Positions 1-63,557 of a DNA stretch of 63,557 bases are shown in pieces. Where the stretch lies: IMG/VR virus record IMGVR_UViG_3300045988_164395; one strand, given 5' to 3'. Within the stretch, counting starts at the first letter, position 1, and every line of letters begins with the position of its first letter. Origin of the DNA: a virus. The notes under the pieces are model-generated. The model saw nothing but the letters and a program-made list of their open reading frames with translations, searched no databases and had not been told where the DNA came from. A program made the position numbers and the translations under genes.

Positions 1-55
1 GTCTAGTTTAGTTTTTGTGTTGTGATACTCCTGCTGAAAGTGTTCATCAGGAGTG
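1..55. repeat. Terminal 55-bp exact direct repeat (same as 63503..63557); circular-contig overlap
   Basis: Bases 1-55 match 63503-63557 base for base. Unique length is 63,502 bp. Confidence 0.95.
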
Positions 56-64
56 TCTTTTTTA
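27..64 (+). terminator. Hairpin plus T-tract (rho-independent-like)
   Basis: ACTCCTG (27-33) pairs with CAGGAGT (48-54), with inner TGAA/TTCA pairing. GTCTTTTTTATT follows. Confidence 0.45.
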
Positions 65-142
65 TTACTGATTATCAGCCACTTACAACACTCCAACGAA
101 CTATTTCTGCCGATATTAGTAATGTCTAAAAAACGAGAAAAA

Positions 143-182
143 CGTCATTTTTGACGCTATTTCATTCCACTTTTATTCCACT
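143..182 (+). promoter_or_regulatory. int-proximal repeats: CGTCA-N4-TGACG palindrome and tandem ATTCCACTTTT x2 (possible arm-type or operator sites)
   Basis: The palindrome is at 143-156 and CATTCCACTTTTATTCCACT at 163-182. A near-identical CATTCCAGTTTTATTCCAGT lies at 63418-63437, across the circular junction. Confidence 0.4.
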
Positions 183-200
183 TTTAACACTTGAAAGAAA

Positions 201-1394
201 ATGGCAGGGTTATTCATAACAATTGTACCTAATTTAAAGTTAAAAAATGGTAAACATACAGTCCGAATAGCTATCACTCATTCAGGACAGACAAGATATA
301 TACCAACAGACGTAACGATAGATTCGGAAAAAGAAATCAACAAAGGACGCATAGTTAAGCGTCCGGATAAGGATTCTCTGAATATGAAACTCAGAAAACT
401 TCTGAATGTTTACGAAGAAAGGCTGGATAATATACAATATGCAGACTGCCTCTCATGCACGCAACTCGTAAAAATTCTCAAAGGACCTGTAACAGGGGAA
501 AAACATAGGACATTTAAAGACATTGCAGAGGAATATCTTTCACAAATAGATATAGAGGATCGGGCTAAGACATATAAACTATACAAGTTGGCAACAAACA
601 GATATCTCCAGTATGCAGGTGACACAACACTGATGGAGCATATAAATCCAATTCGCATTAATAACTACATCATGACGCTACAGAAGGACAAACTATCTCC
701 AACAAGCATTAATATCTATATCACCTTATTGAAAGTAGTGATAAACTATGCAGTCAAGATGAGATATGTAACATTCGACGTTGATCCGTTCGTAACAGCT
801 AAGATCCCATCAGCAAAAAAAAGGGAAACATTCATAACTGTAGAACAACTCAGAAAGATAAGGGATGCCAAACTTGAAAAGCATAACATGTGCGTAATTC
901 GCGATATCTTTATGCTTACTTATTATCTTGCCGGAATGAATCTTGTAGACATGCTGGACTATGATTTCAGGAATACCGATGAAATATACTATGTACGCAA
1001 AAAGACCAGGCATACTAAAGAAGGTGAGAATGCCGTGAACTTTTCGATTCCTGATGAGGCAAAGCCAATCATACAACGATACATGAATAAGAAATCAGGG
1101 AAACTCATTTTTGGGCGTTATTCCAGCTATGTTAGCTGCTATAATGTTCTCGCAAGGAAGATAAAGGAACTTGCAGAAGTGGGCGGAATTAAGCACTATT
1201 TTACTCTATATTCAGCCCGTAAGTCTTTCGTTCAGCACGGATTCGACCTTGGGATTCCTCTCTCTACACTGGAATACTGCATCGGTCAATCGATGAAAGA
1301 CAGTCGCCCGATATTCAACTATGTATCCATAATGAAGAAACATGCAGACAAAGCAATAAGGGAAATTCTTGATAATTTGAAAGAAAAGCCCTAA
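201..1394 (+). CDS. int: Tyrosine integrase (Bacteroidetes phage-integrase type)
   Basis: 397 aa. The N-terminal arm-like domain (KNGKHTVRIAITHSGQTRYIPT) and C-terminal catalytic region (YSARKSFVQHG...IFNYV) fit a tyrosine recombinase. It sits next to the repeat-rich non-coding junction. Confidence 0.8.
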   Translation: MAGLFITIVPNLKLKNGKHTVRIAITHSGQTRYIPTDVTIDSEKEINKGRIVKRPDKDSLNMKLRKLLNVYEERLDNIQYADCLSCTQLVKILKGPVTGEKHRTFKDIAEEYLSQIDIEDRAKTYKLYKLATNRYLQYAGDTTLMEHINPIRINNYIMTLQKDKLSPTSINIYITLLKVVINYAVKMRYVTFDVDPFVTAKIPSAKKRETFITVEQLRKIRDAKLEKHNMCVIRDIFMLTYYLAGMNLVDMLDYDFRNTDEIYYVRKKTRHTKEGENAVNFSIPDEAKPIIQRYMNKKSGKLIFGRYSSYVSCYNVLARKIKELAEVGGIKHYFTLYSARKSFVQHGFDLGIPLSTLEYCIGQSMKDSRPIFNYVSIMKKHADKAIREILDNLKEKP

Positions 1395-1450
1395 CTTTAC
1401 GGCATCAATATTTGAGGCTCATACTTCAATATTGGTTTGACTTTTATTTA

Positions 1451-1477
1451 GTGAGGGAGGTGTCCCTCACTTTTTTT
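1451..1477 (+). terminator. Rho-independent terminator after int
   Basis: GTGAGGGA-GGTG-TCCCTCAC hairpin followed by TTTTTTT. Confidence 0.7.
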
Positions 1478-1588
1478 ATGCCATAAATCGAACTTTCAGC
1501 CGGCTAATTAGTAATTAATATTGAAACAAAGCCGGTGATGATGATTAGTGGTGATGAGGCTTTTCAGCTCTAACATGGTATAACCCAG

Positions 1589-1969
1589 TTAGAGCTTTTT
1601 TCGTCTACATATCTCAGAATACAATATCTCTTCAGGTGTAACAGACAGGGATAATTTGATTAGAAACTCTTTTAGATAGCCTTCTGCAATCGTATAGTCA
1701 TCCTGATCAGGAAAGTTATATAAAGGAAAAGTTAGCAAAGCCATGCCATAGTCCACAATTTTACTTCTGTCAAACAGAGAGATATGCAAAGCTAAATCTT
1801 TTAGTTTAGCCTGAAACTCGGTATTAGCAAAGGCAGTATTAATGTCCTTCCCTTCTACTTCCATCTGGCTTAGAATAATTACGACACACTGGTTTGCCAG
1901 ATTGGTACATGAACTGGTTACATCATTTATTTCAGATGCAATGATTTTGAATGATTCTTTCGCTTCCAT
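1589..1969 (-). CDS. Hypothetical protein
   Basis: 126-aa ORF with an ATG start and no recognisable motif. Confidence 0.45.
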   Translation of the reverse strand: MEAKESFKIIASEINDVTSSCTNLANQCVVIILSQMEVEGKDINTAFANTEFQAKLKDLALHISLFDRSKIVDYGMALLTFPLYNFPDQDDYTIAEGYLKEFLIKLSLSVTPEEILYSEICRRKKL

Positions 1970-2099
1970 ATCGTTGTTTTTTTATTTAATAACGCAAAGA
2001 ATCATTTTTGTATACCATTATACAAAGATAAATCCCCTTCCAGATATTATTCCAGTTGGGGATAGTCTGCTTCAAAGCCAATTCTACGATACAAAGATA

Positions 2100-2519
2100 T
2101 TATTTCTTTATTTTATACACAATCAATATAAGTATCGATATTGCTACAATACACATAGCCCATCCTCCAAAATTTATCTGGAGTTGTTGCCATTTTGTGA
2201 GTTCCTTCTCGACTGGGTAAGGCACTTGGATGCTATCCGTCTTAGCCATATAGAGTGTATCTCGTATAAACTTATCACGATATAGATACTTATACTTTTC
2301 AATCAATACTGTATCTCCCTTTTCCTTTACATATACGCTGTCAAGCATGTAGATGCTATCACGCTGTAATTTGTTTATATAGGTCGTATCAACCTTTATC
2401 GTTTCTACCGGAATATATTTCACTGTCCGGCAGGAACAGATTACGAATAGCAAACACATGAAGGGAGCCAGTGTAATGCACCGACTCACCTTCTTAATTA
2501 TGTAGTTATAGAGTTTCAT
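2100..2519 (-). CDS. Putative unimolecular spanin-like lysis protein (N-terminal lipoprotein-type signal plus C-terminal TM)
   Basis: It has an N-terminal hydrophobic segment ending in Cys (LLFVICSC) and a C-terminal TM (WAMCIVAISILILIVY). It overlaps the amidase stop (ATGA) as the last gene of the lysis cassette. Confidence 0.45.
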   Translation of the reverse strand: MKLYNYIIKKVSRCITLAPFMCLLFVICSCRTVKYIPVETIKVDTTYINKLQRDSIYMLDSVYVKEKGDTVLIEKYKYLYRDKFIRDTLYMAKTDSIQVPYPVEKELTKWQQLQINFGGWAMCIVAISILILIVYKIKK

Positions 2520-2998
2520 GCTGCAAGCAAATCTTTATATTCCTCTTTAGCATCAAAACAAGGACACATCTTCGTCCACTCGTTAGGCTCAACAATGCCG
2601 TCACCGTCCAGATCTGGCGAAGTATCACGATGTCCCAGTACTTCCTTAATATCAGGGTACTGCTTAATCAGCTTAGCAATCAGTTCGCGCAATGCTTCCT
2701 TCTGTTCCGGCGTTCGTGTATCAGCAGCCTTACCGTGAGCATCCAATCCACCTACATAGCAGATACCTATCGAATGTTTGTTATAACTTACACCACTGAA
2801 ACCTTTCGAGTTACAATGTGCTCCATCAATCGTAAGCGAACGACCAACTTCCACCGTACCGTCTAACCGAATAACAAAATTATACCCGATTGTGGTGAAC
2901 CCACGCTGAAGGTGCATCTGTGTGATTTTCTTCTTACCTATGTCCTGTCCTGCCTTAGTCGCAGAGCAGTGAACTACGATTGCATCTATCTTATTCAT
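2516..2998 (-). CDS. N-acetylmuramoyl-L-alanine amidase endolysin (T7-lysozyme/PGRP Amidase_2 type)
   Basis: The motifs IVVHCSAT...GYNFVI...DGAHC...HRD...CPCF are typical of the Amidase_2 zinc amidase family. Confidence 0.85.
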   Translation of the reverse strand: MNKIDAIVVHCSATKAGQDIGKKKITQMHLQRGFTTIGYNFVIRLDGTVEVGRSLTIDGAHCNSKGFSGVSYNKHSIGICYVGGLDAHGKAADTRTPEQKEALRELIAKLIKQYPDIKEVLGHRDTSPDLDGDGIVEPNEWTKMCPCFDAKEEYKDLLAA

Positions 2999-3489
2999 TT
3001 CTTCTCCTCCTCTTTTGTTACTTCTTCAATGATTTCTCCGGCTGCATTATACTTTTTCTTGATGTACCCTACTAGCAGCCGCTTGATTGAAACCTTGTTC
3101 TTGATTCCATGTATATCACAGATATGGTCAGCAATACTATCAAACTCAAATATGAATGCCAGTCCAAGCCCACACATGGCTGAAATGGTATAGCTACATA
3201 TCCCAATCGGCTGAAGGATGGATATACCAAGCATGAAGCCAACGACAAGGTAACTATTATACTCTATGAACTTGCACACAGTCCGGCGGCCAGCCCTGCT
3301 AAACCGGAAATCCTCTCCTCTCTTAACCACACTGTCGATGATGCCTAGAACAAAATCCGCTACGATCATTACGACGATAAATGCCAGCATCCAGCGAAGC
3401 TCGAACACTACCCCTTTTATCTCTCCAATAAAGGAGTAAGCCCCGGCAACTAGAAGCTGCGGGGCTATTATGGTAATTAGATTCTGCAT
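2995..3489 (-). CDS. Holin-like membrane protein (about 4 TM)
   Basis: 164 aa with four hydrophobic segments. It lies directly upstream of and overlapping the endolysin. Confidence 0.55.
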   Translation of the reverse strand: MQNLITIIAPQLLVAGAYSFIGEIKGVVFELRWMLAFIVVMIVADFVLGIIDSVVKRGEDFRFSRAGRRTVCKFIEYNSYLVVGFMLGISILQPIGICSYTISAMCGLGLAFIFEFDSIADHICDIHGIKNKVSIKRLLVGYIKKKYNAAGEIIEEVTKEEEKK

Positions 3490-3893
3490 TACTCCTTATT
3501 TACCTTGCCACCGAACAACTTGGCCAGCCATTCAGACGTAACCACTGACACAATTCCAGTCGATGCCAGTGCCACAAATAACGAGTCTATCAATACAACC
3601 CAAATGCTTGCATCCGAAGGCGGAAAGCCGAGATTCATCCACCACGAGAACACAGTCACGATAACACCGACGACCGCCGTCACCCACATTGTTACCCACT
3701 TGTTCATCGGGCTCTGGAGCTTAGAAGCGATGAAGCCAACCCCAGACGGAACAACGATAGACACCAATCCGGTGAAGCTGGCAAATCCAGTCAGGAACTC
3801 CGGTACAGAAGGTTCTACACTAGCGGAAGTTTCCGCAAAAACACTCACCACGCACAAAAGAAGTGCAACACACATGAAAACGAATCTTTTCAT
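3489..3893 (-). CDS. Membrane protein (signal peptide plus TMs), possible second holin or antiholin
   Basis: 134 aa, hydrophobic throughout. It is the first gene of the lysis operon. Confidence 0.4.
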   Translation of the reverse strand: MKRFVFMCVALLLCVVSVFAETSASVEPSVPEFLTGFASFTGLVSIVVPSGVGFIASKLQSPMNKWVTMWVTAVVGVIVTVFSWWMNLGFPPSDASIWVVLIDSLFVALASTGIVSVVTSEWLAKLFGGKVNKE

Positions 3894-4085
3894 TTTACTA
3901 AGATTTTAAATTAAACAAAAAAGCCCCTAGATAGCATATCTATGTACACTATCTAAGGGCATATGACAAATATAATTATTATATTATAACCCTAATCGAA
4001 TTATGAAAAACTAAACGAGTATAGTATTGGTATATTTGCTTGATTTCTACCTATTTTCTACTTTTTTTATATTTCCCTAATTTTA

Positions 4086-5288
4086 TTACAAATAAAAATT
4101 ACAAGATGAGGCTTGAGTTATTACATTATTATTTTTCTTTCTCTTGACCGCCTTCAAGTCTCTTACGATTGTGCTTGATAAAATCTCCGAATAGATTTCT
4201 GTAGTCTTAACTGAGGTGTGACCTAGCAGTCGCTGAACTGTCGTAATCGGGACACCTTGATGAATGAGCAGCGTAGCACAGGTATGACGTGCTGTATGGT
4301 AGGTTATGTGCTTCTTGATCCGAGCCATGCCAGCAATAGCAGACAGAGCCTTATTCACTTCCGAATTACTGCCTAAACTGGCAAACTCTGTTATACAGTA
4401 GCGATCCAGAATAGACAATGCTTTCCCCTCGAATAACAGATGCAACGGAAGGCGCAACTCGATACCTGTTTTGATTGATTTGAAGTGTAGCCACTTCTTA
4501 CCATTTACCTTGATAAAATTTGCAGGTGATAACTGGCAGAAGTCAGAGAATCGCAAACCGACGTAGCAACAGAATAGGAACGCATCCAGCACATGACGCA
4601 ACTTCCTATCGCTAACTTCAAGGTTCTCCAGCTTTTTCAGTTCGTCCGGAGTCAAGAACTCATGCCTTCCCTTTTCCTGCTTTATCTTAAACTTGCGAAA
4701 CGGGTAAGCGTCTGCATGAATATATCCCTGGTTAATGGCTTCGTTGACTAATGTTCTGAGCTGCCTCAAATGCTTTGCCACGGTATTTATTCCGTTACCT
4801 TTTTCCCTAAGATATACCTCGAAGTCCTTCAAGAACGTGTACGTTATATCCTTGAAATCTAGCCCTGGTCTAAACTCCTGCAATACGGTTATGGTGGTAT
4901 ACAGATTCTCCTTTGTACTCTCTCTCCTATCAGAATGTGTAACGTATTCCTTTGCAAAGACAGGAAATGTAACATTAACCGGACGGTTCTTCTTCATTGC
5001 GTCCTTCAGTAAGGATAACGTGGCTGGAACTCCTCTTTTCCATAGAGCCAATTCTATTCCCTGAAGGTATAGAACAAACTCAAACAACATAGAATTTAAA
5101 TCATCAGCTTGCGGATGAACGATAATCTGAGAGGTCCGCTTATCCCAGTGTTCTGGGTGTAAGTAAACATTTGTTTTGAAATATACTTTGCGCTGGTTCA
5201 ATGATGCTTCTACTTGTACGAGTGCTGTTCCTTGCTTATTAAGTTTCTTCTTGCGATTATAGACAAGCCGGTATTTTATCTTATCCAT
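4086..5288 (-). CDS. Tyrosine site-specific recombinase; candidate shufflon invertase
   Basis: 400 aa with RFSD...HTARHT...LGHTSVKTTEIY (R/H-x-x-R/H/Y catalytic pattern). The start codon is 48 bp from the leftmost inversion site. Confidence 0.8.
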   Translation of the reverse strand: MDKIKYRLVYNRKKKLNKQGTALVQVEASLNQRKVYFKTNVYLHPEHWDKRTSQIIVHPQADDLNSMLFEFVLYLQGIELALWKRGVPATLSLLKDAMKKNRPVNVTFPVFAKEYVTHSDRRESTKENLYTTITVLQEFRPGLDFKDITYTFLKDFEVYLREKGNGINTVAKHLRQLRTLVNEAINQGYIHADAYPFRKFKIKQEKGRHEFLTPDELKKLENLEVSDRKLRHVLDAFLFCCYVGLRFSDFCQLSPANFIKVNGKKWLHFKSIKTGIELRLPLHLLFEGKALSILDRYCITEFASLGSNSEVNKALSAIAGMARIKKHITYHTARHTCATLLIHQGVPITTVQRLLGHTSVKTTEIYSEILSSTIVRDLKAVKRKKNNNVITQASSCNFYL

Positions 5289-5335
5289 TTTTACGTCAAA
5301 AATAGATATTTACAAAGAAAGAGGCAAATTTGGCT

Positions 5336-5352
5336 GTGGGAGGACTATTACC
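5336..5352 (+). repeat. Inversion site A (GTGGGAGGACTATTACC)
   Basis: Matches the consensus GTGGGAGRACTRYTRCM. GTG is in codon phase with cassette A. Confidence 0.8.
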
Positions 5353-5764
5353 GGAAGCCACAAAAGATAGTAAAGGCTTGATGAGTAAAGAAGACAAAAG
5401 AGCATCCTTGATTTTTTATGATGCTGGACAAGTAGCAGGATTTGTCAAGATAATTAAAAATATTCCAGAATCCTGTAACTTAATTTTTAGCCTTATAAAA
5501 AAACAAAAATCAGCAGATGTTTATTCTGAATGCGAAGTTGCAGCTGTAAGGCATCCATCCAACGAAAACAATAAATTGAGGGCTTCTTGCATACAGAATA
5601 TTGGGAATTTTAATGTTTATCTGGATAGAACAGATAATTCAATATTATTTAAGGTGGAAGCTTATACATTTGTATCAATCTCATTAAAACTTAGAACGGC
5701 TAATTGTCCAGCTATAGAATGTGAGTTTTTAGCATCACTCCCTGAAAGTGCAGAAAGTATTTAG
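5336..5764 (+). CDS. Silent tail-tip cassette A (no own start; VGGLLPEATKDSKGLMSKEDK...)
   Basis: The frame is open from the site GTG. The N-terminus is nearly identical to the expressed copy (GGLLPEAT.KSKGLM) and then diverges. Confidence 0.65.
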   Translation: MGGLLPEATKDSKGLMSKEDKRASLIFYDAGQVAGFVKIIKNIPESCNLIFSLIKKQKSADVYSECEVAAVRHPSNENNKLRASCIQNIGNFNVYLDRTDNSILFKVEAYTFVSISLKLRTANCPAIECEFLASLPESAESI

Positions 5765-5781
5765 GAGGCTAAGTGCCTCCT
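5763..5781. terminator. Bidirectional hairpin between convergent cassettes A and B
   Basis: AGGAGGC-TAAGT-GCCTCCT. Confidence 0.5.
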
Positions 5782-5805
5782 TGTATTAACTATTTGAAAT
5801 CTATA

Positions 5806-6240
5806 TTATATTAGAATATTTACTGGATCTATATTAGTTCCTGAAAAGCTCTCAAATTCCGCATAATCAAACATTGTTACAGTAGGTACATAGTCTCGAT
5901 AGCCAGACAAGTGATATGTCAATCTGCTATCTTGTGTACTTCCTGCTATATAAAGTATTTTAGAATCAGTATCTAATTTAATCTTAACCCCATCAGTCTT
6001 ACCGATAGCTACAACAGATATATCTACTTTTTTGGCTTCTGTGACAAAAATAAGTTTATTAAAACTCCCTGTATCATATAATTCTATATCAAAAGAGCAA
6101 CATACATTCCATAATTTATCCCCATTAACTTTAGAAAAATCAATTTTTAAGCCATTGCTGTAATCCCCTCTATAATAAGAATATTCTTTAGCCAATAGTC
6201 CGTTTTTTGCCTGCGTAGATACAGGCAATAGTTCTCCCAC
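5806..6240 (-). CDS. Silent tail-tip cassette B (VGELLPVSTQAKNGLLAKE...)
   Basis: The frame is open from the site GTG and shares the LLP...K.GL motif. Confidence 0.65.
   Translation of the reverse strand: MGELLPVSTQAKNGLLAKEYSYYRGDYSNGLKIDFSKVNGDKLWNVCCSFDIELYDTGSFNKLIFVTEAKKVDISVVAIGKTDGVKIKLDTDSKILYIAGSTQDSRLTYHLSGYRDYVPTVTMFDYAEFESFSGTNIDPVNILI
6224..6240 (-). repeat. Inversion site B (GTGGGAGAACTATTGCC on the minus strand)
   Basis: Consensus match at the 5' end of cassette B, preceded by CACC. Confidence 0.8.
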
Positions 6241-6278
6241 GGTGGAATATCATTACAAAATTGTATGAAAAAATCACC

Positions 6279-6294
6279 GTGGGAATATACTATC
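6279..6294 (+). repeat. Degenerate inversion site F (CACC-GTGGGAATATACTATC) with a vestigial 9-codon reading frame
   Basis: It shares CACCGTGGGA with sites B and C. The frame stops after VGIYYLKFC. Confidence 0.5.
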
Positions 6295-6731
6295 TAAAAT
6301 TCTGCTAATTGTTTAGCACTAGATAAATCAATTTCATTAGTAACATTCATTATAATTTCTGATGATCGAATCCCAAATAATAGTTTAACTCTAACTTCTA
6401 ATATTGATGTATCAGATTCTGTTTCGATGTATATATTATTATCAATATTTTTCAAACGGAATTTATGTTCTCCATTTTTGCCTAAACTATTTACTTTTGC
6501 AACCAATGAAGTATATTCTCCATGCAATAGAATTATAGATTTAATTGTAGTATAATTGCAGTATACAGACAGTTCAAAAGCCCTAAACGTGTTTCCGCTG
6601 GCAGAAATAGAAAATAAATGTAATATCTTTTTCCCAACATTTGACATCCCTATATGAAACTCACCTCCGTTATTCATAGTTGAAAATCCCCTCGATTCTT
6701 TTTTACTAAAATTGGGCAATAGTCCTCCCAC
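6294..6731 (-). CDS. Silent tail-tip cassette C (VGGLLPNFSKKESRGF...)
   Basis: The frame is open from the site GTG. Confidence 0.65.
   Translation of the reverse strand: MGGLLPNFSKKESRGFSTMNNGGEFHIGMSNVGKKILHLFSISASGNTFRAFELSVYCNYTTIKSIILLHGEYTSLVAKVNSLGKNGEHKFRLKNIDNNIYIETESDTSILEVRVKLLFGIRSSEIIMNVTNEIDLSSAKQLAEF
6715..6731 (-). repeat. Inversion site C (GTGGGAGGACTATTGCC on the minus strand)
   Basis: Consensus match at the 5' end of cassette C, preceded by CACC. Confidence 0.8.
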
Positions 6732-6769
6732 GGTGGTTTTTCTTTACATTTCTGTAAGGAAAAATCTAG

Positions 6770-6786
6770 GTGGGAGAACTACTACA
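6770..6786 (+). repeat. Inversion site D (GTGGGAGAACTACTACA)
   Basis: Consensus match at the 5' end of cassette D. Confidence 0.75.
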
Positions 6787-7087
6787 GAAAAATTATTTAT
6801 ATCCATTTCAAAGGAGATCTGTACCAGAATCTGATTTAAACAAATTTGTTAGTCCTGGCTGGGGTATGATAGCGGGTGATTCTTTTAAAAATATACCTAA
6901 TGAAGCATACAAGTTTGGTACTGTTTTTTTAATAGGAAGTCCAACCAGATATGATCATGTGGCTCAATTTTATGTACCTGATAATAACACCGGATTTTAT
7001 TTCAGATCTGTATATAGTGGAGCTGAAAGTGACTTAACTGAAATAAATACCGAATGGAAAAAAATATCATTTAGCAATATTATGTAG
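6770..7087 (+). CDS. Silent tail-tip cassette D (VGELLQKNYLYPF...), the shortest cassette
   Basis: The frame is open from the site GTG (105 codons). Confidence 0.55.
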   Translation: MGELLQKNYLYPFQRRSVPESDLNKFVSPGWGMIAGDSFKNIPNEAYKFGTVFLIGSPTRYDHVAQFYVPDNNTGFYFRSVYSGAESDLTEINTEWKKISFSNIM

Positions 7088-7090
7088 AAT

Positions 7091-7124
7091 AAGATAGCAG
7101 GCTACGGAAAAAGCCTGCTGTCTT
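7091..7124. terminator. Bidirectional hairpin between convergent cassettes D and E
   Basis: AAGATAGCAGGC-N10-GCCTGCTGTCTT (12-bp stem), overlapping the cassette E stop codon. Confidence 0.6.
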
Positions 7125-7635
7125 ATTTTGCAATTTCTATGAGTCCACTTGTATCTGTACTTTCTTGCTCCTCTTTTAAGAAGGTCGTATTTTCTAAGCC
7201 TTCTGTATTTGCGAATATGACATAAACAAATGTATAGGCAGGAACGTAAATATACAATGAGAGCATTTGATCTTCTTCTTCTTTGTAATAAAATTTACTT
7301 GCCCGTGAACCGGGACCAATATCGTTTATCCCTCTATAAATAGCTTCCCGTCTATTGACAATAGAAAATGTAAAGAATGTTGTTGGTCTTCCAACACATT
7401 TCTCCCAAGCAAACATACCTAAAGGGTTAATAGCTCCGGATTGTTTTTTCATTATGCCTATTTTATATAATTTATTTTCAGATAAAGGTGCAGTCCATGA
7501 TGCAAGAGGATAATAATAAGGATATTTGCTCGGCATTAATCCTTTACTTTTACTTGTTGCTTCAGGTAGCAGTCCTCCCACAACTGATATAGTTTCCGGA
7601 TCTCTTATTACTTCATTAAAATCTATTGTTTCCAT
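7123..7635 (-). CDS. Expressed tail-tip/receptor-binding protein: constant 18-aa leader plus cassette E
   Basis: It starts with ATG and encodes METIDFNEVIRDPETISV followed by VGGLLPEATSKSKGLM.... It lies 24 nt downstream of the tail fibre gene. Confidence 0.7.
   Translation of the reverse strand: METIDFNEVIRDPETISVVGGLLPEATSKSKGLMPSKYPYYYPLASWTAPLSENKLYKIGIMKKQSGAINPLGMFAWEKCVGRPTTFFTFSIVNRREAIYRGINDIGPGSRASKFYYKEEEDQMLSLYIYVPAYTFVYVIFANTEGLENTTFLKEEQESTDTSGLIEIAK
7565..7581 (-). repeat. Inversion site E in the expressed gene (GTGGGAGGACTGCTACC on the minus strand)
   Basis: Consensus match 18 codons into the only ATG-initiated ORF of the set. Confidence 0.8.
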
Positions 7636-7659
7636 AATCTAACTAATTTAAAATTTTTA

Positions 7660-18278: not shown

Positions 18279-18842
18279 TCAGCGCTTCATCATTCTATGT
18301 TTGATTTCACGTTCTGCCTGCCGGACCATATTGGCGTAAATACCTGCAGATACAACATTTACATCAATATTCATCTTATAATATGTCATTATAAATGCAA
18401 TCTCAGCATCGTACGATTCACGTATATTCTGAGGTTTGGAATTTTGATTATTCTTCAATCTGTCATTATGTTTTTTTTGCATATACAGGCACTCGGCTAT
18501 ATGCCTGTCAATCTTACTTTCAACCTTTTCAGTAGTAACCTTTCCATAACCCAGATCTTTCATGGCGACAAGGACAAATCCGACCTCTCCAAGTGACAAT
18601 AATGCTTTGCACATTCTCAATGCAAGCAGACGTGATTTTATTTTGACCTCTTCTTCCCTATCCATCAAATAAGATTCTACACCAGATGGATTAACTATTT
18701 TCCTATAGTCGTATATAAGGTCCGATGCCTTTTTCTTGAGATCTGACGATGGTTGCTCCTCACCTTGCAACAATACGGAATAATTACCGCACAACAGTTC
18801 GATAAAGTTCTTCAACGATATTTCACTTATATTCTCAATCAT
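18279..18842 (-). CDS. Hypothetical protein downstream of the tape measure gene
   Basis: 187 aa. It overlaps the TMP stop by 4 nt. Confidence 0.5.
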   Translation of the reverse strand: MIENISEISLKNFIELLCGNYSVLLQGEEQPSSDLKKKASDLIYDYRKIVNPSGVESYLMDREEEVKIKSRLLALRMCKALLSLGEVGFVLVAMKDLGYGKVTTEKVESKIDRHIAECLYMQKKHNDRLKNNQNSKPQNIRESYDAEIAFIMTYYKMNIDVNVVSAGIYANMVRQAEREIKHRMMKR

Positions 18843-21800
18843 AGTCTATTACTCTTATATATCTGATACTGCATATTGTTATAATCCCTGTGCTGCTGCT
18901 TCATTATTTTACCAATATCACTTCTAATGCCATGCATTTCTTTCTTTAATTCAGAATAGTCATTATTCACTATTACAGGAGCGTTACCGGAAGAGGCCAT
19001 AGGAGTTATATTTCCTCCAACATCATTCCAGTTGAACATATCAACATCCGGGTATACTTCAGCACCGCGAGGCAAATCTACTAAAGTAGGAGTATCTGGT
19101 GTAATCCACGGTTTTCCACCATAGACGACAACTTCTTGTTTACCTCCATCCCCGACAATTGCAAGCCCACCAATATGAGCACCGTTCTTGGTTCCCTCCT
19201 TATATGCAGGAATCGGAGTAGCAGCGATGGTAGCTACCTGAACTGCACCCATAGCAGCAACCACACCAGCCATGATAGCACCAAGGATAGGACCAAGTTG
19301 CCATGCCTCCATGATACCACGTGCCGTTGCGATACCGGTCTGTGCAATCTGTACTGCCTTATCCCACTTTGCCTGCTTCTGCTGCAATTCAACTTTTCTC
19401 TTTTCCAGTTCCTCATTCTTTTTTGAGGTCTTATCCTCGGCAGCCCTCTTTCTGGCTTCGGCTTCTTCCTCAGATATTGCACCACTCTCAGCAAGAGCTT
19501 CAATTCTTTCGATATCCGCATTGTATGCATCCTCGTTGGCATCCTGTTCTTTCTCAATCCTGTCAATATCTCCTTCATAAAGAGTAGACATGAGATTGCC
19601 TATATTACTGATTGCCTCACCTGCAACATCCATCCAACGCTGGGCATTCTTCATCCTTTTCTTATATGAGTTTTCCTCTTCATCCTGAACACGTTTTATC
19701 GCAGCAATCTCAGCATCAGCTTCAGCATTCGCTAAATCAGCCTTTGCTTTCTGAAGCTGTTCGGAAAGTTTTTCCCGGTCGTCCTGGCTCATGTTCTCAA
19801 CAGAAAGCTGTTTTTCAATAGATTCAACAGCAGCCTTAGCGGTTTCTAATGAATAACGTTCGGTTATATCAGCCTTCTTTTTCTCGTATTCCTCATCCGA
19901 AACAAGTTTCTTGGCATGCAGCTTTTCCAACTCTTTCAGGTCAGAATTATATTGTGCATTCCTTACAACCTGCTCGGCAGCAGCAGACTTGGAAATCTCA
20001 TCAGCCGAATCAGCTGCATATTCCTCATATATCTTACGTCTTTCAGCCAGGTACTTCTGCTCGATGAGGCTCACGTCAGCACCGTTACTTTCAGCCGCCT
20101 TAATTTCTTCCTGTTTCTGTTTGTCAAGAATTTCAAGGCGGATAGACATTTCTTCCTTACTACCTTCCTCTACAGAAGAAAGGCGGTTTTGAAGATCAAT
20201 GCCAGCACGATTTTTCTCATATTCTTCAGACGCCTTTGTCAATGCATTGTTCATCTCTTCCTGCAAGGACTTCCTCAATGCAATTTCTGCAGACGAATTT
20301 CCTTTTACGGCATCAATCTTTTGCTGGTATCCGTTACGGATTGTAGCCAGTTCTTTCTCGATACCGTCTTTCATCAAGGCAATACGTGATTCTTGCAAGG
20401 ATTTTTCAGCTTCAAGTCTGGCTGTCTTTTCATCAGCAGTTTCGGTACTAACTGTTTTAGTCTTTAATGTAGGGTCCTGATAGCTTTGTAAGAGGTCAAC
20501 CTGCTTGTTAAGACTTGAATATCCACGTAGTGCAGACATTCTAGCCTCCCACGATGATTCAATATCCGCATTTATCTGACTATTGGTCCGGTCAATACCC
20601 AATCCTTGTTTCCAAAAACTTGCGTTCTGATATTCTTCATAATATTTTTTGTTAAGATCAACAGCGTCCTTAAGATTTTTCTCCTCCTCTTGTAGGGCTT
20701 TCTTCATAACGGCAATTCTTTCGTCCTTCGCTTTCTTGAAAGCATTTTCTTCAGAAATACCCTGCTTAATATATTTTTGAGTAGCTATATTGATACGCTC
20801 ATACTGCTTACTGACCTCCTCTTCTCCATATTTTGCGCCATCTGCTCTCGCCTGCTCTTCCTCCCTATTAGAAATCTCTTCTATACTTTCTATTCCTTTA
20901 CGTACTAAGGACAACAAATCTGCATTCATGGATGCGATAGAGGCCTTAACTCTTGCAGCCATACTTTCGAATGCACCACCGGTGGCATCAAACAGTAAAG
21001 ATAATTCGGTAGACAGTCTTTTCTGGCTTTCTATCATATCTTCCTGTGCCTGTCCTAATTCTCCAGTTTCATCTTTTACATCGCTAAGGTTTGTCTTGAT
21101 GTCTTTCAGAGTTCGGATATACTGGAGTCCAGCATCCTCACCAGGTCCACCGAAGATATCAGCCAATGCAGTACCGACAACAGACGCACTATCTGGTAAC
21201 TCATTCAATCGTTCCGATACCATCTGTATAATGTCGAACGTGGTTTTCTGACCTGTTCTCAACTGTTCCTGAACCTTGTCGGCGGATATGCCGATTCCTT
21301 CAAGTGCAGCAGCAGTAGCAGCAGTCATTTCACGAATACGCAAGTTACCTTCCTTGATAACATCCACACCCTTGTCAGAATATATACCTGATTTGGCAGC
21401 CTGAGCAGTTATGGCAATGAATGTTTCGGCACTTATTCCGGCTTCCTTGAAGTATGCAGGATACTCCCTAAGGGTATCCAGAAACTCTCCATTTGCATCA
21501 GCCCCGGCAATGAACCCGTCCTTGATAAGCCTGATTGATTCTTCAGCGGAGATACCAAACTGCTTGGACACAGCATTGGCACCAATCAATACCTCCTTGA
21601 AATCCTTACCATAGAAGTCTGCAATCGCCTGCACTTCCGTACGATAAGCCTTCAGGTCTTCTCCAGACTTCTCCGTGAACTGCTGGGTTAGTCTTGTAGC
21701 CTCTGTTAGTCCCTTATTGTAGTTCACCCACCATCCTACTCCGGCACCGGCAGCACCGACTGCACCAAGACCTAACAGCCACTTATTCTGGAATATCTTG

Positions 21801-22630
21801 CCAATTCCGGACAATCCTTCGAACATGCTGCCTGCGTTACCAAGAGATTGAAGGGAGTTTCCAAAGCTTCCGGCTATAATACCAAAACTTCCCATGGAGT
21901 CGTTAAGGTTGTTCAGCTCCATCCAGGCAGCTTTAACTTCTTCCTTATAGCCACCGATAGTCATCTTCTGCTGAGTATATCGGTCACTGTTACGCTTCAC
22001 ATAGTCAGTATTTACACCGATTGTAGAGTTCAGCTTACCTAACGTGTTTTTGTAATCTTCGTCAGTGTCACGTACCATTTTAACGGCCTGACGCAATCTC
22101 TTATTTGCTTCATTAGCTTCATCAATACTATGTACCTCCTTGTCAGACAAAGCAAGCGCTTCCTTGATGAAACGGATGCGTTCCTCTTCGGTCATGGTAG
22201 CAGACTTTCTGGTAGTGTTCGCAGCTTTCTGAGCTTTGTTCATGGCTTCCTCAGCCTTAGCAGCCTGTTGCATTGCCTTGGACGCTTCAGCAGAAGCCTT
22301 TGATAATTCCTTAACCTCTTTGGTACTCAGCTTTTCAGCGTCTGCCTTCTGTTTGATTTTTTTCATCAACTGTTCTGCAATCTCTGCCTGCCGGACGAAT
22401 GCTTCAGTCAATTTATCAGATGCAGAGGATACGTTCTTAGCTTGAGTATTGTATATAGTCTGTAACTTGTCGATATCTCCCTTAACATGAACATCAATTG
22501 TAAGTCCCTTGATAAGTTCTGAGGCAGCTTCCTTGTAAGTCTGTCTGACACCTGAGATAGTGCTGTCAAGTTCCTGCAACTTCTTCAATGATTCCTCGTC
22601 AACGAAGTCCTTTAATTTAAATTCTCCCAT
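18839..22630 (-). CDS. Tail tape measure protein
   Basis: 1263 aa, with long coiled-coil Ala/Glu/Lys-rich regions and Gly-rich hydrophobic segments. Its position after the major tail gene fits. Confidence 0.9.
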   Translation of the reverse strand: MGEFKLKDFVDEESLKKLQELDSTISGVRQTYKEAASELIKGLTIDVHVKGDIDKLQTIYNTQAKNVSSASDKLTEAFVRQAEIAEQLMKKIKQKADAEKLSTKEVKELSKASAEASKAMQQAAKAEEAMNKAQKAANTTRKSATMTEEERIRFIKEALALSDKEVHSIDEANEANKRLRQAVKMVRDTDEDYKNTLGKLNSTIGVNTDYVKRNSDRYTQQKMTIGGYKEEVKAAWMELNNLNDSMGSFGIIAGSFGNSLQSLGNAGSMFEGLSGIGKIFQNKWLLGLGAVGAAGAGVGWWVNYNKGLTEATRLTQQFTEKSGEDLKAYRTEVQAIADFYGKDFKEVLIGANAVSKQFGISAEESIRLIKDGFIAGADANGEFLDTLREYPAYFKEAGISAETFIAITAQAAKSGIYSDKGVDVIKEGNLRIREMTAATAAALEGIGISADKVQEQLRTGQKTTFDIIQMVSERLNELPDSASVVGTALADIFGGPGEDAGLQYIRTLKDIKTNLSDVKDETGELGQAQEDMIESQKRLSTELSLLFDATGGAFESMAARVKASIASMNADLLSLVRKGIESIEEISNREEEQARADGAKYGEEEVSKQYERINIATQKYIKQGISEENAFKKAKDERIAVMKKALQEEEKNLKDAVDLNKKYYEEYQNASFWKQGLGIDRTNSQINADIESSWEARMSALRGYSSLNKQVDLLQSYQDPTLKTKTVSTETADEKTARLEAEKSLQESRIALMKDGIEKELATIRNGYQQKIDAVKGNSSAEIALRKSLQEEMNNALTKASEEYEKNRAGIDLQNRLSSVEEGSKEEMSIRLEILDKQKQEEIKAAESNGADVSLIEQKYLAERRKIYEEYAADSADEISKSAAAEQVVRNAQYNSDLKELEKLHAKKLVSDEEYEKKKADITERYSLETAKAAVESIEKQLSVENMSQDDREKLSEQLQKAKADLANAEADAEIAAIKRVQDEEENSYKKRMKNAQRWMDVAGEAISNIGNLMSTLYEGDIDRIEKEQDANEDAYNADIERIEALAESGAISEEEAEARKRAAEDKTSKKNEELEKRKVELQQKQAKWDKAVQIAQTGIATARGIMEAWQLGPILGAIMAGVVAAMGAVQVATIAATPIPAYKEGTKNGAHIGGLAIVGDGGKQEVVVYGGKPWITPDTPTLVDLPRGAEVYPDVDMFNWNDVGGNITPMASSGNAPVIVNNDYSELKKEMHGIRSDIGKIMKQQHRDYNNMQYQIYKSNRL

Positions 22631-22821
22631 TACAAATAGTGTTTATATTCTACAATAACGCCATCCACTTTTGTACCTTCCTTATCAAAAGAGTAGGTAC
22701 CGTCACTCTTCTTGTATACAACGTACACACATCCGTCCAGCATGGCAGCCTTCTTGGCCAGCATTGCAACGTGATCATATTCCGACATGATTTTTTTATT
22801 CTCGCAACCGCATCCCATCAT
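22630..22821 (-). CDS. Small protein upstream of TMP (possible tail assembly chaperone component)
   Basis: 63 aa. The call rests on position only. Confidence 0.35.
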   Translation of the reverse strand: MMGCGCENKKIMSEYDHVAMLAKKAAMLDGCVYVVYKKSDGTYSFDKEGTKVDGVIVEYKHYL

Positions 22822-23342
22822 TTATACCCACATTTTTTTACAAACCGTTTCAAATAAGGCTCGAGTAATTGAAGCACAACATACTCCCTTGCATCTTTAC
22901 CCAGCATCAGAATGTCCTTACCATATTTCCTTACTATGTCCGGACCGTCTACGAATCCTACAGTATCAATCGTAAGAGTGTCACCTGCAACAGAAGCACG
23001 GATACTCTCATGGAATGGACCGGTGATATACAGATTAGGTACATCAACAGGTCTTGGAGGGAGATTAAGCCTCGGGCTGGCTATCGGAGGAGTTATCTTC
23101 TTCTTCCATGCTATATACCCGTCAGGATTGTTATGCCATACTGATGTAGTTTCATGAAAATACGGATCATCAGAATATCCCGGTCTAAGACTGTTGGTAT
23201 TACCGTCAAGACCGGAATAGAGCTGTTCCCTTACAAGATCTGCAACTTCTATCCTATTTTCCTGCAGGCAATCCATACATGACTTTTCGAATCCGGATGC
23301 GATTCTGTGTATCGCATTCTCCAGTTTTTCAAAATCAGCCAT
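22818..23342 (-). CDS. Structural-module protein (possible tail assembly chaperone)
   Basis: 174 aa, located between the major tail gene and TMP. Confidence 0.4.
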   Translation of the reverse strand: MADFEKLENAIHRIASGFEKSCMDCLQENRIEVADLVREQLYSGLDGNTNSLRPGYSDDPYFHETTSVWHNNPDGYIAWKKKITPPIASPRLNLPPRPVDVPNLYITGPFHESIRASVAGDTLTIDTVGFVDGPDIVRKYGKDILMLGKDAREYVVLQLLEPYLKRFVKKCGYK

Positions 23343-23355
23343 ACATTTAAAATTA

Positions 23356-23377
23356 AAGCCGGACTTTCGCCCGGCTT
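23356..23377 (-). terminator. Intra-operon hairpin (attenuator/terminator) after the major-tail region
   Basis: AAGCCGG-N8-CCGGCTT, followed on the minus strand by TAATTTT. Confidence 0.45.
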
Positions 23378-23393
23378 GATATAGGTTAATAAC

Positions 23394-23579
23394 TTACTCG
23401 GCAGCCTTAATTTGATTATCAGACTTGCCGCAAATCTTATCATATACATCAGACAGGACTTTCTTACGGTCTGACTCCTTCTTTCCCTGCCATATTACGG
23501 AAAGGTGCTTTTCGATGAATTTTTCCTTGGTCAATTTCTTGACCTGTTCATCGACGAATGTCACATTATCAATTCTCAT
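23394..23579 (-). CDS. Small structural-module protein
   Basis: 61 aa. It overlaps the major tail stop. Confidence 0.4.
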   Translation of the reverse strand: MRIDNVTFVDEQVKKLTKEKFIEKHLSVIWQGKKESDRKKVLSDVYDKICGKSDNQIKAAE

Positions 23580-24427
23580 GCCTTAGACGCCTTTACAACT
23601 TTAACACACTCAACCCACTTGATATCGTTTTCGTAAAGCACAGAAGGAGATTTCAATCCGATTTCTCCCTCACCGGCAACAACGGTTATCATTCCGTTTT
23701 CATAGGATGCAGACGTGGTACCATCCATAACAGTAGATGCAGCTTCAGCTATTACGCTGCCAAGGTCAGGAGTTCTGTCATATCCTCCGATATTTTCTAC
23801 AATCTGGTACTTACCAGTTTCCTTTTCCACAAGCATGACTTCAGTAAGACCTTTAACGGCATTTGTCGGATTGAAGTCTAATTTGTAATAGTCAAAGTTC
23901 ATCTGGCTGTCTTCAGCATCCATATGACACAGATTAACAGTCATAGTAGACTTGGAACTACTGGTAGAAAATGGAGTAGAACTAGGATATACAGTAGACA
24001 TTGGAATACCAGCAAGTATGCCAGTACCATCATTATATCCGATTAACATATTATTATCATCCCAGTAATATGCATCCCACTCCTTACCAGCACATTTCAA
24101 TAACTGGGCATTCAGCATCTCATCAAACCTCAGTAAAGTGAATGTATCTGTCTGAGCATTAAGGCCGTTATACTGATTCGGACCATATCCTACAGCACTT
24201 GTCTGTACTTCACCTCCACCCTTGGCATATTCGCACACAGGAGATATAGGATATATTCTATTCGGACGATCAGCATGACACAACTCTGCCATTTTCTCGG
24301 CAGTCAGATCCTCAGGAAGTTTAATTCCATGCTCAACAAGAATGATTCCCTTAACCTTGCCCCAATCAATCTTACATGCAGATCCTCCAGTATTCATCTG
24401 AGATGATTCACAACTTCTTGTTTTCAT
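23576..24427 (-). CDS. Major tail protein (putative)
   Basis: 283 aa. Size and position (after the head-tail joining genes, before the chaperones and TMP) support the call. Confidence 0.55.
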   Translation of the reverse strand: MKTRSCESSQMNTGGSACKIDWGKVKGIILVEHGIKLPEDLTAEKMAELCHADRPNRIYPISPVCEYAKGGGEVQTSAVGYGPNQYNGLNAQTDTFTLLRFDEMLNAQLLKCAGKEWDAYYWDDNNMLIGYNDGTGILAGIPMSTVYPSSTPFSTSSSKSTMTVNLCHMDAEDSQMNFDYYKLDFNPTNAVKGLTEVMLVEKETGKYQIVENIGGYDRTPDLGSVIAEAASTVMDGTTSASYENGMITVVAGEGEIGLKSPSVLYENDIKWVECVKVVKASKA

Positions 24428-24994
24428 TTATCTACAACTTTGATTTTTAATTATTAATTCCATAGAGCGAATATTGATGGCATCAATAGGCTCGCTCACT
24501 TCCTCTCCGGATTCCGTATAGGCTCCGTATCTGCCATAAGAATAGTTTTCGGAATAATCATGCGGAATAATATTGTCATATTCAATATCAAACCGTACAT
24601 CATTTCTAATTACCTCAATCAGTCTGTCATATATTGGCCTTAGAATATTGATGAATGAAGCGCATAGACGTCGTTCATTACTCCAGCACTTTGTTGACGA
24701 ACATGCTATAAGGATATTCAGTGAAACCTTGGAATAGTAATCAGGACTATCTCTTTTTTCTGTAACCGGACAGAACAGGACGATAAGCGGGAACTTACGC
24801 TCTAAAGTTGAAGGGACCTTGCTGTATTCATCCAGTTTGTCCTTAACATACTGGGCTGAACCGAATATGTAGTTAAGTTCCGGATTCTTAACTTCCTCGA
24901 ACCTGTCATTCTCGATGTCAGCAGGCATTACTATGGTAAGGTTCCCACTCATTTCCTTTACTACATCTCCAATAATTTCAACGATACCTTTCAT
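24428..24994 (-). CDS. Head-tail joining/tail terminator-like protein
   Basis: 188 aa. The call rests on position only. Confidence 0.4.
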   Translation of the reverse strand: MKGIVEIIGDVVKEMSGNLTIVMPADIENDRFEEVKNPELNYIFGSAQYVKDKLDEYSKVPSTLERKFPLIVLFCPVTEKRDSPDYYSKVSLNILIACSSTKCWSNERRLCASFINILRPIYDRLIEVIRNDVRFDIEYDNIIPHDYSENYSYGRYGAYTESGEEVSEPIDAINIRSMELIIKNQSCR

Positions 24995-25500
24995 AGATTG
25001 AACTGATTAATCTTATTCAACATGTTGGTCTGGGTAACAAGATCAATCGGGCAATTACCCTCTCGCGCCCACTTGATGAACTTTACATTTTCTGAAACCA
25101 TTCTATTCCATGCAATAACCTGGGCATTAACAGGTGAAATGTACTCATTAGCACACTTCAGCCGGACATTGCCAGTTATCGTAGCTTCCGATGAGGAATC
25201 ACGAAGTATGTGGAACAGCACGTAATCAGCGAATGGCTCTTTCAGCTTGTTGCATACGATTTCATACTTAGACGGTTCAGTATCTTCATTCTTTTCATCA
25301 TCAGACATATCAAGGTAATCCATTGCATAACCTGCTTCCTTTTCACCAAGCATGGCTTCAAGGAAAACAGGCTGCAACTCCTTGATATATGCTTCTATAT
25401 GACCGTTTACAGCCATAGAATCAGCACCGGCTGTCTTTGAATTTGAAGCATTCTGAATATGACGACTCCCTGAAACAAAATATGACGCATCTATCAGCAT
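24991..25500 (-). CDS. Head-tail connector/adaptor-like protein
   Basis: 169 aa. The call rests on position only. Confidence 0.4.
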   Translation of the reverse strand: MLIDASYFVSGSRHIQNASNSKTAGADSMAVNGHIEAYIKELQPVFLEAMLGEKEAGYAMDYLDMSDDEKNEDTEPSKYEIVCNKLKEPFADYVLFHILRDSSSEATITGNVRLKCANEYISPVNAQVIAWNRMVSENVKFIKWAREGNCPIDLVTQTNMLNKINQFNL

Positions 25501-25502
25501 GA

Positions 25503-25946
25503 TTATTTCTTTTTAGATTTAGCGGTACTCTCGCTTTCCTTGGTATCATAAGGTATTGTTTCCTTATTGTCCGTTACCCCAGGATCTGCATTAAGACATA
25601 ATGCCATTTCTTCAGATTGCTTCTGTAATCCGGCAATCTGCTCTTCAAGTTGTCTTATTTTTTCATCTTTCTCAGTGATAGTCTGAGTCTGCTCGGCAAT
25701 CTTAGCATCCTTCTCTCCAATAGTAGTATTAAGACGTCCAATTTCACCATCCTTTTCAGAGATAATAGCATTCAGCTCATTCTCCTTCTCATTAATCTTC
25801 TGTTCCGATTCTACTTGGGTAATGTAACCACTTTCTGAAGGAGTAGTAATAAAAACTACTCCTCTTTTAATACGGATACTCTGTTCTCTGATTACATTTT
25901 CCAGATGCTTCGGATCTCCTTTTAAGATATACTCATCCATAAGCAC
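25503..25946 (-). CDS. Coiled-coil head-associated protein
   Basis: 147 aa with an EKDxxI heptad-like repeat region, immediately after the capsid gene. Confidence 0.4.
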   Translation of the reverse strand: MLMDEYILKGDPKHLENVIREQSIRIKRGVVFITTPSESGYITQVESEQKINEKENELNAIISEKDGEIGRLNTTIGEKDAKIAEQTQTITEKDEKIRQLEEQIAGLQKQSEEMALCLNADPGVTDNKETIPYDTKESESTAKSKKK

Positions 25947-27526
25947 TATTCTTTAGTAATAGCCTCTTTCAATGCAGCCAAATCACCATAAGCAAATGCC
26001 CATGGCATGTACACAGGGAAGATAACTTCTTCCTGGGCAATCAAAACAACCTCATTACACAACTTAGTCTCCACATCCTCTGCCCATTCAAGCGTTAAGG
26101 AAGAATAATCAACCAGTGCAGAGGCCATGTTGAAATCCCCAAGCAAATACTTACCTGCAGGGATACCAGTGTATTCGATTATTGGACGGCCAGCAACATA
26201 CTTGATTCCTCCACGAGTGGTAATAATTCCCAAATTACGTCCGGTAGTATCTTTCTCCGATTCAATCGAGTTAACTGTAATAGGATTAAGAACTATTGCG
26301 TTCGGATAATACTGAGCAAATGCCATCACAGCGAATGCTGTTTTGATTACATCTTCGGAATTAGGCAGCTCAACACTCTTGTATGCTGAATTGTTGACTG
26401 TAAATGTCATGGATGACAGTCCTTCTTCTGTACTAGTAAACGCTATGCCTTTCAACAGAATCTTGCGGTCATTTATTTTGATAAGACTGTGTGATGCGTT
26501 CAATGCAGTATTCGTCGTTGCCCCAGAAAAGGTAATTGACATTCCGTCAAGCATAAGACTCTGTGGGTTAGTAAACTCGACAACTGTATCTTTGTTGCTG
26601 TTATAACCTGAAACATTTTTAACACTTCCGGCATCTCCCTTAATTATCTCATCTTTAATAATACTCTCAACGGAACTTACTCCCTTTTGATTCGCTATTC
26701 CAAGAAGGTTTTCGCCGTTACCATCCCCAAAAAGGATATTCCAATCTTCTGCCATCCATATAGCCTCAGGAAGCATATTCAAGATAAAGCTTCGAATATA
26801 CACACGACTCTTCAACATTCTCTTGGACACACGAATATGTGTACCAAGACGTTTTGTTGAAGCTGACTCTTCTTTTGCTTTTATGCTTGATTCAGGCAGC
26901 TTTCCATTTTCTGTCGTATAACTTGCATTGCGGTCAAAGTCATAAACCTGTGTAAACGACAACTGTGGAAAAGCAGGATCTCCCTGCAACGTTTTCAAGA
27001 CATCACGCATATGAACTTTCTTTTGCTGTGCCACCTGCGTAACAACACGGTTCTGCTGCTGTGTAATCAACAAATCTCCGGAATAGTTGTCTGTCATCGA
27101 TACTGTATCTTTGAGAGAGAATCCCGTAAACTCACCGGATTTTCGGGTGTGTCCGGAACAGAAATCCTTGAACTTTTCAGATTCAAACATTTCATTCAAT
27201 TTCTCGTCAAACTTGTTGATTGCATCCATTGACAGTCCTTTTTGCTGCATCTTCTCAATAGATTCCCCAAGAGTCTTAACCTGAGAAACAAGTTCTTGAT
27301 TATCTTTAACAAGCTGTTTGAAAACCTCTGAATCGTAGGTTTTAAGCATATCACCAATTCCTTTGAATTTGGTTTCCACATCTTCAGGTGTCATCGCACC
27401 CTCCATTGCCTTATTCACAACATCGCACATCAAACCGAGGACATTGTTCATAAACACTCTCTGCTCTTCAGGCAGACTATCTGACTTCACATTGAAGTCA
27501 GACACCGTAAATTTTTTTAATGCCAT
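25946..27526 (-). CDS. Major capsid protein (HK97-fold type with N-terminal delta-like domain)
   Basis: 526 aa, following the protease and portal genes in canonical order. Confidence 0.75.
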   Translation of the reverse strand: MALKKFTVSDFNVKSDSLPEEQRVFMNNVLGLMCDVVNKAMEGAMTPEDVETKFKGIGDMLKTYDSEVFKQLVKDNQELVSQVKTLGESIEKMQQKGLSMDAINKFDEKLNEMFESEKFKDFCSGHTRKSGEFTGFSLKDTVSMTDNYSGDLLITQQQNRVVTQVAQQKKVHMRDVLKTLQGDPAFPQLSFTQVYDFDRNASYTTENGKLPESSIKAKEESASTKRLGTHIRVSKRMLKSRVYIRSFILNMLPEAIWMAEDWNILFGDGNGENLLGIANQKGVSSVESIIKDEIIKGDAGSVKNVSGYNSNKDTVVEFTNPQSLMLDGMSITFSGATTNTALNASHSLIKINDRKILLKGIAFTSTEEGLSSMTFTVNNSAYKSVELPNSEDVIKTAFAVMAFAQYYPNAIVLNPITVNSIESEKDTTGRNLGIITTRGGIKYVAGRPIIEYTGIPAGKYLLGDFNMASALVDYSSLTLEWAEDVETKLCNEVVLIAQEEVIFPVYMPWAFAYGDLAALKEAITKE

Positions 27527-27535
27527 ACTTTAAGA

Positions 27536-28603
27536 TTATTTTTTAAACATTCTATTCAGTTCTCCATAGAAAGAAGTGCCTTCCTCGGCGGCTTTTGTCT
27601 TGACCTCTTCAGATACCTGCGCACCCATGTCATTTTTCTCCTGAGTGTCTGATGACGGCTCAGATGACTTGGACGTATCTTCCGATTCCGGATTCTGAAT
27701 AAGACTACTCGTTCTATATACTTTTGCCCAGCAATGTGGACAGCGTACAAATGCCATCACATCCTGTAAACTTTTCTCACTAAATCCTTTCCCCTCTGCC
27801 TTTACAGCATCAATTATCGAGACAACATTATTTCGTATCTCGGGAGATAACCGATTAATCTCCTCCCGCACAATATCTTCCGTAATCCACCTTTGGTATT
27901 GTGCAGCCATCTCAAGCACTTGCTGTGAGAACGTGTGTTCTGGCACAGAATCATAATCAAATTGATAACCACAACTTGGACAGGTTACTATATTTCCCCC
28001 GTTCAACGCTTTCAACAAAATCTCCAACTGCATATCATATTCTTTTAACCGTTCGTCAGAATAACCATGCTGTCGGAAAGCCTTTTTAATGAAGTCCACT
28101 GCATCCTTAACCTGTTCTTGCGTACCCGATTTCAAGTTTACAAGGAATGTCTGAGGGTTGCTTCCCCAACTGGTCAATGTCGAATACTCAAACATTTTCC
28201 ATTCAAGAACTTTCTGAGGATCTACAGTATCACGTTTAATAGCTTTCACCCCGATAGAGTGTTCCAGTGTTCTGCCATTCTCTGCATACAGCTTATAGTC
28301 AGCTAACGTATCACGTCCAATCTGCTTCTCGAGGTTAATCTTACCAACCATAACGAGATTACCCTCCTTTTCTTCTCCACTGAGAGGAACGCCAAGTAGC
28401 TGGTCTGTACGGTGATTAAGGAACCATCTCATTCTACCGATGTTTTCTTTCAACGTCTTGTTGAACGAACCGGGCATGGAAATATCATTCTGAGAGTCTT
28501 TCACACCGATACCGTTCACTGCAACAGTGACAATACCCTTCTCATCAACATCATTTGCCTTCGTTCTGTACTGAAGGTTTTTGGTTTTCTCTTCCATTTT
28601 CAA
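27536..28603 (-). CDS. Prohead protease (HK97/S78-like) with C-terminal zinc-ribbon extension
   Basis: The N-terminal GIVTVAVNGIGVKDSQNDISMPGSF...NH pattern fits. CPSCGY...CPHCW lies in the C-terminal half. The gene sits between portal and capsid. Confidence 0.65.
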   Translation of the reverse strand: MKMEEKTKNLQYRTKANDVDEKGIVTVAVNGIGVKDSQNDISMPGSFNKTLKENIGRMRWFLNHRTDQLLGVPLSGEEKEGNLVMVGKINLEKQIGRDTLADYKLYAENGRTLEHSIGVKAIKRDTVDPQKVLEWKMFEYSTLTSWGSNPQTFLVNLKSGTQEQVKDAVDFIKKAFRQHGYSDERLKEYDMQLEILLKALNGGNIVTCPSCGYQFDYDSVPEHTFSQQVLEMAAQYQRWITEDIVREEINRLSPEIRNNVVSIIDAVKAEGKGFSEKSLQDVMAFVRCPHCWAKVYRTSSLIQNPESEDTSKSSEPSSDTQEKNDMGAQVSEEVKTKAAEEGTSFYGELNRMFKK

Positions 28604-29987
28604 CTTCGCTTTTTGTGTTAAGACTTATTACTTGTTTTACTATATCTCTTTCCTCGTCCGTCATGTCAAACAATGTCTTGTCGAACAGAGGATCTTCAAA
28701 TCTGCTCTCCTTGATTTGCGCTCTCCAGTCATTGATACTGATGAGGCCGCTGAGGAACTGCTCCTTGCATCTGGTATTTACCATCGTCTTGACTTCTTCG
28801 GCTTCCTTCAGTCCTTGCTGCAGACAGTCCACATCAGAGAAATCACAATCAAGATAATAACCTCCTTCTTCCAGTCCAAGAAATGCAGTAAGCTGTTTAC
28901 AAAACTTCTTGGCCATTGGAATGATAGTGGATGTATACACAGCTTTTTCAGCTGTAGCCTGATTGCTGAATGTTGATTGGTCCTTTCGAGGAACAAGTAC
29001 TGAAGGAATGCCGTACGCTCCAGCTATCTGTATAGCGTCAGTCAATGTTTCCTCAAATGGTTGCAGCTCACTGATAGAGAGGTTTGTTCTTACAAATGAC
29101 AGAGGAACGTCACTTAAACCATAAGGAAGTCTACGATTGTCAAGTCCGAATTTTCCGTAGTGGCTATTAAGAATTTCTTCTTTTTCTTCTTTTGTCATTG
29201 CGACAGTTCCAGCTTCATCCCTCTTATTGGACACAAGGAAACCCAAACCACCACGTTTTACATAAATCACGTTTCTCGCTTCATATACAGCAAGAAGGTT
29301 AGATATAGGTTTCAGATGAGCGGCCAACCTGCTCTTTGATTTCAGAAACCCGTTGATTGACATATATTCAGGTGATCCGTCACGGTCATGCCATATTTGA
29401 TATGAAGGAATTTCCATTGTACTCACATATCCGTAATTCAGCCGGTAACAACGAATAATATCATCTTCAGATGCTATTCCGAAGATTGGACTATTAACAC
29501 TTCTGTTAGGCTCTACATTAACGAAATCAGCAGGAAGTTCCCAGAAATTATCGCACCATTTCCATTTAGGCTGGTTCTTGAATGTTTCACCCACTGCGGC
29601 ACGAAAGAAAGCATTACCAGTACACAGCTTGTACACAAAATGGGAATATATCAGCTCGTTCCAAGACATCAGACAGTTGGGTTTCGTGAGAATCTGGTTC
29701 ATTCTCTTGTTTTCCCATACAACACTATCGTCCTTTACCTTCTTTAATTGGAATCCAGAACCAGCAATTCGGGAAGCAATATAGTCAATCGGGAAAAAAA
29801 CTTCAGGCACTGAACGGAACAATTCCATATAATTATGCCCGCAAACCACTGGCGATACGAACAACTCATGTACATCACATCTGTCAATATCACCACCTTT
29901 AGGCGTTGACACAGTCTGTGGCTCATTAGCCATTTTCAGACCAGTACAAGCTGGAAGCGTATCTTGTTTTATAATTGTATATCCCAT
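28551..29987 (-). CDS. Portal protein
   Basis: 478 aa. It is the first gene after the late promoter, upstream of the protease and capsid genes. Confidence 0.75.
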   Translation of the reverse strand: MGYTIIKQDTLPACTGLKMANEPQTVSTPKGGDIDRCDVHELFVSPVVCGHNYMELFRSVPEVFFPIDYIASRIAGSGFQLKKVKDDSVVWENKRMNQILTKPNCLMSWNELIYSHFVYKLCTGNAFFRAAVGETFKNQPKWKWCDNFWELPADFVNVEPNRSVNSPIFGIASEDDIIRCYRLNYGYVSTMEIPSYQIWHDRDGSPEYMSINGFLKSKSRLAAHLKPISNLLAVYEARNVIYVKRGGLGFLVSNKRDEAGTVAMTKEEKEEILNSHYGKFGLDNRRLPYGLSDVPLSFVRTNLSISELQPFEETLTDAIQIAGAYGIPSVLVPRKDQSTFSNQATAEKAVYTSTIIPMAKKFCKQLTAFLGLEEGGYYLDCDFSDVDCLQQGLKEAEEVKTMVNTRCKEQFLSGLISINDWRAQIKESRFEDPLFDKTLFDMTDEERDIVKQVISLNTKSEVENGRENQKPSVQNEGK

Positions 29988-30004
29988 AGTTTATCCTTAT
30001 ATGA

Positions 30005-30056
30005 CAAAGATAAATTATGGGTATATACGATGTTATAAATTAAAAAATCTTGAAAT
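30005..30056 (-). promoter_or_regulatory. Late-type promoter: ATTTCAAGATTTTTT-N29-TATCTTTG
   Basis: The -7 box TATCTTTG (rc of 30005-30012) matches TAnnTTTG. The 15-mer (rc of 30042-30056) and the spacing are the same as at 16970-16984. Confidence 0.5.
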
Positions 30057-30168
30057 TTACAAAGTAAGTAAACAATAGTATAAATAACTAAATACCAAAC
30101 AAATACATATAATATCAGGGTTACCCTAATTTTATGAGGTATATGAAATTCCACTCCAGTCAATACAG

Positions 30169-30209
30169 AAAATAAAAAGCCCTGCTCCATCAAAATGCGG
30201 AACAGGGCT
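30169..30209 (-). terminator. Rho-independent terminator after hicB
   Basis: On the minus strand, AGCCCTGTTCC...GGAGCAGGGCT is followed by TTTTATTTT. Confidence 0.75.
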
Positions 30210-30253
30210 TGATTGTCTTAATAAACGGTCTCGCCTCACGGCGGTACATTATC

Positions 30254-30649
30254 TTAGAATGTTGCTTCGGAAAGCTCCTTAGAAATTCTTTCCACTGCTA
30301 CACGTATTTTGTCATACTGTTTTTGTCCGGCATTGGTTACTCCTGATGTATATTGACGCATCAAAGACGGATTGATACCAGCCAATTCTGCCACTTTCGT
30401 TACGTTCAGGAAAGAGAAATAATCAAAGAAAGACTGCATATCATATTTATATACAAATTCCAGTTCCGGAACTTCCTTACCTTCCTCAGCCTGTATTTCC
30501 TTTATTTCCTTATATGCTTCAAGCATATCCCCTTTTGCTGCTTCAGCAGTATCACCAAAGCCAGATAATCCGAAACCGGGCAAATCTTCCTCCACATAGC
30601 AAGAATAATGCCCGTCCTTTGCCTTTTCCATAATTGCCGTAACTTTCAT
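30254..30649 (-). CDS. hicB: HicB-family antitoxin (N-terminal HicB fold plus C-terminal HTH)
   Basis: MKVTAIMEKAKDGHYSCYVEEDLPGFGLSGFGDTAEAAKGDMLEA is typical of the HicB/UPF0150 family. The C-terminal VTKVAELAGINPSLMRQY is HTH-like. Confidence 0.75.
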   Translation of the reverse strand: MKVTAIMEKAKDGHYSCYVEEDLPGFGLSGFGDTAEAAKGDMLEAYKEIKEIQAEEGKEVPELEFVYKYDMQSFFDYFSFLNVTKVAELAGINPSLMRQYTSGVTNAGQKQYDKIRVAVERISKELSEATF

Positions 30650-30660
30650 ATTTCCTCTTT

Positions 30661-30695
30661 TTTTAGTAAAAGGGGTACGGCATTATGCCGCCCCC
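30661..30695 (-). promoter_or_regulatory. Intercistronic hairpin plus T-tract between hicA and hicB
   Basis: On the minus strand, GGGGGCGGCATAATGCCGTACCCC is followed by TTTTACTAAAA. Confidence 0.4.
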
Positions 30696-30749
30696 AATTG
30701 TCTCAACAAAATACATCTTCCAACCATGAAGTGCAAAAAGGTTGGGGGA

Positions 30750-30935
30750 TTATTCCCCCAAAAGAACCTTTCTTGCTTTACGTTCCATCCCAGTAGGTAC
30801 TTCCTGTTTGCCATGCCTTGACAAAGCAAACTTGTTTCCCGTCTTGGGACTGTACCAAATATCGTGGTTAGCCCCGTGCCTGAGAACGTAACAACCTGCT
30901 GCGGTCAATTCCGCAAAAAACTGATTGTACTTCAT
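30750..30935 (-). CDS. hicA: HicA-family mRNA interferase toxin
   Basis: 61 aa. LRHGANHDIWYSPKTGNKFALSRHGKQEVPTGMERKARKVL matches the HicA pattern. Confidence 0.75.
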   Translation of the reverse strand: MKYNQFFAELTAAGCYVLRHGANHDIWYSPKTGNKFALSRHGKQEVPTGMERKARKVLLGE

Positions 30936-31039
30936 AATTTAAAAGACCGTTTATTTATTAAGACATTGCAAATATAGCGTTTTTGCTATAATACTCCAAA
31001 TAAAAACATAACATTTTTGCTATATTTTTATTCCTTATA

Positions 31040-33046
31040 TTAACTAACATATGATTTTATCAATGTATACGCTATACCGCTCAATAGAGCACTGGCTCCA
31101 CTTATATTATCCTCATTGTAGTCAAGGACTTCAGTTATGAATGACATATACTCATCATTCTCCATGCCGGTTTCAGACAGAAGGAAATATGATTTGATGA
31201 AATCAGATGTAGCAGCTATTCTCTTATCCATATCCTGATATTCCTTCTTAATCCTTACCTCCGGAAGCGTATTTCTCAGTTCCCTTGCCATTTGGTAATA
31301 TGCAGGTGACGATTCCACGATGTACATTCCTGCATCATGTGAACATATAACAGACTTCATCTCTTCGAGTGATACAGTTTCACGCATTACGAGGTCAAGA
31401 ACATGCCATTTTTCTCCACACCTTGCAACCTGACACATATAGAACTTTCCTCCAACATTCGGCATGATGTACACGATCTTCTGTGAATACTGATATTCGA
31501 CTGAAGGATTGAAGAATCCGAACACGCTTCTGTCAGAATACATGTTGCGTTTACGACGGTTTGAGAACTGGGAATACTCCTCGTACATGATGTCGTGTAC
31601 GACATATCTCAAAGTATCGGTAAGGTGTCCGTGTTCCTCATAGGATTGTTTCGTTACGCTGTCCTTTATCTTTGTCTTGAGAATTAAGCCATTAGCATCC
31701 TTCTGTACGCTCTGGTAGTCCTCGATTGATACCCTGCAACTATCGTCTATGCTTATGCTGAGGCCGGGCAATGATTTCTCAAAAACAGCATTGACAAACT
31801 CACCCGTCATGGATACGGACGGATTCCTGTTACCCACCTTATCCTCAACAATCCAGTTGTCTTTTTTCAGTGTTTCAATAAACAGGTCCATGAATGAACG
31901 TTTCTCATCGTCGATCGTGTTGGCTGCTTTTGCTGAGGCATCACCATGAAGGTAGATTTTATCGTCGTATCCTAACTCCTGCAGTCGCTTAGATACCAGT
32001 TTCGCAGCACGTCTTGCGCTATTGTTCGGGCTGTCTGCCGTTGTTTCGGCAATCTGGTACATATCCTTACCTTTGCTAAGGTCTGCCTGCCAATAGCTGA
32101 CAGATATGTACGGCAGCACGTTGCTGTCGACAGAAAGATGTATAGGTAATCCAGGGATATAATGATACTCACCGCTATTCTTGCCGACATTGAACGAGCC
32201 GAGGAACTCGTTACCAGTCTTGATTACTCCCCATTCCCCAAGTGCATACACGTTGTAGTAATCCGGATCATAAATACGGTCATGCTCGAAGTCCATAACA
32301 CACTGTTCATCGTAATATCCATACGTTCCGTCAGGAGAACCCACAACCCAGAAGTTGTTCAGGTAAGTTGTCTGTATCACTACCATATTGGGAGGATACT
32401 CCTCTATTTCCTTTGTCACAGGGTTCACGATTGAACGCCCCTCGTTCATCTTCAATGACTTCACCTTTGTCAACTCTGCAGGTATTATCTGGCCGCCAAT
32501 TTCTACAGACATGGGGACATCATGCAGTTTCTCGTTATCCAGCCAGTCCTTCTTTATCCAGTGAGTTTCACTGATAGGGTTAAAATCAGCAATAATCTGC
32601 TGTCCCTTCTTACCACGCAGACGCTTACGGATCTGCTTCAGGTCTGCATACTCAAACTCGGACAACTCCTCGAGCTGCACCCTCTTGTAGTTGCTGATAC
32701 CCTTTATCTTTTCCGGATCGTCCAATCCAGAGAAATCTATCTTGGCTCCGTTATACAGACACTTTATTACATTCTGGTTGAACTTGAAGTATTGCGTGAT
32801 TCCCAATAATGATGCTGCAACCTTGTAATCTTCATAGATGGTTTTGCTGATGGATGCTCCGACCTTTCTCATCACAAGCGTATTCTCACCGTCCTGCAAT
32901 GTCTGTATAAGAATGCACTGTGCTACGCTGAAAGACTTACTAGACGATGAACCACCATACAGGATAATGAATCGCAGTGTAGCATCATTCAGATATTTCA
33001 GCAGGTAAAAGGCATTTGGATTGAGTTTCTTGTGATTTATAAGCAT
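31040..33046 (-). CDS. terL: Terminase large subunit
   Basis: 668 aa with a Walker A-like YGGSSSSKS near the N-terminus. It lies downstream of the small subunit. Confidence 0.85.
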   Translation of the reverse strand: MLINHKKLNPNAFYLLKYLNDATLRFIILYGGSSSSKSFSVAQCILIQTLQDGENTLVMRKVGASISKTIYEDYKVAASLLGITQYFKFNQNVIKCLYNGAKIDFSGLDDPEKIKGISNYKRVQLEELSEFEYADLKQIRKRLRGKKGQQIIADFNPISETHWIKKDWLDNEKLHDVPMSVEIGGQIIPAELTKVKSLKMNEGRSIVNPVTKEIEEYPPNMVVIQTTYLNNFWVVGSPDGTYGYYDEQCVMDFEHDRIYDPDYYNVYALGEWGVIKTGNEFLGSFNVGKNSGEYHYIPGLPIHLSVDSNVLPYISVSYWQADLSKGKDMYQIAETTADSPNNSARRAAKLVSKRLQELGYDDKIYLHGDASAKAANTIDDEKRSFMDLFIETLKKDNWIVEDKVGNRNPSVSMTGEFVNAVFEKSLPGLSISIDDSCRVSIEDYQSVQKDANGLILKTKIKDSVTKQSYEEHGHLTDTLRYVVHDIMYEEYSQFSNRRKRNMYSDRSVFGFFNPSVEYQYSQKIVYIMPNVGGKFYMCQVARCGEKWHVLDLVMRETVSLEEMKSVICSHDAGMYIVESSPAYYQMARELRNTLPEVRIKKEYQDMDKRIAATSDFIKSYFLLSETGMENDEYMSFITEVLDYNEDNISGASALLSGIAYTLIKSYVS

Positions 33047-33142
33047 AAACGCACCATTTTTGTTCTATTTTTTAGATTTTTCGTATTGTCTTTTGTATAA
33101 ACCCCGACATCTTTCTCACATAATTGTTCTATTTTTTAGAAT

Positions 33143-33673
33143 TTATTCAGTTTCATCATCAAAGCCAATACGTATTTCATTGATATTTTCACCTTGTTTA
33201 CCACTAAGGGATATCTGCTGGGGCGCATTCCATCCATTCATGCTTGCCAGAAGCTTCGCTGCCTCTACCTTACCGTTGAACTCATAACTTACCTTACCCT
33301 TGTCGTTGCTTATCTTCTTCATCGCATTTCTCACACTCTTAGGCATCTGACGGGGAGATTTCAGCTTTATCTTACCGGTTACAGGATCTACGAGATACAA
33401 ATCGTTCGGGTCCATCATGACAATATCCATAAGAACCTTTTCAACCTTTTCACGGCTAACTTTCGATGCTTCAGCACGTTCAGACCTCAGTTCGTCTATC
33501 CTTGCTGCAACCTTGTTACTAGCCAACATCCTACTGGCATTGCTCCAAATCGTCTCAGGTTGCATCTTTGATGCGTCATAGGCCATCCTGTATGCTTCAC
33601 TTGCATTACCGTCACAGTCAAGGTAATAATTGCAGAACTTTTCCTGTTTTTCAGTCAATTTCCTGTTATTCAT
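33143..33673 (-). CDS. terS: Terminase small subunit (P27/Terminase_2 type)
   Basis: LTEKQEKFCNYYLDCDGNASEAYRMAY...SNASRML is the characteristic N-terminal motif. Confidence 0.85.
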   Translation of the reverse strand: MNNRKLTEKQEKFCNYYLDCDGNASEAYRMAYDASKMQPETIWSNASRMLASNKVAARIDELRSERAEASKVSREKVEKVLMDIVMMDPNDLYLVDPVTGKIKLKSPRQMPKSVRNAMKKISNDKGKVSYEFNGKVEAAKLLASMNGWNAPQQISLSGKQGENINEIRIGFDDETE

Positions 33674-33676
33674 AGG

Positions 33677-34222
33677 CTAATGATTATTTATACCGACGAT
33701 GCAGATTACCTGTTTCCGGTCTTTCAGCAAATCGTAGGCTGCTGTTAATGTACTTCCAGTCGTGCAGATATCATCAAAGAGTATTATTCTCTTTTCCTTA
33801 ATGGGCTGGAGAAGATAAAACTCAGGATTAATACGTGTTCTGTTGAGGCACTGCATTGCGGATTCATAGAATTTTATTTTCACCCCCTGGGCAATTTTTT
33901 GACAAACGTCAGTGGCGAAATGATACTCTGTAATATGTCTGCGCTTTGGTGTAGTGATTATGCACCACTCATCATCCGGCCGTACCAATGAAAGTATCAG
34001 TTCAGTAGCAGCTCCTGAAATGGCTTCTGCACACTCACCCGAATTCTTGATTTCCTCAAATGGGATTCCATCCTTCGTACTTGCAAACAGGGAGATATAA
34101 TAAAACCCGCACTTGCGGTGGATTCTCACTTTGGGTTTCATGTCGCAGAACCTTTTGTGTTTCCTCCATCCGCCGGCGGGTTTATCCCAGTCATCAATCC
34201 TTATCTTTCTACCTCTGCCCAT
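33677..34222 (-). CDS. ComF-like phosphoribosyltransferase-domain protein
   Basis: The PRTase PRPP-binding motif IILFDDICTTGSTL lies near the C-terminus. Confidence 0.65.
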   Translation of the reverse strand: MGRGRKIRIDDWDKPAGGWRKHKRFCDMKPKVRIHRKCGFYYISLFASTKDGIPFEEIKNSGECAEAISGAATELILSLVRPDDEWCIITTPKRRHITEYHFATDVCQKIAQGVKIKFYESAMQCLNRTRINPEFYLLQPIKEKRIILFDDICTTGSTLTAAYDLLKDRKQVICIVGINNH

Positions 34223-34979
34223 TGAAAACCATCGCTATACCTTTTTCTACCGAGATATAATTCAAAGGTATAGAATTTAAGCGTTCATTCACAGTTTGGC
34301 AATAATTGTCAAAATTCCTTTTTTCTTCAATAAGCTGAATATCAACATGGTGGTATTTTCTGACAATTTCAGCAAAATGCAGGACTGTACAAGGATGCGG
34401 ATTTACAACATTGACAAGCTTGGCGTTAAAATTACAGGCAGAAATAAGTCCTTCTACTGCATCATCAATATAAGTGAAGCACCGGAGATTATTGCCCTTA
34501 TTATACAACATGACCTTTTCCGAATTAAGAAGTGTCCAGAGAAGAGTTCCTTTTCTCGGTTCCGGTCCGTATACATTATGCAATCTCACACCAGTTGCTT
34601 TCGGGCAATACACAGCAGCATACTGCTCGTCAAAATGCTTTGACATACCATACATGCTGGTAGTATTGCAAGGATTAGCAGTAGAAGAACTTGCATACAC
34701 AAGCTTTACTCCATAGCGGTTACATGATTCAGCAACCCTAATGAAAGTGTCTATATTATCCTTGCGAATCTGTTCAAGATTATCATTAAATACACTTGTC
34801 TGAGCAGCAAGATGTATTACAGCACTGAAGCCTCCTTCAGCAAGAAGGCATGCAATTCCGGAAGCTTCAGTTCCGCAAATACGGTCAATCCCAACAACTT
34901 CAACACCACGTTCTCTCAATTTTTTGCGAAGGGTCTTGCCTATAAAGCCTTCACTGCCAGTTACGACAATTTTCATCAT
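34209..34979 (-). CDS. NAD-dependent epimerase/dehydratase (extended SDR)
   Basis: Rossmann motif KIVVTGSEGFIGKTL, plus YASSS...YGMSK (the catalytic YxxxK). Confidence 0.8.
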   Translation of the reverse strand: MMKIVVTGSEGFIGKTLRKKLRERGVEVVGIDRICGTEASGIACLLAEGGFSAVIHLAAQTSVFNDNLEQIRKDNIDTFIRVAESCNRYGVKLVYASSSTANPCNTTSMYGMSKHFDEQYAAVYCPKATGVRLHNVYGPEPRKGTLLWTLLNSEKVMLYNKGNNLRCFTYIDDAVEGLISACNFNAKLVNVVNPHPCTVLHFAEIVRKYHHVDIQLIEEKRNFDNYCQTVNERLNSIPLNYISVEKGIAMVFNGQR

Positions 34980-35140
34980 CACAATTTGTTTAGAATTTTA
35001 CATAAAATATTCAGTATGTTACCAAGTAACATCACTATTATTATCAGGAGTGTGGTATCCTGCTCAACCTTCCCGATGGAATAGAAGAACAGGACAACCA
35101 TAATCATCAATATTACTCCCTTGGCCTGATAATGTTCCAT
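34979..35140 (-). CDS. Small TM protein (53 aa) missing from the ORF track
   Basis: MEHYQAKGVILMIMVVLFFYSIGKVEQDTTLLIIIVMLLGNILNILCKILNKL. It has TGATG start/stop overlaps with both neighbours. Confidence 0.4.
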   Translation of the reverse strand: MEHYQAKGVILMIMVVLFFYSIGKVEQDTTLLIIIVMLLGNILNILCKILNKL

Positions 35141-35508
35141 CAGGATTTTACGTTTAGCAAGTATTCTTCACGACTGATTGTCTTATAATTGGTTACAAGA
35201 ACATGCTTGCCTGAGTACAATTCAGATATGGTATCCTCAATCACCTCAAGAGATACACGTTCATCAAACTTCATGAATACCCTGCCAGGAACACCATCAG
35301 CAACGAAGGAAACAAAATAATATGTTCCACGCTCCCAGTAGAACACATATAAAATGAGACATGAAACTACAGCAGTCGGTAGATAAATCCAATCAGATGG
35401 TATATCAAAACCTCCCAAGATTATCAGTGAAGATAATACAACTGTTACCATAACCAACTCACACATCTTGATGAGCAGGCCTACAACCTGTTTTTTCTTT
35501 GCTTTCAT
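35140..35508 (-). CDS. Membrane protein
   Basis: 122 aa with two N-terminal TM segments. Confidence 0.5.
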   Translation of the reverse strand: MKAKKKQVVGLLIKMCELVMVTVVLSSLIILGGFDIPSDWIYLPTAVVSCLILYVFYWERGTYYFVSFVADGVPGRVFMKFDERVSLEVIEDTISELYSGKHVLVTNYKTISREEYLLNVKS

Positions 35509-35566
35509 AAATTCAATTTTTGCCAGTTAATAATTTAAATTCATACTTAGACTGATGTTTCATTAT

Positions 35567-36016
35567 TTACTGAAATGCCTCGCATATTTTAACGATGCAC
35601 TCAACGTTTTCTTCATTCAGCCATTCCTTTGCCACGTTCCACGAAATGCTTTTACTCGCTTTGAAATTATCAATTCGAATACTATGGTGCGACAACTTCC
35701 CTTCTGTCGGTTTCAATCCGGCATCATGCAATTCACATAAACCGTCTTTGTAGAATGTACACCAGTCTCCTTCTTGTCTGGCCTGTATCATCGGTACGGG
35801 CATATCAATGACACCCATAATCATACCTGCACACCATTGTGTTGGAGCAAGTCTGTCTTTATATCCTGCTTCGATAAGCTTTAAAACATCTTGCGGAGTA
35901 CCCAAACAAGGCGTATGACATTGCTGCTTACATAACTTGCATTTACACTGGATTGGTTTACGACCGGTTTTTCTGATTATTCGCTGTAACGACGTTTCGT
36001 TTATAAGTAAGCTCAT
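35567..36016 (-). CDS. Cys-rich protein
   Basis: 149 aa with CKCKLCKQQCHTPC. Confidence 0.45.
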   Translation of the reverse strand: MSLLINETSLQRIIRKTGRKPIQCKCKLCKQQCHTPCLGTPQDVLKLIEAGYKDRLAPTQWCAGMIMGVIDMPVPMIQARQEGDWCTFYKDGLCELHDAGLKPTEGKLSHHSIRIDNFKASKSISWNVAKEWLNEENVECIVKICEAFQ

Positions 36017-36423
36017 TTTGCTTTCTCTAAATTATAATTCCAAAAACTTAGTTTCCCTTTCACATTCATAATCGGCCTATCAAACAGAACCACATCTTTC
36101 AGCACCCAGTTCCAGCAACCTTTCTCTGCCCAGACGGATGAATGGTTCTGTACGCAGTCGGATATAACTACACTGCCGATGATCGCGCCTTTGGGAAACC
36201 CTCCATAAAAGGCACACTTGTACAACTCTTTACTTCTCTGCTCAATTTCTAACAGTTGTTCTTGTGTATAATCTGACAAACTTGGCTGTCCACTTGTTGA
36301 AGCATGAATCAGTACCCTCTGACCTAAGTATTTCTGGGGGCATTTCCAAGTCCGGTTCTCGATGTCTTTGATACCGTGAGCGATTAAGCTCGCCCACGGC
36401 TGTTTGATTGATATTGCTTTCAT
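36013..36423 (-). CDS. ASCH (PUA-like) domain protein
   Basis: MKAISIKQPWASLIAHGIKDIENRTW is the ASCH signature. Confidence 0.75.
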   Translation of the reverse strand: MKAISIKQPWASLIAHGIKDIENRTWKCPQKYLGQRVLIHASTSGQPSLSDYTQEQLLEIEQRSKELYKCAFYGGFPKGAIIGSVVISDCVQNHSSVWAEKGCWNWVLKDVVLFDRPIMNVKGKLSFWNYNLEKAK

Positions 36424-36441
36424 AACTTTTTATTTTAAAAT

Positions 36442-36562
36442 AAGGGACATACCCGAATGAAAAGAGTAAAGTGCCTAATTTTAAACTTATCATCATGAGT
36501 TATTGGATATGCCCCTTTTTATTTCTATTTTTGCTTTTGCCTAATTTTAAATTTTATTTATC
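36442..36562 (+). repeat. 115-bp repeated intergenic element, copy A (two GCCTAATTTTAAA boxes and flanking GGGACATA/TATGCCCC inverted arms)
   Basis: It aligns along its full length with 56707-56822. Both copies end at the ATG of a plus-strand ORF. Confidence 0.75.
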
Positions 36563-36820
36563 ATGGATAATAGTGAAATTTCAAAAGAAAGAGCAGAAGA
36601 AATATATGGTGCTCTTAAAAGAAAATGTCCTTCGTTTGAATGTCCAGTATGTAAATGCAAAACATTTAACTTAGTTGCAAGTGAGGTTTTTCTTCCTTTA
36701 CCAATGAGAGGAGAAAACAATATAATTCTCGCTCCTTCCAGAGGACGAAAATGTGTCGCCCAAATATGCAATAATTGTGGCAATACATTAATTTTTGATC
36801 TTGATACCCTATTCAAATGA
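36563..36820 (+). CDS. Zinc-ribbon small protein (plus-strand moron)
   Basis: 85 aa with CPVCKC...CNNCG. It is AT-rich, opposite in strand to its neighbours, and preceded by repeat element A. Confidence 0.55.
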   Translation: MDNSEISKERAEEIYGALKRKCPSFECPVCKCKTFNLVASEVFLPLPMRGENNIILAPSRGRKCVAQICNNCGNTLIFDLDTLFK

Positions 36821-37210
36821 CATAGGATAAACCTTATCAACGACCTGTGATTTAGCTTCAATAATTGCAGGTCGTTTTTTTAATTCAATAATAAGCGCAT
36901 CAGCTTGTTCAATGCTTACTTTTGCTGCATCCTCTAAAGTGATTTCATTACGCATAAGAACAGCAACACATTCCTTTGCGATTTCGTATCTACGCTGTTC
37001 CCAGTCTATATTATCCCAGTCAGTAATGGTAAGATATATGGCAGGAACGTAAGACATAACATTATCCAATTCACAAAGATAACACATTCCGTATGGTGCG
37101 TTAAGCACACCATCAGCATCTGCTTCCATGCCTTTGATAATGGTTACTTCTGTTCCTTCTTCTATTTCAGTTCTATTAAATTCCCATGATACTTTTAGTT
37201 TTGCTTTCAT
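36809..37210 (-). CDS. Hypothetical protein
   Basis: 133-aa ORF in a packed operon. Confidence 0.5.
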   Translation of the reverse strand: MKAKLKVSWEFNRTEIEEGTEVTIIKGMEADADGVLNAPYGMCYLCELDNVMSYVPAIYLTITDWDNIDWEQRRYEIAKECVAVLMRNEITLEDAAKVSIEQADALIIELKKRPAIIEAKSQVVDKVYPMSFE

Positions 37211-37398
37211 AACTTTTCCTTTTTGTAATATTCAACAATCGTTTTATTTAATGATAGAACAAGAGCAAATGTCAGTGTTGCCGGCATTTCGTTCGTATTC
37301 ATCTTCTTGATGAATACCTTACCATCCTTATATTCAAGAACAGTATCAAGTTCAATTATTTTGCTTTCGCTATTTGGCTGCTGTGTTTTACTACTCAT
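37207..37398 (-). CDS. Hypothetical small protein
   Basis: 63 aa with overlapping stop/start codons. Confidence 0.4.
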   Translation of the reverse strand: MSSKTQQPNSESKIIELDTVLEYKDGKVFIKKMNTNEMPATLTFALVLSLNKTIVEYYKKEKL

Positions 37399-37688
37399 AT
37401 TCTATCCTCCTTTGATTTACAATATCTTTCCGAACCATTTGTCCGCCAATATACTATTTCGTTTGCAGCTTCATCCAACGGCAATGAAGCAAGGTATTTC
37501 AAGCAGGCATCCCAACCAGCTAAAAATCCCTCGCTAAACTCGTCAGCACAGCAATCTTCATCACAGTCATGTGCTATGTTCTCGCCGTCGCAAAATCGAC
37601 AGTAAGCACGTTCTTCACAAGCATATTTCCCATTGCACTGGTAGTGCTGGTGAACGGCTTCTCTTAGCATTTTTTCTTTCTTATCCAT
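37395..37688 (-). CDS. Cys-rich hypothetical protein
   Basis: 97 aa with multiple Cys pairs. Confidence 0.45.
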   Translation of the reverse strand: MDKKEKMLREAVHQHYQCNGKYACEERAYCRFCDGENIAHDCDEDCCADEFSEGFLAGWDACLKYLASLPLDEAANEIVYWRTNGSERYCKSKEDRI

Positions 37689-37691
37689 ATT

Positions 37692-37982
37692 TCATTCCTC
37701 CGTATTTGGTATTAAATCTTTCATATATACCCAAGTCATTACCGTATTCCATATGTGTACTTCGTAGTAGCATAAATCATATTCACCATATATAGTGTTA
37801 ACTAAAAGAAGCTTTCCTGGAACAGGCTTTTCTGTAGAATTATGCCAAACGGTATTTATTCTCCACTTAGCACCTTCCATAAAATCTATCATGCATACTT
37901 GCTCTTTGCCAGATCTCCATATTGGGCGACAAGCTTCATTGGCATATTCTGATGCTGCCTTTTTAATATCCTCTCTTGTCAT
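37692..37982 (-). CDS. Hypothetical protein
   Basis: 96-aa ORF. Confidence 0.45.
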   Translation of the reverse strand: MTREDIKKAASEYANEACRPIWRSGKEQVCMIDFMEGAKWRINTVWHNSTEKPVPGKLLLVNTIYGEYDLCYYEVHIWNTVMTWVYMKDLIPNTEE

Positions 37983-37999
37983 AACTATTTTTTTAATTT

Positions 38000-38653
38000 T
38001 TAATGATACACTCCATGTTCAATCCACCCTCTTTGATTGCATTTTTCGGGTGTAAACAATCCTGTATAAACCATGTATCGATATAAAGTTCCTTTTGATA
38101 CTTTCAGCTTTTTAGCAATATTAGCTTTTTCAGCACCTTTGTCCAATTCTTTCACGATGTACTCATGTTTCTCAACGCATTTAGGATTAAGCCTGCAACG
38201 GAATCCTCGTCGATGGCCCAACTTTACCCCTTCTGCTTTTTTCCGTGCCAATGCTTCTTTAGTACGTTGGCTTATAAGATTGCGCTCAATTTCTGCAGAT
38301 AATCCAAAAGCAAATGCAAGGACCTTACTCTGTATATCCTCACCAAGACGATAATTGTCTTTGATAGTCCATACTCTACACCCCTTTGTCATACAGATAT
38401 TCAAAATCTCCATAATCATGAAAAGGTTTCGTCCAAGACGTGAAAGTTCTGCACTGATAATAAGATCTCCTTTCTTTACACGCTTCAACAATTTACCCAA
38501 CTCCCTTTTGTTATAAGCCTTTGTTCCACTAATTGTTTCTTCTATCCACCCGTCAATGGTTATATTATTTCGCTCACAAAAGTTATTTATTTCAAACCGT
38601 TGATTCTCTACTGTCTGTTTGTCAGTACTCACTCTAATATATCCGTAAATCAT
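38000..38653 (-). CDS. Serine recombinase (resolvase/invertase family)
   Basis: MIYGYIRVSTDKQ (catalytic Ser), plus SRLGRN, AEIERNLISQRTKEAL and a C-terminal HTH. Confidence 0.9.
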   Translation of the reverse strand: MIYGYIRVSTDKQTVENQRFEINNFCERNNITIDGWIEETISGTKAYNKRELGKLLKRVKKGDLIISAELSRLGRNLFMIMEILNICMTKGCRVWTIKDNYRLGEDIQSKVLAFAFGLSAEIERNLISQRTKEALARKKAEGVKLGHRRGFRCRLNPKCVEKHEYIVKELDKGAEKANIAKKLKVSKGTLYRYMVYTGLFTPEKCNQRGWIEHGVYH

Positions 38654-38991
38654 AATGATGTATCATAAATTGCAACTCTAAATCCACTCTGTATCAGGTT
38701 TGTTAATATTTTATCTAACTTACTCATTGGAAAGGATATGACCGAAATATCATCTCCGTTGTGATTGAAATATGTTTCATCAATATTTGAAACCAACCCG
38801 ATATGTGTAGTATCTTCCTTATATGATTCATAATTATTGCCATATCTTATTAAAATGATGGTATTATGGTGTTTGCCTTTCAATCTGTCAAACATTTTTA
38901 ACCTCATAGTCTGAGAACTATTTTCTTCCTTCAACAACTTTTTTATTTCAGAAATAATGAAATCTTCTTTTTCCATCTTTCTCCTTTCCAC
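38650..38991 (-). CDS. MutS domain I-like small protein
   Basis: LIRYGNNYESYKEDT...ISFPMSKLDKILTNLIQSGFRVAIYD resembles, from memory, the MutS N-terminal mismatch-binding domain (F.R.GDFYE...PMAG.P...L...G..VAI.EQ). Confidence 0.4.
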   Translation of the reverse strand: MERRKMEKEDFIISEIKKLLKEENSSQTMRLKMFDRLKGKHHNTIILIRYGNNYESYKEDTTHIGLVSNIDETYFNHNGDDISVISFPMSKLDKILTNLIQSGFRVAIYDTSL

Positions 38992-39054
38992 CTACCCCAG
39001 CAGCCACCACATGACTGCCAGGAACAAGTAATATAGTTTCGTTTTACTCATTAT

Positions 39055-40044
39055 TTATTTTTGTATTATCACAGCAGTTGTTTCTATCCCTGTACCACTT
39101 TGTTTGAACGAACCTTCTTCGATGTCACAGACCTTAGCGTGTACATCTTTCAACCACTCTCTAAAATCAGCACATTCTTTCTCGCTCGCAATTTTCCAGT
39201 GGCAACTCATAATAGCTGCTACAGTACCACCATTATTAAGATGTTCATACATTCTTCTCACATGTCTTATATCTTGATTTTTACTAAATGGTGGATTTGC
39301 TATAATCTTATCGTATAATCCTAGATCATATGTTGTAAAGTCATCGCCAAGAATATTAATATTGCTTTTCTTTGATAGGAGTTCCTTGTTTTCAGGCATC
39401 AGTTCAAAGCAGTCCACGACTAAATCCTTACAACTACGATGTATTGCGTCTATTATAGCTCCTGTTCCTGCGCTTGGTTCCAACACCTTTTCATCTTCAT
39501 GTACCCCTCCAGCCAGCATCACAAGCCAGTCGGCTACTTCAGGAGGAGTGGCAAAGAACTGAAACTCCTGTTGTAAATTACATCTTTTACCTTCATGTAA
39601 TATATTAAATACTCTTTCAGCATTGAAAGGAAACGTAAATCCCTGCACCTTATCGCCTTGCCAGCTCCCTCCGGCTTCCTCAATCCATTTTTTAGCTTCC
39701 GCATAGGATTTCTTATTAAACTGAACCTGAGGTAATTTCATAATATTATTTTCTAAGGTACAATGCATAAGTATTTCCTCAACACTCCATTTACTGCCAG
39801 TATCATCCTTTCTACTATTTACTTCAACTGCATTAGGAGCAAGTAGAGTGGATATAGAATTTACCACGATGTTACTTACTGACATAAACTCATTGATGCA
39901 AATAAGTGCATCCATAAGAAATTTCATATCTACATGTCCTGTTTCAGTATATACATCAATTCCATCAACAGCAGTTTTTATATCCTTTAGCTGAGCTACG
40001 CTACCACGTAACAGAGCGATTAAATTCTCTTTTTTGTTCGTCAT
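39055..40044 (-). CDS. N6-adenine DNA methyltransferase
   Basis: Motif I VLEPSAGTGAI and motif IV IIANPPF. Confidence 0.8.
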   Translation of the reverse strand: MTNKKENLIALLRGSVAQLKDIKTAVDGIDVYTETGHVDMKFLMDALICINEFMSVSNIVVNSISTLLAPNAVEVNSRKDDTGSKWSVEEILMHCTLENNIMKLPQVQFNKKSYAEAKKWIEEAGGSWQGDKVQGFTFPFNAERVFNILHEGKRCNLQQEFQFFATPPEVADWLVMLAGGVHEDEKVLEPSAGTGAIIDAIHRSCKDLVVDCFELMPENKELLSKKSNINILGDDFTTYDLGLYDKIIANPPFSKNQDIRHVRRMYEHLNNGGTVAAIMSCHWKIASEKECADFREWLKDVHAKVCDIEEGSFKQSGTGIETTAVIIQK

Positions 40045-41116
40045 AAGATTTCTGTAAATATATTCTTGTTGTATCTATACTTCCATGACCAAGTAGTTCA
40101 GCAAGCTGAACAACATCCTTATTCTTCTTTAGAAACATCTTAGCAAAAAAGTGGCGAAAGGCATGAGGGTGCATCTTACTTTTGTCTATACCGCATTTTA
40201 TCCCCCACTCTTGCATATTGATGTATAATCCTCTACTGGTTATAGGTCCGAATCTACCCATTGCAAGATGTCCGCTTCTCCCGGTTTCAGAAACGTGCTT
40301 TCTGACTTCATTCTGTAAATTTTTATTAAAGAAGAACCGTCTGTACTTACCACCCTTACCTTTCAGAATAACTTCACCGCTAATAATATCCTCCCATTGA
40401 AGTTGAAGAAATTCAGAAGCACGTGCTCCTGTTGTTGCAAGAACTTTAAGCCAATAGTAATGGTCTTTATTCTTCTTTGTTTTAAGATATTCCAAAAGTC
40501 TTGTATATTCTTCCTCTGTAGGTATATTGTCTGTTTGCAACTTCCTAGGAATCTTAGGACGTTTCATTTTGATGGGTTTCCCAAGATACTCAGCGTATTT
40601 TTCAAGACCTGTTATTCTAAGACATAAAGTCTTCGGGTTGAATTTCTGTTCCTCAAGACTCCTTATATACCTTTTAGACTGTTCCAATGAAAATTCATTA
40701 GAGTATTTGAAAAAGTCTTTAATAGTGTGTATGTAAGACTTAGCAGTATTATCCGAATAATCATTCTCTGTCTGAAGCCAATCAAGATACTTGTTAATCT
40801 GTATCTTGTTTTTATCGTTAATAGTTTCCAGTTTTTCCAATGGTTTGACTTTCTTAATGCTTTTCTTACGGAATCCAACACCTATAAAAGTTAAGAAGTC
40901 AAGAATAGCTTCCTTCTGATGATTGTCATACAGTCTGTCTGTCAAGTGACTATTAATAAAATCTTTATATGTTCTTTTATTATATTCAGAAGTGCTATTT
41001 ATGTAAGACTGTACATGTCGTAAAAATTCTGTTTTCAATCGAAAGCTCTTACCTGATGTTAGTATATATTCGGAATACTTGAAAAATATATCTTCCTTAT
41101 TATTAAACGTTTTCAT
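40001..41116 (-). CDS. Tyrosine recombinase (XerC/D-like), third in the genome
   Basis: TGARASEF...HPHAFRHFFA...LGHGSIDTTRIY. It overlaps the methyltransferase start by 44 nt. Confidence 0.85.
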   Translation of the reverse strand: MKTFNNKEDIFFKYSEYILTSGKSFRLKTEFLRHVQSYINSTSEYNKRTYKDFINSHLTDRLYDNHQKEAILDFLTFIGVGFRKKSIKKVKPLEKLETINDKNKIQINKYLDWLQTENDYSDNTAKSYIHTIKDFFKYSNEFSLEQSKRYIRSLEEQKFNPKTLCLRITGLEKYAEYLGKPIKMKRPKIPRKLQTDNIPTEEEYTRLLEYLKTKKNKDHYYWLKVLATTGARASEFLQLQWEDIISGEVILKGKGGKYRRFFFNKNLQNEVRKHVSETGRSGHLAMGRFGPITSRGLYINMQEWGIKCGIDKSKMHPHAFRHFFAKMFLKKNKDVVQLAELLGHGSIDTTRIYLQKSYDEQKREFNRSVTW

Positions 41117-41625
41117 TGATTATTCCTCCTTCTTTCTACAAGTTGTTCAAGCCTCTTTTCGCATTCTGCACACTCGAGTTTCTTGCGCTCCAGCTTGTCA
41201 CGGAACTTAACCAGCTCCTCGTCCGTATTCTCGTCAAAGAACAGATTGTTCTGGCGATTGTACTCGATGTATTCACGCATCATTTTTTCAGCTTTCGACA
41301 CCTTTGCCTTAGCGGAAATCAGTTTCCTAAGACAACTGTCAAACATCAGTTCTCCAGAGCGTTTGTCATAAAAGGAAATACTTGAATACACACAATATCT
41401 TGGATATTTGCACTGTAACTTTGCAATCCTCCAACGAATAACCCAATCATATTTGAAATACATTTCTCTTGGCAAATCATACGTATATAGAATTACATAG
41501 TTCCCATTATCATCATGATATTGAATGGTAACATGAAACCAAGACTCGACCTTCAATTCCCTTTCTGCCTTGGCTTCATACTTAGCCATCTCATAATAAT
41601 CACTTAAACTTTCCTGCTTTCCCAT
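41113..41625 (-). CDS. Hypothetical protein
   Basis: 170 aa with a coiled-coil C-terminus. Confidence 0.5.
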   Translation of the reverse strand: MGKQESLSDYYEMAKYEAKAERELKVESWFHVTIQYHDDNGNYVILYTYDLPREMYFKYDWVIRWRIAKLQCKYPRYCVYSSISFYDKRSGELMFDSCLRKLISAKAKVSKAEKMMREYIEYNRQNNLFFDENTDEELVKFRDKLERKKLECAECEKRLEQLVERRRNNQ

Positions 41626-41626
41626 A

Positions 41627-41875
41627 TCAGAATAACTTTAATTGAACTGGTTGCTTACCTCTCTTTGCCATCGTTCTGGCATAACGAGGACATATACTTT
41701 TATAAGGGCAATTCCCTGACTTTGCAGCAAGAAAACGGGCATGTGATGCTTCCCACGATTTGTCCTCTTCATGGAATGAGAAAAGATGAAAATCCATACA
41801 GTTCCAACTGCTGTTATCCATATCCTGCTTTTCATCTATAAGTTCTACAAGCCCATTATTTTGTGGTTTTCCCAT
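41627..41875 (-). CDS. Hypothetical small protein (start uncertain)
   Basis: The ORF runs to 41914. The internal ATG at 41875 reduces overlap with the upstream gene. Confidence 0.35.
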   Translation of the reverse strand: MGKPQNNGLVELIDEKQDMDNSSWNCMDFHLFSFHEEDKSWEASHARFLAAKSGNCPYKSICPRYARTMAKRGKQPVQLKLF

Positions 41876-42479
41876 GTTCAAACGAATTAAACTTACATTC
41901 TTTCTTTGGATCAATTATATGGAAGCGTTTTAGATATTCTTTTGCTTCGGGATTTTCGCTTGATTCTAGTGCTTCGATAAGTATTTGTCTTTCTGGATCG
42001 GTAGGTTTTCTTATCCATTTTCCCCCATCAGAAGTTCCGTCAAAATCTATTGGGAAATAATTTTCTTCATCACATCTAAGACATACTGTTACATAATCTT
42101 CTGTAAGAATATTAATATCGTCAACTTCTACGCTTTTAAGTATAGTTATCCATTCACAAAATTCCCCATCATCAGATTTCCATCCAAGAGTAGCAATATC
42201 ACCATCCTTAAAGGTCATGTATTCGGGGATTTCAAGCATGAGGTCAACAGATGATTCTTCGTTTATAAAAATAATACCGTCAGGAGTATATGTTCTGACG
42301 CTCTCAGCATTGTATTCATTAGGGAAAAGAGCTACAATTGAGTCTTTTCTTTTAGCATCGAAACATACAATTCTTACACATCTTCCATCTCGTGTTACGA
42401 TTTTACCTTCACACTCTTTATTTGTAATTTTCTTTGCCAATTCCACGTCAAAAGGCACTTTTACTAATTTATGCTCCAT
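41856..42479 (-). CDS. Hypothetical protein (start moved to MEHKLVKV)
   Basis: The ATG at 42479 leaves only an 11-nt overlap with the upstream stop. Confidence 0.45.
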   Translation of the reverse strand: MEHKLVKVPFDVELAKKITNKECEGKIVTRDGRCVRIVCFDAKRKDSIVALFPNEYNAESVRTYTPDGIIFINEESSVDLMLEIPEYMTFKDGDIATLGWKSDDGEFCEWITILKSVEVDDINILTEDYVTVCLRCDEENYFPIDFDGTSDGGKWIRKPTDPERQILIEALESSENPEAKEYLKRFHIIDPKKECKFNSFEHGKTTK

Positions 42480-43242
42480 ATTTTTCTGACATTTTTTTGA
42501 TAAACAATCTGGAAGAGTAATTAAGATATGACTGCCAACATCCATTATAGCCGGACCATCTGAAACCGTTTTTCTTCAATTCATCCCTAACTGATTGATC
42601 AGGTTTACCATCGAAGAAAAGTTGCATCCTGTTCTCTGGATAATTCTCAACCACTTTTACATCACCGATGTAATATTCTTTGCTCTGCATGTTTTTCAGC
42701 ATCTTTGCCTTTTCAAGCTGTTGCTTAACCCTTCGAATATTGGCTCCGTTATTTGTAATAGAGCATGATGCAAATCCAATTTCACCAAAACAGTTAGGTT
42801 CAAACAGTTTTCTGACTTGACTCTCGGTTAAACCAAGTTCAACAAGCCGGTCATGCTTCTCTAATTCGGTAATTTTCTTTGAACGGATAACCTTGTTTGC
42901 AGACTTCATCAGTTCCTGAACTCTTTCAAGTTCCTTCAGCTTGTTTGCCAGCTTCTCAACTGCATTATCATCATCCAGGTAAATGGAAGTGTTGTTCTCC
43001 ACAGCTGAGGCTTTTTCAGCCCAATATTCTGACTTTTCCGTGTGTTTTACAGACTGTCCCATGGTGTTCCATATTTTTTCACGGTATCGCCTGTCTGCTG
43101 CACCATGTACCGGTTGCCCAAATGGGATTGCTTCACTCATATTTGAACTTCTCTCATAGGCATTTCTTGCCTTTTCCGCTGATTTCTCAGAGAGGTCACG
43201 GTATCTCTCTGCTCGAACGCGGTTACGTTCATCTCTGTCCAT
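42469..43242 (-). CDS. DUF3560-like protein
   Basis: RAERYRDLSEKSAEKARNAYERSSNMSEAIPFGQPV resembles, from memory, the DUF3560 N-terminal pattern. It is the first gene after promoter P2. Confidence 0.5.
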   Translation of the reverse strand: MDRDERNRVRAERYRDLSEKSAEKARNAYERSSNMSEAIPFGQPVHGAADRRYREKIWNTMGQSVKHTEKSEYWAEKASAVENNTSIYLDDDNAVEKLANKLKELERVQELMKSANKVIRSKKITELEKHDRLVELGLTESQVRKLFEPNCFGEIGFASCSITNNGANIRRVKQQLEKAKMLKNMQSKEYYIGDVKVVENYPENRMQLFFDGKPDQSVRDELKKNGFRWSGYNGCWQSYLNYSSRLFIKKMSEKYGA

Positions 43243-43333
43243 AATGTTAATTTGTTTTGGTTTGACTTTTATTTTATTATACTATAAAGTTAGTGATTTT
43301 CAACAAGTTAAACAAACAGAATCTTCACCATTT
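43243..43333 (-). promoter_or_regulatory. Repeated promoter cassette P2
   Basis: On the minus strand, GGCGTAAAAATGGTGAAGATTCTGTTTGTTTAAC...TAACTTTATAGTATAATAAAATAAAAGTCAAACC. Confidence 0.6.
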
Positions 43334-43651
43334 TTACGCCATTTTCATCATTCTGTATCTGTTTGAGGTACATATCCTGCAATAAGAAGAATACGTATAA
43401 TAGATCTTATTTCCTCTTATAATTTTCTTAGGGTAAAACCACCTAAGAGGAAGAAACTTTCCGCAAACGGAACATCGTCTTAATGTCACTCCGTTTTCCT
43501 CACGAACATTATGACGAACATGATTCTTGATAAGAGTGCAATTCTGACAATGCTTTTCCTTATCCCGAAATGCCCGACACCAATGCAAAGAACGCTCTCC
43601 ACATTTAGCGAATCTCTTGCAACTCGCTATTGGAATAGGTAATATGCTCAT
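43334..43651 (-). CDS. Cys-rich (zinc-binding) small protein
   Basis: 105 aa with several CxxC pairs. Confidence 0.45.
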   Translation of the reverse strand: MSILPIPIASCKRFAKCGERSLHWCRAFRDKEKHCQNCTLIKNHVRHNVREENGVTLRRCSVCGKFLPLRWFYPKKIIRGNKIYYTYSSYCRICTSNRYRMMKMA

Positions 43652-43899
43652 ATCGTTATCAATTTATCAAAGTCCTTACCATAAATGATGTAAACTCCAC
43701 GTTTCCGGAGTTCAGCTACCAGCTGATCATTGGTGTATCTGGCCAGCCGACCATGAAGTCTGTCCTGCTTTCTTCTTTCAGACGTGTGTCTGCTCTCACA
43801 TAACCGGCACCTGCTGGTGTAATGGATGCCGGATTTCGTTTCATAGGCGTGGAATCTGCTCTCAGGAAGAATCCGGCCACACTCTATACATTCTTTCAT
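43648..43899 (-). CDS. Zinc-ribbon small protein
   Basis: 83 aa with CIECG...CRLCE. Confidence 0.45.
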   Translation of the reverse strand: MKECIECGRILPESRFHAYETKSGIHYTSRCRLCESRHTSERRKQDRLHGRLARYTNDQLVAELRKRGVYIIYGKDFDKLITI

Positions 43900-45206
43900 G
43901 ATGCAGCCCTCCTCATAATCTCATACATATTCTTTTCTACTATCCTGATAATCTGTTTATGGTAATCACTATCTTGGTTACATACACCACGAGATTGCAC
44001 TATCTTGAATGTATTCAGATTTACCTCGATTGTTTCCAAGCGTTTTCCATTCTTCTTAGCGGATAACACAAGGCTTTCTTTTCTTGCATAATAGGCACAG
44101 TTATATACACAGTGGTGCATTGTTTTCCACTCTTGATAATACTGGGTAACGCTTTCCAAAGGGCTGATAACTATACACTCATCCTTTATCTGTAGACCGA
44201 GGAATGGCTGTATCCTTTTCCAAAAAACAGCAATGTTTCGTTTCAGTTCCTTCTCTTTCTTCATGCGTTCAATCCTTTCACGTTCCATCCTTTCCCTTGC
44301 CTCTATCTTTCTCTTCTTCTCAAGTAGCTTATCATGTGCTTTCTTCAGGTTCTTCGGGCATACATAGTGAGCGTTATGGGTATCCAAATGGAAATAATCA
44401 AGTAGACGCAAATAATCGTCATACATCGAACCGTCCTTGATGATATATCCGTTACGATTGCATATATTGACCGCCCACGGATGGGAAAGACCTCCACGAT
44501 ACATGTATAACTCAAGCATACCATACTGTTTCGTCTTCAGTAGCATTTCCGCATACTTGCTTTCACCTAACAAAGCACGTATCAACATCCCAGGAGTAAC
44601 ACAATGAAACGAAGTACGTAATCCGTTTCTTCGTAGTATAGGGAGTAGCTTTACTTTCGGATATACATAACCGTCTATGTCATACGAATGTGAATAATAT
44701 ATATTTCCGCTCTGCTTGATACTCATGTCTGTAGTGTGAACCCAACCTCTAGACCCCATGTTCATGGCTTTAGCTATAACAGTTTCTTTGTTATCAGCAG
44801 TTATCCACTGTTGGCACACCTCATCAATGAAATAATGAGTATCACAATTGTTCTTCCTCACATACTTGGCTGTGTAGAAGTGGCGAAGCACTTGAAAATC
44901 TCCTGATGTGGTAACTACTGTCAGATAGCTTACTGCATAATCCTTAGTCTTACGGCTTACTTTCACTTCCAATTTTTCTCCGCAATAAGGACAGTATATG
45001 TAACCTTCCTTCTGTCCAGTAGTGTCTACCCACATTCTTCCACATTCACTGCACCACATTTCGTCCTTACATTTGTAAGCGTTTTGCGGAAAGCAATGCT
45101 TCTTTCCCCACCGTATCTGGGCTTCTGTAATAGCTGGCAGCTTACTGCTGAGTTCAACTACCAGCCTTTCACGTTTATTTCTCGGTTTCATGTTACATTT
45201 CATCAA
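43896..45206 (-). CDS. PcfJ-like protein
   Basis: The C-terminal WKTMHHCVYNCAYYARKESLVLSAK...RLETIEV resembles the PcfJ domain. It follows a PcfK-like gene, which is the usual pairing. Confidence 0.55.
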   Translation of the reverse strand: MMKCNMKPRNKRERLVVELSSKLPAITEAQIRWGKKHCFPQNAYKCKDEMWCSECGRMWVDTTGQKEGYIYCPYCGEKLEVKVSRKTKDYAVSYLTVVTTSGDFQVLRHFYTAKYVRKNNCDTHYFIDEVCQQWITADNKETVIAKAMNMGSRGWVHTTDMSIKQSGNIYYSHSYDIDGYVYPKVKLLPILRRNGLRTSFHCVTPGMLIRALLGESKYAEMLLKTKQYGMLELYMYRGGLSHPWAVNICNRNGYIIKDGSMYDDYLRLLDYFHLDTHNAHYVCPKNLKKAHDKLLEKKRKIEARERMERERIERMKKEKELKRNIAVFWKRIQPFLGLQIKDECIVISPLESVTQYYQEWKTMHHCVYNCAYYARKESLVLSAKKNGKRLETIEVNLNTFKIVQSRGVCNQDSDYHKQIIRIVEKNMYEIMRRAAS

Positions 45207-45537
45207 GTAAGTCCATTATACTCTCTGCCTTAGAAGCCTGTTCCATTTTAGCAGATGTTTCCTCAGATACAGAAGCGACAGAAACTTTACACTCCGGGAC
45301 ATTATCAGGAACTTTTATTCCAAGTTCATCAAAAAAATGTACAGCAAGACCAAAAACCTCATCATCCGTCATGCATACGCTACTACCTCTCTTTCTTGCT
45401 TCAGAAAGTATATAGTTAAAGCAGTCATCAATAGTTTTCCCACAATTATTATATTTCTCAGCAAATACAATATCTTCTTTTGCCTTTTTATCAAGATGAT
45501 TCTTGATAAGCATCTTGGCATCACATTTGTTACTCAT
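45193..45537 (-). CDS. PcfK-like protein (start moved to MSNKCDAK)
   Basis: KNHLDKKAKEDIVFAEKYNNCGKTIDDCFNYILSEARK resembles PcfK. The longer ORF start would overlap the upstream gene. Confidence 0.5.
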   Translation of the reverse strand: MSNKCDAKMLIKNHLDKKAKEDIVFAEKYNNCGKTIDDCFNYILSEARKRGSSVCMTDDEVFGLAVHFFDELGIKVPDNVPECKVSVASVSEETSAKMEQASKAESIMDLLDEM

Positions 45538-45604
45538 ATCTTCAATATTTTTCTTAGTTTGACTTTTATAAAATAAGAATGCCACGACTATGCGTGGCAT
45601 CCGG

Positions 45605-46135
45605 TTATACAAGATTATCGAACAGTCCAGGAATTCTGGGTTCCAAAGCTTCAAGCTCATCCCTGAAGAACTGTTCCTTTGTTCTTCCCATTTTCTTGCC
45701 TTTTCGGGTATGTACATCAAAAGTATACGGAGGAATCATTATCGGGCTTTTGCGGACATCCTCAATCCACCTCTCAACATCTATCAGATTTCTGTCATAT
45801 ATGAAGTTCTGCAGGTGGTCGGCATCCCTGCACTTTCGGCATTCACAAAGTAGTATTACTGCCTTGCTAACAAAGATTCTTCCCTTATCCTCAGTTCCTC
45901 CTTTACTCACAAGCTCATGTCCCTGCCATAAGGATTCAATCTCAGACGTAACCAATCCATAGCAATCTTCAGCAGAAATCGTATATAGACGCTTCCACAC
46001 ATAATCCTTATAACCACTGGTCCACAACTCGAGAGCAAAGTATCCGGCAACGGCAGTATCAGCCCTTCTTACAGCTTTCTGCATTGCTGAAGATGCTTCA
46101 AAAAAATCATATCCTCTAACGGTTCTAATAATCAT
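45605..46135 (-). CDS. MgsA/RarA C-terminal-domain-like protein
   Basis: FFEASSAMQKAVRRADTAVAGYFALELWTSG...KRLYTISAEDCYG parallels the MgsA_C pattern (SA.QKS.RGSD.DAA.Y...L...GD...RRL...A.EDIG). Confidence 0.45.
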   Translation of the reverse strand: MIIRTVRGYDFFEASSAMQKAVRRADTAVAGYFALELWTSGYKDYVWKRLYTISAEDCYGLVTSEIESLWQGHELVSKGGTEDKGRIFVSKAVILLCECRKCRDADHLQNFIYDRNLIDVERWIEDVRKSPIMIPPYTFDVHTRKGKKMGRTKEQFFRDELEALEPRIPGLFDNLV

Positions 46136-46226
46136 AACAACTTGACTTTTATTGTTTTACATCAGTAAAGTTAAATCAGAATGACAAGTTTAGCAAACAG
46201 AAACTTCGCCATTTTTACGCCTTTTT
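46136..46226 (-). promoter_or_regulatory. Repeated promoter cassette P3
   Basis: On the minus strand, TTTG (rc of 46194-46197), a 20-nt spacer, then TAACTTTA (rc of 46166-46173). The leader is AATAAAAGTCAAG. Confidence 0.65.
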
Positions 46227-46988
46227 TCAGTACCTAAACTTGCATGTTATATTGTACTGAACAAGCTGTTTTGTCTTATCTTTCCCGTTATTGGTTGAAC
46301 CTTTTAAGTTGATACTGTCACCGAAATGTTTCTTGATTAACATGATGGATCGTTGTTCCTCAGCCTGATTACGGAATGCAGCAAGACCTCCTGAATTTAC
46401 GAAAGTGGATTTCTGCTCAAAATTGTACCTCAGATCAGTAAGTATCTTTCTTTCCTTGTACTTCATGTAACAGGAAATCCAAAAATCTTCCTTGAGCCTC
46501 AGTTCCTCATTCCACCATGTATTCTTGTTGTAGAACACACCGTATGAGCATCCGGTAATCATTTTAGAAAGTGACAGAAAGCCGGTTTCATCATACATGA
46601 CAGGAGATATGCGTGCAGTAAACCCGAACAGATGAACATCCAGCATCTCAGCAATTTCGGCAAGGTTGAATATGATACGAGTTATCTCGTTCTTATCTTT
46701 AATCCTTGATGGTTCGCCTTTCTCTACACAGATAGATTTGCAGGCGTGAACATCATCATCCAGCATGAACAGGTTCCTGAAATGCTTAGCCATCCAGTTA
46801 CGTTTGGGGATAAGACCAACAACATCGTCAGGATGGGTGACTATCTCACAGTCTGGATTGAACTGGCGGTACAGGTCCGCCTGACTCTCTGCAACGCAGA
46901 TTATAGGATCGTTCACAAGTTTTTTTGCAAAGACCCTGTCATGTCTCTTATGACTTGGTATTACGATTCTCAATTGCATGGCGTACAT
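46227..46988 (-). CDS. Possible GT-A-like glycosyltransferase
   Basis: IVIPSHKR near the N-terminus and FMLDDDV (DxD-like). This is weak motif-level evidence only. Confidence 0.3.
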   Translation of the reverse strand: MYAMQLRIVIPSHKRHDRVFAKKLVNDPIICVAESQADLYRQFNPDCEIVTHPDDVVGLIPKRNWMAKHFRNLFMLDDDVHACKSICVEKGEPSRIKDKNEITRIIFNLAEIAEMLDVHLFGFTARISPVMYDETGFLSLSKMITGCSYGVFYNKNTWWNEELRLKEDFWISCYMKYKERKILTDLRYNFEQKSTFVNSGGLAAFRNQAEEQRSIMLIKKHFGDSINLKGSTNNGKDKTKQLVQYNITCKFRY

Positions 46989-47613
46989 CCTTTATATCGA
47001 CAACATTGCTCTTGCTAACTTTCCCGGTCTTGTAACTCTGCATGTGCTGCATGTCTAGTGCCTCACGCAGCCAGTTGCTATCCACCTCATTGGCAGACAT
47101 GATGATAAATAGCTCATATTTCTCATCATACTTGGGAATTAATGGATAGACGGCGGTTTCATCCGTTATGGCTTCGAAACGCTCCTTGAATTCGTCCTTT
47201 TCAGGCTCCGGAGCAAACTCTATTCCCCAGTCCTGAAGCTCAGACTTATCCCAGTCGTTCATCATTACATCCATATCGTTCTCTCCGAATGATACGTTGT
47301 CCTTAGTCGCGTACTCACGCAACTTCTTCACAGGAGTATCAGGGCTCAGGACCTTACAAGGCAGCTCCTTGTATCCGAGTTCCTTGCAGGCCCTAAGTCG
47401 TAGATTTCCACACACTACTATGAATCTTTCTCCCAAAGGAAATACGATAAGTTCCCGAAGATTAAGCATCTCAGGACTATCCTCGATACTTTTCTTCATT
47501 GCATCATAACGGTAATCCCTGAAGAACCGAGGATTTTTCGGAAGACCATCAAGCTGACCTTTATTGAAATCCAGCAGACTAATCTGGATTGTCTTAAAAT
47601 CAAAATCTGTCAT
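46948..47613 (-). CDS. ParB-like nuclease domain protein
   Basis: LRELIVFPLGERFIVVCGNLRLRACKELG matches the ParB/Srx N-terminal domain pattern. Confidence 0.65.
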   Translation of the reverse strand: MTDFDFKTIQISLLDFNKGQLDGLPKNPRFFRDYRYDAMKKSIEDSPEMLNLRELIVFPLGERFIVVCGNLRLRACKELGYKELPCKVLSPDTPVKKLREYATKDNVSFGENDMDVMMNDWDKSELQDWGIEFAPEPEKDEFKERFEAITDETAVYPLIPKYDEKYELFIIMSANEVDSNWLREALDMQHMQSYKTGKVSKSNVVDIKDVRHAIENRNTKS

Positions 47614-47674
47614 ATACCAACTATTAATAAATCAACAACACATAATCAACATCACACGATAGCCGGTAACACAC

Positions 47675-47968
47675 TTAGTCTGTACGATAGGAATTAAACT
47701 CCACCTTATCCTTCAATAGCTGTTCGATGTCGTTGCACCCTATCTTTTCGAGGTATGTAAGCGTAGCTATTATAACATCTGCGGCTTCTTCCTCGCGCTC
47801 ACTCCAGGATGGGATATGATTGCTTCGCTCCTTACCTGCTTCAGCCAGTTCCCTCCATTCTGAGGATATGGACAGTACAACAGCTTTAGGAGAAGTCGTT
47901 TCTGTCATTTTTTTTCGCTTTAACGCTATATAAAAACATCTTTTTGCAAGTCTGTTAAGTGTAATCAT
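47675..47968 (-). CDS. MazG-like nucleotide pyrophosphohydrolase (putative)
   Basis: EEAADVIIATLTYLEKIGCNDIEQLLKDKVEFNSYR resembles the MazG C-terminal helix pattern. Confidence 0.45.
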   Translation of the reverse strand: MITLNRLAKRCFYIALKRKKMTETTSPKAVVLSISSEWRELAEAGKERSNHIPSWSEREEEAADVIIATLTYLEKIGCNDIEQLLKDKVEFNSYRTD

Positions 47969-48068
47969 AATTCTAAGTTATTGTTATCGAACTACATTGA
48001 TAATCACATAGGATTACTTTAAGGGGCATTTATTTTTTCCATAGCAATATTATGTAAAGAGAAAGCTG

Positions 48069-49733
48069 TCAGGCTTTCTCAAGTTCATCCAATTTGCCTT
48101 TCAAAGAAGTTTCCTTCTTCGAATATGAATCAAGGATTTTCTTGTTCATTTTCGAAAATTCATCCGGGTATTGCTCAGAGAATATCATGATCTGGCATCT
48201 CCTCATATAATCGTAGAAATTCACATCGTTACTTGTAAGATTCTCACGGATGAATTCACGATACCAGTGCATTCTCTCTGACTGGTTGTTCTTCACGTAT
48301 TCAATCCAGCCTTTATCGTTAACATCATGCTTTTTTATTCCGATACTTTCAAGATATTCACTACTACATCCTCTAAGAACCATAACATCGAACACTACCC
48401 TTTCATTCAAGCTAAGTTCCGAGGATTTTGCCGGGTACGACTTCTTGCTTTGCGCCCATTCCCTCATTGTCTTGGCGGCATTTTCGACAGCAATCTTCTT
48501 ATTCCGTTTCATCTGGGATTTGATTTTATCAATCTCGGCACTTCTAACATCTACAGCCGCACATGTACCCGTTGCTGTATGTTTTTTAACGTAATAGAAC
48601 TTGACTGAATAATATGGCTTACCATATCCGTTATTGAACGATATGCATCTGTATATCTTATTTTCCGAAAGCATTTTGGTTATTCTTTCGTCATTTTCCT
48701 TGTAGAAACATTCAGAATCGAATACATCATGAGGATCAACAACAGCAAAACCAGCATTCTTAACCCTCTTGAGAAATTCATTGCTCTTTTTCTTCAACTC
48801 GTCATTCCAATATGGCTCTGGAGCAGAATATATGACAACTGACTTGCCATAATCCAATGTTTCACCGTCTTTAACCAGAATGTCAGCTTGCTGCATTATC
48901 TTGTAGAATATATAATCGCTCTCTTTCTTCCTTAGACATTCAGGGTTCGTACATTTCTGCTCCTTGCCCTTCATCTCATAAAACAGACAGCTGTAATTAG
49001 CTGTGTTATTCACACAATCAGCACATTTTGGATATGAAGAACTGAAACCGTCTTCATTAAAGAACTGACATGAGGTTATTATACCGAATTTATTGTCAAC
49101 AAATCTCTTAATTTCATTGACAGAAGAACCTTTATGGTAATTTTTATAATACCCTTTCTGGTCCTTCTCGCTCAACTTGGAAAGAATCATTGCTCCGGAC
49201 AGAGGAAGATCATCACTCTTAATGAGTTCCTTCAATTCAGGTATAAGAGCGTTCAACTTGATTCTGTCAAGGACGAATCGATTAGACTTCCCGAATTTCG
49301 CTGCGATATCATCAACACTCTTTCCGTTTTCGGCAAGCAGGGAAAATGCAAGAGCTTCCTCTACAGGATCTACATCCTGACGTTGCAGGTTCTCAGTAAT
49401 CATGGCTTCGAATGCTTCATCATCACTCATGTCACGGATAATACATGGTATCTCATTATATCCATTAAGCCTTGAACCTATCTTTTTATACGCCCTGAAA
49501 CGTCTCTCACCGCATACAATTTCATACTGAGGCTCTATGATGACAACTTCTGCGGTATCCTCATCAATCTCTTCATAGCCTTTACTTTTCAATCTTACAG
49601 TAATCGGCTGTAAAAGCCCCTGTTTTTCTATGTTTTTTGCCAGTTCCTCTATTGCTGACTCATCGAATGTTTTACGAGGATTTCTCGGTGATGGACATAT
49701 CTGCGTCACCGGAATATTCATTACTTCGATCAT
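48069..49733 (-). CDS. ParB/Srx-family N-terminal domain protein (large)
   Basis: ICPSPRNPRKTFDESAIEELAKNIEKQGLLQPITVR...IVCGERRFRA. Confidence 0.8.
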   Translation of the reverse strand: MIEVMNIPVTQICPSPRNPRKTFDESAIEELAKNIEKQGLLQPITVRLKSKGYEEIDEDTAEVVIIEPQYEIVCGERRFRAYKKIGSRLNGYNEIPCIIRDMSDDEAFEAMITENLQRQDVDPVEEALAFSLLAENGKSVDDIAAKFGKSNRFVLDRIKLNALIPELKELIKSDDLPLSGAMILSKLSEKDQKGYYKNYHKGSSVNEIKRFVDNKFGIITSCQFFNEDGFSSSYPKCADCVNNTANYSCLFYEMKGKEQKCTNPECLRKKESDYIFYKIMQQADILVKDGETLDYGKSVVIYSAPEPYWNDELKKKSNEFLKRVKNAGFAVVDPHDVFDSECFYKENDERITKMLSENKIYRCISFNNGYGKPYYSVKFYYVKKHTATGTCAAVDVRSAEIDKIKSQMKRNKKIAVENAAKTMREWAQSKKSYPAKSSELSLNERVVFDVMVLRGCSSEYLESIGIKKHDVNDKGWIEYVKNNQSERMHWYREFIRENLTSNDVNFYDYMRRCQIMIFSEQYPDEFSKMNKKILDSYSKKETSLKGKLDELEKA

Positions 49734-49811
49734 AAATGTTTGACTTTTATTATTTTACATCAGTAAAATTAAATTAATAATTCAAGTTAAGCAAACAGAA
49801 ACTTCACCATT
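49734..49811 (-). promoter_or_regulatory. Repeated promoter cassette P4
   Basis: It has the same architecture as P3: GGTGAAGTTTCTGTTTGC...TAATTTTACTGATGTAAAATAATAAAAGTCA. Confidence 0.6.
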
Positions 49812-50030
49812 TTACAGCCTTTTAATGATTGAGAAAAAATGCCTTTTTGCTGTTTCTTCGAATACTTCTAAGTCTATATATTTGACTCGGACGAGGCAAT
49901 GACCATTAACAGTAAGATGCACGTGCTTCCATCCGAATTTTTCGCAGATGTATTCCTTCCTTAGCATACCTTTCTTGTTGAATTTTATCTCAAACTCTTT
50001 TGCCAGCAAGTTTTTGTTCATATTCCTCAA
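49812..50030 (-). CDS. Hypothetical small protein
   Basis: 72-aa ORF. Confidence 0.4.
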   Translation of the reverse strand: MRNMNKNLLAKEFEIKFNKKGMLRKEYICEKFGWKHVHLTVNGHCLVRVKYIDLEVFEETAKRHFFSIIKRL

Positions 50031-50652
50031 GCTGTTTCTTTTGTTTTTCCAGACTTTTCTTCTTCATGAAGTGTAATACTTCATTTGACCTGCGAAGTGC
50101 TTCCTGAGCGTCTGTATTGCCTTGTGAAGCCAATTCTTTCAGTTGATTACGGTAATCATCGTAGAATAAACCTGTATTTTCTTCTCCGATATGTTCTTTA
50201 TACTCATTGTAGGATGCAATATCAGCTTTGGCACATCGTTCCTGATTGTACTGCTTCAGCCAGTTCATAATTACGGAGCCGTCCAGCCTGTTGTATATCT
50301 CTCCATAGCGACCTTTCATCGCGTTTCGGAAACACAGCTTCAAATCGTCAATCTTGAAGTACGGATATTCCTCAATGATAAGGTCTGTAGTCGTAGCAAC
50401 CTGTGAGTCGTTCATCGTATTAGAAGAATTGAAGAAATCTACAATCTCTGAAATCATAATGACCACAACTGCACGTGTTTGGTTTTCTCCAAGTTCTTTG
50501 GCGATCATACCTAACGCCGGTTCAGATGAGGCAAAGACATCATCAACACTCTTAGGTCTCAGTGCCTGCAAGTATTGCTTCGGCGAGGTCTGTAAGACGG
50601 CTAACTGATTCTTTTCTGCCGCTTGCAGTATTGCTATTTCGTTTTTCGTCAT
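49990..50652 (-). CDS. Hypothetical replication-module protein (start moved to MTKNEIAIL)
   Basis: It follows the DUF4373 gene. The longer ORF would overlap that gene by 176 nt. Confidence 0.45.
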   Translation of the reverse strand: MTKNEIAILQAAEKNQLAVLQTSPKQYLQALRPKSVDDVFASSEPALGMIAKELGENQTRAVVVIMISEIVDFFNSSNTMNDSQVATTTDLIIEEYPYFKIDDLKLCFRNAMKGRYGEIYNRLDGSVIMNWLKQYNQERCAKADIASYNEYKEHIGEENTGLFYDDYRNQLKELASQGNTDAQEALRRSNEVLHFMKKKSLEKQKKQLEEYEQKLAGKRV

Positions 50653-51466
50653 AATTACCCTCCAGAATTTTTGTAAAGTTTGCAGCCTTGAATATCCAGT
50701 CGAAATCACACTTCCAGTTTCTGTCATTACCCCCTAACAGGAAAGAGCTTGCAGCTACTTTCTTCAATACGGTGAATACAGTTTCCTTGTCGTACTGGGC
50801 TATTCTTGCCTTGACAGCCTTGCGCCTTGCTTCGGTCATGTTCACGACCATTGACAATTTACCGTTGAAAGTAGTATTGAAGTATTCCTGCAATCTGACA
50901 AAATCAACATGCTCTATTTGCGGATGAGGATTCAAAGAAAGCTCGTCTTTCTTTGTATCTCCTGAAGGAGATATTTCTTTATTATTTTTTTTACTTTTCT
51001 TTTCTTTCCTTTCCTTTACTTTACTTTGTGTACTTTTTGAGGAAGAAATCATCATTTCTTCGGAAGAAAAAGCTATATCTTCGGAAGAAATGATGTTATA
51101 TTCGTGAATTTCATTATTTCTTCTACATAAATCGCATATCTTCTGGTACCTTTCTTGTATTCCTTTTGACGTCAATATTTTTTCAGAATCATACAATTCC
51201 TTAGAAAATAACCCGATTACCAAGCAGCATTTAATGACCTCACGTATATACGCCTCTTCAAAGCCCGTTTGTTCCGATACAAAGAAAGGCAACTCTTCAT
51301 CCCACCTCATGTAATACCCTTGTTTGTAGATATTACATAGCAGGAGAGCATATACTGTAACAGCCTTACCACCCTGGTATTTGATTAGTTTTCTAATTCT
51401 CAAATCTTGAAAAAAATCAATATCAAAAGGGAAATAATCAAGACCAATCTTCTTATTTCTTCCCAT
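50552..51466 (-). CDS. DUF4373 (Lin1244/Lin1753-like) replication initiator/replisome organiser
   Basis: The N-terminal KKIGLDYFPFDIDFFQDLRIRKLIKYQGGKAVTVYALLLCNIY is the DUF4373 signature. Confidence 0.7.
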   Translation of the reverse strand: MGRNKKIGLDYFPFDIDFFQDLRIRKLIKYQGGKAVTVYALLLCNIYKQGYYMRWDEELPFFVSEQTGFEEAYIREVIKCCLVIGLFSKELYDSEKILTSKGIQERYQKICDLCRRNNEIHEYNIISSEDIAFSSEEMMISSSKSTQSKVKERKEKKSKKNNKEISPSGDTKKDELSLNPHPQIEHVDFVRLQEYFNTTFNGKLSMVVNMTEARRKAVKARIAQYDKETVFTVLKKVAASSFLLGGNDRNWKCDFDWIFKAANFTKILEGNYDEKRNSNTASGRKESVSRLTDLAEAILAGTET

Positions 51467-51503
51467 ATTAATGTTTTTGATACGTTACAAAGCTAAGTTA
51501 CAT

Positions 51504-51857
51504 TCAGAACTCAATCGGAGTTACCTCATATTCGATACGTGGTTCCTTCTTGTCGATGAACTTCTGAATGTCTATTTGAACACAATATCTGTCATTATCA
51601 ATCGTCTTGGTCTGCTGCAGGCAATCAAGAAGAATCTTAAGAGAATTGTCCAGATCCGGTCGGTTACTTGAATAATATATCTTTGCTTTAAGCTTGAAAT
51701 ATCCCTTGACCATCCTACCACGTTCCGGACACTGGATATAGAAATTCTTTTCATATTCAGTAAGAACCTTCTGTTTGGCCAGCTTTGCATGACCGCCGAC
51801 ATTAACTATCTTATAACAGTTACTCTTACTTGGTATCTGTCCTCTTATCACATACAT
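51504..51857 (-). CDS. rusA: RusA-like Holliday junction resolvase
   Basis: PSKSN...RPDLDNSLKILLDCL...IDNDRYC matches the RusA acidic motifs. Confidence 0.65.
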   Translation of the reverse strand: MYVIRGQIPSKSNCYKIVNVGGHAKLAKQKVLTEYEKNFYIQCPERGRMVKGYFKLKAKIYYSSNRPDLDNSLKILLDCLQQTKTIDNDRYCVQIDIQKFIDKKEPRIEYEVTPIEF

Positions 51858-51860
51858 AAG

Positions 51861-53018
51861 CTATAGTATTACATTGGTTAATTGTTTTCCGTTTGTCTTA
51901 ATCATCCACTCACCTTTCTTTGGCTGCTCGACTCTAAGTTCTTCAACTTTGCCGAATGTCTTTAAGTTACCGCACAGGTCAATAACCCATCCCTCTTTCC
52001 CTGGATATGGTCTGATTACACGTCCTATCATCTGATAATAGAGCGACAAGGACATTGTAGGACGGCAAAGAACAATCGTGTCAAGTTCAGGATAATCAAA
52101 TCCGGTAGTAAGTACCCCACAATTGGCAACAACTTTTATCTTACCTGCCTTGAAGTCGGATAATATTTTCTCACGTTCTTTTTTAGGAGTTGTTCCACTT
52201 ACGACTGCACTATCAGGGATTTCATGCGTCAGCATTTCAGCTTCCTTCACAAACCTTGTGAATACAAGTATTCCACGCCTTGGTATTCCGCTTTTCGGTC
52301 TCAGAAGCCTTCTTACCATACTGATTAGATAACCATAAAGATCAACCCTTTCAAACTCTTCGGAAAGACTCTTATCGTCAAAGTCAGCACCGGTAGAATT
52401 TCTACTGACATTCACAAGCTCTATCTTTGTCAAGTCGTAATATTTCAACTTGGTAAGAAATCCCCTGGCAAGCAAATCACTGACCTGACAATAGTAGATT
52501 ACGTCACTGAAAACCCTCGGACGTGTACGTGTAAGAAACTTCAGCATGGCTCCATTCATCGTATTGCACAATCTGTACGGAGTAGCCGTAAGACCTATAA
52601 CACGCCTTTCCGCATCAGCGAAGAAGTCAGCATACATACCCTCCTTGGCATTTACCAAGTGACATTCATCAATAAGAATATACCTGAACTGCCTGAAATC
52701 AGACATATGATTGTATACACTACCAATCGTTGCGAATGTTATCCTGTTTATGTCTTTTCTTCCAACAGAAGCAGAATAGCACCCAGCATCAATGATTCCG
52801 TATGTCTGCAACTTTGCGAAGTTCTGTTCCAGAATTTCCTTATTAGGCTGAAAAACCAGTAAAGGTTCATTGAGCCTTGCTGCGATGTCAGCAATGATGA
52901 GGCTTTTCCCTGCACCAGTAGGCAATATCATAAGATAATTCTTACCTCCTTTCAGCCGATAATGAGCTATTGCGGCGTTACTGGCATTCTGCTGATAATC
53001 TCTTAATTGAAATTTCAT
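51861..53018 (-). CDS. SF2 DEAD/DEAH-box helicase
   Basis: LRDYQ, Walker A PTGAGKS and motif II LIDECH. Confidence 0.85.
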   Translation of the reverse strand: MKFQLRDYQQNASNAAIAHYRLKGGKNYLMILPTGAGKSLIIADIAARLNEPLLVFQPNKEILEQNFAKLQTYGIIDAGCYSASVGRKDINRITFATIGSVYNHMSDFRQFRYILIDECHLVNAKEGMYADFFADAERRVIGLTATPYRLCNTMNGAMLKFLTRTRPRVFSDVIYYCQVSDLLARGFLTKLKYYDLTKIELVNVSRNSTGADFDDKSLSEEFERVDLYGYLISMVRRLLRPKSGIPRRGILVFTRFVKEAEMLTHEIPDSAVVSGTTPKKEREKILSDFKAGKIKVVANCGVLTTGFDYPELDTIVLCRPTMSLSLYYQMIGRVIRPYPGKEGWVIDLCGNLKTFGKVEELRVEQPKKGEWMIKTNGKQLTNVIL

Positions 53019-53287
53019 ATACTGATTATTCCTTTATGAACTTTTTCGTGACAGGAAGCGCACAATGTAACAAGGCAATCAAGATGCTCAAGTTCCTTTC
53101 CAACAATTGAAACACCATTGACATTATATCGTTTGTGATGCACTTCCAAAGGATAGCGCGAGCCGCATATCCTGCATTTATGATTATCTCTTAACCTAAC
53201 ATTCCTTGCAACCTTTTCCCAATATGGACTGTTAAGAGAATGCACATAATTGGACTTGCGGCCACGCTTATGCTGTAATCTACTCAT
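53015..53287 (-). CDS. HNH endonuclease
   Basis: CRICGS...LEVHHKRY...LCASCHEKVH. Confidence 0.8.
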   Translation of the reverse strand: MSRLQHKRGRKSNYVHSLNSPYWEKVARNVRLRDNHKCRICGSRYPLEVHHKRYNVNGVSIVGKELEHLDCLVTLCASCHEKVHKGIISI

Positions 53288-53423
53288 CTCCTACAGCTTC
53301 GTTGAATTCTTCTTCTCCCATGACATCACTTTCATCATCAGGAATCAAGTCGTGTTCCTTATCAAACTCTTCATCTGAAGGTTTTTCAGGAGCAGGAAAA
53401 TCCAAGCCAAACAGTTCCATCAT
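53280..53423 (-). CDS. Small acidic protein (start moved to MMELFGL)
   Basis: The track start is a TTG. ATG ATG lies at 53423/53420. Confidence 0.4.
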   Translation of the reverse strand: MMELFGLDFPAPEKPSDEEFDKEHDLIPDDESDVMGEEEFNEAVGDE

Positions 53424-53446
53424 TGCAACTCTGTTTTTATCCTCTT

Positions 53447-53635
53447 GTGCCCATAATGATGAAAGGTGAGAGAACGGAACTTGCAAGAGGTACTAAGGGG
53501 TTGAGTACAATGGAAATGTCACATTTCCTGGATGCTGTAAAGGCTGATATAATGACAGAATACGGAATACAGCTACCATTACCGACAGACCAATATTATT
53601 CGGCATTTGCAGCCGAGTACGAAAACAAATATTAA
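53447..53635 (+). pseudogene. ninB: NinB/Orf-family C-terminal fragment, inverted relative to its N-terminal half
   Basis: VPIMMKGERTELARGTKGLSTMEMSHFLDAVKADIMTEYGIQLPLP parallels the C-terminal half of lambda NinB (VVPNLAG...IGQSTSRM.V.EF.ELLE.I.AFG.E.GV.W). Confidence 0.6.
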
Positions 53636-53636
53636 T

Positions 53637-54146
53637 ATGGCAATAATTAAAGATTACGAACCGGCAGAATTGAAATTCGTTCTTCCGGAAGCAGTTCGGG
53701 AACAATTTCCTCTGAAGCTGCAATTTGAGAAAGCGGAAAGTGAAAAAGACATTCTGAAGGCTGTTAATGAGCACTTCAATGCGTTGTTTCCTGAAAATGA
53801 GAGAACGCTTCGTTACATGGATGACGTGGAGAAATCGGACCTTCGTGGGAAATACTGCAAGTTGGTAGAGCAGGAGCTTCCTGAAGCTGAGAATGCTTTG
53901 TTGAACGCTAAGGAGGAAGCCAAACGTATCAAGACGGATGCAGAGGAAAGACTAAGTTCACTGAGTAAGCAGATTAAGGACTATGCCGCCAAAGTTCAGG
54001 AAGGTACAGAGGAAAAGCAGCTGCCTGCTACCAAGACATTCCGTATAGCCTTGAATGGATATTTCCTGTATTATTCCATTCTCAACGGTGAGGTTGTACT
54101 TGCAAAAGCTGATAAAATTCCTTCCTATGACAAATCGGCGTTATGA
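53637..54146 (+). CDS. Hypothetical coiled-coil protein inside the inverted segment
   Basis: 169 aa. Its ATG lies 1 nt after the NinB-fragment stop, which suggests a translationally coupled pair. Confidence 0.55.
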   Translation: MAIIKDYEPAELKFVLPEAVREQFPLKLQFEKAESEKDILKAVNEHFNALFPENERTLRYMDDVEKSDLRGKYCKLVEQELPEAENALLNAKEEAKRIKTDAEERLSSLSKQIKDYAAKVQEGTEEKQLPATKTFRIALNGYFLYYSILNGEVVLAKADKIPSYDKSAL

Positions 54147-54417
54147 CCATTTTTGTCAGGAACTTCTTGCAGTACAGGTCATGTATTGTTTCCACTCCTT
54201 CCTTTGTACTCCAATATGCTTCACCGGTGAACTCACGCAAGGCACATCCCACACACCTGAACCACATCCACATCAGTGCGTTCTGATCGAGTGTTCTGGG
54301 CTTGGTCTTTCTCTTGATGGTTAGAGTGTATTCACCATTACGGAGAAGGCTCAACATGAAGTTGAAATCCTTGTCCATGGTAGCCTTCCCGTCTTTCTTT
54401 ATAATTGTAGCCTCCAT
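54082..54417 (-). pseudogene. ninB: NinB/Orf-family N-terminal fragment (homology ends near 54157, then an out-of-frame tail)
   Basis: KPRTLDQNALMWMWF...HDLYCKKFL parallels lambda NinB R.SLDQN..LW. After KKFL the frame runs antisense through the neighbouring ORF. Confidence 0.6.
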
Positions 54418-54419
54418 GA

Positions 54420-54872
54420 TTATCTATATGGTGGTGTGAAAGGTAAATCATCAGCACCTGAAGTTGGAGGGAACTGCTGCGGCTGGTTGTACTGCTGATA
54501 CTGCTGATAAGTTTGTGGTGCAGGCTGTTGAGGCTGTTGCTGTTTTACCACGAGCATTTCCATATTATCAGCAAAAATCTCAGTCAGATATCGCTTTACC
54601 TTGTTATTGTCCTCGTAACTACGTGTTCTGATTTTTCCCTCAACGTAAATCTTGTCACCCTTATGCAGATATTTTTCAGCAACTTCCGCAAGACCTTTCC
54701 ACATGACTATGTTATGCCATTCAGTCCTGTCTGGAACCTGAGTACCATTCTGCAATGTATACCCCTTTTCCGTCGTTGCCAGTGTGAACTGGCAGATCTT
54801 GGAGCCGCCATCGAGTGTTCTCACCTCCGGATCTTTTCCGAGATTTCCGATTAGTTGTACTTTGTTAAGCAT
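54420..54872 (-). CDS. ssb: Single-stranded DNA-binding protein
   Basis: It has an OB-fold N-terminus (MLNKVQLIGNLGKDPEVR...TEWHNIVMWKGLAE), a Q/P-rich linker and an acidic tail DDLPF. Confidence 0.9.
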   Translation of the reverse strand: MLNKVQLIGNLGKDPEVRTLDGGSKICQFTLATTEKGYTLQNGTQVPDRTEWHNIVMWKGLAEVAEKYLHKGDKIYVEGKIRTRSYEDNNKVKRYLTEIFADNMEMLVVKQQQPQQPAPQTYQQYQQYNQPQQFPPTSGADDLPFTPPYR

Positions 54873-55787
54873 TTATTCCTCCTTTCTTAATGTAATTCTT
54901 ATAGATGCTGCTGTTTCAGTTTCCTTGATGTATTGTTTATACAATTCAGGATGATCCGATTGAAACCTCTTAGTGTCGAACGACTTCTTTATTCCGGCTG
55001 GTGTTATGGTAGCCTTCAATATCCCTGTGTCCCACGACTTGACATCGTGTTCAACCATTGCACGTTTCAACGAATCTTTGAAACGTGCAATGAACGGCTG
55101 TATTCTCTCAACTTCCGCTACAGCTTCAAGATATTTGTTAATTACATCCTTTGGCAATAGCTGTACTTCATCTTTCTTGTGTTCAATTGCGGTTTCGGTT
55201 TCAAGGTAACTTATACCCTCAACCTCACACTGCATGAGCTTCTTCACCTCATCGTCAGATTTTCTTTTCAGAGGGATAAGCTCATACTTCTCGTTGTACA
55301 GCCATACTCCATAGAGGCAATCAACTTTAAGGCCGGGATTCTGTAATTCGAAAAGATAAGCATAGATAGACAACTGCCACTCGAGATAATCTATATCTGC
55401 CTTATATGTCGTTTTGATGTCAGCAAGAGCTATCTTACCATCCTTTTCCCAAACGCAGTCAATATTGGATGCAAAATGCTCTTCATCAGATACGGTATAT
55501 TCATTTTCCAGCGCTGTATAACCAGCACCAATCCGTATCATAAGGTAATTTATTGCCTCCTGACATTCAGGCTCGAATCCTGTTACGTCAGCAAACTGGC
55601 ATTCATGATGAACCTTTGTACCTCTCTCTGCTGCACGTTCAAGTATATACTGAGGTACTTCCTTATACTTATCCGGAAATAATTGTCTTTTAATCATTCC
55701 AGTTATTCCCGACAGTTGCTTTTCTCCCAGAAAATAAGTGTGGCTCTCTTCATTGAAAACCACACTTGACTTAACCAATTCTATCAT
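54873..55787 (-). CDS. PD-(D/E)XK exonuclease (YqaJ/Cas4-like recombination exonuclease)
   Basis: NIDCVW...IALADIKTTYK (D...D-x-K). It lies between the annealase and SSB. Confidence 0.65.
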   Translation of the reverse strand: MIELVKSSVVFNEESHTYFLGEKQLSGITGMIKRQLFPDKYKEVPQYILERAAERGTKVHHECQFADVTGFEPECQEAINYLMIRIGAGYTALENEYTVSDEEHFASNIDCVWEKDGKIALADIKTTYKADIDYLEWQLSIYAYLFELQNPGLKVDCLYGVWLYNEKYELIPLKRKSDDEVKKLMQCEVEGISYLETETAIEHKKDEVQLLPKDVINKYLEAVAEVERIQPFIARFKDSLKRAMVEHDVKSWDTGILKATITPAGIKKSFDTKRFQSDHPELYKQYIKETETAASIRITLRKEE

Positions 55788-56584
55788 TTTGGAAACTTTT
55801 TACAAATCATTTGAATCTCATTCTTAAACTCAAGGTTATTCTGCATGGCAGCATGTTTTTTCCATACAGCATTGACTTCATCTCGACTTCTACATGCGCG
55901 GACTTCATTAATAGCTTCCTGAAGCTGTTTCCCAGAAAAGACACTTGAATTTTGCTGAGGCTGTTCCGACTTTGACTTTTGCTGCTCCTTAGGGAACTGG
56001 TATCTTATCACACCGTTGTTGTCTACAATGATACACTTGCTCACCTCTCTGTTCTCATCATATTCAATCTCACTTACAGAGAACTTGGTGTATGTAGAAC
56101 ACTTTCCTGATTGACTTTTGAATATCTCATTGGATTCAAGTTTAACCCAGATGAAAGGAGCAGAATAAAGTTCGCGACCAATCCCCCAGTTGAATCCGGC
56201 ACGCTTGAAAGCATCCGAAGCCTGCCCCTTTTCCTTTTCGGTATTGGATTCTGTTCCGACATCCTGTTTGCTCACCCATTCCTTTTTCCGCTCATCGTAG
56301 ATGGATATGGTGCAGAACAGATTCCCGTTCACAACCTCGTGATCTCTCTTCCAGTTCATTGGACCGAAAACTTCATCAAGCAGCCTCATGTCTACTCGGG
56401 CATCCTTGTACAGTAATAATGTACATCCTTTCTCGTTGATAGTACCGATGCGGCATTCAATCTCGTTTGCCTTCAGGGTTCTAATGTTAACGACTCGTTC
56501 GAAAAGTGTCTGCTGCACTTCCTCTTTTTTAGCTTCCTGATTTTCTTCTACAGGAGCTTCTGTCTTAGCTTTTCTTTCAGCCAT
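55784..56584 (-). CDS. Rad52/Sak-like single-strand annealing protein
   Basis: ASDAFKRAGFNWGIGRELY and the preceding beta-rich core are typical of the Rad52/22 family. Confidence 0.7.
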   Translation of the reverse strand: MAERKAKTEAPVEENQEAKKEEVQQTLFERVVNIRTLKANEIECRIGTINEKGCTLLLYKDARVDMRLLDEVFGPMNWKRDHEVVNGNLFCTISIYDERKKEWVSKQDVGTESNTEKEKGQASDAFKRAGFNWGIGRELYSAPFIWVKLESNEIFKSQSGKCSTYTKFSVSEIEYDENREVSKCIIVDNNGVIRYQFPKEQQKSKSEQPQQNSSVFSGKQLQEAINEVRACRSRDEVNAVWKKHAAMQNNLEFKNEIQMICKKFPK

Positions 56585-56692
56585 ATTTTCAATATTAATA
56601 GTTTGACTTTTAGTTCATTACATCAGTAAAGTTAAATCAGATTGTCAAGTTTTGCAATCCGAAACTTCGCCATTTTTACGCCTTAACATTTA
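56585..56692 (-). promoter_or_regulatory. Repeated promoter cassette P5
   Basis: On the minus strand, GGCGTAAAAATGGCGAAGTTTCGGATTGCAAAACTTGACAATCTGATTTAACTTTACTGATGTAA...AAAAGTCAAAC. Confidence 0.6.
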
Positions 56693-56706
56693 CCACAATT
56701 AAAAGA

Positions 56707-56822
56707 AAGGGGACATATCATGGAAAGTATAAAGTGCCTAATTTTAAACTTCAATATTTGATGTTGGATATGCCCCCTCGAATTATTACTTTTGCTTTTG
56801 CTTAATTTTAAATTTTAATCGT
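56707..56822 (+). repeat. 115-bp repeated intergenic element, copy B
   Basis: It aligns with 36442-36562 and ends at the ATG of the plus-strand ORF at 56823. Confidence 0.75.
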
Positions 56823-57146
56823 ATGAGAGATAAAACATTTTATAAGGAAAAAGCCGAAGCAATTAAAAACGAAGTGTTGGAAATTCAGAATAAAGGTGAA
56901 GTATTTGACTGTAACGATCCATTTAATCAATATCCGGGGATTCATGAAGCCATCCGTGAATTTATTCATTTAGTATATTCTTTTGATAAGAATCTGCCAT
57001 TTAATAAAGAGATTCAGTCGTTAGTAGATTTAAGCTTCATTAATAGTACCGAATACATTGGCATAGATTTTACTTCAAAGAAGTTTGAAACCATTATATC
57101 TAAGATTGACTTCTTCATTCACTATCTTGACACTTATGTTGACTAA
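56823..57146 (+). CDS. Hypothetical protein (plus-strand moron)
   Basis: 107 aa, AT-rich, preceded by repeat element B. Confidence 0.5.
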   Translation: MRDKTFYKEKAEAIKNEVLEIQNKGEVFDCNDPFNQYPGIHEAIREFIHLVYSFDKNLPFNKEIQSLVDLSFINSTEYIGIDFTSKKFETIISKIDFFIHYLDTYVD

Positions 57147-57339
57147 AGGCTTCCTTTACCAGTTCAGCACGTTTTTTACCATATTGTAATTCGATACAGT
57201 CAATTAATGATTGTTCTATTTTTTCGGGAAGTATCCTTAATGCTTCCCGATTAGACATCTTCATCCCTTTAATTGATAGAGAAAACTCCGTATCGAGAAA
57301 ATTTTCGCATGTAAGCGAAATATTAATTTCCATTTCCAT
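57115..57339 (-). CDS. Hypothetical small protein (start moved to MEMEINISL)
   Basis: The longer ORF runs into the tRNA-like gene. It is convergent with 56823..57146 and overlaps it by 32 nt. Confidence 0.35.
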   Translation of the reverse strand: MEMEINISLTCENFLDTEFSLSIKGMKMSNREALRILPEKIEQSLIDCIELQYGKKRAELVKEAFSQHKCQDSE

Positions 57340-57363
57340 AATTATTGAGTTTACAATAAATTG

Positions 57364-57471
57364 TGGTATCGGCAGGATTCGAACCTGCATGAGCTTTCTG
57401 CTTTGAGTAACCCTTCCGGCTGGGTAAAGCTCAAGTACTCGTCGTGCGTCTACCAGTTCCACCACGATACC
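57364..57471 (-). tRNA. tRNA-like gene 1: type II (Leu/Ser-like) scaffold with an interrupted anticodon arm
   Basis: It has a perfect acceptor GGTATCG/CGATACC, a D-arm GTGGAACTGGTAGAC, and a T-arm GCAGG-TTCGAAT-CCTGC. The GAGTA/TACTC stem encloses 26 nt instead of 7. No CCA is encoded. Confidence 0.55.
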
Positions 57472-57483
57472 AATTTGAAAGCA

Positions 57484-57511
57484 ACCTGACGGCTTTCACA
57501 AGAGGTCAGGT
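57484..57511 (-). ncRNA. Hairpin H1, 5' of tRNA-like 1 (loop carries CTTGTGAAAG)
   Basis: On the plus strand, stem ACCTGAC/GTCAGGT with the 14-nt loop GGCTTTCACAAGAG. Confidence 0.4.
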
Positions 57512-57542
57512 ACATTACACACTTTTCACACAAGAAACACAG

Positions 57543-57612
57543 CGGATGCTACGGGACTCGAACCCGTGACCTTCCTGCAATGCAGGATGTTCTTCCCCTG
57601 AACTAAACACCC
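57543..57612 (-). tRNA. tRNA-like gene 2: canonical acceptor, D and T arms but a 5-nt anticodon loop
   Basis: GGGTGTT/AGCATCC (two G-U pairs), GTTC-AGGGGAA-GAAC, ACGGG-TTCGAGT-CCCGT. The anticodon arm is TCCTG-CATTG-CAGGA. Total length is 70 nt. Confidence 0.5.
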
Positions 57613-57621
57613 AGTAAAAAA

Positions 57622-57651
57622 GTGCAGACGACTTTCACAAGTGGTCTGCAC
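57622..57651 (-). ncRNA. Hairpin H2, 5' of tRNA-like 2 (loop carries CTTGTGAAAG)
   Basis: On the plus strand, stem GTGCAGAC/GTCTGCAC with the 14-nt loop GACTTTCACAAGTG. The stem differs from H1 and the loop is conserved. Confidence 0.4.
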
Positions 57652-57705
57652 TAATCACTAATCAATTTAAAGAACTAACTAAGTAAACCTAACCTTCACA
57701 GGTTA

Positions 57706-57764
57706 ATAGCTTCCATTCCGGTAAGCTCACCCGGACATGTCCTCGCTCGGACACGGAAGGCTAT
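57706..57764 (-). ncRNA. Three-way-junction RNA candidate (T-arm-less tRNA-like fold)
   Basis: On the minus strand, the closing stem ATAGC(C)TTCC...GGAAGCTAT encloses GTCC-GAGCGA-GGAC (a type II D-arm-like hairpin) and TCCGG-N9-CCGGA. Confidence 0.3.
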
Positions 57765-57809
57765 CTTCATGGAATCCAATTTAAAAGTATGAACACACAA
57801 AAAAGTATA

Positions 57810-58079
57810 TCACTTTTTCTTTCTCTTCCTCCTATGGTTAGCACAATGCCTCAATACATCACCACCGTTGCAGAACCATTTACCGTTCTGCCGTGCAGTA
57901 GGTTTATCGGCACGAATATCTCCACGATCAACAAGTGTTTCAAGTTTCCTTTCACTACCTACAATACGGGCTGCCTGAGTCTTGCTTAGCGGAATTTCTT
58001 CCATCGCCAGTAATATATTCTCGAGCAACACATCTGAACTGACCACTATCATAAGTCTGCCATTAAGAGTATACACCAT
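57810..58079 (-). CDS. Small DNA-binding (HTH) protein, possibly excisionase-like
   Basis: LSKTQAARIVGSERKLETLVDRGDI followed by a basic tail RRKRKKK. Confidence 0.4.
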   Translation of the reverse strand: MVYTLNGRLMIVVSSDVLLENILLAMEEIPLSKTQAARIVGSERKLETLVDRGDIRADKPTARQNGKWFCNGGDVLRHCANHRRKRKKK

Positions 58080-58080
58080 A

Positions 58081-58287
58081 TTAACTAACTCGAGTTACAA
58101 CTATAACGCCAGACTGCATATCGGTCTTGATGCTCCATCGAAAGCCCTTAACCCTTTCTTCTGCGAGTCTGTTATACATCGTATTCTCCACAGACCGTTT
58201 CTGAGACAGAGGAAATCTTTCCTGTCCGGAAACAGGCATATTCCTGAGCGTTTCAACTATCGGTTTTTTTTCCATATTTCCTTCCAT
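58081..58287 (-). CDS. Hypothetical small protein
   Basis: 68-aa ORF. Confidence 0.4.
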   Translation of the reverse strand: MEGNMEKKPIVETLRNMPVSGQERFPLSQKRSVENTMYNRLAEERVKGFRWSIKTDMQSGVIVVTRVS

Positions 58288-58439
58288 GTTATGACGTTAG
58301 AACAAACACACAATACAAGGGCGGCAAAGCAGGCTATAGCCCAAGCCCAATTCACAGAACTGCAAGTAAAGGCTCCCCAAAAGAGTCCTGAAACTCCAAG
58401 AGTTACCATGCAGGAGATTATAAATGACATGATATTCAT
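58257..58439 (-). CDS. Small two-TM membrane protein
   Basis: 60 aa with two hydrophobic helices. Confidence 0.4.
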   Translation of the reverse strand: MNIMSFIISCMVTLGVSGLFWGAFTCSSVNWAWAIACFAALVLCVCSNVITWKEIWKKNR

Positions 58440-58543
58440 AATTGTATGATTTTAAGATGCTCCCTCCGGCAGATTCCATCCGCTGCTGCACGCTTTTCGG
58501 AGGGATTTCTTAATTTTGTATTGCAAACTAAAAATTAAGAATC

Positions 58544-58723
58544 ATGAAAAATTTTATTGTCGTATCAGACACCAAAGGAAAATCTTGGTGCATCAACACT
58601 GATGCAATTATCTGCATTGAAGATTTAAGAGGTCAAACAGCTTTTCATCTTAAAGAAGAAAAAGAGCCAATCATCACTAACCTGAAGTTCGAGTCTGTAT
58701 TGGCGATGCTCGATGCTCGTTAA
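58544..58723 (+). CDS. Small ORF (59 aa) missing from the ORF track
   Basis: It runs from ATG at 58544 to TAA at 58721-58723 and encodes MKNFIVVSDTKGKSWCINTDAIICIEDLRGQTAFHLKEEKEPIITNLKFESVLAMLDAR. Confidence 0.35.
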   Translation: MKNFIVVSDTKGKSWCINTDAIICIEDLRGQTAFHLKEEKEPIITNLKFESVLAMLDAR

Positions 58724-58877
58724 ATGTCTGTACCTTACTATAAATTGGGATAGATAGAAATCTTATCTTAAGGATTGTTCTATCTATACCAATACAATCA
58801 GTCAAAACCTTGTTTCCACATTTGATATCACCAACCATTTTGTCAACGATATACTCCTTTTCGATAATTGCTTTCAT
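58677..58877 (-). CDS. Hypothetical small protein (start moved to MKAIIEKEY)
   Basis: The longer ORF runs into tRNA-like 3. It is convergent with 58544..58723 and overlaps it by 47 nt. Confidence 0.35.
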   Translation of the reverse strand: MKAIIEKEYIVDKMVGDIKCGNKVLTDCIGIDRTILKIRFLSIPIYSKVQTFNEHRASPIQTRTSG

Positions 58878-58895
58878 CGTAGTAAAATTTAACTG

Positions 58896-58988
58896 TGCCG
58901 GAACGTGGATTCGAACCACGACTTGTACATCGTATTGCCCTTAGATATGTTTGTATCATGCACCGTTCTACCATTGAACTATTCCGGC
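58896..58988 (-). tRNA. tRNA-like gene 3: class I scaffold with 29 nt between the anticodon-stem halves
   Basis: It has a perfect acceptor GCCGGAA/TTCCGGC, a D-arm GTTC-AATGGTA-GAAC and a T-arm CGTGG-TTCGAAT-CCACG. The GTGCA/TGTAC stem encloses TGATACAAACATATCTAAGGGCAATACGA. Confidence 0.55.
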
Positions 58989-59168
58989 TATCCTATCATA
59001 AAATCCACATAGTGGACCGAATTGTCTATAATTCTATGTACTCAACTGGCTGCCTATTATCCATAGTAACTGGATGATTTCTCACCCGCCAGAAGCCTAA
59101 GTATGTCAAGGAACTCTTCTCTGTGTTCCCGGATAGGCGGTCAAGCCACACCGGGATAAATTGCCAAA

Positions 59169-59417
59169 TTAACCGAAGACATACTTTTGCAGATCTTCCT
59201 TGGAGGGGAACAATATTTCTTCATTAAAGAGGTTATACCCATATGAATCCTCCTTAACGTCATCATTAGCATCAATGAGGCAATACATATTACGCTGTTT
59301 ATTTTCTCCCTTGATGAAGATTGTAATATCCTTAATCTTCCTTTCAACGGCTTTGCCATCAGAAATCATCCAGACCTTCTGGTTGATATCGAATTTTGGT
59401 GAAACAACTTGAATCAT
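59169..59417 (-). CDS. Hypothetical small protein
   Basis: 82 aa, preceded by the conserved leader AAATAAAAGTCAAAAA. Confidence 0.5.
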   Translation of the reverse strand: MIQVVSPKFDINQKVWMISDGKAVERKIKDITIFIKGENKQRNMYCLIDANDDVKEDSYGYNLFNEEILFPSKEDLQKYVFG

Positions 59418-59505
59418 ATTTTTTTGACTTTTATTTAGTGATTAATTATCCAAACTTGTATCTCAGGTAATCATCCTCACTGGAGAATCCGGCATCAACT
59501 GTCTG

Positions 59506-59703
59506 CTATTCATTTTCTCCTTCATCCATAAGATGTTTCTCTGCATCTTGTTTTTCCTGCATCAGGAAAGCAATAAAATCCTCTTTGGAGTCATCCGTAT
59601 TGAAGTATTCCTGCATTTCCTTTTCTGTCATATTTTCCGCCATTTCTATGTCGGATGTAATGCTAATAATCTCATTTTCATAGTATCTTTCTTTCGCGTT
59701 CAT
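59506..59703 (-). CDS. Small acidic protein, first gene of the leftward early operon
   Basis: 65 aa, divergent from the repressor gene across the operator region. Confidence 0.45.
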   Translation of the reverse strand: MNAKERYYENEIISITSDIEMAENMTEKEMQEYFNTDDSKEDFIAFLMQEKQDAEKHLMDEGENE

Positions 59704-59759
59704 ATTTGATTAGTGATATTTTTTATATACATTTGTTTGTTGATTGATTGATGATGCAA

Positions 59760-59783
59760 ATATATCGCCATTTGACGATATAT
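59760..59783. promoter_or_regulatory. Operator-like palindrome O1 (ATATATCG-N8-CGATATAT)
   Basis: It has perfect 8-bp arms with the spacer CCATTTGA. It lies in the divergent region between 59703 and 59843. Confidence 0.55.
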
Positions 59784-59802
59784 ACAAGCGGATTAGAATA
59801 TT

Positions 59803-59823
59803 TATATCGTCGTTTGACGATTT
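59803..59823. promoter_or_regulatory. Operator-like site O2 (TATATCG-N8-CGAT)
   Basis: It has the same half-sites and a similar spacer (TCGTTTGA), about 20 nt upstream of the repressor ATG. Confidence 0.5.
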
Positions 59824-59842
59824 TTAACTAAGTAAACGAAAT

Positions 59843-60211
59843 ATGTTAATAGAAAGAATTAAAAAGATAATTGATGAGAAACAATTATCTGCAAGGGCTT
59901 TTTCACAGGCAATTGGGTTCAATTATACAACCCTGAACAACTATCTAACTGGAAGAAGATCAACAATTGACTCTGAACTCATAACGAAAGTATTAATTTC
60001 ATATGACGATATTTCTGCTGAATGGCTGATGCGAGGCAAAGGAGAAATGCTACTGACATCTGAACAGCCAACTGACAAAGAAAGCGACAGAATGGGCAAG
60101 CTCATTGACACCATTACATTTCAGCAGGACACAATCAAGAACCTACAAGCAAGAATTAAGGAACTTGAAGCAGAACTTATAATAGCTAATAATCAATGTA
60201 AGATTGGGTAA
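59843..60211 (+). CDS. CI-like repressor (HTH plus C-terminal coiled coil)
   Basis: The N-terminal IKKIIDEKQLSARAFSQAIGFNYTTLNNYLTGRRS...ISAEWLMRGKGEM is typical of phage CI-repressor N-terminal domains in Bacteroidetes. Confidence 0.75.
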   Translation: MLIERIKKIIDEKQLSARAFSQAIGFNYTTLNNYLTGRRSTIDSELITKVLISYDDISAEWLMRGKGEMLLTSEQPTDKESDRMGKLIDTITFQQDTIKNLQARIKELEAELIIANNQCKIG

Positions 60212-60267
60212 TAGGCAAAATTATTGTTTGAGTAACTCACCCAAAAATTTAAAATAGCCATTCAAAT

Positions 60268-60798
60268 ATGCCAGAATTAGAAATTAAAGAAATAGAAAAT
60301 GGACTACCAGGCATAACACCAATAGCGGCAAAAGAATTAAGTGAAGCATGTATGGTTTGTCTGCACAGGTCCAACCATCCAGAAAATGTAACAATGACAT
60401 TAACTGGAGATGTAAATAAAAACTACAACATAATTTGGGAAGATTCATTCAATGATCAAGTTGACAGAACATATCAAGATCAGGAATACACAACTGAGCA
60501 TGGAGCTGTATGCATATCTGCTCTGCTTGCAATAAAAGAAACTGATTACACTATAATTGAACGTTCCAGAAAAGGAACAGGAGTTGATTATTGGTTAGGT
60601 TATGAAGATACAATACCATTTATGAGATCTGCAAGGCTAGAAGTTTCTGGCATTTTCCAAGGAGGGGAAAAGCCACTTGAAGCAAGATTCAAAAAGAAAG
60701 TTAAACAAACGAACCAATCAGACTCAACAAGAATACCTGCATATATATCAATTATTGAATTTAGTACCCCGATTGCTAAATTTGCAAAAAAGAAATAA
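60268..60798 (+). CDS. Hypothetical protein, weak restriction-endonuclease-fold (DUF4365-like) resemblance
   Basis: TEHGAVCISALL...GTGVDYWL...ARLEVSG has E...D...E-x-S spacing reminiscent of PD-(D/E)xK. It lacks the Lys. Confidence 0.5.
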   Translation: MPELEIKEIENGLPGITPIAAKELSEACMVCLHRSNHPENVTMTLTGDVNKNYNIIWEDSFNDQVDRTYQDQEYTTEHGAVCISALLAIKETDYTIIERSRKGTGVDYWLGYEDTIPFMRSARLEVSGIFQGGEKPLEARFKKKVKQTNQSDSTRIPAYISIIEFSTPIAKFAKKK

Positions 60799-60800
60799 CT

Positions 60801-61919
60801 ATGGATATAAGAAAGCTACATAATGAAGCTATGGATTTAGCTGACAGAGCGGATCTTTGCAAATTAAGAAAAAATCAAGAAGAAGCATTAAGATTATATG
60901 CAGAGGCTTACAAAATAGAAAAAGAGGTTGCAATCTATGCACGAGAAAATCATATAGGTGAACCTTCTGAATCTGTTTTAATAAGGAGCGCTGCAAGTCT
61001 AGCATTAAGTGCTAAATTATATAGAGAATCAGAAAAAATGATTGCATACGCCCTTTGGGGAGAACCACCATTCGATATAGCTGAAGAATTAAGAGATTTG
61101 CTTGAAATGGTCAATTTTGAAAGGCATATGCAAGTTAAAGGAGTTGAACTTCAAGAAGGGGAAATACAGCTAGTGATTGCCGGGAAAGGGGTAAATAAAG
61201 GATTAGCAAGAAGCGAAGATGTTCTTGGTAGAATAGATAATTTTGTCAAATTAACAGAGAGAACAATAGAAAGAAAAAGTGGAAAGCCATTCAGAAAACA
61301 AGGTAAAATTTCCAAAGAACTAAAGCCATATTGCAATTCATACTTGTCAGCATTAAGACCTGCAAGTTTAGCCTTTACATTAAAGTTTTCGAAAGAACTA
61401 GATACTCCTCTACAGGGATTCAACAGTTTAGAGGAGGTTATAGAAGATATTACCACTAATATCAAATTTATTAATGATGACAATTTAGAAGCATTGAAAG
61501 CCAATATTGCAGATGAATCATACAGAAGTAATTTTATAGGGCTCACAAGAGAACTTGCTCCTGACGGAGAGGGAGTTTCTCTATTTGGTATTACTACAAT
61601 GAATAATGGAATCCAAAAGATGACAGAACTCCAAAAGAGTAGAAAAAGTATGATTGAAGCAATAAAAAGAGAATTTGAATCAGAAATGGCTACCCACAAC
61701 AAAAGAGAGGTCACATTTATAGAAGTTCAAGGAATGCTCACTGCAGCTAATGCAATAGGTCAGAAAGTCAAAATACATACCACAGATGGATCATCAGTTA
61801 CAGTATCTGTACCAGATGGATTATCTGACATAGTAAAAAACTACTGGGAATCAGATGTTGTAATCAGATACAGAGTTGAAGGAAATAAAAAAATACTTGA
61901 AACGATAGACAGTATTTAA
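60801..61919 (+). CDS. Hypothetical 372-aa protein, translationally coupled to 60268..60798
   Basis: The start is 2 nt after the upstream stop. The N-terminus is helical-repeat-like. No catalytic motif recognised. Confidence 0.55.
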   Translation: MDIRKLHNEAMDLADRADLCKLRKNQEEALRLYAEAYKIEKEVAIYARENHIGEPSESVLIRSAASLALSAKLYRESEKMIAYALWGEPPFDIAEELRDLLEMVNFERHMQVKGVELQEGEIQLVIAGKGVNKGLARSEDVLGRIDNFVKLTERTIERKSGKPFRKQGKISKELKPYCNSYLSALRPASLAFTLKFSKELDTPLQGFNSLEEVIEDITTNIKFINDDNLEALKANIADESYRSNFIGLTRELAPDGEGVSLFGITTMNNGIQKMTELQKSRKSMIEAIKREFESEMATHNKREVTFIEVQGMLTAANAIGQKVKIHTTDGSSVTVSVPDGLSDIVKNYWESDVVIRYRVEGNKKILETIDSI

Positions 61920-61981
61920 AAGCAATACATCATTCTATCCTATCATCAAAAACTTAAAAGTAAAAATAAATTCAATGCCTT

Positions 61982-62413
61982 ATGAGAAAATTACTATTGA
62001 TTCTTACCATATCACTTATCACAATTTGTGCATCAGCAACAAACTACGTCTATTGTGAACTGGTTGGAACCGGTAAGCTATTTAGCAATAAAGTAAATGT
62101 ACAGGTAGATTACGGTCAGGAAACAAGCTTCTGGAAAGGAATAGACTACATTAAAGATGAGAATGGAAATAAAAGACAATTCAATTCAATGGTGGACGCT
62201 ATGAATTTCTTCGGTAAACAAGGGTGGGAATTCGTCCAGGCGTACGTCGTCACAACTCAGAGCCAAAATGTATATCACTGGCTTATGAAAAAGGCGGTCA
62301 CTGAAGAAGAGTTGAATAAAGCCGTTAAACCAGAACAGTCTGCGAATACAACAACCCCTAACAATGCTAATAATAAAGACGTCCCTGAGGCTTTAAGAAA
62401 ATACATGCACTAA
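61982..62413 (+). CDS. Secreted protein or lipoprotein candidate
   Basis: N-terminal signal MRKLLLILTISLITICASA. Confidence 0.5.
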   Translation: MRKLLLILTISLITICASATNYVYCELVGTGKLFSNKVNVQVDYGQETSFWKGIDYIKDENGNKRQFNSMVDAMNFFGKQGWEFVQAYVVTTQSQNVYHWLMKKAVTEEELNKAVKPEQSANTTTPNNANNKDVPEALRKYMH

Positions 62414-62449
62414 CTTAATTCATTAATCACACCGCCATAGAAAAATGAA

Positions 62450-62647
62450 TTATTCATTCTTCTTTTTCCATGGCGGTGGTTCGGGTATATAATCTACTTT
62501 GACACCAAGATTGGAAAGCATGTTACTTAATTGCCAGCTTAATTCCTCATCACTGGCCTTCTTGTCATTGATGAGGTATCTAAACTGATAAACTATGCTA
62601 TTGATAGCGGTTTTTGATAATACTTTTTTCTTGAACATATAATACAC
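62450..62647 (-). CDS. Hypothetical small protein
   Basis: 65-aa ORF. Confidence 0.35.
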   Translation of the reverse strand: MYYMFKKKVLSKTAINSIVYQFRYLINDKKASDEELSWQLSNMLSNLGVKVDYIPEPPPWKKKNE

Positions 62648-62653
62648 TTCGAT

Positions 62654-63121
62654 ATGATAAGACTAAGAGGAAAACCTGAAGAAGATAATAGTAGGTATCC
62701 CGATTTTATAACATCCGATGAGCGTGACAAGGTTATCAATGCGCTACTAAAGGGTACTGTAAATAGCGAAAGCGTAATCTTAGAATACGAAGATATTCCG
62801 AATCTAAAAATCAGTCCTCACCAATTCAGAACTGTTATTCAAGGACTGAAAGATGGTGGATATATAAAGGGGAATGGATATTCACATGAATATTTTCCTC
62901 AAGACAAACTTCATAAACTAAGAGAAAGAGGTGGCTTTCATGGAGAACTTATCCAGTTTCAATCGCAGTTGGAGCAATTATACCTGAGCCTGAAAGATGA
63001 CGACAGAAACAATATGGATAAGTTCTTCAAATCCATAAACACCAAATTGGAAACAGTAACCAAGACACACGAAGTTTTCGAGCTATTCAAAAAGGCCGCG
63101 GCAGTCTTCATTGGAGACTAA
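62654..63121 (+). CDS. Hypothetical protein
   Basis: 155-aa ORF. Confidence 0.45.
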   Translation: MIRLRGKPEEDNSRYPDFITSDERDKVINALLKGTVNSESVILEYEDIPNLKISPHQFRTVIQGLKDGGYIKGNGYSHEYFPQDKLHKLRERGGFHGELIQFQSQLEQLYLSLKDDDRNNMDKFFKSINTKLETVTKTHEVFELFKKAAAVFIGD

Positions 63122-63328
63122 TTCAAGCAAGGATATAGCCTGTGTAAGCTTTGAGGCAACAAGCAGTTCATATGCTCTGGTATCATGAAATGCTTCAACT
63201 CCGGGAACATTGTCAAAATGAACACGACCTTTTATAATATCCATAGCAACCAGTTCCAACTGGCCTATTAAAGATTCTATAGTACTGTCAAATCCACGGC
63301 GCACTATCTCCTGAACTTTCTTTTCCAT
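63083..63328 (-). CDS. Hypothetical small protein
   Basis: 81-aa ORF, convergent with 62654..63121. Confidence 0.4.
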   Translation of the reverse strand: MEKKVQEIVRRGFDSTIESLIGQLELVAMDIIKGRVHFDNVPGVEAFHDTRAYELLVASKLTQAISLLELVSNEDCRGLFE

Positions 63329-63417
63329 AATTAATTATGATTGATTTTTACAAACATAGTAAATTTAAAATTACCATAAAAGGAAATGAAAAATACTGAT
63401 ACTTCATAATATAATGT

Positions 63418-63474
63418 CATTCCAGTTTTATTCCAGTCTGGGTAAAACATACAATCACAACATACTAATTATCA
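63418..63474 (+). promoter_or_regulatory. attP-region repeats: CATTCCAGTTTTATTCCAGT and ACTAATTATCAG
   Basis: Each has a near-identical direct partner on the other side of the circular junction (163-182 and 67-78). Confidence 0.4.
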
Positions 63475-63502
63475 GCGAGTATGACAACATTTAAAACAAT
63501 AT

Positions 63503-63557
63503 GTCTAGTTTAGTTTTTGTGTTGTGATACTCCTGCTGAAAGTGTTCATCAGGAGTG
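63503..63557. repeat. Terminal 55-bp exact repeat (same as 1..55)
   Basis: Identical to bases 1-55. Confidence 0.95.

Follow-up and report, generated by a model that had tools for sequence, protein, structure and literature searches.

The window, meaning the whole 63,557-nt stretch of viral DNA analysed, is to judge from its sequence a complete BV01-like (Salyersviridae-type) prophage of gut Bacteroides type, bounded by a perfect direct repeat of 55 bp (1..55 and 63503-63557) whose first 23 nt are the BV01 att sequence. Beside this repeat, and outside the locus described here, lies a second integrase-like gene (201..1394, plus strand), the presumed phage integrase. Its position is that of the integrase gene in BV01, where deletion of the gene has shown it to be required for excision (PMC8354205). 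The tail operon is encoded on the minus strand, where tail genes of phrog_3267 precede the last tail-fibre gene (7660..9033, minus strand, 457 aa), itself weakly matching CBM_5_12 (E 2e-4, below the Pfam cut-off). The operon ends in a small separate ORF of 170 codons, whose distance of 24 nt from the tail-fibre stop, given in the initial annotation, was confirmed; that gap contains four in-frame stop codons, so that read-through from the tail fibre is impossible. From this ORF, an array of short sites and start-less reading frames extends to a tyrosine recombinase gene (4086..5288, minus strand, 400 aa), the presumed invertase.

The small ORF (7123-7635) opens with a constant leader of ATG plus 17 codons (METIDFNEVIRDPETISV; 7582..7635, minus strand), the sole start of translation in the system, followed by the expression site (7565..7581, minus strand, an exact pattern match with its core GTGGGAG at 7575-7581) and by the currently expressed body E (7123..7564, minus strand), which completes a protein of 170 aa. 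A two-way hairpin terminator (7084..7131), called by terminator scan and by folding and strong on both strands (-32.4 and -20.9 kcal/mol; z -9.0 and -5.5), separates E from the convergent cassette D (6770..7087, plus strand; site 6770-6786), silent, inverted and, at 105 aa, of a short class. Back to back with the D site, across an internally palindromic spacer of 38 bp (spacer 1, 6732..6769), lies the site (6715-6731, minus strand) of the silent cassette C (6294..6731, minus strand, 145 aa), which points in the operon direction and whose stop abuts a decayed sixth site (6279..6295, plus strand; GTGGGAATATACTATCT) that would yield a 9-codon stump. A second 38-bp spacer (6241..6278) lies between the decayed site and the silent cassette B (5806..6240, minus strand, 144 aa; site 6224-6240), which converges on the silent, inverted cassette A (5336..5764, plus strand, 142 aa; site 5336-5352) across a 7-bp GC hairpin (about 5763..5781) that was found by folding, is weaker (-15.5 and -12.9 kcal/mol; z -2.8 and -2.5) and was not called by the terminator scan. 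The initial description of convergent pairs sharing hairpins thus holds firmly for E/D and less strongly for A/B, and fails for C, which has neither a convergent partner nor a hairpin. A flank of 47 bp (5289..5335), 100% identical in ten related contigs (L001-L010) regardless of the adjoining cassette, separates the last site from the recombinase gene, which agrees with the 48 bp first reported, since a 47-nt gap places the two starts 48 bp apart. The array comprises three invertible segments (E/D; C, by itself beside a dead site; B/A), each bounded by inversely oriented sites and set apart by the 38-bp spacers.

The sites conform to GTGGGAGRACTRYTRCM, of which five exact copies (those of A and D on the plus strand, those of B, C and E on the minus strand) and one decayed copy occur within 2.3 kb. 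When up to three mismatches are allowed, the whole window holds 10 matches versus 1.6 expected, a number reached in 0 of 100 shuffles, and the heptamer GTGGGAG occurs only six times in 63.5 kb with both strands counted, five of these being shufflon sites. Every intact site supplies the first codons of a reading frame without a start of its own, and all five open in one phase as V-G-(G/E)-L-L; only the copy at 7581 is preceded by an ATG and the 18-codon leader, as had been claimed on both counts. Six copies had been counted at the outset, and five of them are intact. The one at 6279(+), GTGGGAATATACTATC, retains six of the seven core bases and lacks the right arm, and the decayed site, C and spacer 2 move as a single block (L007, L035). 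The truncated "OFF-like" state proposed for this copy is not upheld; the sixth site is probably dead and not a state by design.

Each site consists of the invariant heptamer GTGGGAG and a right arm (N-ACT, with weaker conservation beyond) that doubles as coding sequence for the common start of every body. That conservation is limited to the cassette side, as was noted originally, is borne out by 35 distinct left and 46 distinct right flanks from relatives: to the left no position exceeds 0.7 bit, while to the right positions +1 to +11 are invariant, synonymous positions +3, +6 and +9 included. The form GTG-GGA-GNA-CT is used by 46 of the 48 distinct VG[GEV]L[LI] starts, with +12 variable, and the frozen synonymous positions suggest a constraint at the DNA level. 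Contexts compared across public contigs place all junctions at GTGGGAG: the base at -1 goes with the flank and everything from +12 with the cassette, while the base at +8 is not strictly linked to the cassette (B and V each occur with A or G). Individual cassettes are found behind several distinct left contexts (A five, B seven, M four, G three, and C, E, T and V two each), and the exchange window would thus appear to be centred on the 7-bp core.

Rearrangement of the array is evident in public sequences. The identical 400-aa recombinase is encoded by 10 contigs, in which the leader, where the contig extends far enough, is identical or nearly so, and the cassettes on contigs sharing both differ in content, order and orientation. 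The site asymmetry might restrict the system to inversion, but near-identical backbones carry arrays of one to four segments, which shows that cassettes are also gained and lost, and the tail-fibre gene retains 90-99.6% identity in relatives bearing other cassettes. Across public proteins and contigs, the identical 18-aa leader is joined to at least 25 different bodies. Simulated inversions bore out the initial expectation that D and A lie one inversion away from expression and B and C two. The predicted in-frame fusions were also encountered, leader+A as the exact predicted protein P0060 on 12 contigs and leader+C as P0075 (contigs L035 and L052); leader+B exists as P0032 and P0089, with G replacing E at body residue 3, the version with the window's own VGE start not being found among public sequences. 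The exact leader+D fusion was likewise not found there, D being joined to four other leader types (P0050-P0054). Body E is silent in L005, and spacer 1 is present in both orientations in L004 and L005. Behind the same leader, L044 (leader-[A> <B]) and L051 (leader-[B> <A]) carry the same 914-bp core-to-core segment, 99.3% identical, in opposite orientations. Predicted fusions and both orientations hence exist in nature, with precise junctions, and the idea of a multi-site inversion switch fusing one leader to alternative bodies is supported.

Such patterns might also arise if the array were an evolutionary mosaic, built by occasional homologous or rare site-specific exchange between related phages and fixed in arrangement within each lysogen. 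Every rearrangement seen is indeed between contigs of different samples, the arrays vary not only in the order of their cassettes but also in which cassettes they hold (a difference that inversion alone cannot produce), one of the six window sites has decayed, and three contigs (L045-L047) are locked derivatives in which B and the 5' part of the recombinase gene are gone. Against this stand junctions that fall precisely on a core of 7 bp where the flanks are unrelated, too short for homologous exchange, as well as the frozen synonymous positions and an intact recombinase, with all its catalytic residues, kept beside the array. Moreover, assemblies from three samples break to the base at core edges, two of them exactly at the core edge of the expression site. 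In ERZ917592 (k = 127), a 932-bp contig corresponds to window positions 7701-6770. It opens with a 127-mer whose final base is the last base of the expression-site core and closes with one that ends on the outer core base of D, and the following contig begins with that same closing 127-mer. In ERZ27262184, a 51-kb contig stops at the last base of the B core. Mixed strains could also be a source of such breaks. With read-level switching reported for BV01-like phages in a preprint (PMC13596623), a fixed mosaic seems highly improbable, and frequent switching within one population may be expected.

The adjacent recombinase is the natural candidate for catalyst of the inversion. It carries the Pfam domains Arm-DNA-bind_5, Phage_int_SAM_5 and Phage_integrase (PF17293, PF13102 and PF00589), and the catalytic R, HxxR, H and Y are all present. 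A tyrosine recombinase adjoins the last site in relatives of 74-87% identity (a homologue at about 50 nt in those of 85-87%), and in other relatives unrelated tyrosine recombinases (32% and 24% identity) take the same place. That equivalent arrays sharing one core should lie next to three unrelated recombinases is odd if each enzyme must recognise that core, and it is one reason to consider that the inversion is real and its catalyst another enzyme, whether a host invertase or the att-side recombinase, with the product of 4086-5288 serving as an integrase or in some other role. Many trans-acting invertases are encoded in Bacteroidales genomes; the enzyme has the three-domain build of an integrase, arm-binding domain included, and "integrase" is the only name it bears in public sources; the att-side protein, for its part, has unusual residues at three catalytic positions. 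Yet the last site always has a tyrosine recombinase of some kind next to it, 47-65 nt away, a constancy hard to explain if none acts there, and the locked arrays of L045-L047 miss part of this very gene. The att-side gene is accounted for by the need of its BV01 counterpart in excision (PMC8354205), and the 55-bp repeat lacks GTGGGAG and has nothing in common with the shufflon site. A different catalyst is thus improbable, and the enzyme beside the array presumably performs the inversion.

As for the switched protein, no body matches a Pfam, PHROG or NCBIfam family. The AlphaFold2 model of body E is an all-beta sandwich (pLDDT 79.6) with 31 matches at E <= 1e-3 in BFVD, a library of viral structures, the named ones being mostly tail fibres or tailspikes; similarity to solved structures is weak (best E 4.5e-3), and the model of body D is of low confidence (pLDDT 63). 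Gene position and this weak structural similarity suggest a tail-tip role, and the protein may bind a receptor. Alternatively, it might help to assemble the fibre or act outside the virion, for instance as a surface or exclusion protein of the lysogen, as the lack of family matches, the modest structural matches and a separate ORF in place of the fibre's own C-terminus would allow; so would a constant part of just 18 aa, with which docking on the fibre is hard to account for. This alternative is nonetheless unlikely, given a last tail-operon gene 24 nt after the fibre gene, the tail fibres and tailspikes among the named matches, and bodies highly diverse across public sequences, as expected of specificity determinants, whereas an assembly helper must fit a constant fibre and should not vary; the preprint, too, treats the homologous target as the end of the tail fibre (PMC13596623).

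Taken together, the locus is very probably a shufflon, that is, a multiple-inversion switch offering five alternative bodies to a small tail-tip protein. The recombinase would pair two oppositely oriented sites and exchange strands within or right beside the heptamer, inverting the intervening DNA and setting another body in frame behind the leader; the silent bodies lack an ATG of their own, hairpins close each convergent pair, and the product would be a small all-beta protein. If so, a lysogen population would release virions of differing specificities.

Other switches share parts of this design. The R64 shufflon (Rci, sfx, pilV) likewise undergoes multiple inversions among many sites with an invariant 7-bp core and one conserved arm only, has its tyrosine recombinase gene at the array end, and joins variable C-terminal bodies to a constant N-terminal part. 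There, however, the carrier is a conjugative plasmid and the switched product a pilus adhesin instead of a phage tail; the enzyme here has an integrase-type arm-binding domain; and the site asymmetry of R64 is said to prevent deletions, whereas segment number varies here. Gin of Mu, Cin of P1 and Min of p15B, the last also multi-segment, change host range by inverting alternative fibre ends, but they are serine invertases, unlike the adjacent tyrosine recombinase, and need a Fis-dependent enhancer; in Mu, most of the fibre gene stays constant, and the switch takes in a second gene (U) along with it.

The initial view that a tyrosine-recombinase switch would be unusual for a phage is outdated, in light of the Rin shufflon (PMC6109161, 2018) and of the shufflon of BV01-like phages (PMC13596623). 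Rin, from Bifidobacterium prophages (Mavrich et al., 2018; PMC6109161), similarly pairs a phage-encoded tyrosine recombinase with several adjacent start-less receptor-binding-protein cassettes, separated by short asymmetric repeats, and joins a constant 5' part to variable 3' parts by inversion; host phylum and phage type differ, in Rin a complete N-terminal RBP gene is constant and not just an 18-aa leader, and the locus does not contain its rix sequence TTCCCTAACCC, the sites being unrelated. The Research Square preprint (16 Sep 2026; PMC13596623) describes a tail-fibre shufflon that is active in BV01-like Phocaeicola vulgatus phages and has the motif TGGGAGAACT, and it reports all configurations. 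The part of the preprint consulted makes no mention of an exchange window at a 7-bp core, a cassette pool (at least 25 bodies on one leader), alternative recombinases or a separate small ORF as target, and it calls the enzyme simply "recombinase". As there described (PMC13596623), the array spans 1.7 kb as against 2.25 kb here, and the target is the fibre gene's distal end, whereas here it is an ORF of its own, 170 codons long and with an 18-aa leader; one of the six ends here has decayed. The two nevertheless agree in phage group (by the att repeat beginning with BV01 att), in motif (GTGGGAGRACT here, TGGGAGAACT in the preprint), in place (a recombinase gene on one side and a tail-fibre gene of carbohydrate-binding type on the other) and in plan (three invertible units with six ends) (PMC13596623).

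The window is bounded by a perfect 55-bp direct repeat (1-55 and 63503-63557) with the att-type start GTCTAGTTTAGTTTTTGTGTTG, its first 23 nt being identical to the att of the Bacteroides phage BV01, which is 25 bp long as against the 55 bp found here and whose first 22 bases are conserved across all members of the BV01 subfamily (PMC8354205). Given this bounding repeat and its BV01-like start, the window is one complete integrated prophage of the salyersvirus type; its phage gene set is complete and ordered as terminase, portal, protease, major head protein, tape measure, tail proteins, the switch discussed here, the neighbouring recombinase, lysis genes, and a second integrase-like gene by att. 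The repeat contains no GTGGGAG, the heptamer core of the switch sites, and the integrase-like gene beside it (201-1394, plus strand) is separate, so that two different sites and two recombinase genes are present. A deletion mutant of BV01 showed that its gene in the att-side position is the integrase (PMC8354205). The att-side protein of the window shares only 20% identity with the recombinase encoded at 4086-5288; Asn, Tyr and Gln align with the first catalytic Arg and the two His of the latter, the aligned tyrosine is offset by two residues, and a PF00589 search gave no match. Judging from these alignments, it may be a divergent active integrase or an impaired one. Between the lysis genes and the integrase, related public loci (L002, L004-L006, L008-L010) carry genes for a 484-aa AAA_15/AAA_21 ATPase and a 239-aa protein (for example, L002 9217-11395), in whose place the window (~1400-2100) has a 126-aa ORF (1589-1969); this spot looks like one for variable cargo, possibly defence genes.

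The cassette array is flanked by the recombinase gene (4086-5288) on one side and a tail-fibre gene (7660-9033) on the other, and the ORF that is switched (7123-7635) is separate from the fibre gene, read-through from which is excluded by four in-frame stops in the 24-nt gap between them. The initial annotation placed the locus correctly relative to the fibre stop codon, while the distance to the recombinase start is corrected to 47 nt. It also counted six copies of the site, five of which match the pattern GTGGGAGRACTRYTRCM exactly, at 5336 (+), 6240 (-), 6731 (-), 6770 (+) and 7581 (-). Allowing up to three mismatches, the window has 10 matches against 1.6 expected, a number reached in none of 100 shuffles, and five of the six occurrences of bare GTGGGAG in the 63.5 kb are these sites. 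The sixth copy, at 6279 (GTGGGAATATACTATC), is decayed, retaining six of seven core bases (G7A) and having lost its right arm (the cassette side) entirely; it is taken to be dead, and the 'OFF-like' state once attributed to it is probably not a designed one. It would yield a 27-aa stump, and it moves with cassette C and the 38-bp spacer 2 (6241-6278) as a single block in three contigs.

Each intact site is an oriented 10-bp TGGGAG(A/G)ACT that separates cassettes, and the six sites, counting the decayed one (x), delimit three invertible units: E (7123-7564, minus strand, expressed) with D (6770-7087, plus), C (6294-6731, minus) with x, and B (5806-6240, minus) with A (5336-5764, plus). All five intact sites open ORFs in one codon phase with products starting V-G-(G/E)-L-L, as had been claimed for every copy, and only the copy at 7581 is preceded by an ATG and its 18-codon leader (7582-7635, minus strand). 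The proposal that the cassettes form convergent pairs with common hairpins holds for E/D, where the hairpin is strong in both directions, and more weakly for A/B; C has none. The 38-bp spacers contain an internal palindrome, TTACA...TGTAA.

Conservation is confined to the cassette side of the sites, as the initial annotation stated: among 35 distinct left flanks every position carries at most 0.7 bit, whereas positions +1 to +11 (counted from the first core base) are invariant among relatives. A search of the spacers and flanks for a left-arm or accessory motif found no position conserved throughout the left flanks. The constraint is not on the protein alone: over all loci compared, 46 of 48 distinct VG[GEV]L[LI] starts are written GTG-GGA-GNA-CT, with no change at the synonymous positions +3, +6 and +9 but free variation at +12. 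Related versions of the site are CTGGGAGAACT in a Phocaeicola vulgatus remnant and CTGGAAGRACT in phage BS-TP2.

Evidence that the array is rearranged comes from related loci. Ten contigs, including two chromosomes of 2-3 Mb, encode exactly this recombinase protein, all with the recombinase gene and its 47-bp flank at 100% nucleotide identity and, in those that extend so far, an identical or nearly identical leader. The arrays between leader and recombinase flank differ, with one to four segments, under a constant grammar: plus-strand site, two convergent bodies, minus-strand site, 38-bp spacer, plus-strand site, and so on. Cassette A borders the recombinase flank in the window, while its neighbour in L004 and L005 is a spacer; E, the expressed body of the window, is silent in L005; and cassettes M, T and G, which the window lacks, occur in turn at the leader, spacer and recombinase positions; over all loci, A has five left contexts, B seven and M four. 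All cassette junctions fall at GTGGGAG, with the preceding base staying with the flank and everything from +12 onward with the cassette, while base +8 is mostly cassette-linked (T in 7/7 copies of cassette T) and varies in B and V. These boundaries place the exchange within or just beside the heptamer. Tyrosine recombinases have an overlap region of 6-8 bp, a length that an exchange window at the heptamer fits. The clearest inversion is seen between L044, leader-[A> <B], and L051, leader-[B> <A]: they share a 914-bp core-to-core segment (99.3% identity) that lies one way round in the former and the other way round in the latter. Gain and loss of segments occur too, as arrays of one to four segments stand on backbones 99.6% identical in the fibre gene.

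Deletion derivatives and decayed forms occur as well. In L045, L046 and L047 (~6480-7270), an 892-bp deletion relative to L044 takes cassette B and, with it, the 5' portion of the recombinase gene, and body A remains locked behind the leader. Decayed forms are represented by the protein P0078 and by L040 (~2795) and L033 (~3933): in one, C is preceded by a second site and, before that, by 21 residues of a different cassette, and others are leaders with only 12 or 26 codons after them. These may represent arrays whose cassettes have been lost.

Fusions that inversion would create already exist. With the expressed protein as query, its leader turned up unchanged on many unrelated bodies, including B and C of the window. 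By exact look-up, leader+A has matches in 12 contigs and leader+C is likewise present; leader+B occurs with VGG where the window has VGE, the VGE form having no match in the protein collection. Exact leader+D has no match in either the viral contig or the protein collection, and D is found fused to four other leader types. One cluster from the fusion look-up, made up of integrase-like proteins of 322-497 aa, is unrelated to cassette A and was treated as a clustering artefact. With proteins and contigs taken together, this one leader carries no fewer than 25 different bodies, and E-type bodies also follow other constant parts of 19, 38 and ~100 aa, from which it follows that the cassette pool is common to several phages. 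At two loci whose recombinases are 85-86% identical to that of the window (L012 5848-6231, L016 5558-6268), the constant part before the site has 43 or ~100 aa as against 18, and adjacent sites are 9 bp apart (11 bp in L011) as against 38. Ahead of the site these constant parts have the motif ..NGN..I(S)K..L..V in common, which suggests that they are the fuller form and the 18-aa leader a shortened one.

Array rearrangements, junctions and existing fusions together bear out the inversion mechanism first put forward from the window. In the proposed scheme, the tail operon promoter and the leader ATG would stay fixed, and the recombinase would pair two sites of inverse orientation, inverting the DNA between them. 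In a simulation with the five intact sites, 64 states are reached, D and A being one step away from expression and B and C two, in agreement with the earlier view that the latter become reachable only after a first inversion.

Assembly breaks provide a further indication. In ERZ917592 (assembled with k = 127), a 932-bp contig corresponds to window 7701-6770; its first 127-mer joins the 7-nt core of the expression site to the 120 nt on its left, its last 127-mer joins 120 nt of D to the D core, and the following contig starts with the latter 127-mer. A 51-kb contig in ERZ27262184 terminates at the final base of the B core, and further contigs start 140 nt inside A or B, beside the recombinase. 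Assembly graphs break in this way when reads continue past the core in more than one way, and the core-edge breaks hint at heterogeneity within samples, although mixed strains may have produced them instead.

In the recombinase (ORF 4086-5288), Arm-DNA-bind_5, Phage_int_SAM_5 and Phage_integrase domains are present, as are the catalytic Arg, His-x-x-Arg, His and Tyr (the last in an EIY motif); its NCBIfam matches are all below threshold (XerC, XerD, integron-integrase). More than 100 near-identical variants occur in gut metagenomes, and public sources label it 'integrase' and nothing else, which is why prophage annotation pipelines miss the system. The same leader and core are also found beside other tyrosine recombinases, at L034 6085-7224 (-) and L051 2174-3343 (-). 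These two enzymes have 379 and 389 aa, their genes lie on the opposite strand, and they are 32% and 24% identical to the 400-aa enzyme of the window. Three unrelated recombinases thus adjoin equivalent arrays.

The bodies fall into a long class (136-155 aa), most members of which begin VGGLLPxATxxxxGLM, and a short class (88-115 aa), typically with a W..W motif at the end. No cassette has a family match in Pfam, NCBIfam or PHROGs at E values up to 10, and BLAST finds no body-to-body homology past the first ~17 residues. The idea that the common start LPxATxxxxGLM is a known phage tail-fibre repeat found no support and was dropped. Structure prediction, which the initial annotation had suggested for the cassette proteins, covered E and D, the model of D being too poor to use. 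In the AlphaFold2 model of the expressed protein (pLDDT 79.6), the leader is disordered and the body forms an all-beta sandwich; 31 predicted viral structures match it at E <= 1e-3, those with names being mostly tail fibres, tailspikes and depolymerases. Solved structures give weak hits, T4 gp9 being the best at E 4.5e-3, and the low-confidence D model (pLDDT 63) has no structure match at E <= 1e-3; neither was taken as evidence. Its place as the last gene of the tail operon, the modelled fold and the variety of bodies suggest that the product is a distal specificity protein.

A bolder reading, which strikes us as rather improbable, is that the sites are an open cassette platform of the whole phage family, beyond an inversion switch. 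By analogy with integrons, co-resident salyersviruses would acquire, lose and exchange cassette pairs bounded by the 11-bp site, the 25 or more bodies would circulate on one 18-aa leader and on other leaders, and three unrelated recombinase lineages would have been recruited to one core. In the human gut, few temperate phages of Bacteroides and Phocaeicola are commoner than those of the BV01 type. These hosts vary their own capsules through DNA inversion, and a phage switch with a large common stock of tip bodies would be the corresponding counter-move and could account for broad or shifting host ranges. The 18-aa leader with its 11-bp site is, moreover, a natural compact scaffold for exchanging receptor-binding bodies, and BS-TP2, as a cultured relative, is a possible experimental model.

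Megablast of window 4000-9100 against 50,697 phage records gave no match, and BS-TP2 was detected by protein search only. This Bacteroides phage (PQ571275.1; L024 and L025 are the record ends), cultured on Bacteroides salyersiae, has a recombinase 74% identical to that of the window and annotated 'integrase'. Its leader is 16 aa long and the core of its sites reads CTGGAAG; the record, deposited as a 'complete genome', stops precisely at a site and has termini that overlap by 140 nt. In a P. vulgatus chromosome contig (L018 1-1330), a truncated recombinase (69% identity over the first 198 residues) lies beside one D-like cassette with the site CTGGGAGAACT; cobalamin genes come next, and there are no phage genes. 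L018 was rejected as BV01 and is a stranded chromosomal shufflon remnant; it may be the phage-homologous chromosomal stretch masked in the 2026 preprint on a BV01-like shufflon (PMC13596623).

Among known systems, Gin, Cin and Min are ruled out by enzyme type, being serine (resolvase-type) invertases, whereas the enzyme here has tyrosine-recombinase domains with R, HxxR, H and Y. The Rin shufflon of Bifidobacterium prophages (PMC6109161), like the locus here, has a phage tyrosine recombinase adjoining start-less cassettes for receptor-binding proteins, but there an 11-bp rix site (TTCCCTAACCC) precedes each cassette, and the window is without such sites, its single one-mismatch match, at 18542, being at chance level. 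R64-type shufflons (Rci/sfx) share several inversely oriented sites, an invariant 7-bp core and one conserved arm, so that the site logic, core plus one arm, is by analogy that of R64; they differ in setting, a conjugative plasmid and its pilV adhesin there and a prophage tail operon here. The recombinase here has an integrase-like domain build including Arm-DNA-bind_5.

The closest counterpart is the BV01-like (Salyersviridae) shufflon reported in September 2026, for which the available part of the preprint describes a directional 10-bp motif TGGGAGAACT, three invertible cassettes giving six variants, a recombinase on one side and a carbohydrate-binding tail fibre on the other, and all configurations in reads (PMC13596623). 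By that description, att site, motif, position and plan are alike; in the window, by contrast, a small ORF of its own is the target, a difference that may be a matter of annotation in the preprint, and one end is decayed. The initial annotation's view that the locus would be unusual for a phage does not stand, as the Rin shufflon of 2018 was already a phage tyrosine-invertase system and the BV01-like one has been reported as well (PMC13596623, as available). The description in the available text does not include the 7-bp-core exchange window, the frozen synonymous positions, the pool of at least 25 bodies, the three unrelated recombinases at equivalent arrays or the locked deletion derivatives (PMC13596623). 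The locus of the window is a further, well-documented member of the BV01-type shufflon, and no new kind of system.

Follow-up and report, generated by a model that had tools for sequence, protein, structure and literature searches.

The window is a 63,557-nucleotide stretch of viral DNA. It comes from a temperate Bacteroides-type phage and carries three co-directional tRNA-like genes in the phage early region, with the cro-like side of the switch upstream and the Erf/RecE genes downstream. The initial annotation placed three minus-strand genes here, and its coordinates and sequence details were all verified. The genes, the parts that replace their anticodon loops and two upstream hairpins, the latter read from the sequence, are arranged as follows.

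57364–57471, minus strand: gene 1, a 108-nt tRNA-Leu-framed RNA with core type A (RF00005, 34 bits; model R1, 109.6 bits)
57485–57510, minus strand: hairpin CCTGAC-loop-GTCAGG, its loop containing TTGTGAAA, directly upstream of gene 1
57543–57612, minus strand: gene 2, a 70-nt class-I tRNA-like RNA (RF00005, 48.4 bits; fold z-score −2.9)
57573–57587, minus strand: gene 2 anticodon arm TCCTG-CATTG-CAGGA, its stem of 5 bp closed by a loop of 5 nt or, alternatively, 6 bp and a triloop
57616–57651, minus strand: hairpin GTGCAGAC...GTCTGCAC with a T-run and a TTGTGAAA loop, directly upstream of gene 2
58896–58988, minus strand: gene 3, a 93-nt class-I tRNA-like RNA (RF00005, 53.2 bits)
58930–58958, minus strand: gene 3 insert, 29 nt flanked by GTGCA and TGTAC and lacking an in-register U33-NNN-R37

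The Rfam tRNA model RF00005 spans its full length in all three genes, scoring 53.2 bits in gene 3, 48.4 in gene 2 and 34.0 in gene 1 against a gathering score of 29 bits, gene 1 being detected only under permissive filters. Each gene has a 7-bp acceptor, a G18G19 D arm and a T arm with a TTCRANY loop, and none encodes CCA, as previously claimed. A 7-nt loop with U33 and purine 37 on a 5-bp anticodon stem is absent from all three, in keeping with the original description of tRNA scaffolds that lack a normal 5-bp/7-nt anticodon arm. ARAGORN misses gene 1 and reports genes 2 and 3, to which it assigns the implausible anticodons ATT and ACA, respectively. These matches are not due to chance, since copies of gene 1 occur in 62 or more viral contigs (IMG/VR and metagenomes) and those of genes 2 and 3 in at least 12 independent contigs. 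A hairpin with the same loop motif as the one preceding gene 1 also lies 5′ of gene 2 and of a distant gene 1 homologue, L101. The hairpin upstream of gene 1 may act in termination, in attenuation or in protecting a 3′ end, and the one upstream of gene 2, with its T-run, looks like an intrinsic terminator.

The gene 1 core and the anticodon ends of genes 2 and 3

Purifying selection on the insert of gene 1 is strong, and the insert covaries. Among 43 contigs (16 haplotypes), a single column of the 108 is polymorphic, versus 8–13 per 54 nt in the flanking genes. Decay into a pseudogene with an unconserved insert, the adverse outcome named in the initial annotation, is not what was found for gene 1; a decaying tRNA or pseudogene is ruled out here by the single polymorphic column and the covariation. 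Bacteroides phage BS-TP2, cultured on B. salyersiae BG8, carries an unannotated copy that leaves gaps of 16–25 nt to the co-directional ORFs around it, and in the window the gene is likewise closely flanked by such ORFs. Gene 1 is not a host gene, with no match among 185,579 species genomes, and no protein partner is linked to it in either phage lineage. Its parts, all on the minus strand, are listed from the 5′ to the 3′ end, after the elements of the Leu frame.

57465–57471 with 57365–57371, minus strand: 7-bp acceptor, part of the Leu frame
57364 and 57389, minus strand: A73 and U48, respectively, part of the Leu frame
57446–57462 and 57372–57388, minus strand: Leu-type D arm and T arm, respectively, part of the Leu frame
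57436–57440, minus strand: S1 5′ strand GAGTA, preceded by a conserved spacer A-CGAC (57441–57445)
57426–57433, minus strand: helix S2 5′ strand TGAGCTTT, the former “anticodon loop” region, with its partner at 57390–57397
57410–57425, minus strand: hairpin c, ACCC-AGCCGGAA-GGGT, flanked by the 5′ strand of S2 and the 3′ strand of S1
57398–57409, minus strand: S1 3′ strand TACTC (57405–57409) and single-stranded L3 AAAGCAG (57398–57404), kept in three lineages
57390–57397, minus strand: helix S2 3′ strand AAAGCTCA, 1 nt short of the T stem, at the position of the variable-arm 3′ strand

GAGTA and TACTC are separated by 26 nt that contain CTTGAGC followed by ACCC-N8-GGGT. All eight pairs of S2 are kept across gene 1 and two distant homologues, L101 and L277, with every pair altered on both sides, and slid registers retain only one to five of the eight. 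In the alignment of these three sequences, which was made by hand and covers three independent lineages only, 98.4% of cells are paired, against 28–46% in slid registers, and 14 both-sided pair changes are observed, against 5.8 ± 1.7 in shuffles (none of 500 reaches 14). Position 57433 is a T in the window and forms a T-A pair in S2; the common allele gives G.A and the distant homologues G-C. The stem of hairpin c covaries at two of its four pairs (ACCC/GGGT, TCGC/GCGA, ACG/CGT), and its 8-nt loop has the same sequence in gene 1 and L277. Within 57398–57409, TTACTCAAARCAG is common to gene 1 and L101 and CAG to all three lineages, next to helices that covary. The S1 5′ strand is invariant in gene 1, L101 and L277; if it paired with TACTC, it would cross S2, giving the order S1-5′, S2-5′, S1-3′, S2-3′ of an H-type arrangement. 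The core, built around S2 and the covarying hairpin c, probably folds as a pseudoknot, with a putative S1 pairing. The GGAGAAA family, unrelated to gene 1, has the same interleaved complementarity, and the enrichment of anchored pseudoknots across the class is modest, at 22% of cores with p ≤ 0.05.

Gene 2 has a variant in a second lineage (L108/L169) that keeps the identical short arm and carries four acceptor pairs altered on both sides, so that decay with an unconserved insert does not describe this gene either. Among its relatives, one copy has a 1-nt stem deletion (L080), one has only a 5′ remnant (L013) and one allele carries an A.C mismatch (L063). Gene 3 exists as three alleles in 12 contigs, with inserts of 29, 30 and 33 nt. 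The 3′ 17 nt of the insert (58930–58946, ATCTAAGGGCAATACGA) and the frame are invariant across these alleles and contigs, two of which have unrelated downstream DNA, and the 5′ part of the insert varies by slippage-like indels. The conservation of gene 3 does not exceed that of its flanks, and this gene appears less constrained than genes 1 and 2.

A wider family of tRNA-Leu frames with exchangeable cores

A non-redundant set of 142 tRNA-Leu frames without a canonical anticodon arm was collected from IMG/VR. U48 is present in 140 of the 142 (99%) and A73 in 121 (85%), and the acceptor is fully paired in 132; none of these three features was imposed by the scaffold search patterns. In total, 171 distinct, intact scaffolds of Leu type were gathered, and just 24 of them have a canonical anticodon arm. 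With one D/T-arm pattern, 12 of 14 matches in cellular genomes are canonical tRNA-Leu(UAA), whereas 73 of 75 in viral contigs are non-canonical, a contrast that describes a single sequence pattern in a viral collection that includes prophages. The data suggest that the non-canonical Leu-type scaffolds are maintained by selection.

Cores are exchanged within constant frames. An identical GGTATCG frame holds four core types at the same locus among closely related phages, and each of core types A, B and C occupies one shared slot across the two phage lineages. The AGTCAGG frame, to which no protein partner is linked, is associated with 53 distinct cores in 60 contigs. Single phages can carry arrays of three to four genes that share one frame, differ in their cores and have no ORFs between them. 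Conservation stops exactly at the tRNA boundaries, U(-1) is conserved, and acceptor sequences are identical between very different phages. Gene 1, with core type A, belongs to a large, mostly phage-borne modular family whose constant tRNA-Leu frame presents exchangeable structured cores where the anticodon and variable arms would be, and which has apparently not been described so far.

The bacterial LeuRS set comprises A73, the A15–U48 Levitt pair, G18G19, A20a and the D/T-loop tertiary pairs; the enzyme does without the anticodon and the variable arm, and truncated tRNA-Leu is still chargeable (PMC9976931). Gene 1 displays A73, A15, U48 and GAACTGGTAGA, which are LeuRS identity features at the level of sequence alone.

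Possible functions of the three RNAs

We consider it about an even bet that genes 1–3 are non-decoding, tRNA-shaped RNAs acting as mimics that engage tRNA-binding host factors. The initial annotation had entertained both tRNAs with short introns and tRNA mimics with another role; the second option fits the evidence, and the first is not supported. The RNAs are probably freed from longer transcripts by enzymes of tRNA maturation, with RNase P cutting the 5′ end, a nuclease the 3′ end and the CCA-adding enzyme taking part, which is plausible because the acceptor stem, the D and T arms and the elbow contacts are intact. The anticodon end is swapped for a module that differs from gene to gene: in gene 1, a core of 56 nt that comprises a helix of 8 bp, a hairpin, conserved single strands and a probable pseudoknot; in gene 2, a short closed hairpin; in gene 3, a large loop with the conserved 17-nt segment. 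The constant Leu frame keeps the elements of LeuRS recognition and of the L-shape (A73, A15–U48, G18G19 and the T loop), and the core can be exchanged from phage to phage and differs among copies within one phage. The frame may give the RNA the look of a tRNA to host proteins, with the core supplying specificity or resistance. The most plausible targets would be defence nucleases that cut anticodon or variable arms. Such nucleases are known to cut the variable loop and the anticodon arm, and phage tRNAs act as decoys or as copies that withstand them (PMC13096335). It is not obvious why a pure decoy should need a sequence-conserved core, which counts against the mimic role.

A possible though rather unlikely alternative is that the tRNA shape carries cargo: the core would be the active part, as an aptamer or regulatory RNA, and the frame would serve only to have the RNA matured by RNase P and RNase Z and shielded from nucleases, with no tRNA-binding host factor targeted. 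Single strands of core type A that are conserved in sequence across distant homologues while their helices covary would be expected of such a cargo, as would one frame with differing cores in arrays and at one locus, and conservation that ends at the tRNA boundaries. However, A73 (85%) and the exact Leu D-loop are kept beyond the needs of stability, and the identical acceptors of very different phages suggest sequence-specific recognition of the frame. Moreover, the cores match no Rfam riboswitch or aptamer family, and their complementarity to their own contigs is not in excess.

There is a small chance that the genes punctuate an operon, their RNase P and RNase Z cut sites splitting a polycistronic early transcript into segments of differing stability. 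Neither enzyme needs the anticodon arm; U(-1) is conserved, gene 1 is wedged between co-directional ORFs in BS-TP2 and in the window, and the new 3′ ends could be shielded by the hairpins that directly precede genes 1 and 2. Punctuation nevertheless leaves unexplained the strong selection and covariation inside the gene 1 core, the alternative structured cores at one slot and the ORF-free arrays of three to four genes.

Less promising still is decay, in which indels would have damaged the anticodon regions of former tRNAs, an account that concerns mainly genes 2 and 3. Both are confined to one phage clade at 90–100% identity, and the level of conservation and slippage-like indels of gene 3 agree with it, as do the stem deletion, A.C mismatch and 5′ remnant seen among gene 2 relatives. 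Gene 1 is excluded by its selection and covariation. In genes 1–3 and the 142 other scaffolds, the damage is limited to the anticodon/variable region, with acceptor, D and T arms intact, a pattern that random decay would not produce; a second lineage, whose acceptor covaries, keeps the arm of gene 2, and the frame and 17-nt segment of gene 3 are invariant in all three alleles and 12 contigs.

The C4 RNA of P1/P7 and the CI RNA of P4 are tRNA-like substrates of RNase P, and the genes could be RNase-P-processed antisense immunity or regulatory RNAs of the same type, in which each core would pair with its own target in the same phage and the core types would be heteroimmunity alleles. We regard this as very unlikely, although alternative cores do occupy one slot in related temperate phages, in an early region near the repressor switch. 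Complementarity between core and own contig shows no excess (10.15 vs 9.86 nt), and type-specific complementary sites are absent within 6 kb on either side, both tests being weak for short loop–loop contacts of 8 nt or less. The Rfam C4 family gives no match, and many carriers resemble lytic phages with arrays.

Least probable of all is that the genes are decoding tRNAs whose short introns are removed by an unidentified bacterial or phage splicing activity. Under intron search, ARAGORN offers anticodons for many scaffolds, and CTTAAAA is present in a few cores. Contrary to the earlier statement that no simple excision restores a normal loop, removal of 19 nt from gene 1 yields GAGTA-CTTGAGC-TACTC, with U33 and G37; this solution leaves four extra nucleotides (CGAC) after position 26, and its “loop” is paired in S2, where the T/G polymorphism is a compensatory helix change and not a wobble. 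An exhaustive single-excision test on genes 1 and 3 and on 17 related scaffolds that are likewise over-long gave no solution under strict tRNA geometry, and with a relaxed spacer solutions occurred at or below the shuffle rate (15–68%). The helix-bulge(3)-helix(4)-bulge(3) (BHB) motif was not found in genes 1 and 3 by hand inspection, and the gene 2 loop has too few nucleotides for excision to help. The cores show no enrichment of Leu anticodon-loop heptamers, and no link to a ligase or endonuclease was found. Bacterial tRNA group I introns are self-splicing, at least ~200 nt long and located in the anticodon loop; the inserts, at 19–29 nt and with no Rfam group I match, are too short to be such introns, as had been argued from the start.

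A broader proposal is tentative and less likely than not: a modular phage RNA platform in which the Leu frame is matured, and perhaps charged, and presents exchangeable pseudoknot or hairpin cores as effectors or specificity modules in phage–host or phage–phage conflicts. The cores would be shuffled between phages by recombination within the frame, with gene 1 as the allele most widespread in gut phages. The “tRNA genes” of phages are as a rule tallied and read as decoders, used in codon compensation or in replacing tRNAs cut by defence systems. The present survey suggests that a sizeable share of the Leu-type tRNA-like genes in viral contigs is non-decoding, and such scaffolds are invisible or mislabelled in annotations because ARAGORN misses them or assigns spurious anticodons. 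If real, the family would amount to a naturally occurring equivalent of the engineered tRNA scaffold and a new class of phage ncRNA with allele-like exchangeable cores, the signature expected of an arms-race locus. The presence of gene 1 in a cultured phage–host pair, BS-TP2 and B. salyersiae BG8, makes the question directly testable.

Comparison with known systems

Defence-evading phage tRNAs (the T5 tRNA-Tyr acting against retron-Eco7/PtuAB and Septu; mycobacteriophage tRNAs) are likewise phage-encoded and tRNA-shaped, their changes are likewise concentrated in the nuclease-cut anticodon and variable regions, and a “decoy or supplement” role has been explicitly proposed for them (PMC10264068, PMC11555353, PMC13096335). 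They are, however, canonical decoders with a 7-nt loop and a true anticodon, whereas the RNAs described here do not decode, replace the arm with 20–100 nt and present exchangeable cores in a fixed frame.

Like the present RNAs, tmRNA combines a tRNA acceptor/T-arm frame with the lack of an anticodon arm; its body has pseudoknots, such as the gene 1 core probably forms, and it is chargeable without an anticodon. It differs in its length of ~260–400 nt, tag ORF, Ala identity G3.U70 and partner SmpB, as opposed to Leu-type frames with a full D arm. Of genes 1–3, gene 2 alone has G3.U70, and the pair is not conserved in its homologue. ARAGORN finds no tmRNA in the window, Rfam gives only a sub-threshold permuted-tmRNA match of 13.8 bits, and a tag frame is not evident.

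YrlA is a modular ncRNA of ~100 nt with a tRNA-like elbow of D and T arms and occurs in some phages, but its ends form a Ro60-binding helix and its tRNA-like part is internal (PMC4201824), whereas the ends here are a 7-bp acceptor and a discriminator. Y RNA genes usually neighbour rsr. No YrlA or Y RNA match was found in Rfam at E ≤ 10, and no rsr-like gene is among the neighbours.

The C4 (P1/P7) and CI (P4) RNAs are also small phage RNAs cut by RNase P, with specificity alleles that vary between related phages; unlike the present genes, they do not form a full cloverleaf, and their loops pair with a nearby target, a complementarity not found here. Archaeal tRNAs whose BHB introns sit at non-canonical positions and bacterial group I-intron tRNAs likewise hold extra sequence inside the anticodon arm; in the present genes there is no BHB, the inserts measure 19–29 nt versus at least 200 nt, the host is bacterial and the window encodes no splicing endonuclease.

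Plant mitochondrial t-elements (PMC1920247), the MALAT1 mascRNA and engineered tRNA scaffolds use the top half of the tRNA for RNase P/RNase Z processing and stability and leave the anticodon region free or given over to cargo. The first two are eukaryotic or organellar and the third is a laboratory design, whereas the RNAs described here form a natural phage family with selected, covarying cores.

Three tRNA-like genes in the early region

The gene content of the window is that of a temperate tailed phage or prophage, with two integrases, a terminase, a portal and a major head protein, together with ParB-like, helicase, Erf, RecE-like and cI-like HTH repressor genes. Three tRNA-like genes without a normal anticodon arm sit on the minus strand in its early region, with the switch (~59.8 kb) on one side and the Erf/RecE genes on the other.

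Table. The three tRNA-like genes (Rfam tRNA gathering score, 29)
58896-58988, minus strand: gene 3, 93 nt, 53.2 bits
57543-57612, minus strand: gene 2, 70 nt, 48.4 bits
57364-57471, minus strand: gene 1, 108 nt, 34.0 bits, under permissive filters only

All three have 7-bp acceptor stems, GG in the D arm and T loops reading TTCGAAT or TTCGAGT, and none encodes CCA; re-read from the sequence, their description in the initial annotation matches the window exactly. Scoring against Rfam bears out their tRNA-like nature, as all exceed the tRNA gathering score, with the model skipping the anticodon region in every case, and no other Rfam family matches. ARAGORN gave a mixed answer: it called genes 2 and 3, with implausible identities (‘Asn ATT’ and ‘Cys ACA’), but missed gene 1. 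It found no canonical tRNA in the window.

The two integrase-like genes lie at 201-1394 (plus strand) and 4086-5288 (minus strand). The second shares 74% protein identity with gp3 of BS-TP2, a cultured Bacteroides phage that carries gene 1 and is otherwise unrelated, and may represent a common integration module. A hairpin is found 5-13 nt upstream of gene 1, of gene 2 and of a gene 1 homologue at locus L101:

57485-57510, minus strand: hairpin upstream of gene 1
57616-57651, minus strand: hairpin upstream of gene 2
L101, ~7408-7445: hairpin upstream of the gene 1 homologue

All three loops contain TTGTGAAA, and a T-run follows the hairpin at gene 2 and L101. The hairpin could act as a terminator or attenuator, protect the 3' end once RNase P has cut, or belong to the functional unit.

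An unknown short-intron mechanism, raised in the initial annotation, fared poorly. Every single contiguous excision was enumerated in gene 1, gene 3 and 17 related over-long scaffolds and compared with shuffles. Under strict tRNA geometry, none leaves a 5-bp stem closing a 7-nt loop that has U33 and R37. A relaxed geometry (0-5 extra nt after position 26) has solutions for some, including a 19-nt excision with a 4-nt spacer in gene 1, a detail that corrects the initial annotation, in which simple excision restored no canonical loop. Shuffled middles yield relaxed solutions in 15-68% of trials, and no bulge-helix-bulge motif could be drawn. Group I introns would be ten times as long as these inserts, and the loop of gene 2 is too small for an excision model of any kind. 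With no support from the excision search, short introns were rejected.

A conserved gene 1 and its exchangeable core

A 3.5-kb query matched only over gene 1, at 97% identity, in BS-TP2 and one gut-virome clone, where the gene is unannotated and the flanks are unrelated to the window. In BS-TP2, which infects B. salyersiae BG8, it occupies 19549-19660 of PQ571275. A viral scan fixing only the D and T arms recovered the same 56-nt middle in at least 58 viral contigs, raised to at least 62 by later work. The carriers represent at least two unrelated phage lineages: a BS-TP2-like lineage (~47 contigs), in which gene 1 lies between a DUF2303 gene and NinG/Rap, and a window-like lineage (~9 contigs), in which it lies upstream of Erf. 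The only proteins common to both are a helicase, an integrase, a replication-O fragment, HicB and a DUF2693 protein. Gene 1 is also kept, at 96% identity, in L013, which is more distantly related to the window phage.

Across 43 contigs (16 haplotypes) of the BS-TP2-like lineage, 1 of the 108 columns of gene 1 is polymorphic, and the flanking coding DNA has 8-13 polymorphic columns per 54 nt. Variants of the acceptor stem comprise G.U intermediates and one double compensatory change. A search of 185,579 species-representative genomes with the gene 1 frame, its middle left free, gave no match, which speaks against a captured host tRNA or att-site copy; so do the completeness and self-pairing of the frame and a conservation that stops at the tRNA ends. 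Judged from these sequence comparisons, gene 1 is conserved, under selection and not a host gene. An ORF runs out of gene 1 into a downstream small ORF (57339-57390, minus strand), with an ATG at the gene 1 T stem in frame with a GTG at 57465 and the small ORF starting at ~57339; the overlap is probably coincidental.

Two distant homologues of gene 1 were found, L101 (acceptor GGAGAAG) and L277 (acceptor AGTGAGG, 6-bp T stem); IMG/VR motif scans and a covariance model run on ~1.8 Mb of fetched loci returned no further cores of this type. The three cores, the middles that replace the anticodon and variable arms, align segment by segment in the order A26-CGAY, GAGTA, CT(G), 8-nt strand, hairpin, TACTC, 7 nt ending in CAG, 8-nt strand, 1-4 nt and T stem. 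The alignment was made by hand, N-padded and register-preserving (MAFFT misplaced gaps). In each of the three lineages the two 8-nt strands form a helix, S2 (TGAGCTTT/AAAGCTCA, GTTGTAAT/ATTACAGC and GTAATCAC/GTGATTAC), with each pair altered on both sides somewhere among them; all 8 pairs form in the true register alone, against 1-5 in slid registers. The stem of the intervening hairpin c, ACCC-N8-GGGT in gene 1, covaries as well (ACCC/GGGT, ACG/CGT, TCGC/GCGA). On this alignment, 98.4% of cells are paired (28-46% when slid), and 14 pairs are changed on both sides versus 5.8 +/- 1.7 in shuffles, none of 500 shuffles reaching 14. The covariation that the initial annotation proposed to seek in homologous inserts is thus present at all eight S2 pairs and in hairpin c. 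Because S2 pairs in three lineages, the CTTGAGC stretch that the annotation pointed out in gene 1 is L1 plus the 5' strand of this covarying helix, not an anticodon loop.

At pair 1 of S2, the distant homologues have G-C and the common gut allele G.A, and pairing is restored as T-A in the window; the T/G polymorphism falls on this pair, and its reading as a wobble change (UGA versus GGA, Ser) was rejected. The strands GAGTA and TACTC (S1) are invariant in the three lineages. If they pair, S1 and S2 would interleave (S1-5', S2-5', S1-3', S2-3') into an H-type pseudoknot, one of whose loops would hold hairpin c. The core structure put forward for gene 1 is S2 plus hairpin c, as supported by three lineages and a hand-made alignment. 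The hairpin c loop (57414-57421; AGCCGGAA) includes GCCGGAA, identical to the 5' acceptor strand of gene 3 and thus complementary to its 3' strand TTCCGGC (gene 3 acceptor, 58982-58988 and 58897-58903). This loop is present in L277 too, where no gene 3 is known, and chance alone should produce several such 7-mer matches in 63 kb.

In closely related phages, identical upstream sequence and the same GGTATCG frame enclose four unrelated cores.

Table. Cores found within one frame at the gene 1 locus
Type A (gene 1): 57 nt including A26, at least 62 contigs
Type B: 53 nt, 12 contigs
Type C: 60 nt, 6 contigs
Type D: 102 nt, 1 contig

In both the BS-TP2-like and window-like lineages, the same slot can hold type A, B or C, so the frame, the tRNA-Leu top half of acceptor, D arm and T arm, is constant and the core behaves as an exchangeable cassette. 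Recombination within the shared frame would be the obvious route of exchange.

Genes 2 and 3

Both genes are restricted to the window-like clade. Alleles of gene 2 vary compatibly with its structure (T6.G67 to C6-G67, with R57 kept), and one contig (L080) carries a 1-nt stem deletion. In L013, the gene 2 slot (~5000-5100) holds only a truncated 5'-half tRNA remnant, and gene 3 is absent. BS-TP2-like phages carry a diverged relative of gene 2 (L108/L169) whose acceptor differs, four of its pairs being changed on both sides; 97.6% of cells are paired (42-50% when slid). Its anticodon arm (TCCTG-CATGT-CAGGA) has the same stem of 5 bp and loop of 5 nt, which makes the short arm a conserved feature. 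Alanine-identity mimicry through G3.U70 was discarded, the pair being A3-U70 in the homologue.

Gene 3 has three alleles in 12 contigs, with inserts of 29, 30 and 33 nt; its frame is invariant, as are the 17 nt at the 3' end of the insert, and the 5' part varies by slippage-like indels. The gene is no more conserved than its near flanks. In two contigs (L274 and L275), unrelated DNA follows directly after A73-C74, which marks gene 3 as a mosaic or recombination boundary. The insert motif ATATCTAAGG(G)CAAT (58933-58948) recurs in the L217/L233 core, on an unrelated Leu-type (AGTCAGG) scaffold, in both cases within a large loop closed by a 5-bp stem (rough chance estimate ~1e-3). Gene 3 may lack co-transcription with genes 2 and 1, because a small opposite-strand ORF lies between it and the minus-strand ORFs toward gene 2:

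58544-58723, plus strand: ORF of 59 aa

Anticodon-less Leu frames and their possible role

Among the matches listed, the D-arm/T-arm pattern gave 14 hits in cellular genomes, 12 of them ordinary tRNA-Leu(UAA), and at least 75 in viral contigs, 73 with over-long, non-canonical middles. The two non-canonical cellular hits are L087 1918-2015 (Agriterribacter MAG) and L095 1403-1569 (Pirellulaceae MAG). With a relaxed T stem, the matches listed include at least 120 viral contigs with over-long middles versus 72 of canonical length; of 163 distinct sequences, just 19 have a canonical anticodon arm. Elements not fixed by the search patterns are kept in a non-redundant set of 142 non-canonical scaffolds whose acceptor and T stems are intact: U48 in 99%, A73 in 85%, U8-G9 in 99% and U(-1) in 80%, with a fully paired acceptor in 93%. 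A review of tRNA identity states that E. coli LeuRS needs A73, A15-U48, G18G19/A20a and the D/T tertiary pairs, and neither the anticodon nor the variable arm; tRNA-Leu lacking both arms is still charged (PMC9976931). The anatomy of the frames predicts an RNA that would be accepted by RNase P, 3' nucleases and the CCA-adding enzyme, probably also by LeuRS, and that would be unable to read a codon.

One family shares an identical acceptor (AGTCAGG/CCTGACT) in 60 contigs and carries 53 distinct cores in 47 unrelated clusters. Its conservation stops exactly at the tRNA boundaries, and the 60 contigs have neither homologous flanks nor a common neighbour gene. Many phages carry arrays of 2-4 such genes (covariance model R1), with one frame and differing cores per array. 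Arrays of 3-4 genes are:

L177, 100-912
L191, 1691-2308
L165, 9774-10678
L102, 2669-4694
L111, 1520-2350

The array frame is mostly AGTCAGG...CCTGACTA, and the genes are spaced at ~100-600 nt, frequently with ORF-free DNA between them. The cores show a moderate enrichment of anchored pseudoknots (mean score 16.1 versus 12.2 shuffled; 22% of cores at p<=0.05), whose second helix often stops 2 nt short of the T stem. The interleaved topology proposed for gene 1 recurs in the unrelated GGAGAAA family. Neither a motif common to all cores nor remnants of a Leu anticodon loop are enriched.

Defence nucleases cut exactly the regions replaced here (PMC13096335), and phage tRNAs can serve as resistant copies or decoys (PMC13096335, PMC10264068, PMC11555353). 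The best reading is that the RNAs of the three genes would be non-decoding tRNA mimics, in which the frame may engage tRNA-binding factors and the core may supply specificity or resistance. A close rival is a pure scaffold, in which the tRNA frame carries the core as cargo. The search for a linked protein partner (ligase, endonuclease, RT or transferase) found none common to the lineages and none for the AGTCAGG family. Antisense immunity RNAs rank lower: the cores have no excess complementarity to their own contigs and no core-type-specific target sites were found, on which grounds a cis-antisense or guide role was rejected. Operon punctuation likewise ranks below the mimic reading, as do pseudogenes, which would apply to gene 3 and less to gene 2, and introns.

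The literature searched did not describe anticodon-less Leu frames, exchangeable cores or such arrays; one IMG/VR survey mentions generic ‘tRNA or tRNA-like’ candidates (PMC10690425). tRNA mimics are a known kind of RNA; a fixed frame with an exchangeable core would be a new element.
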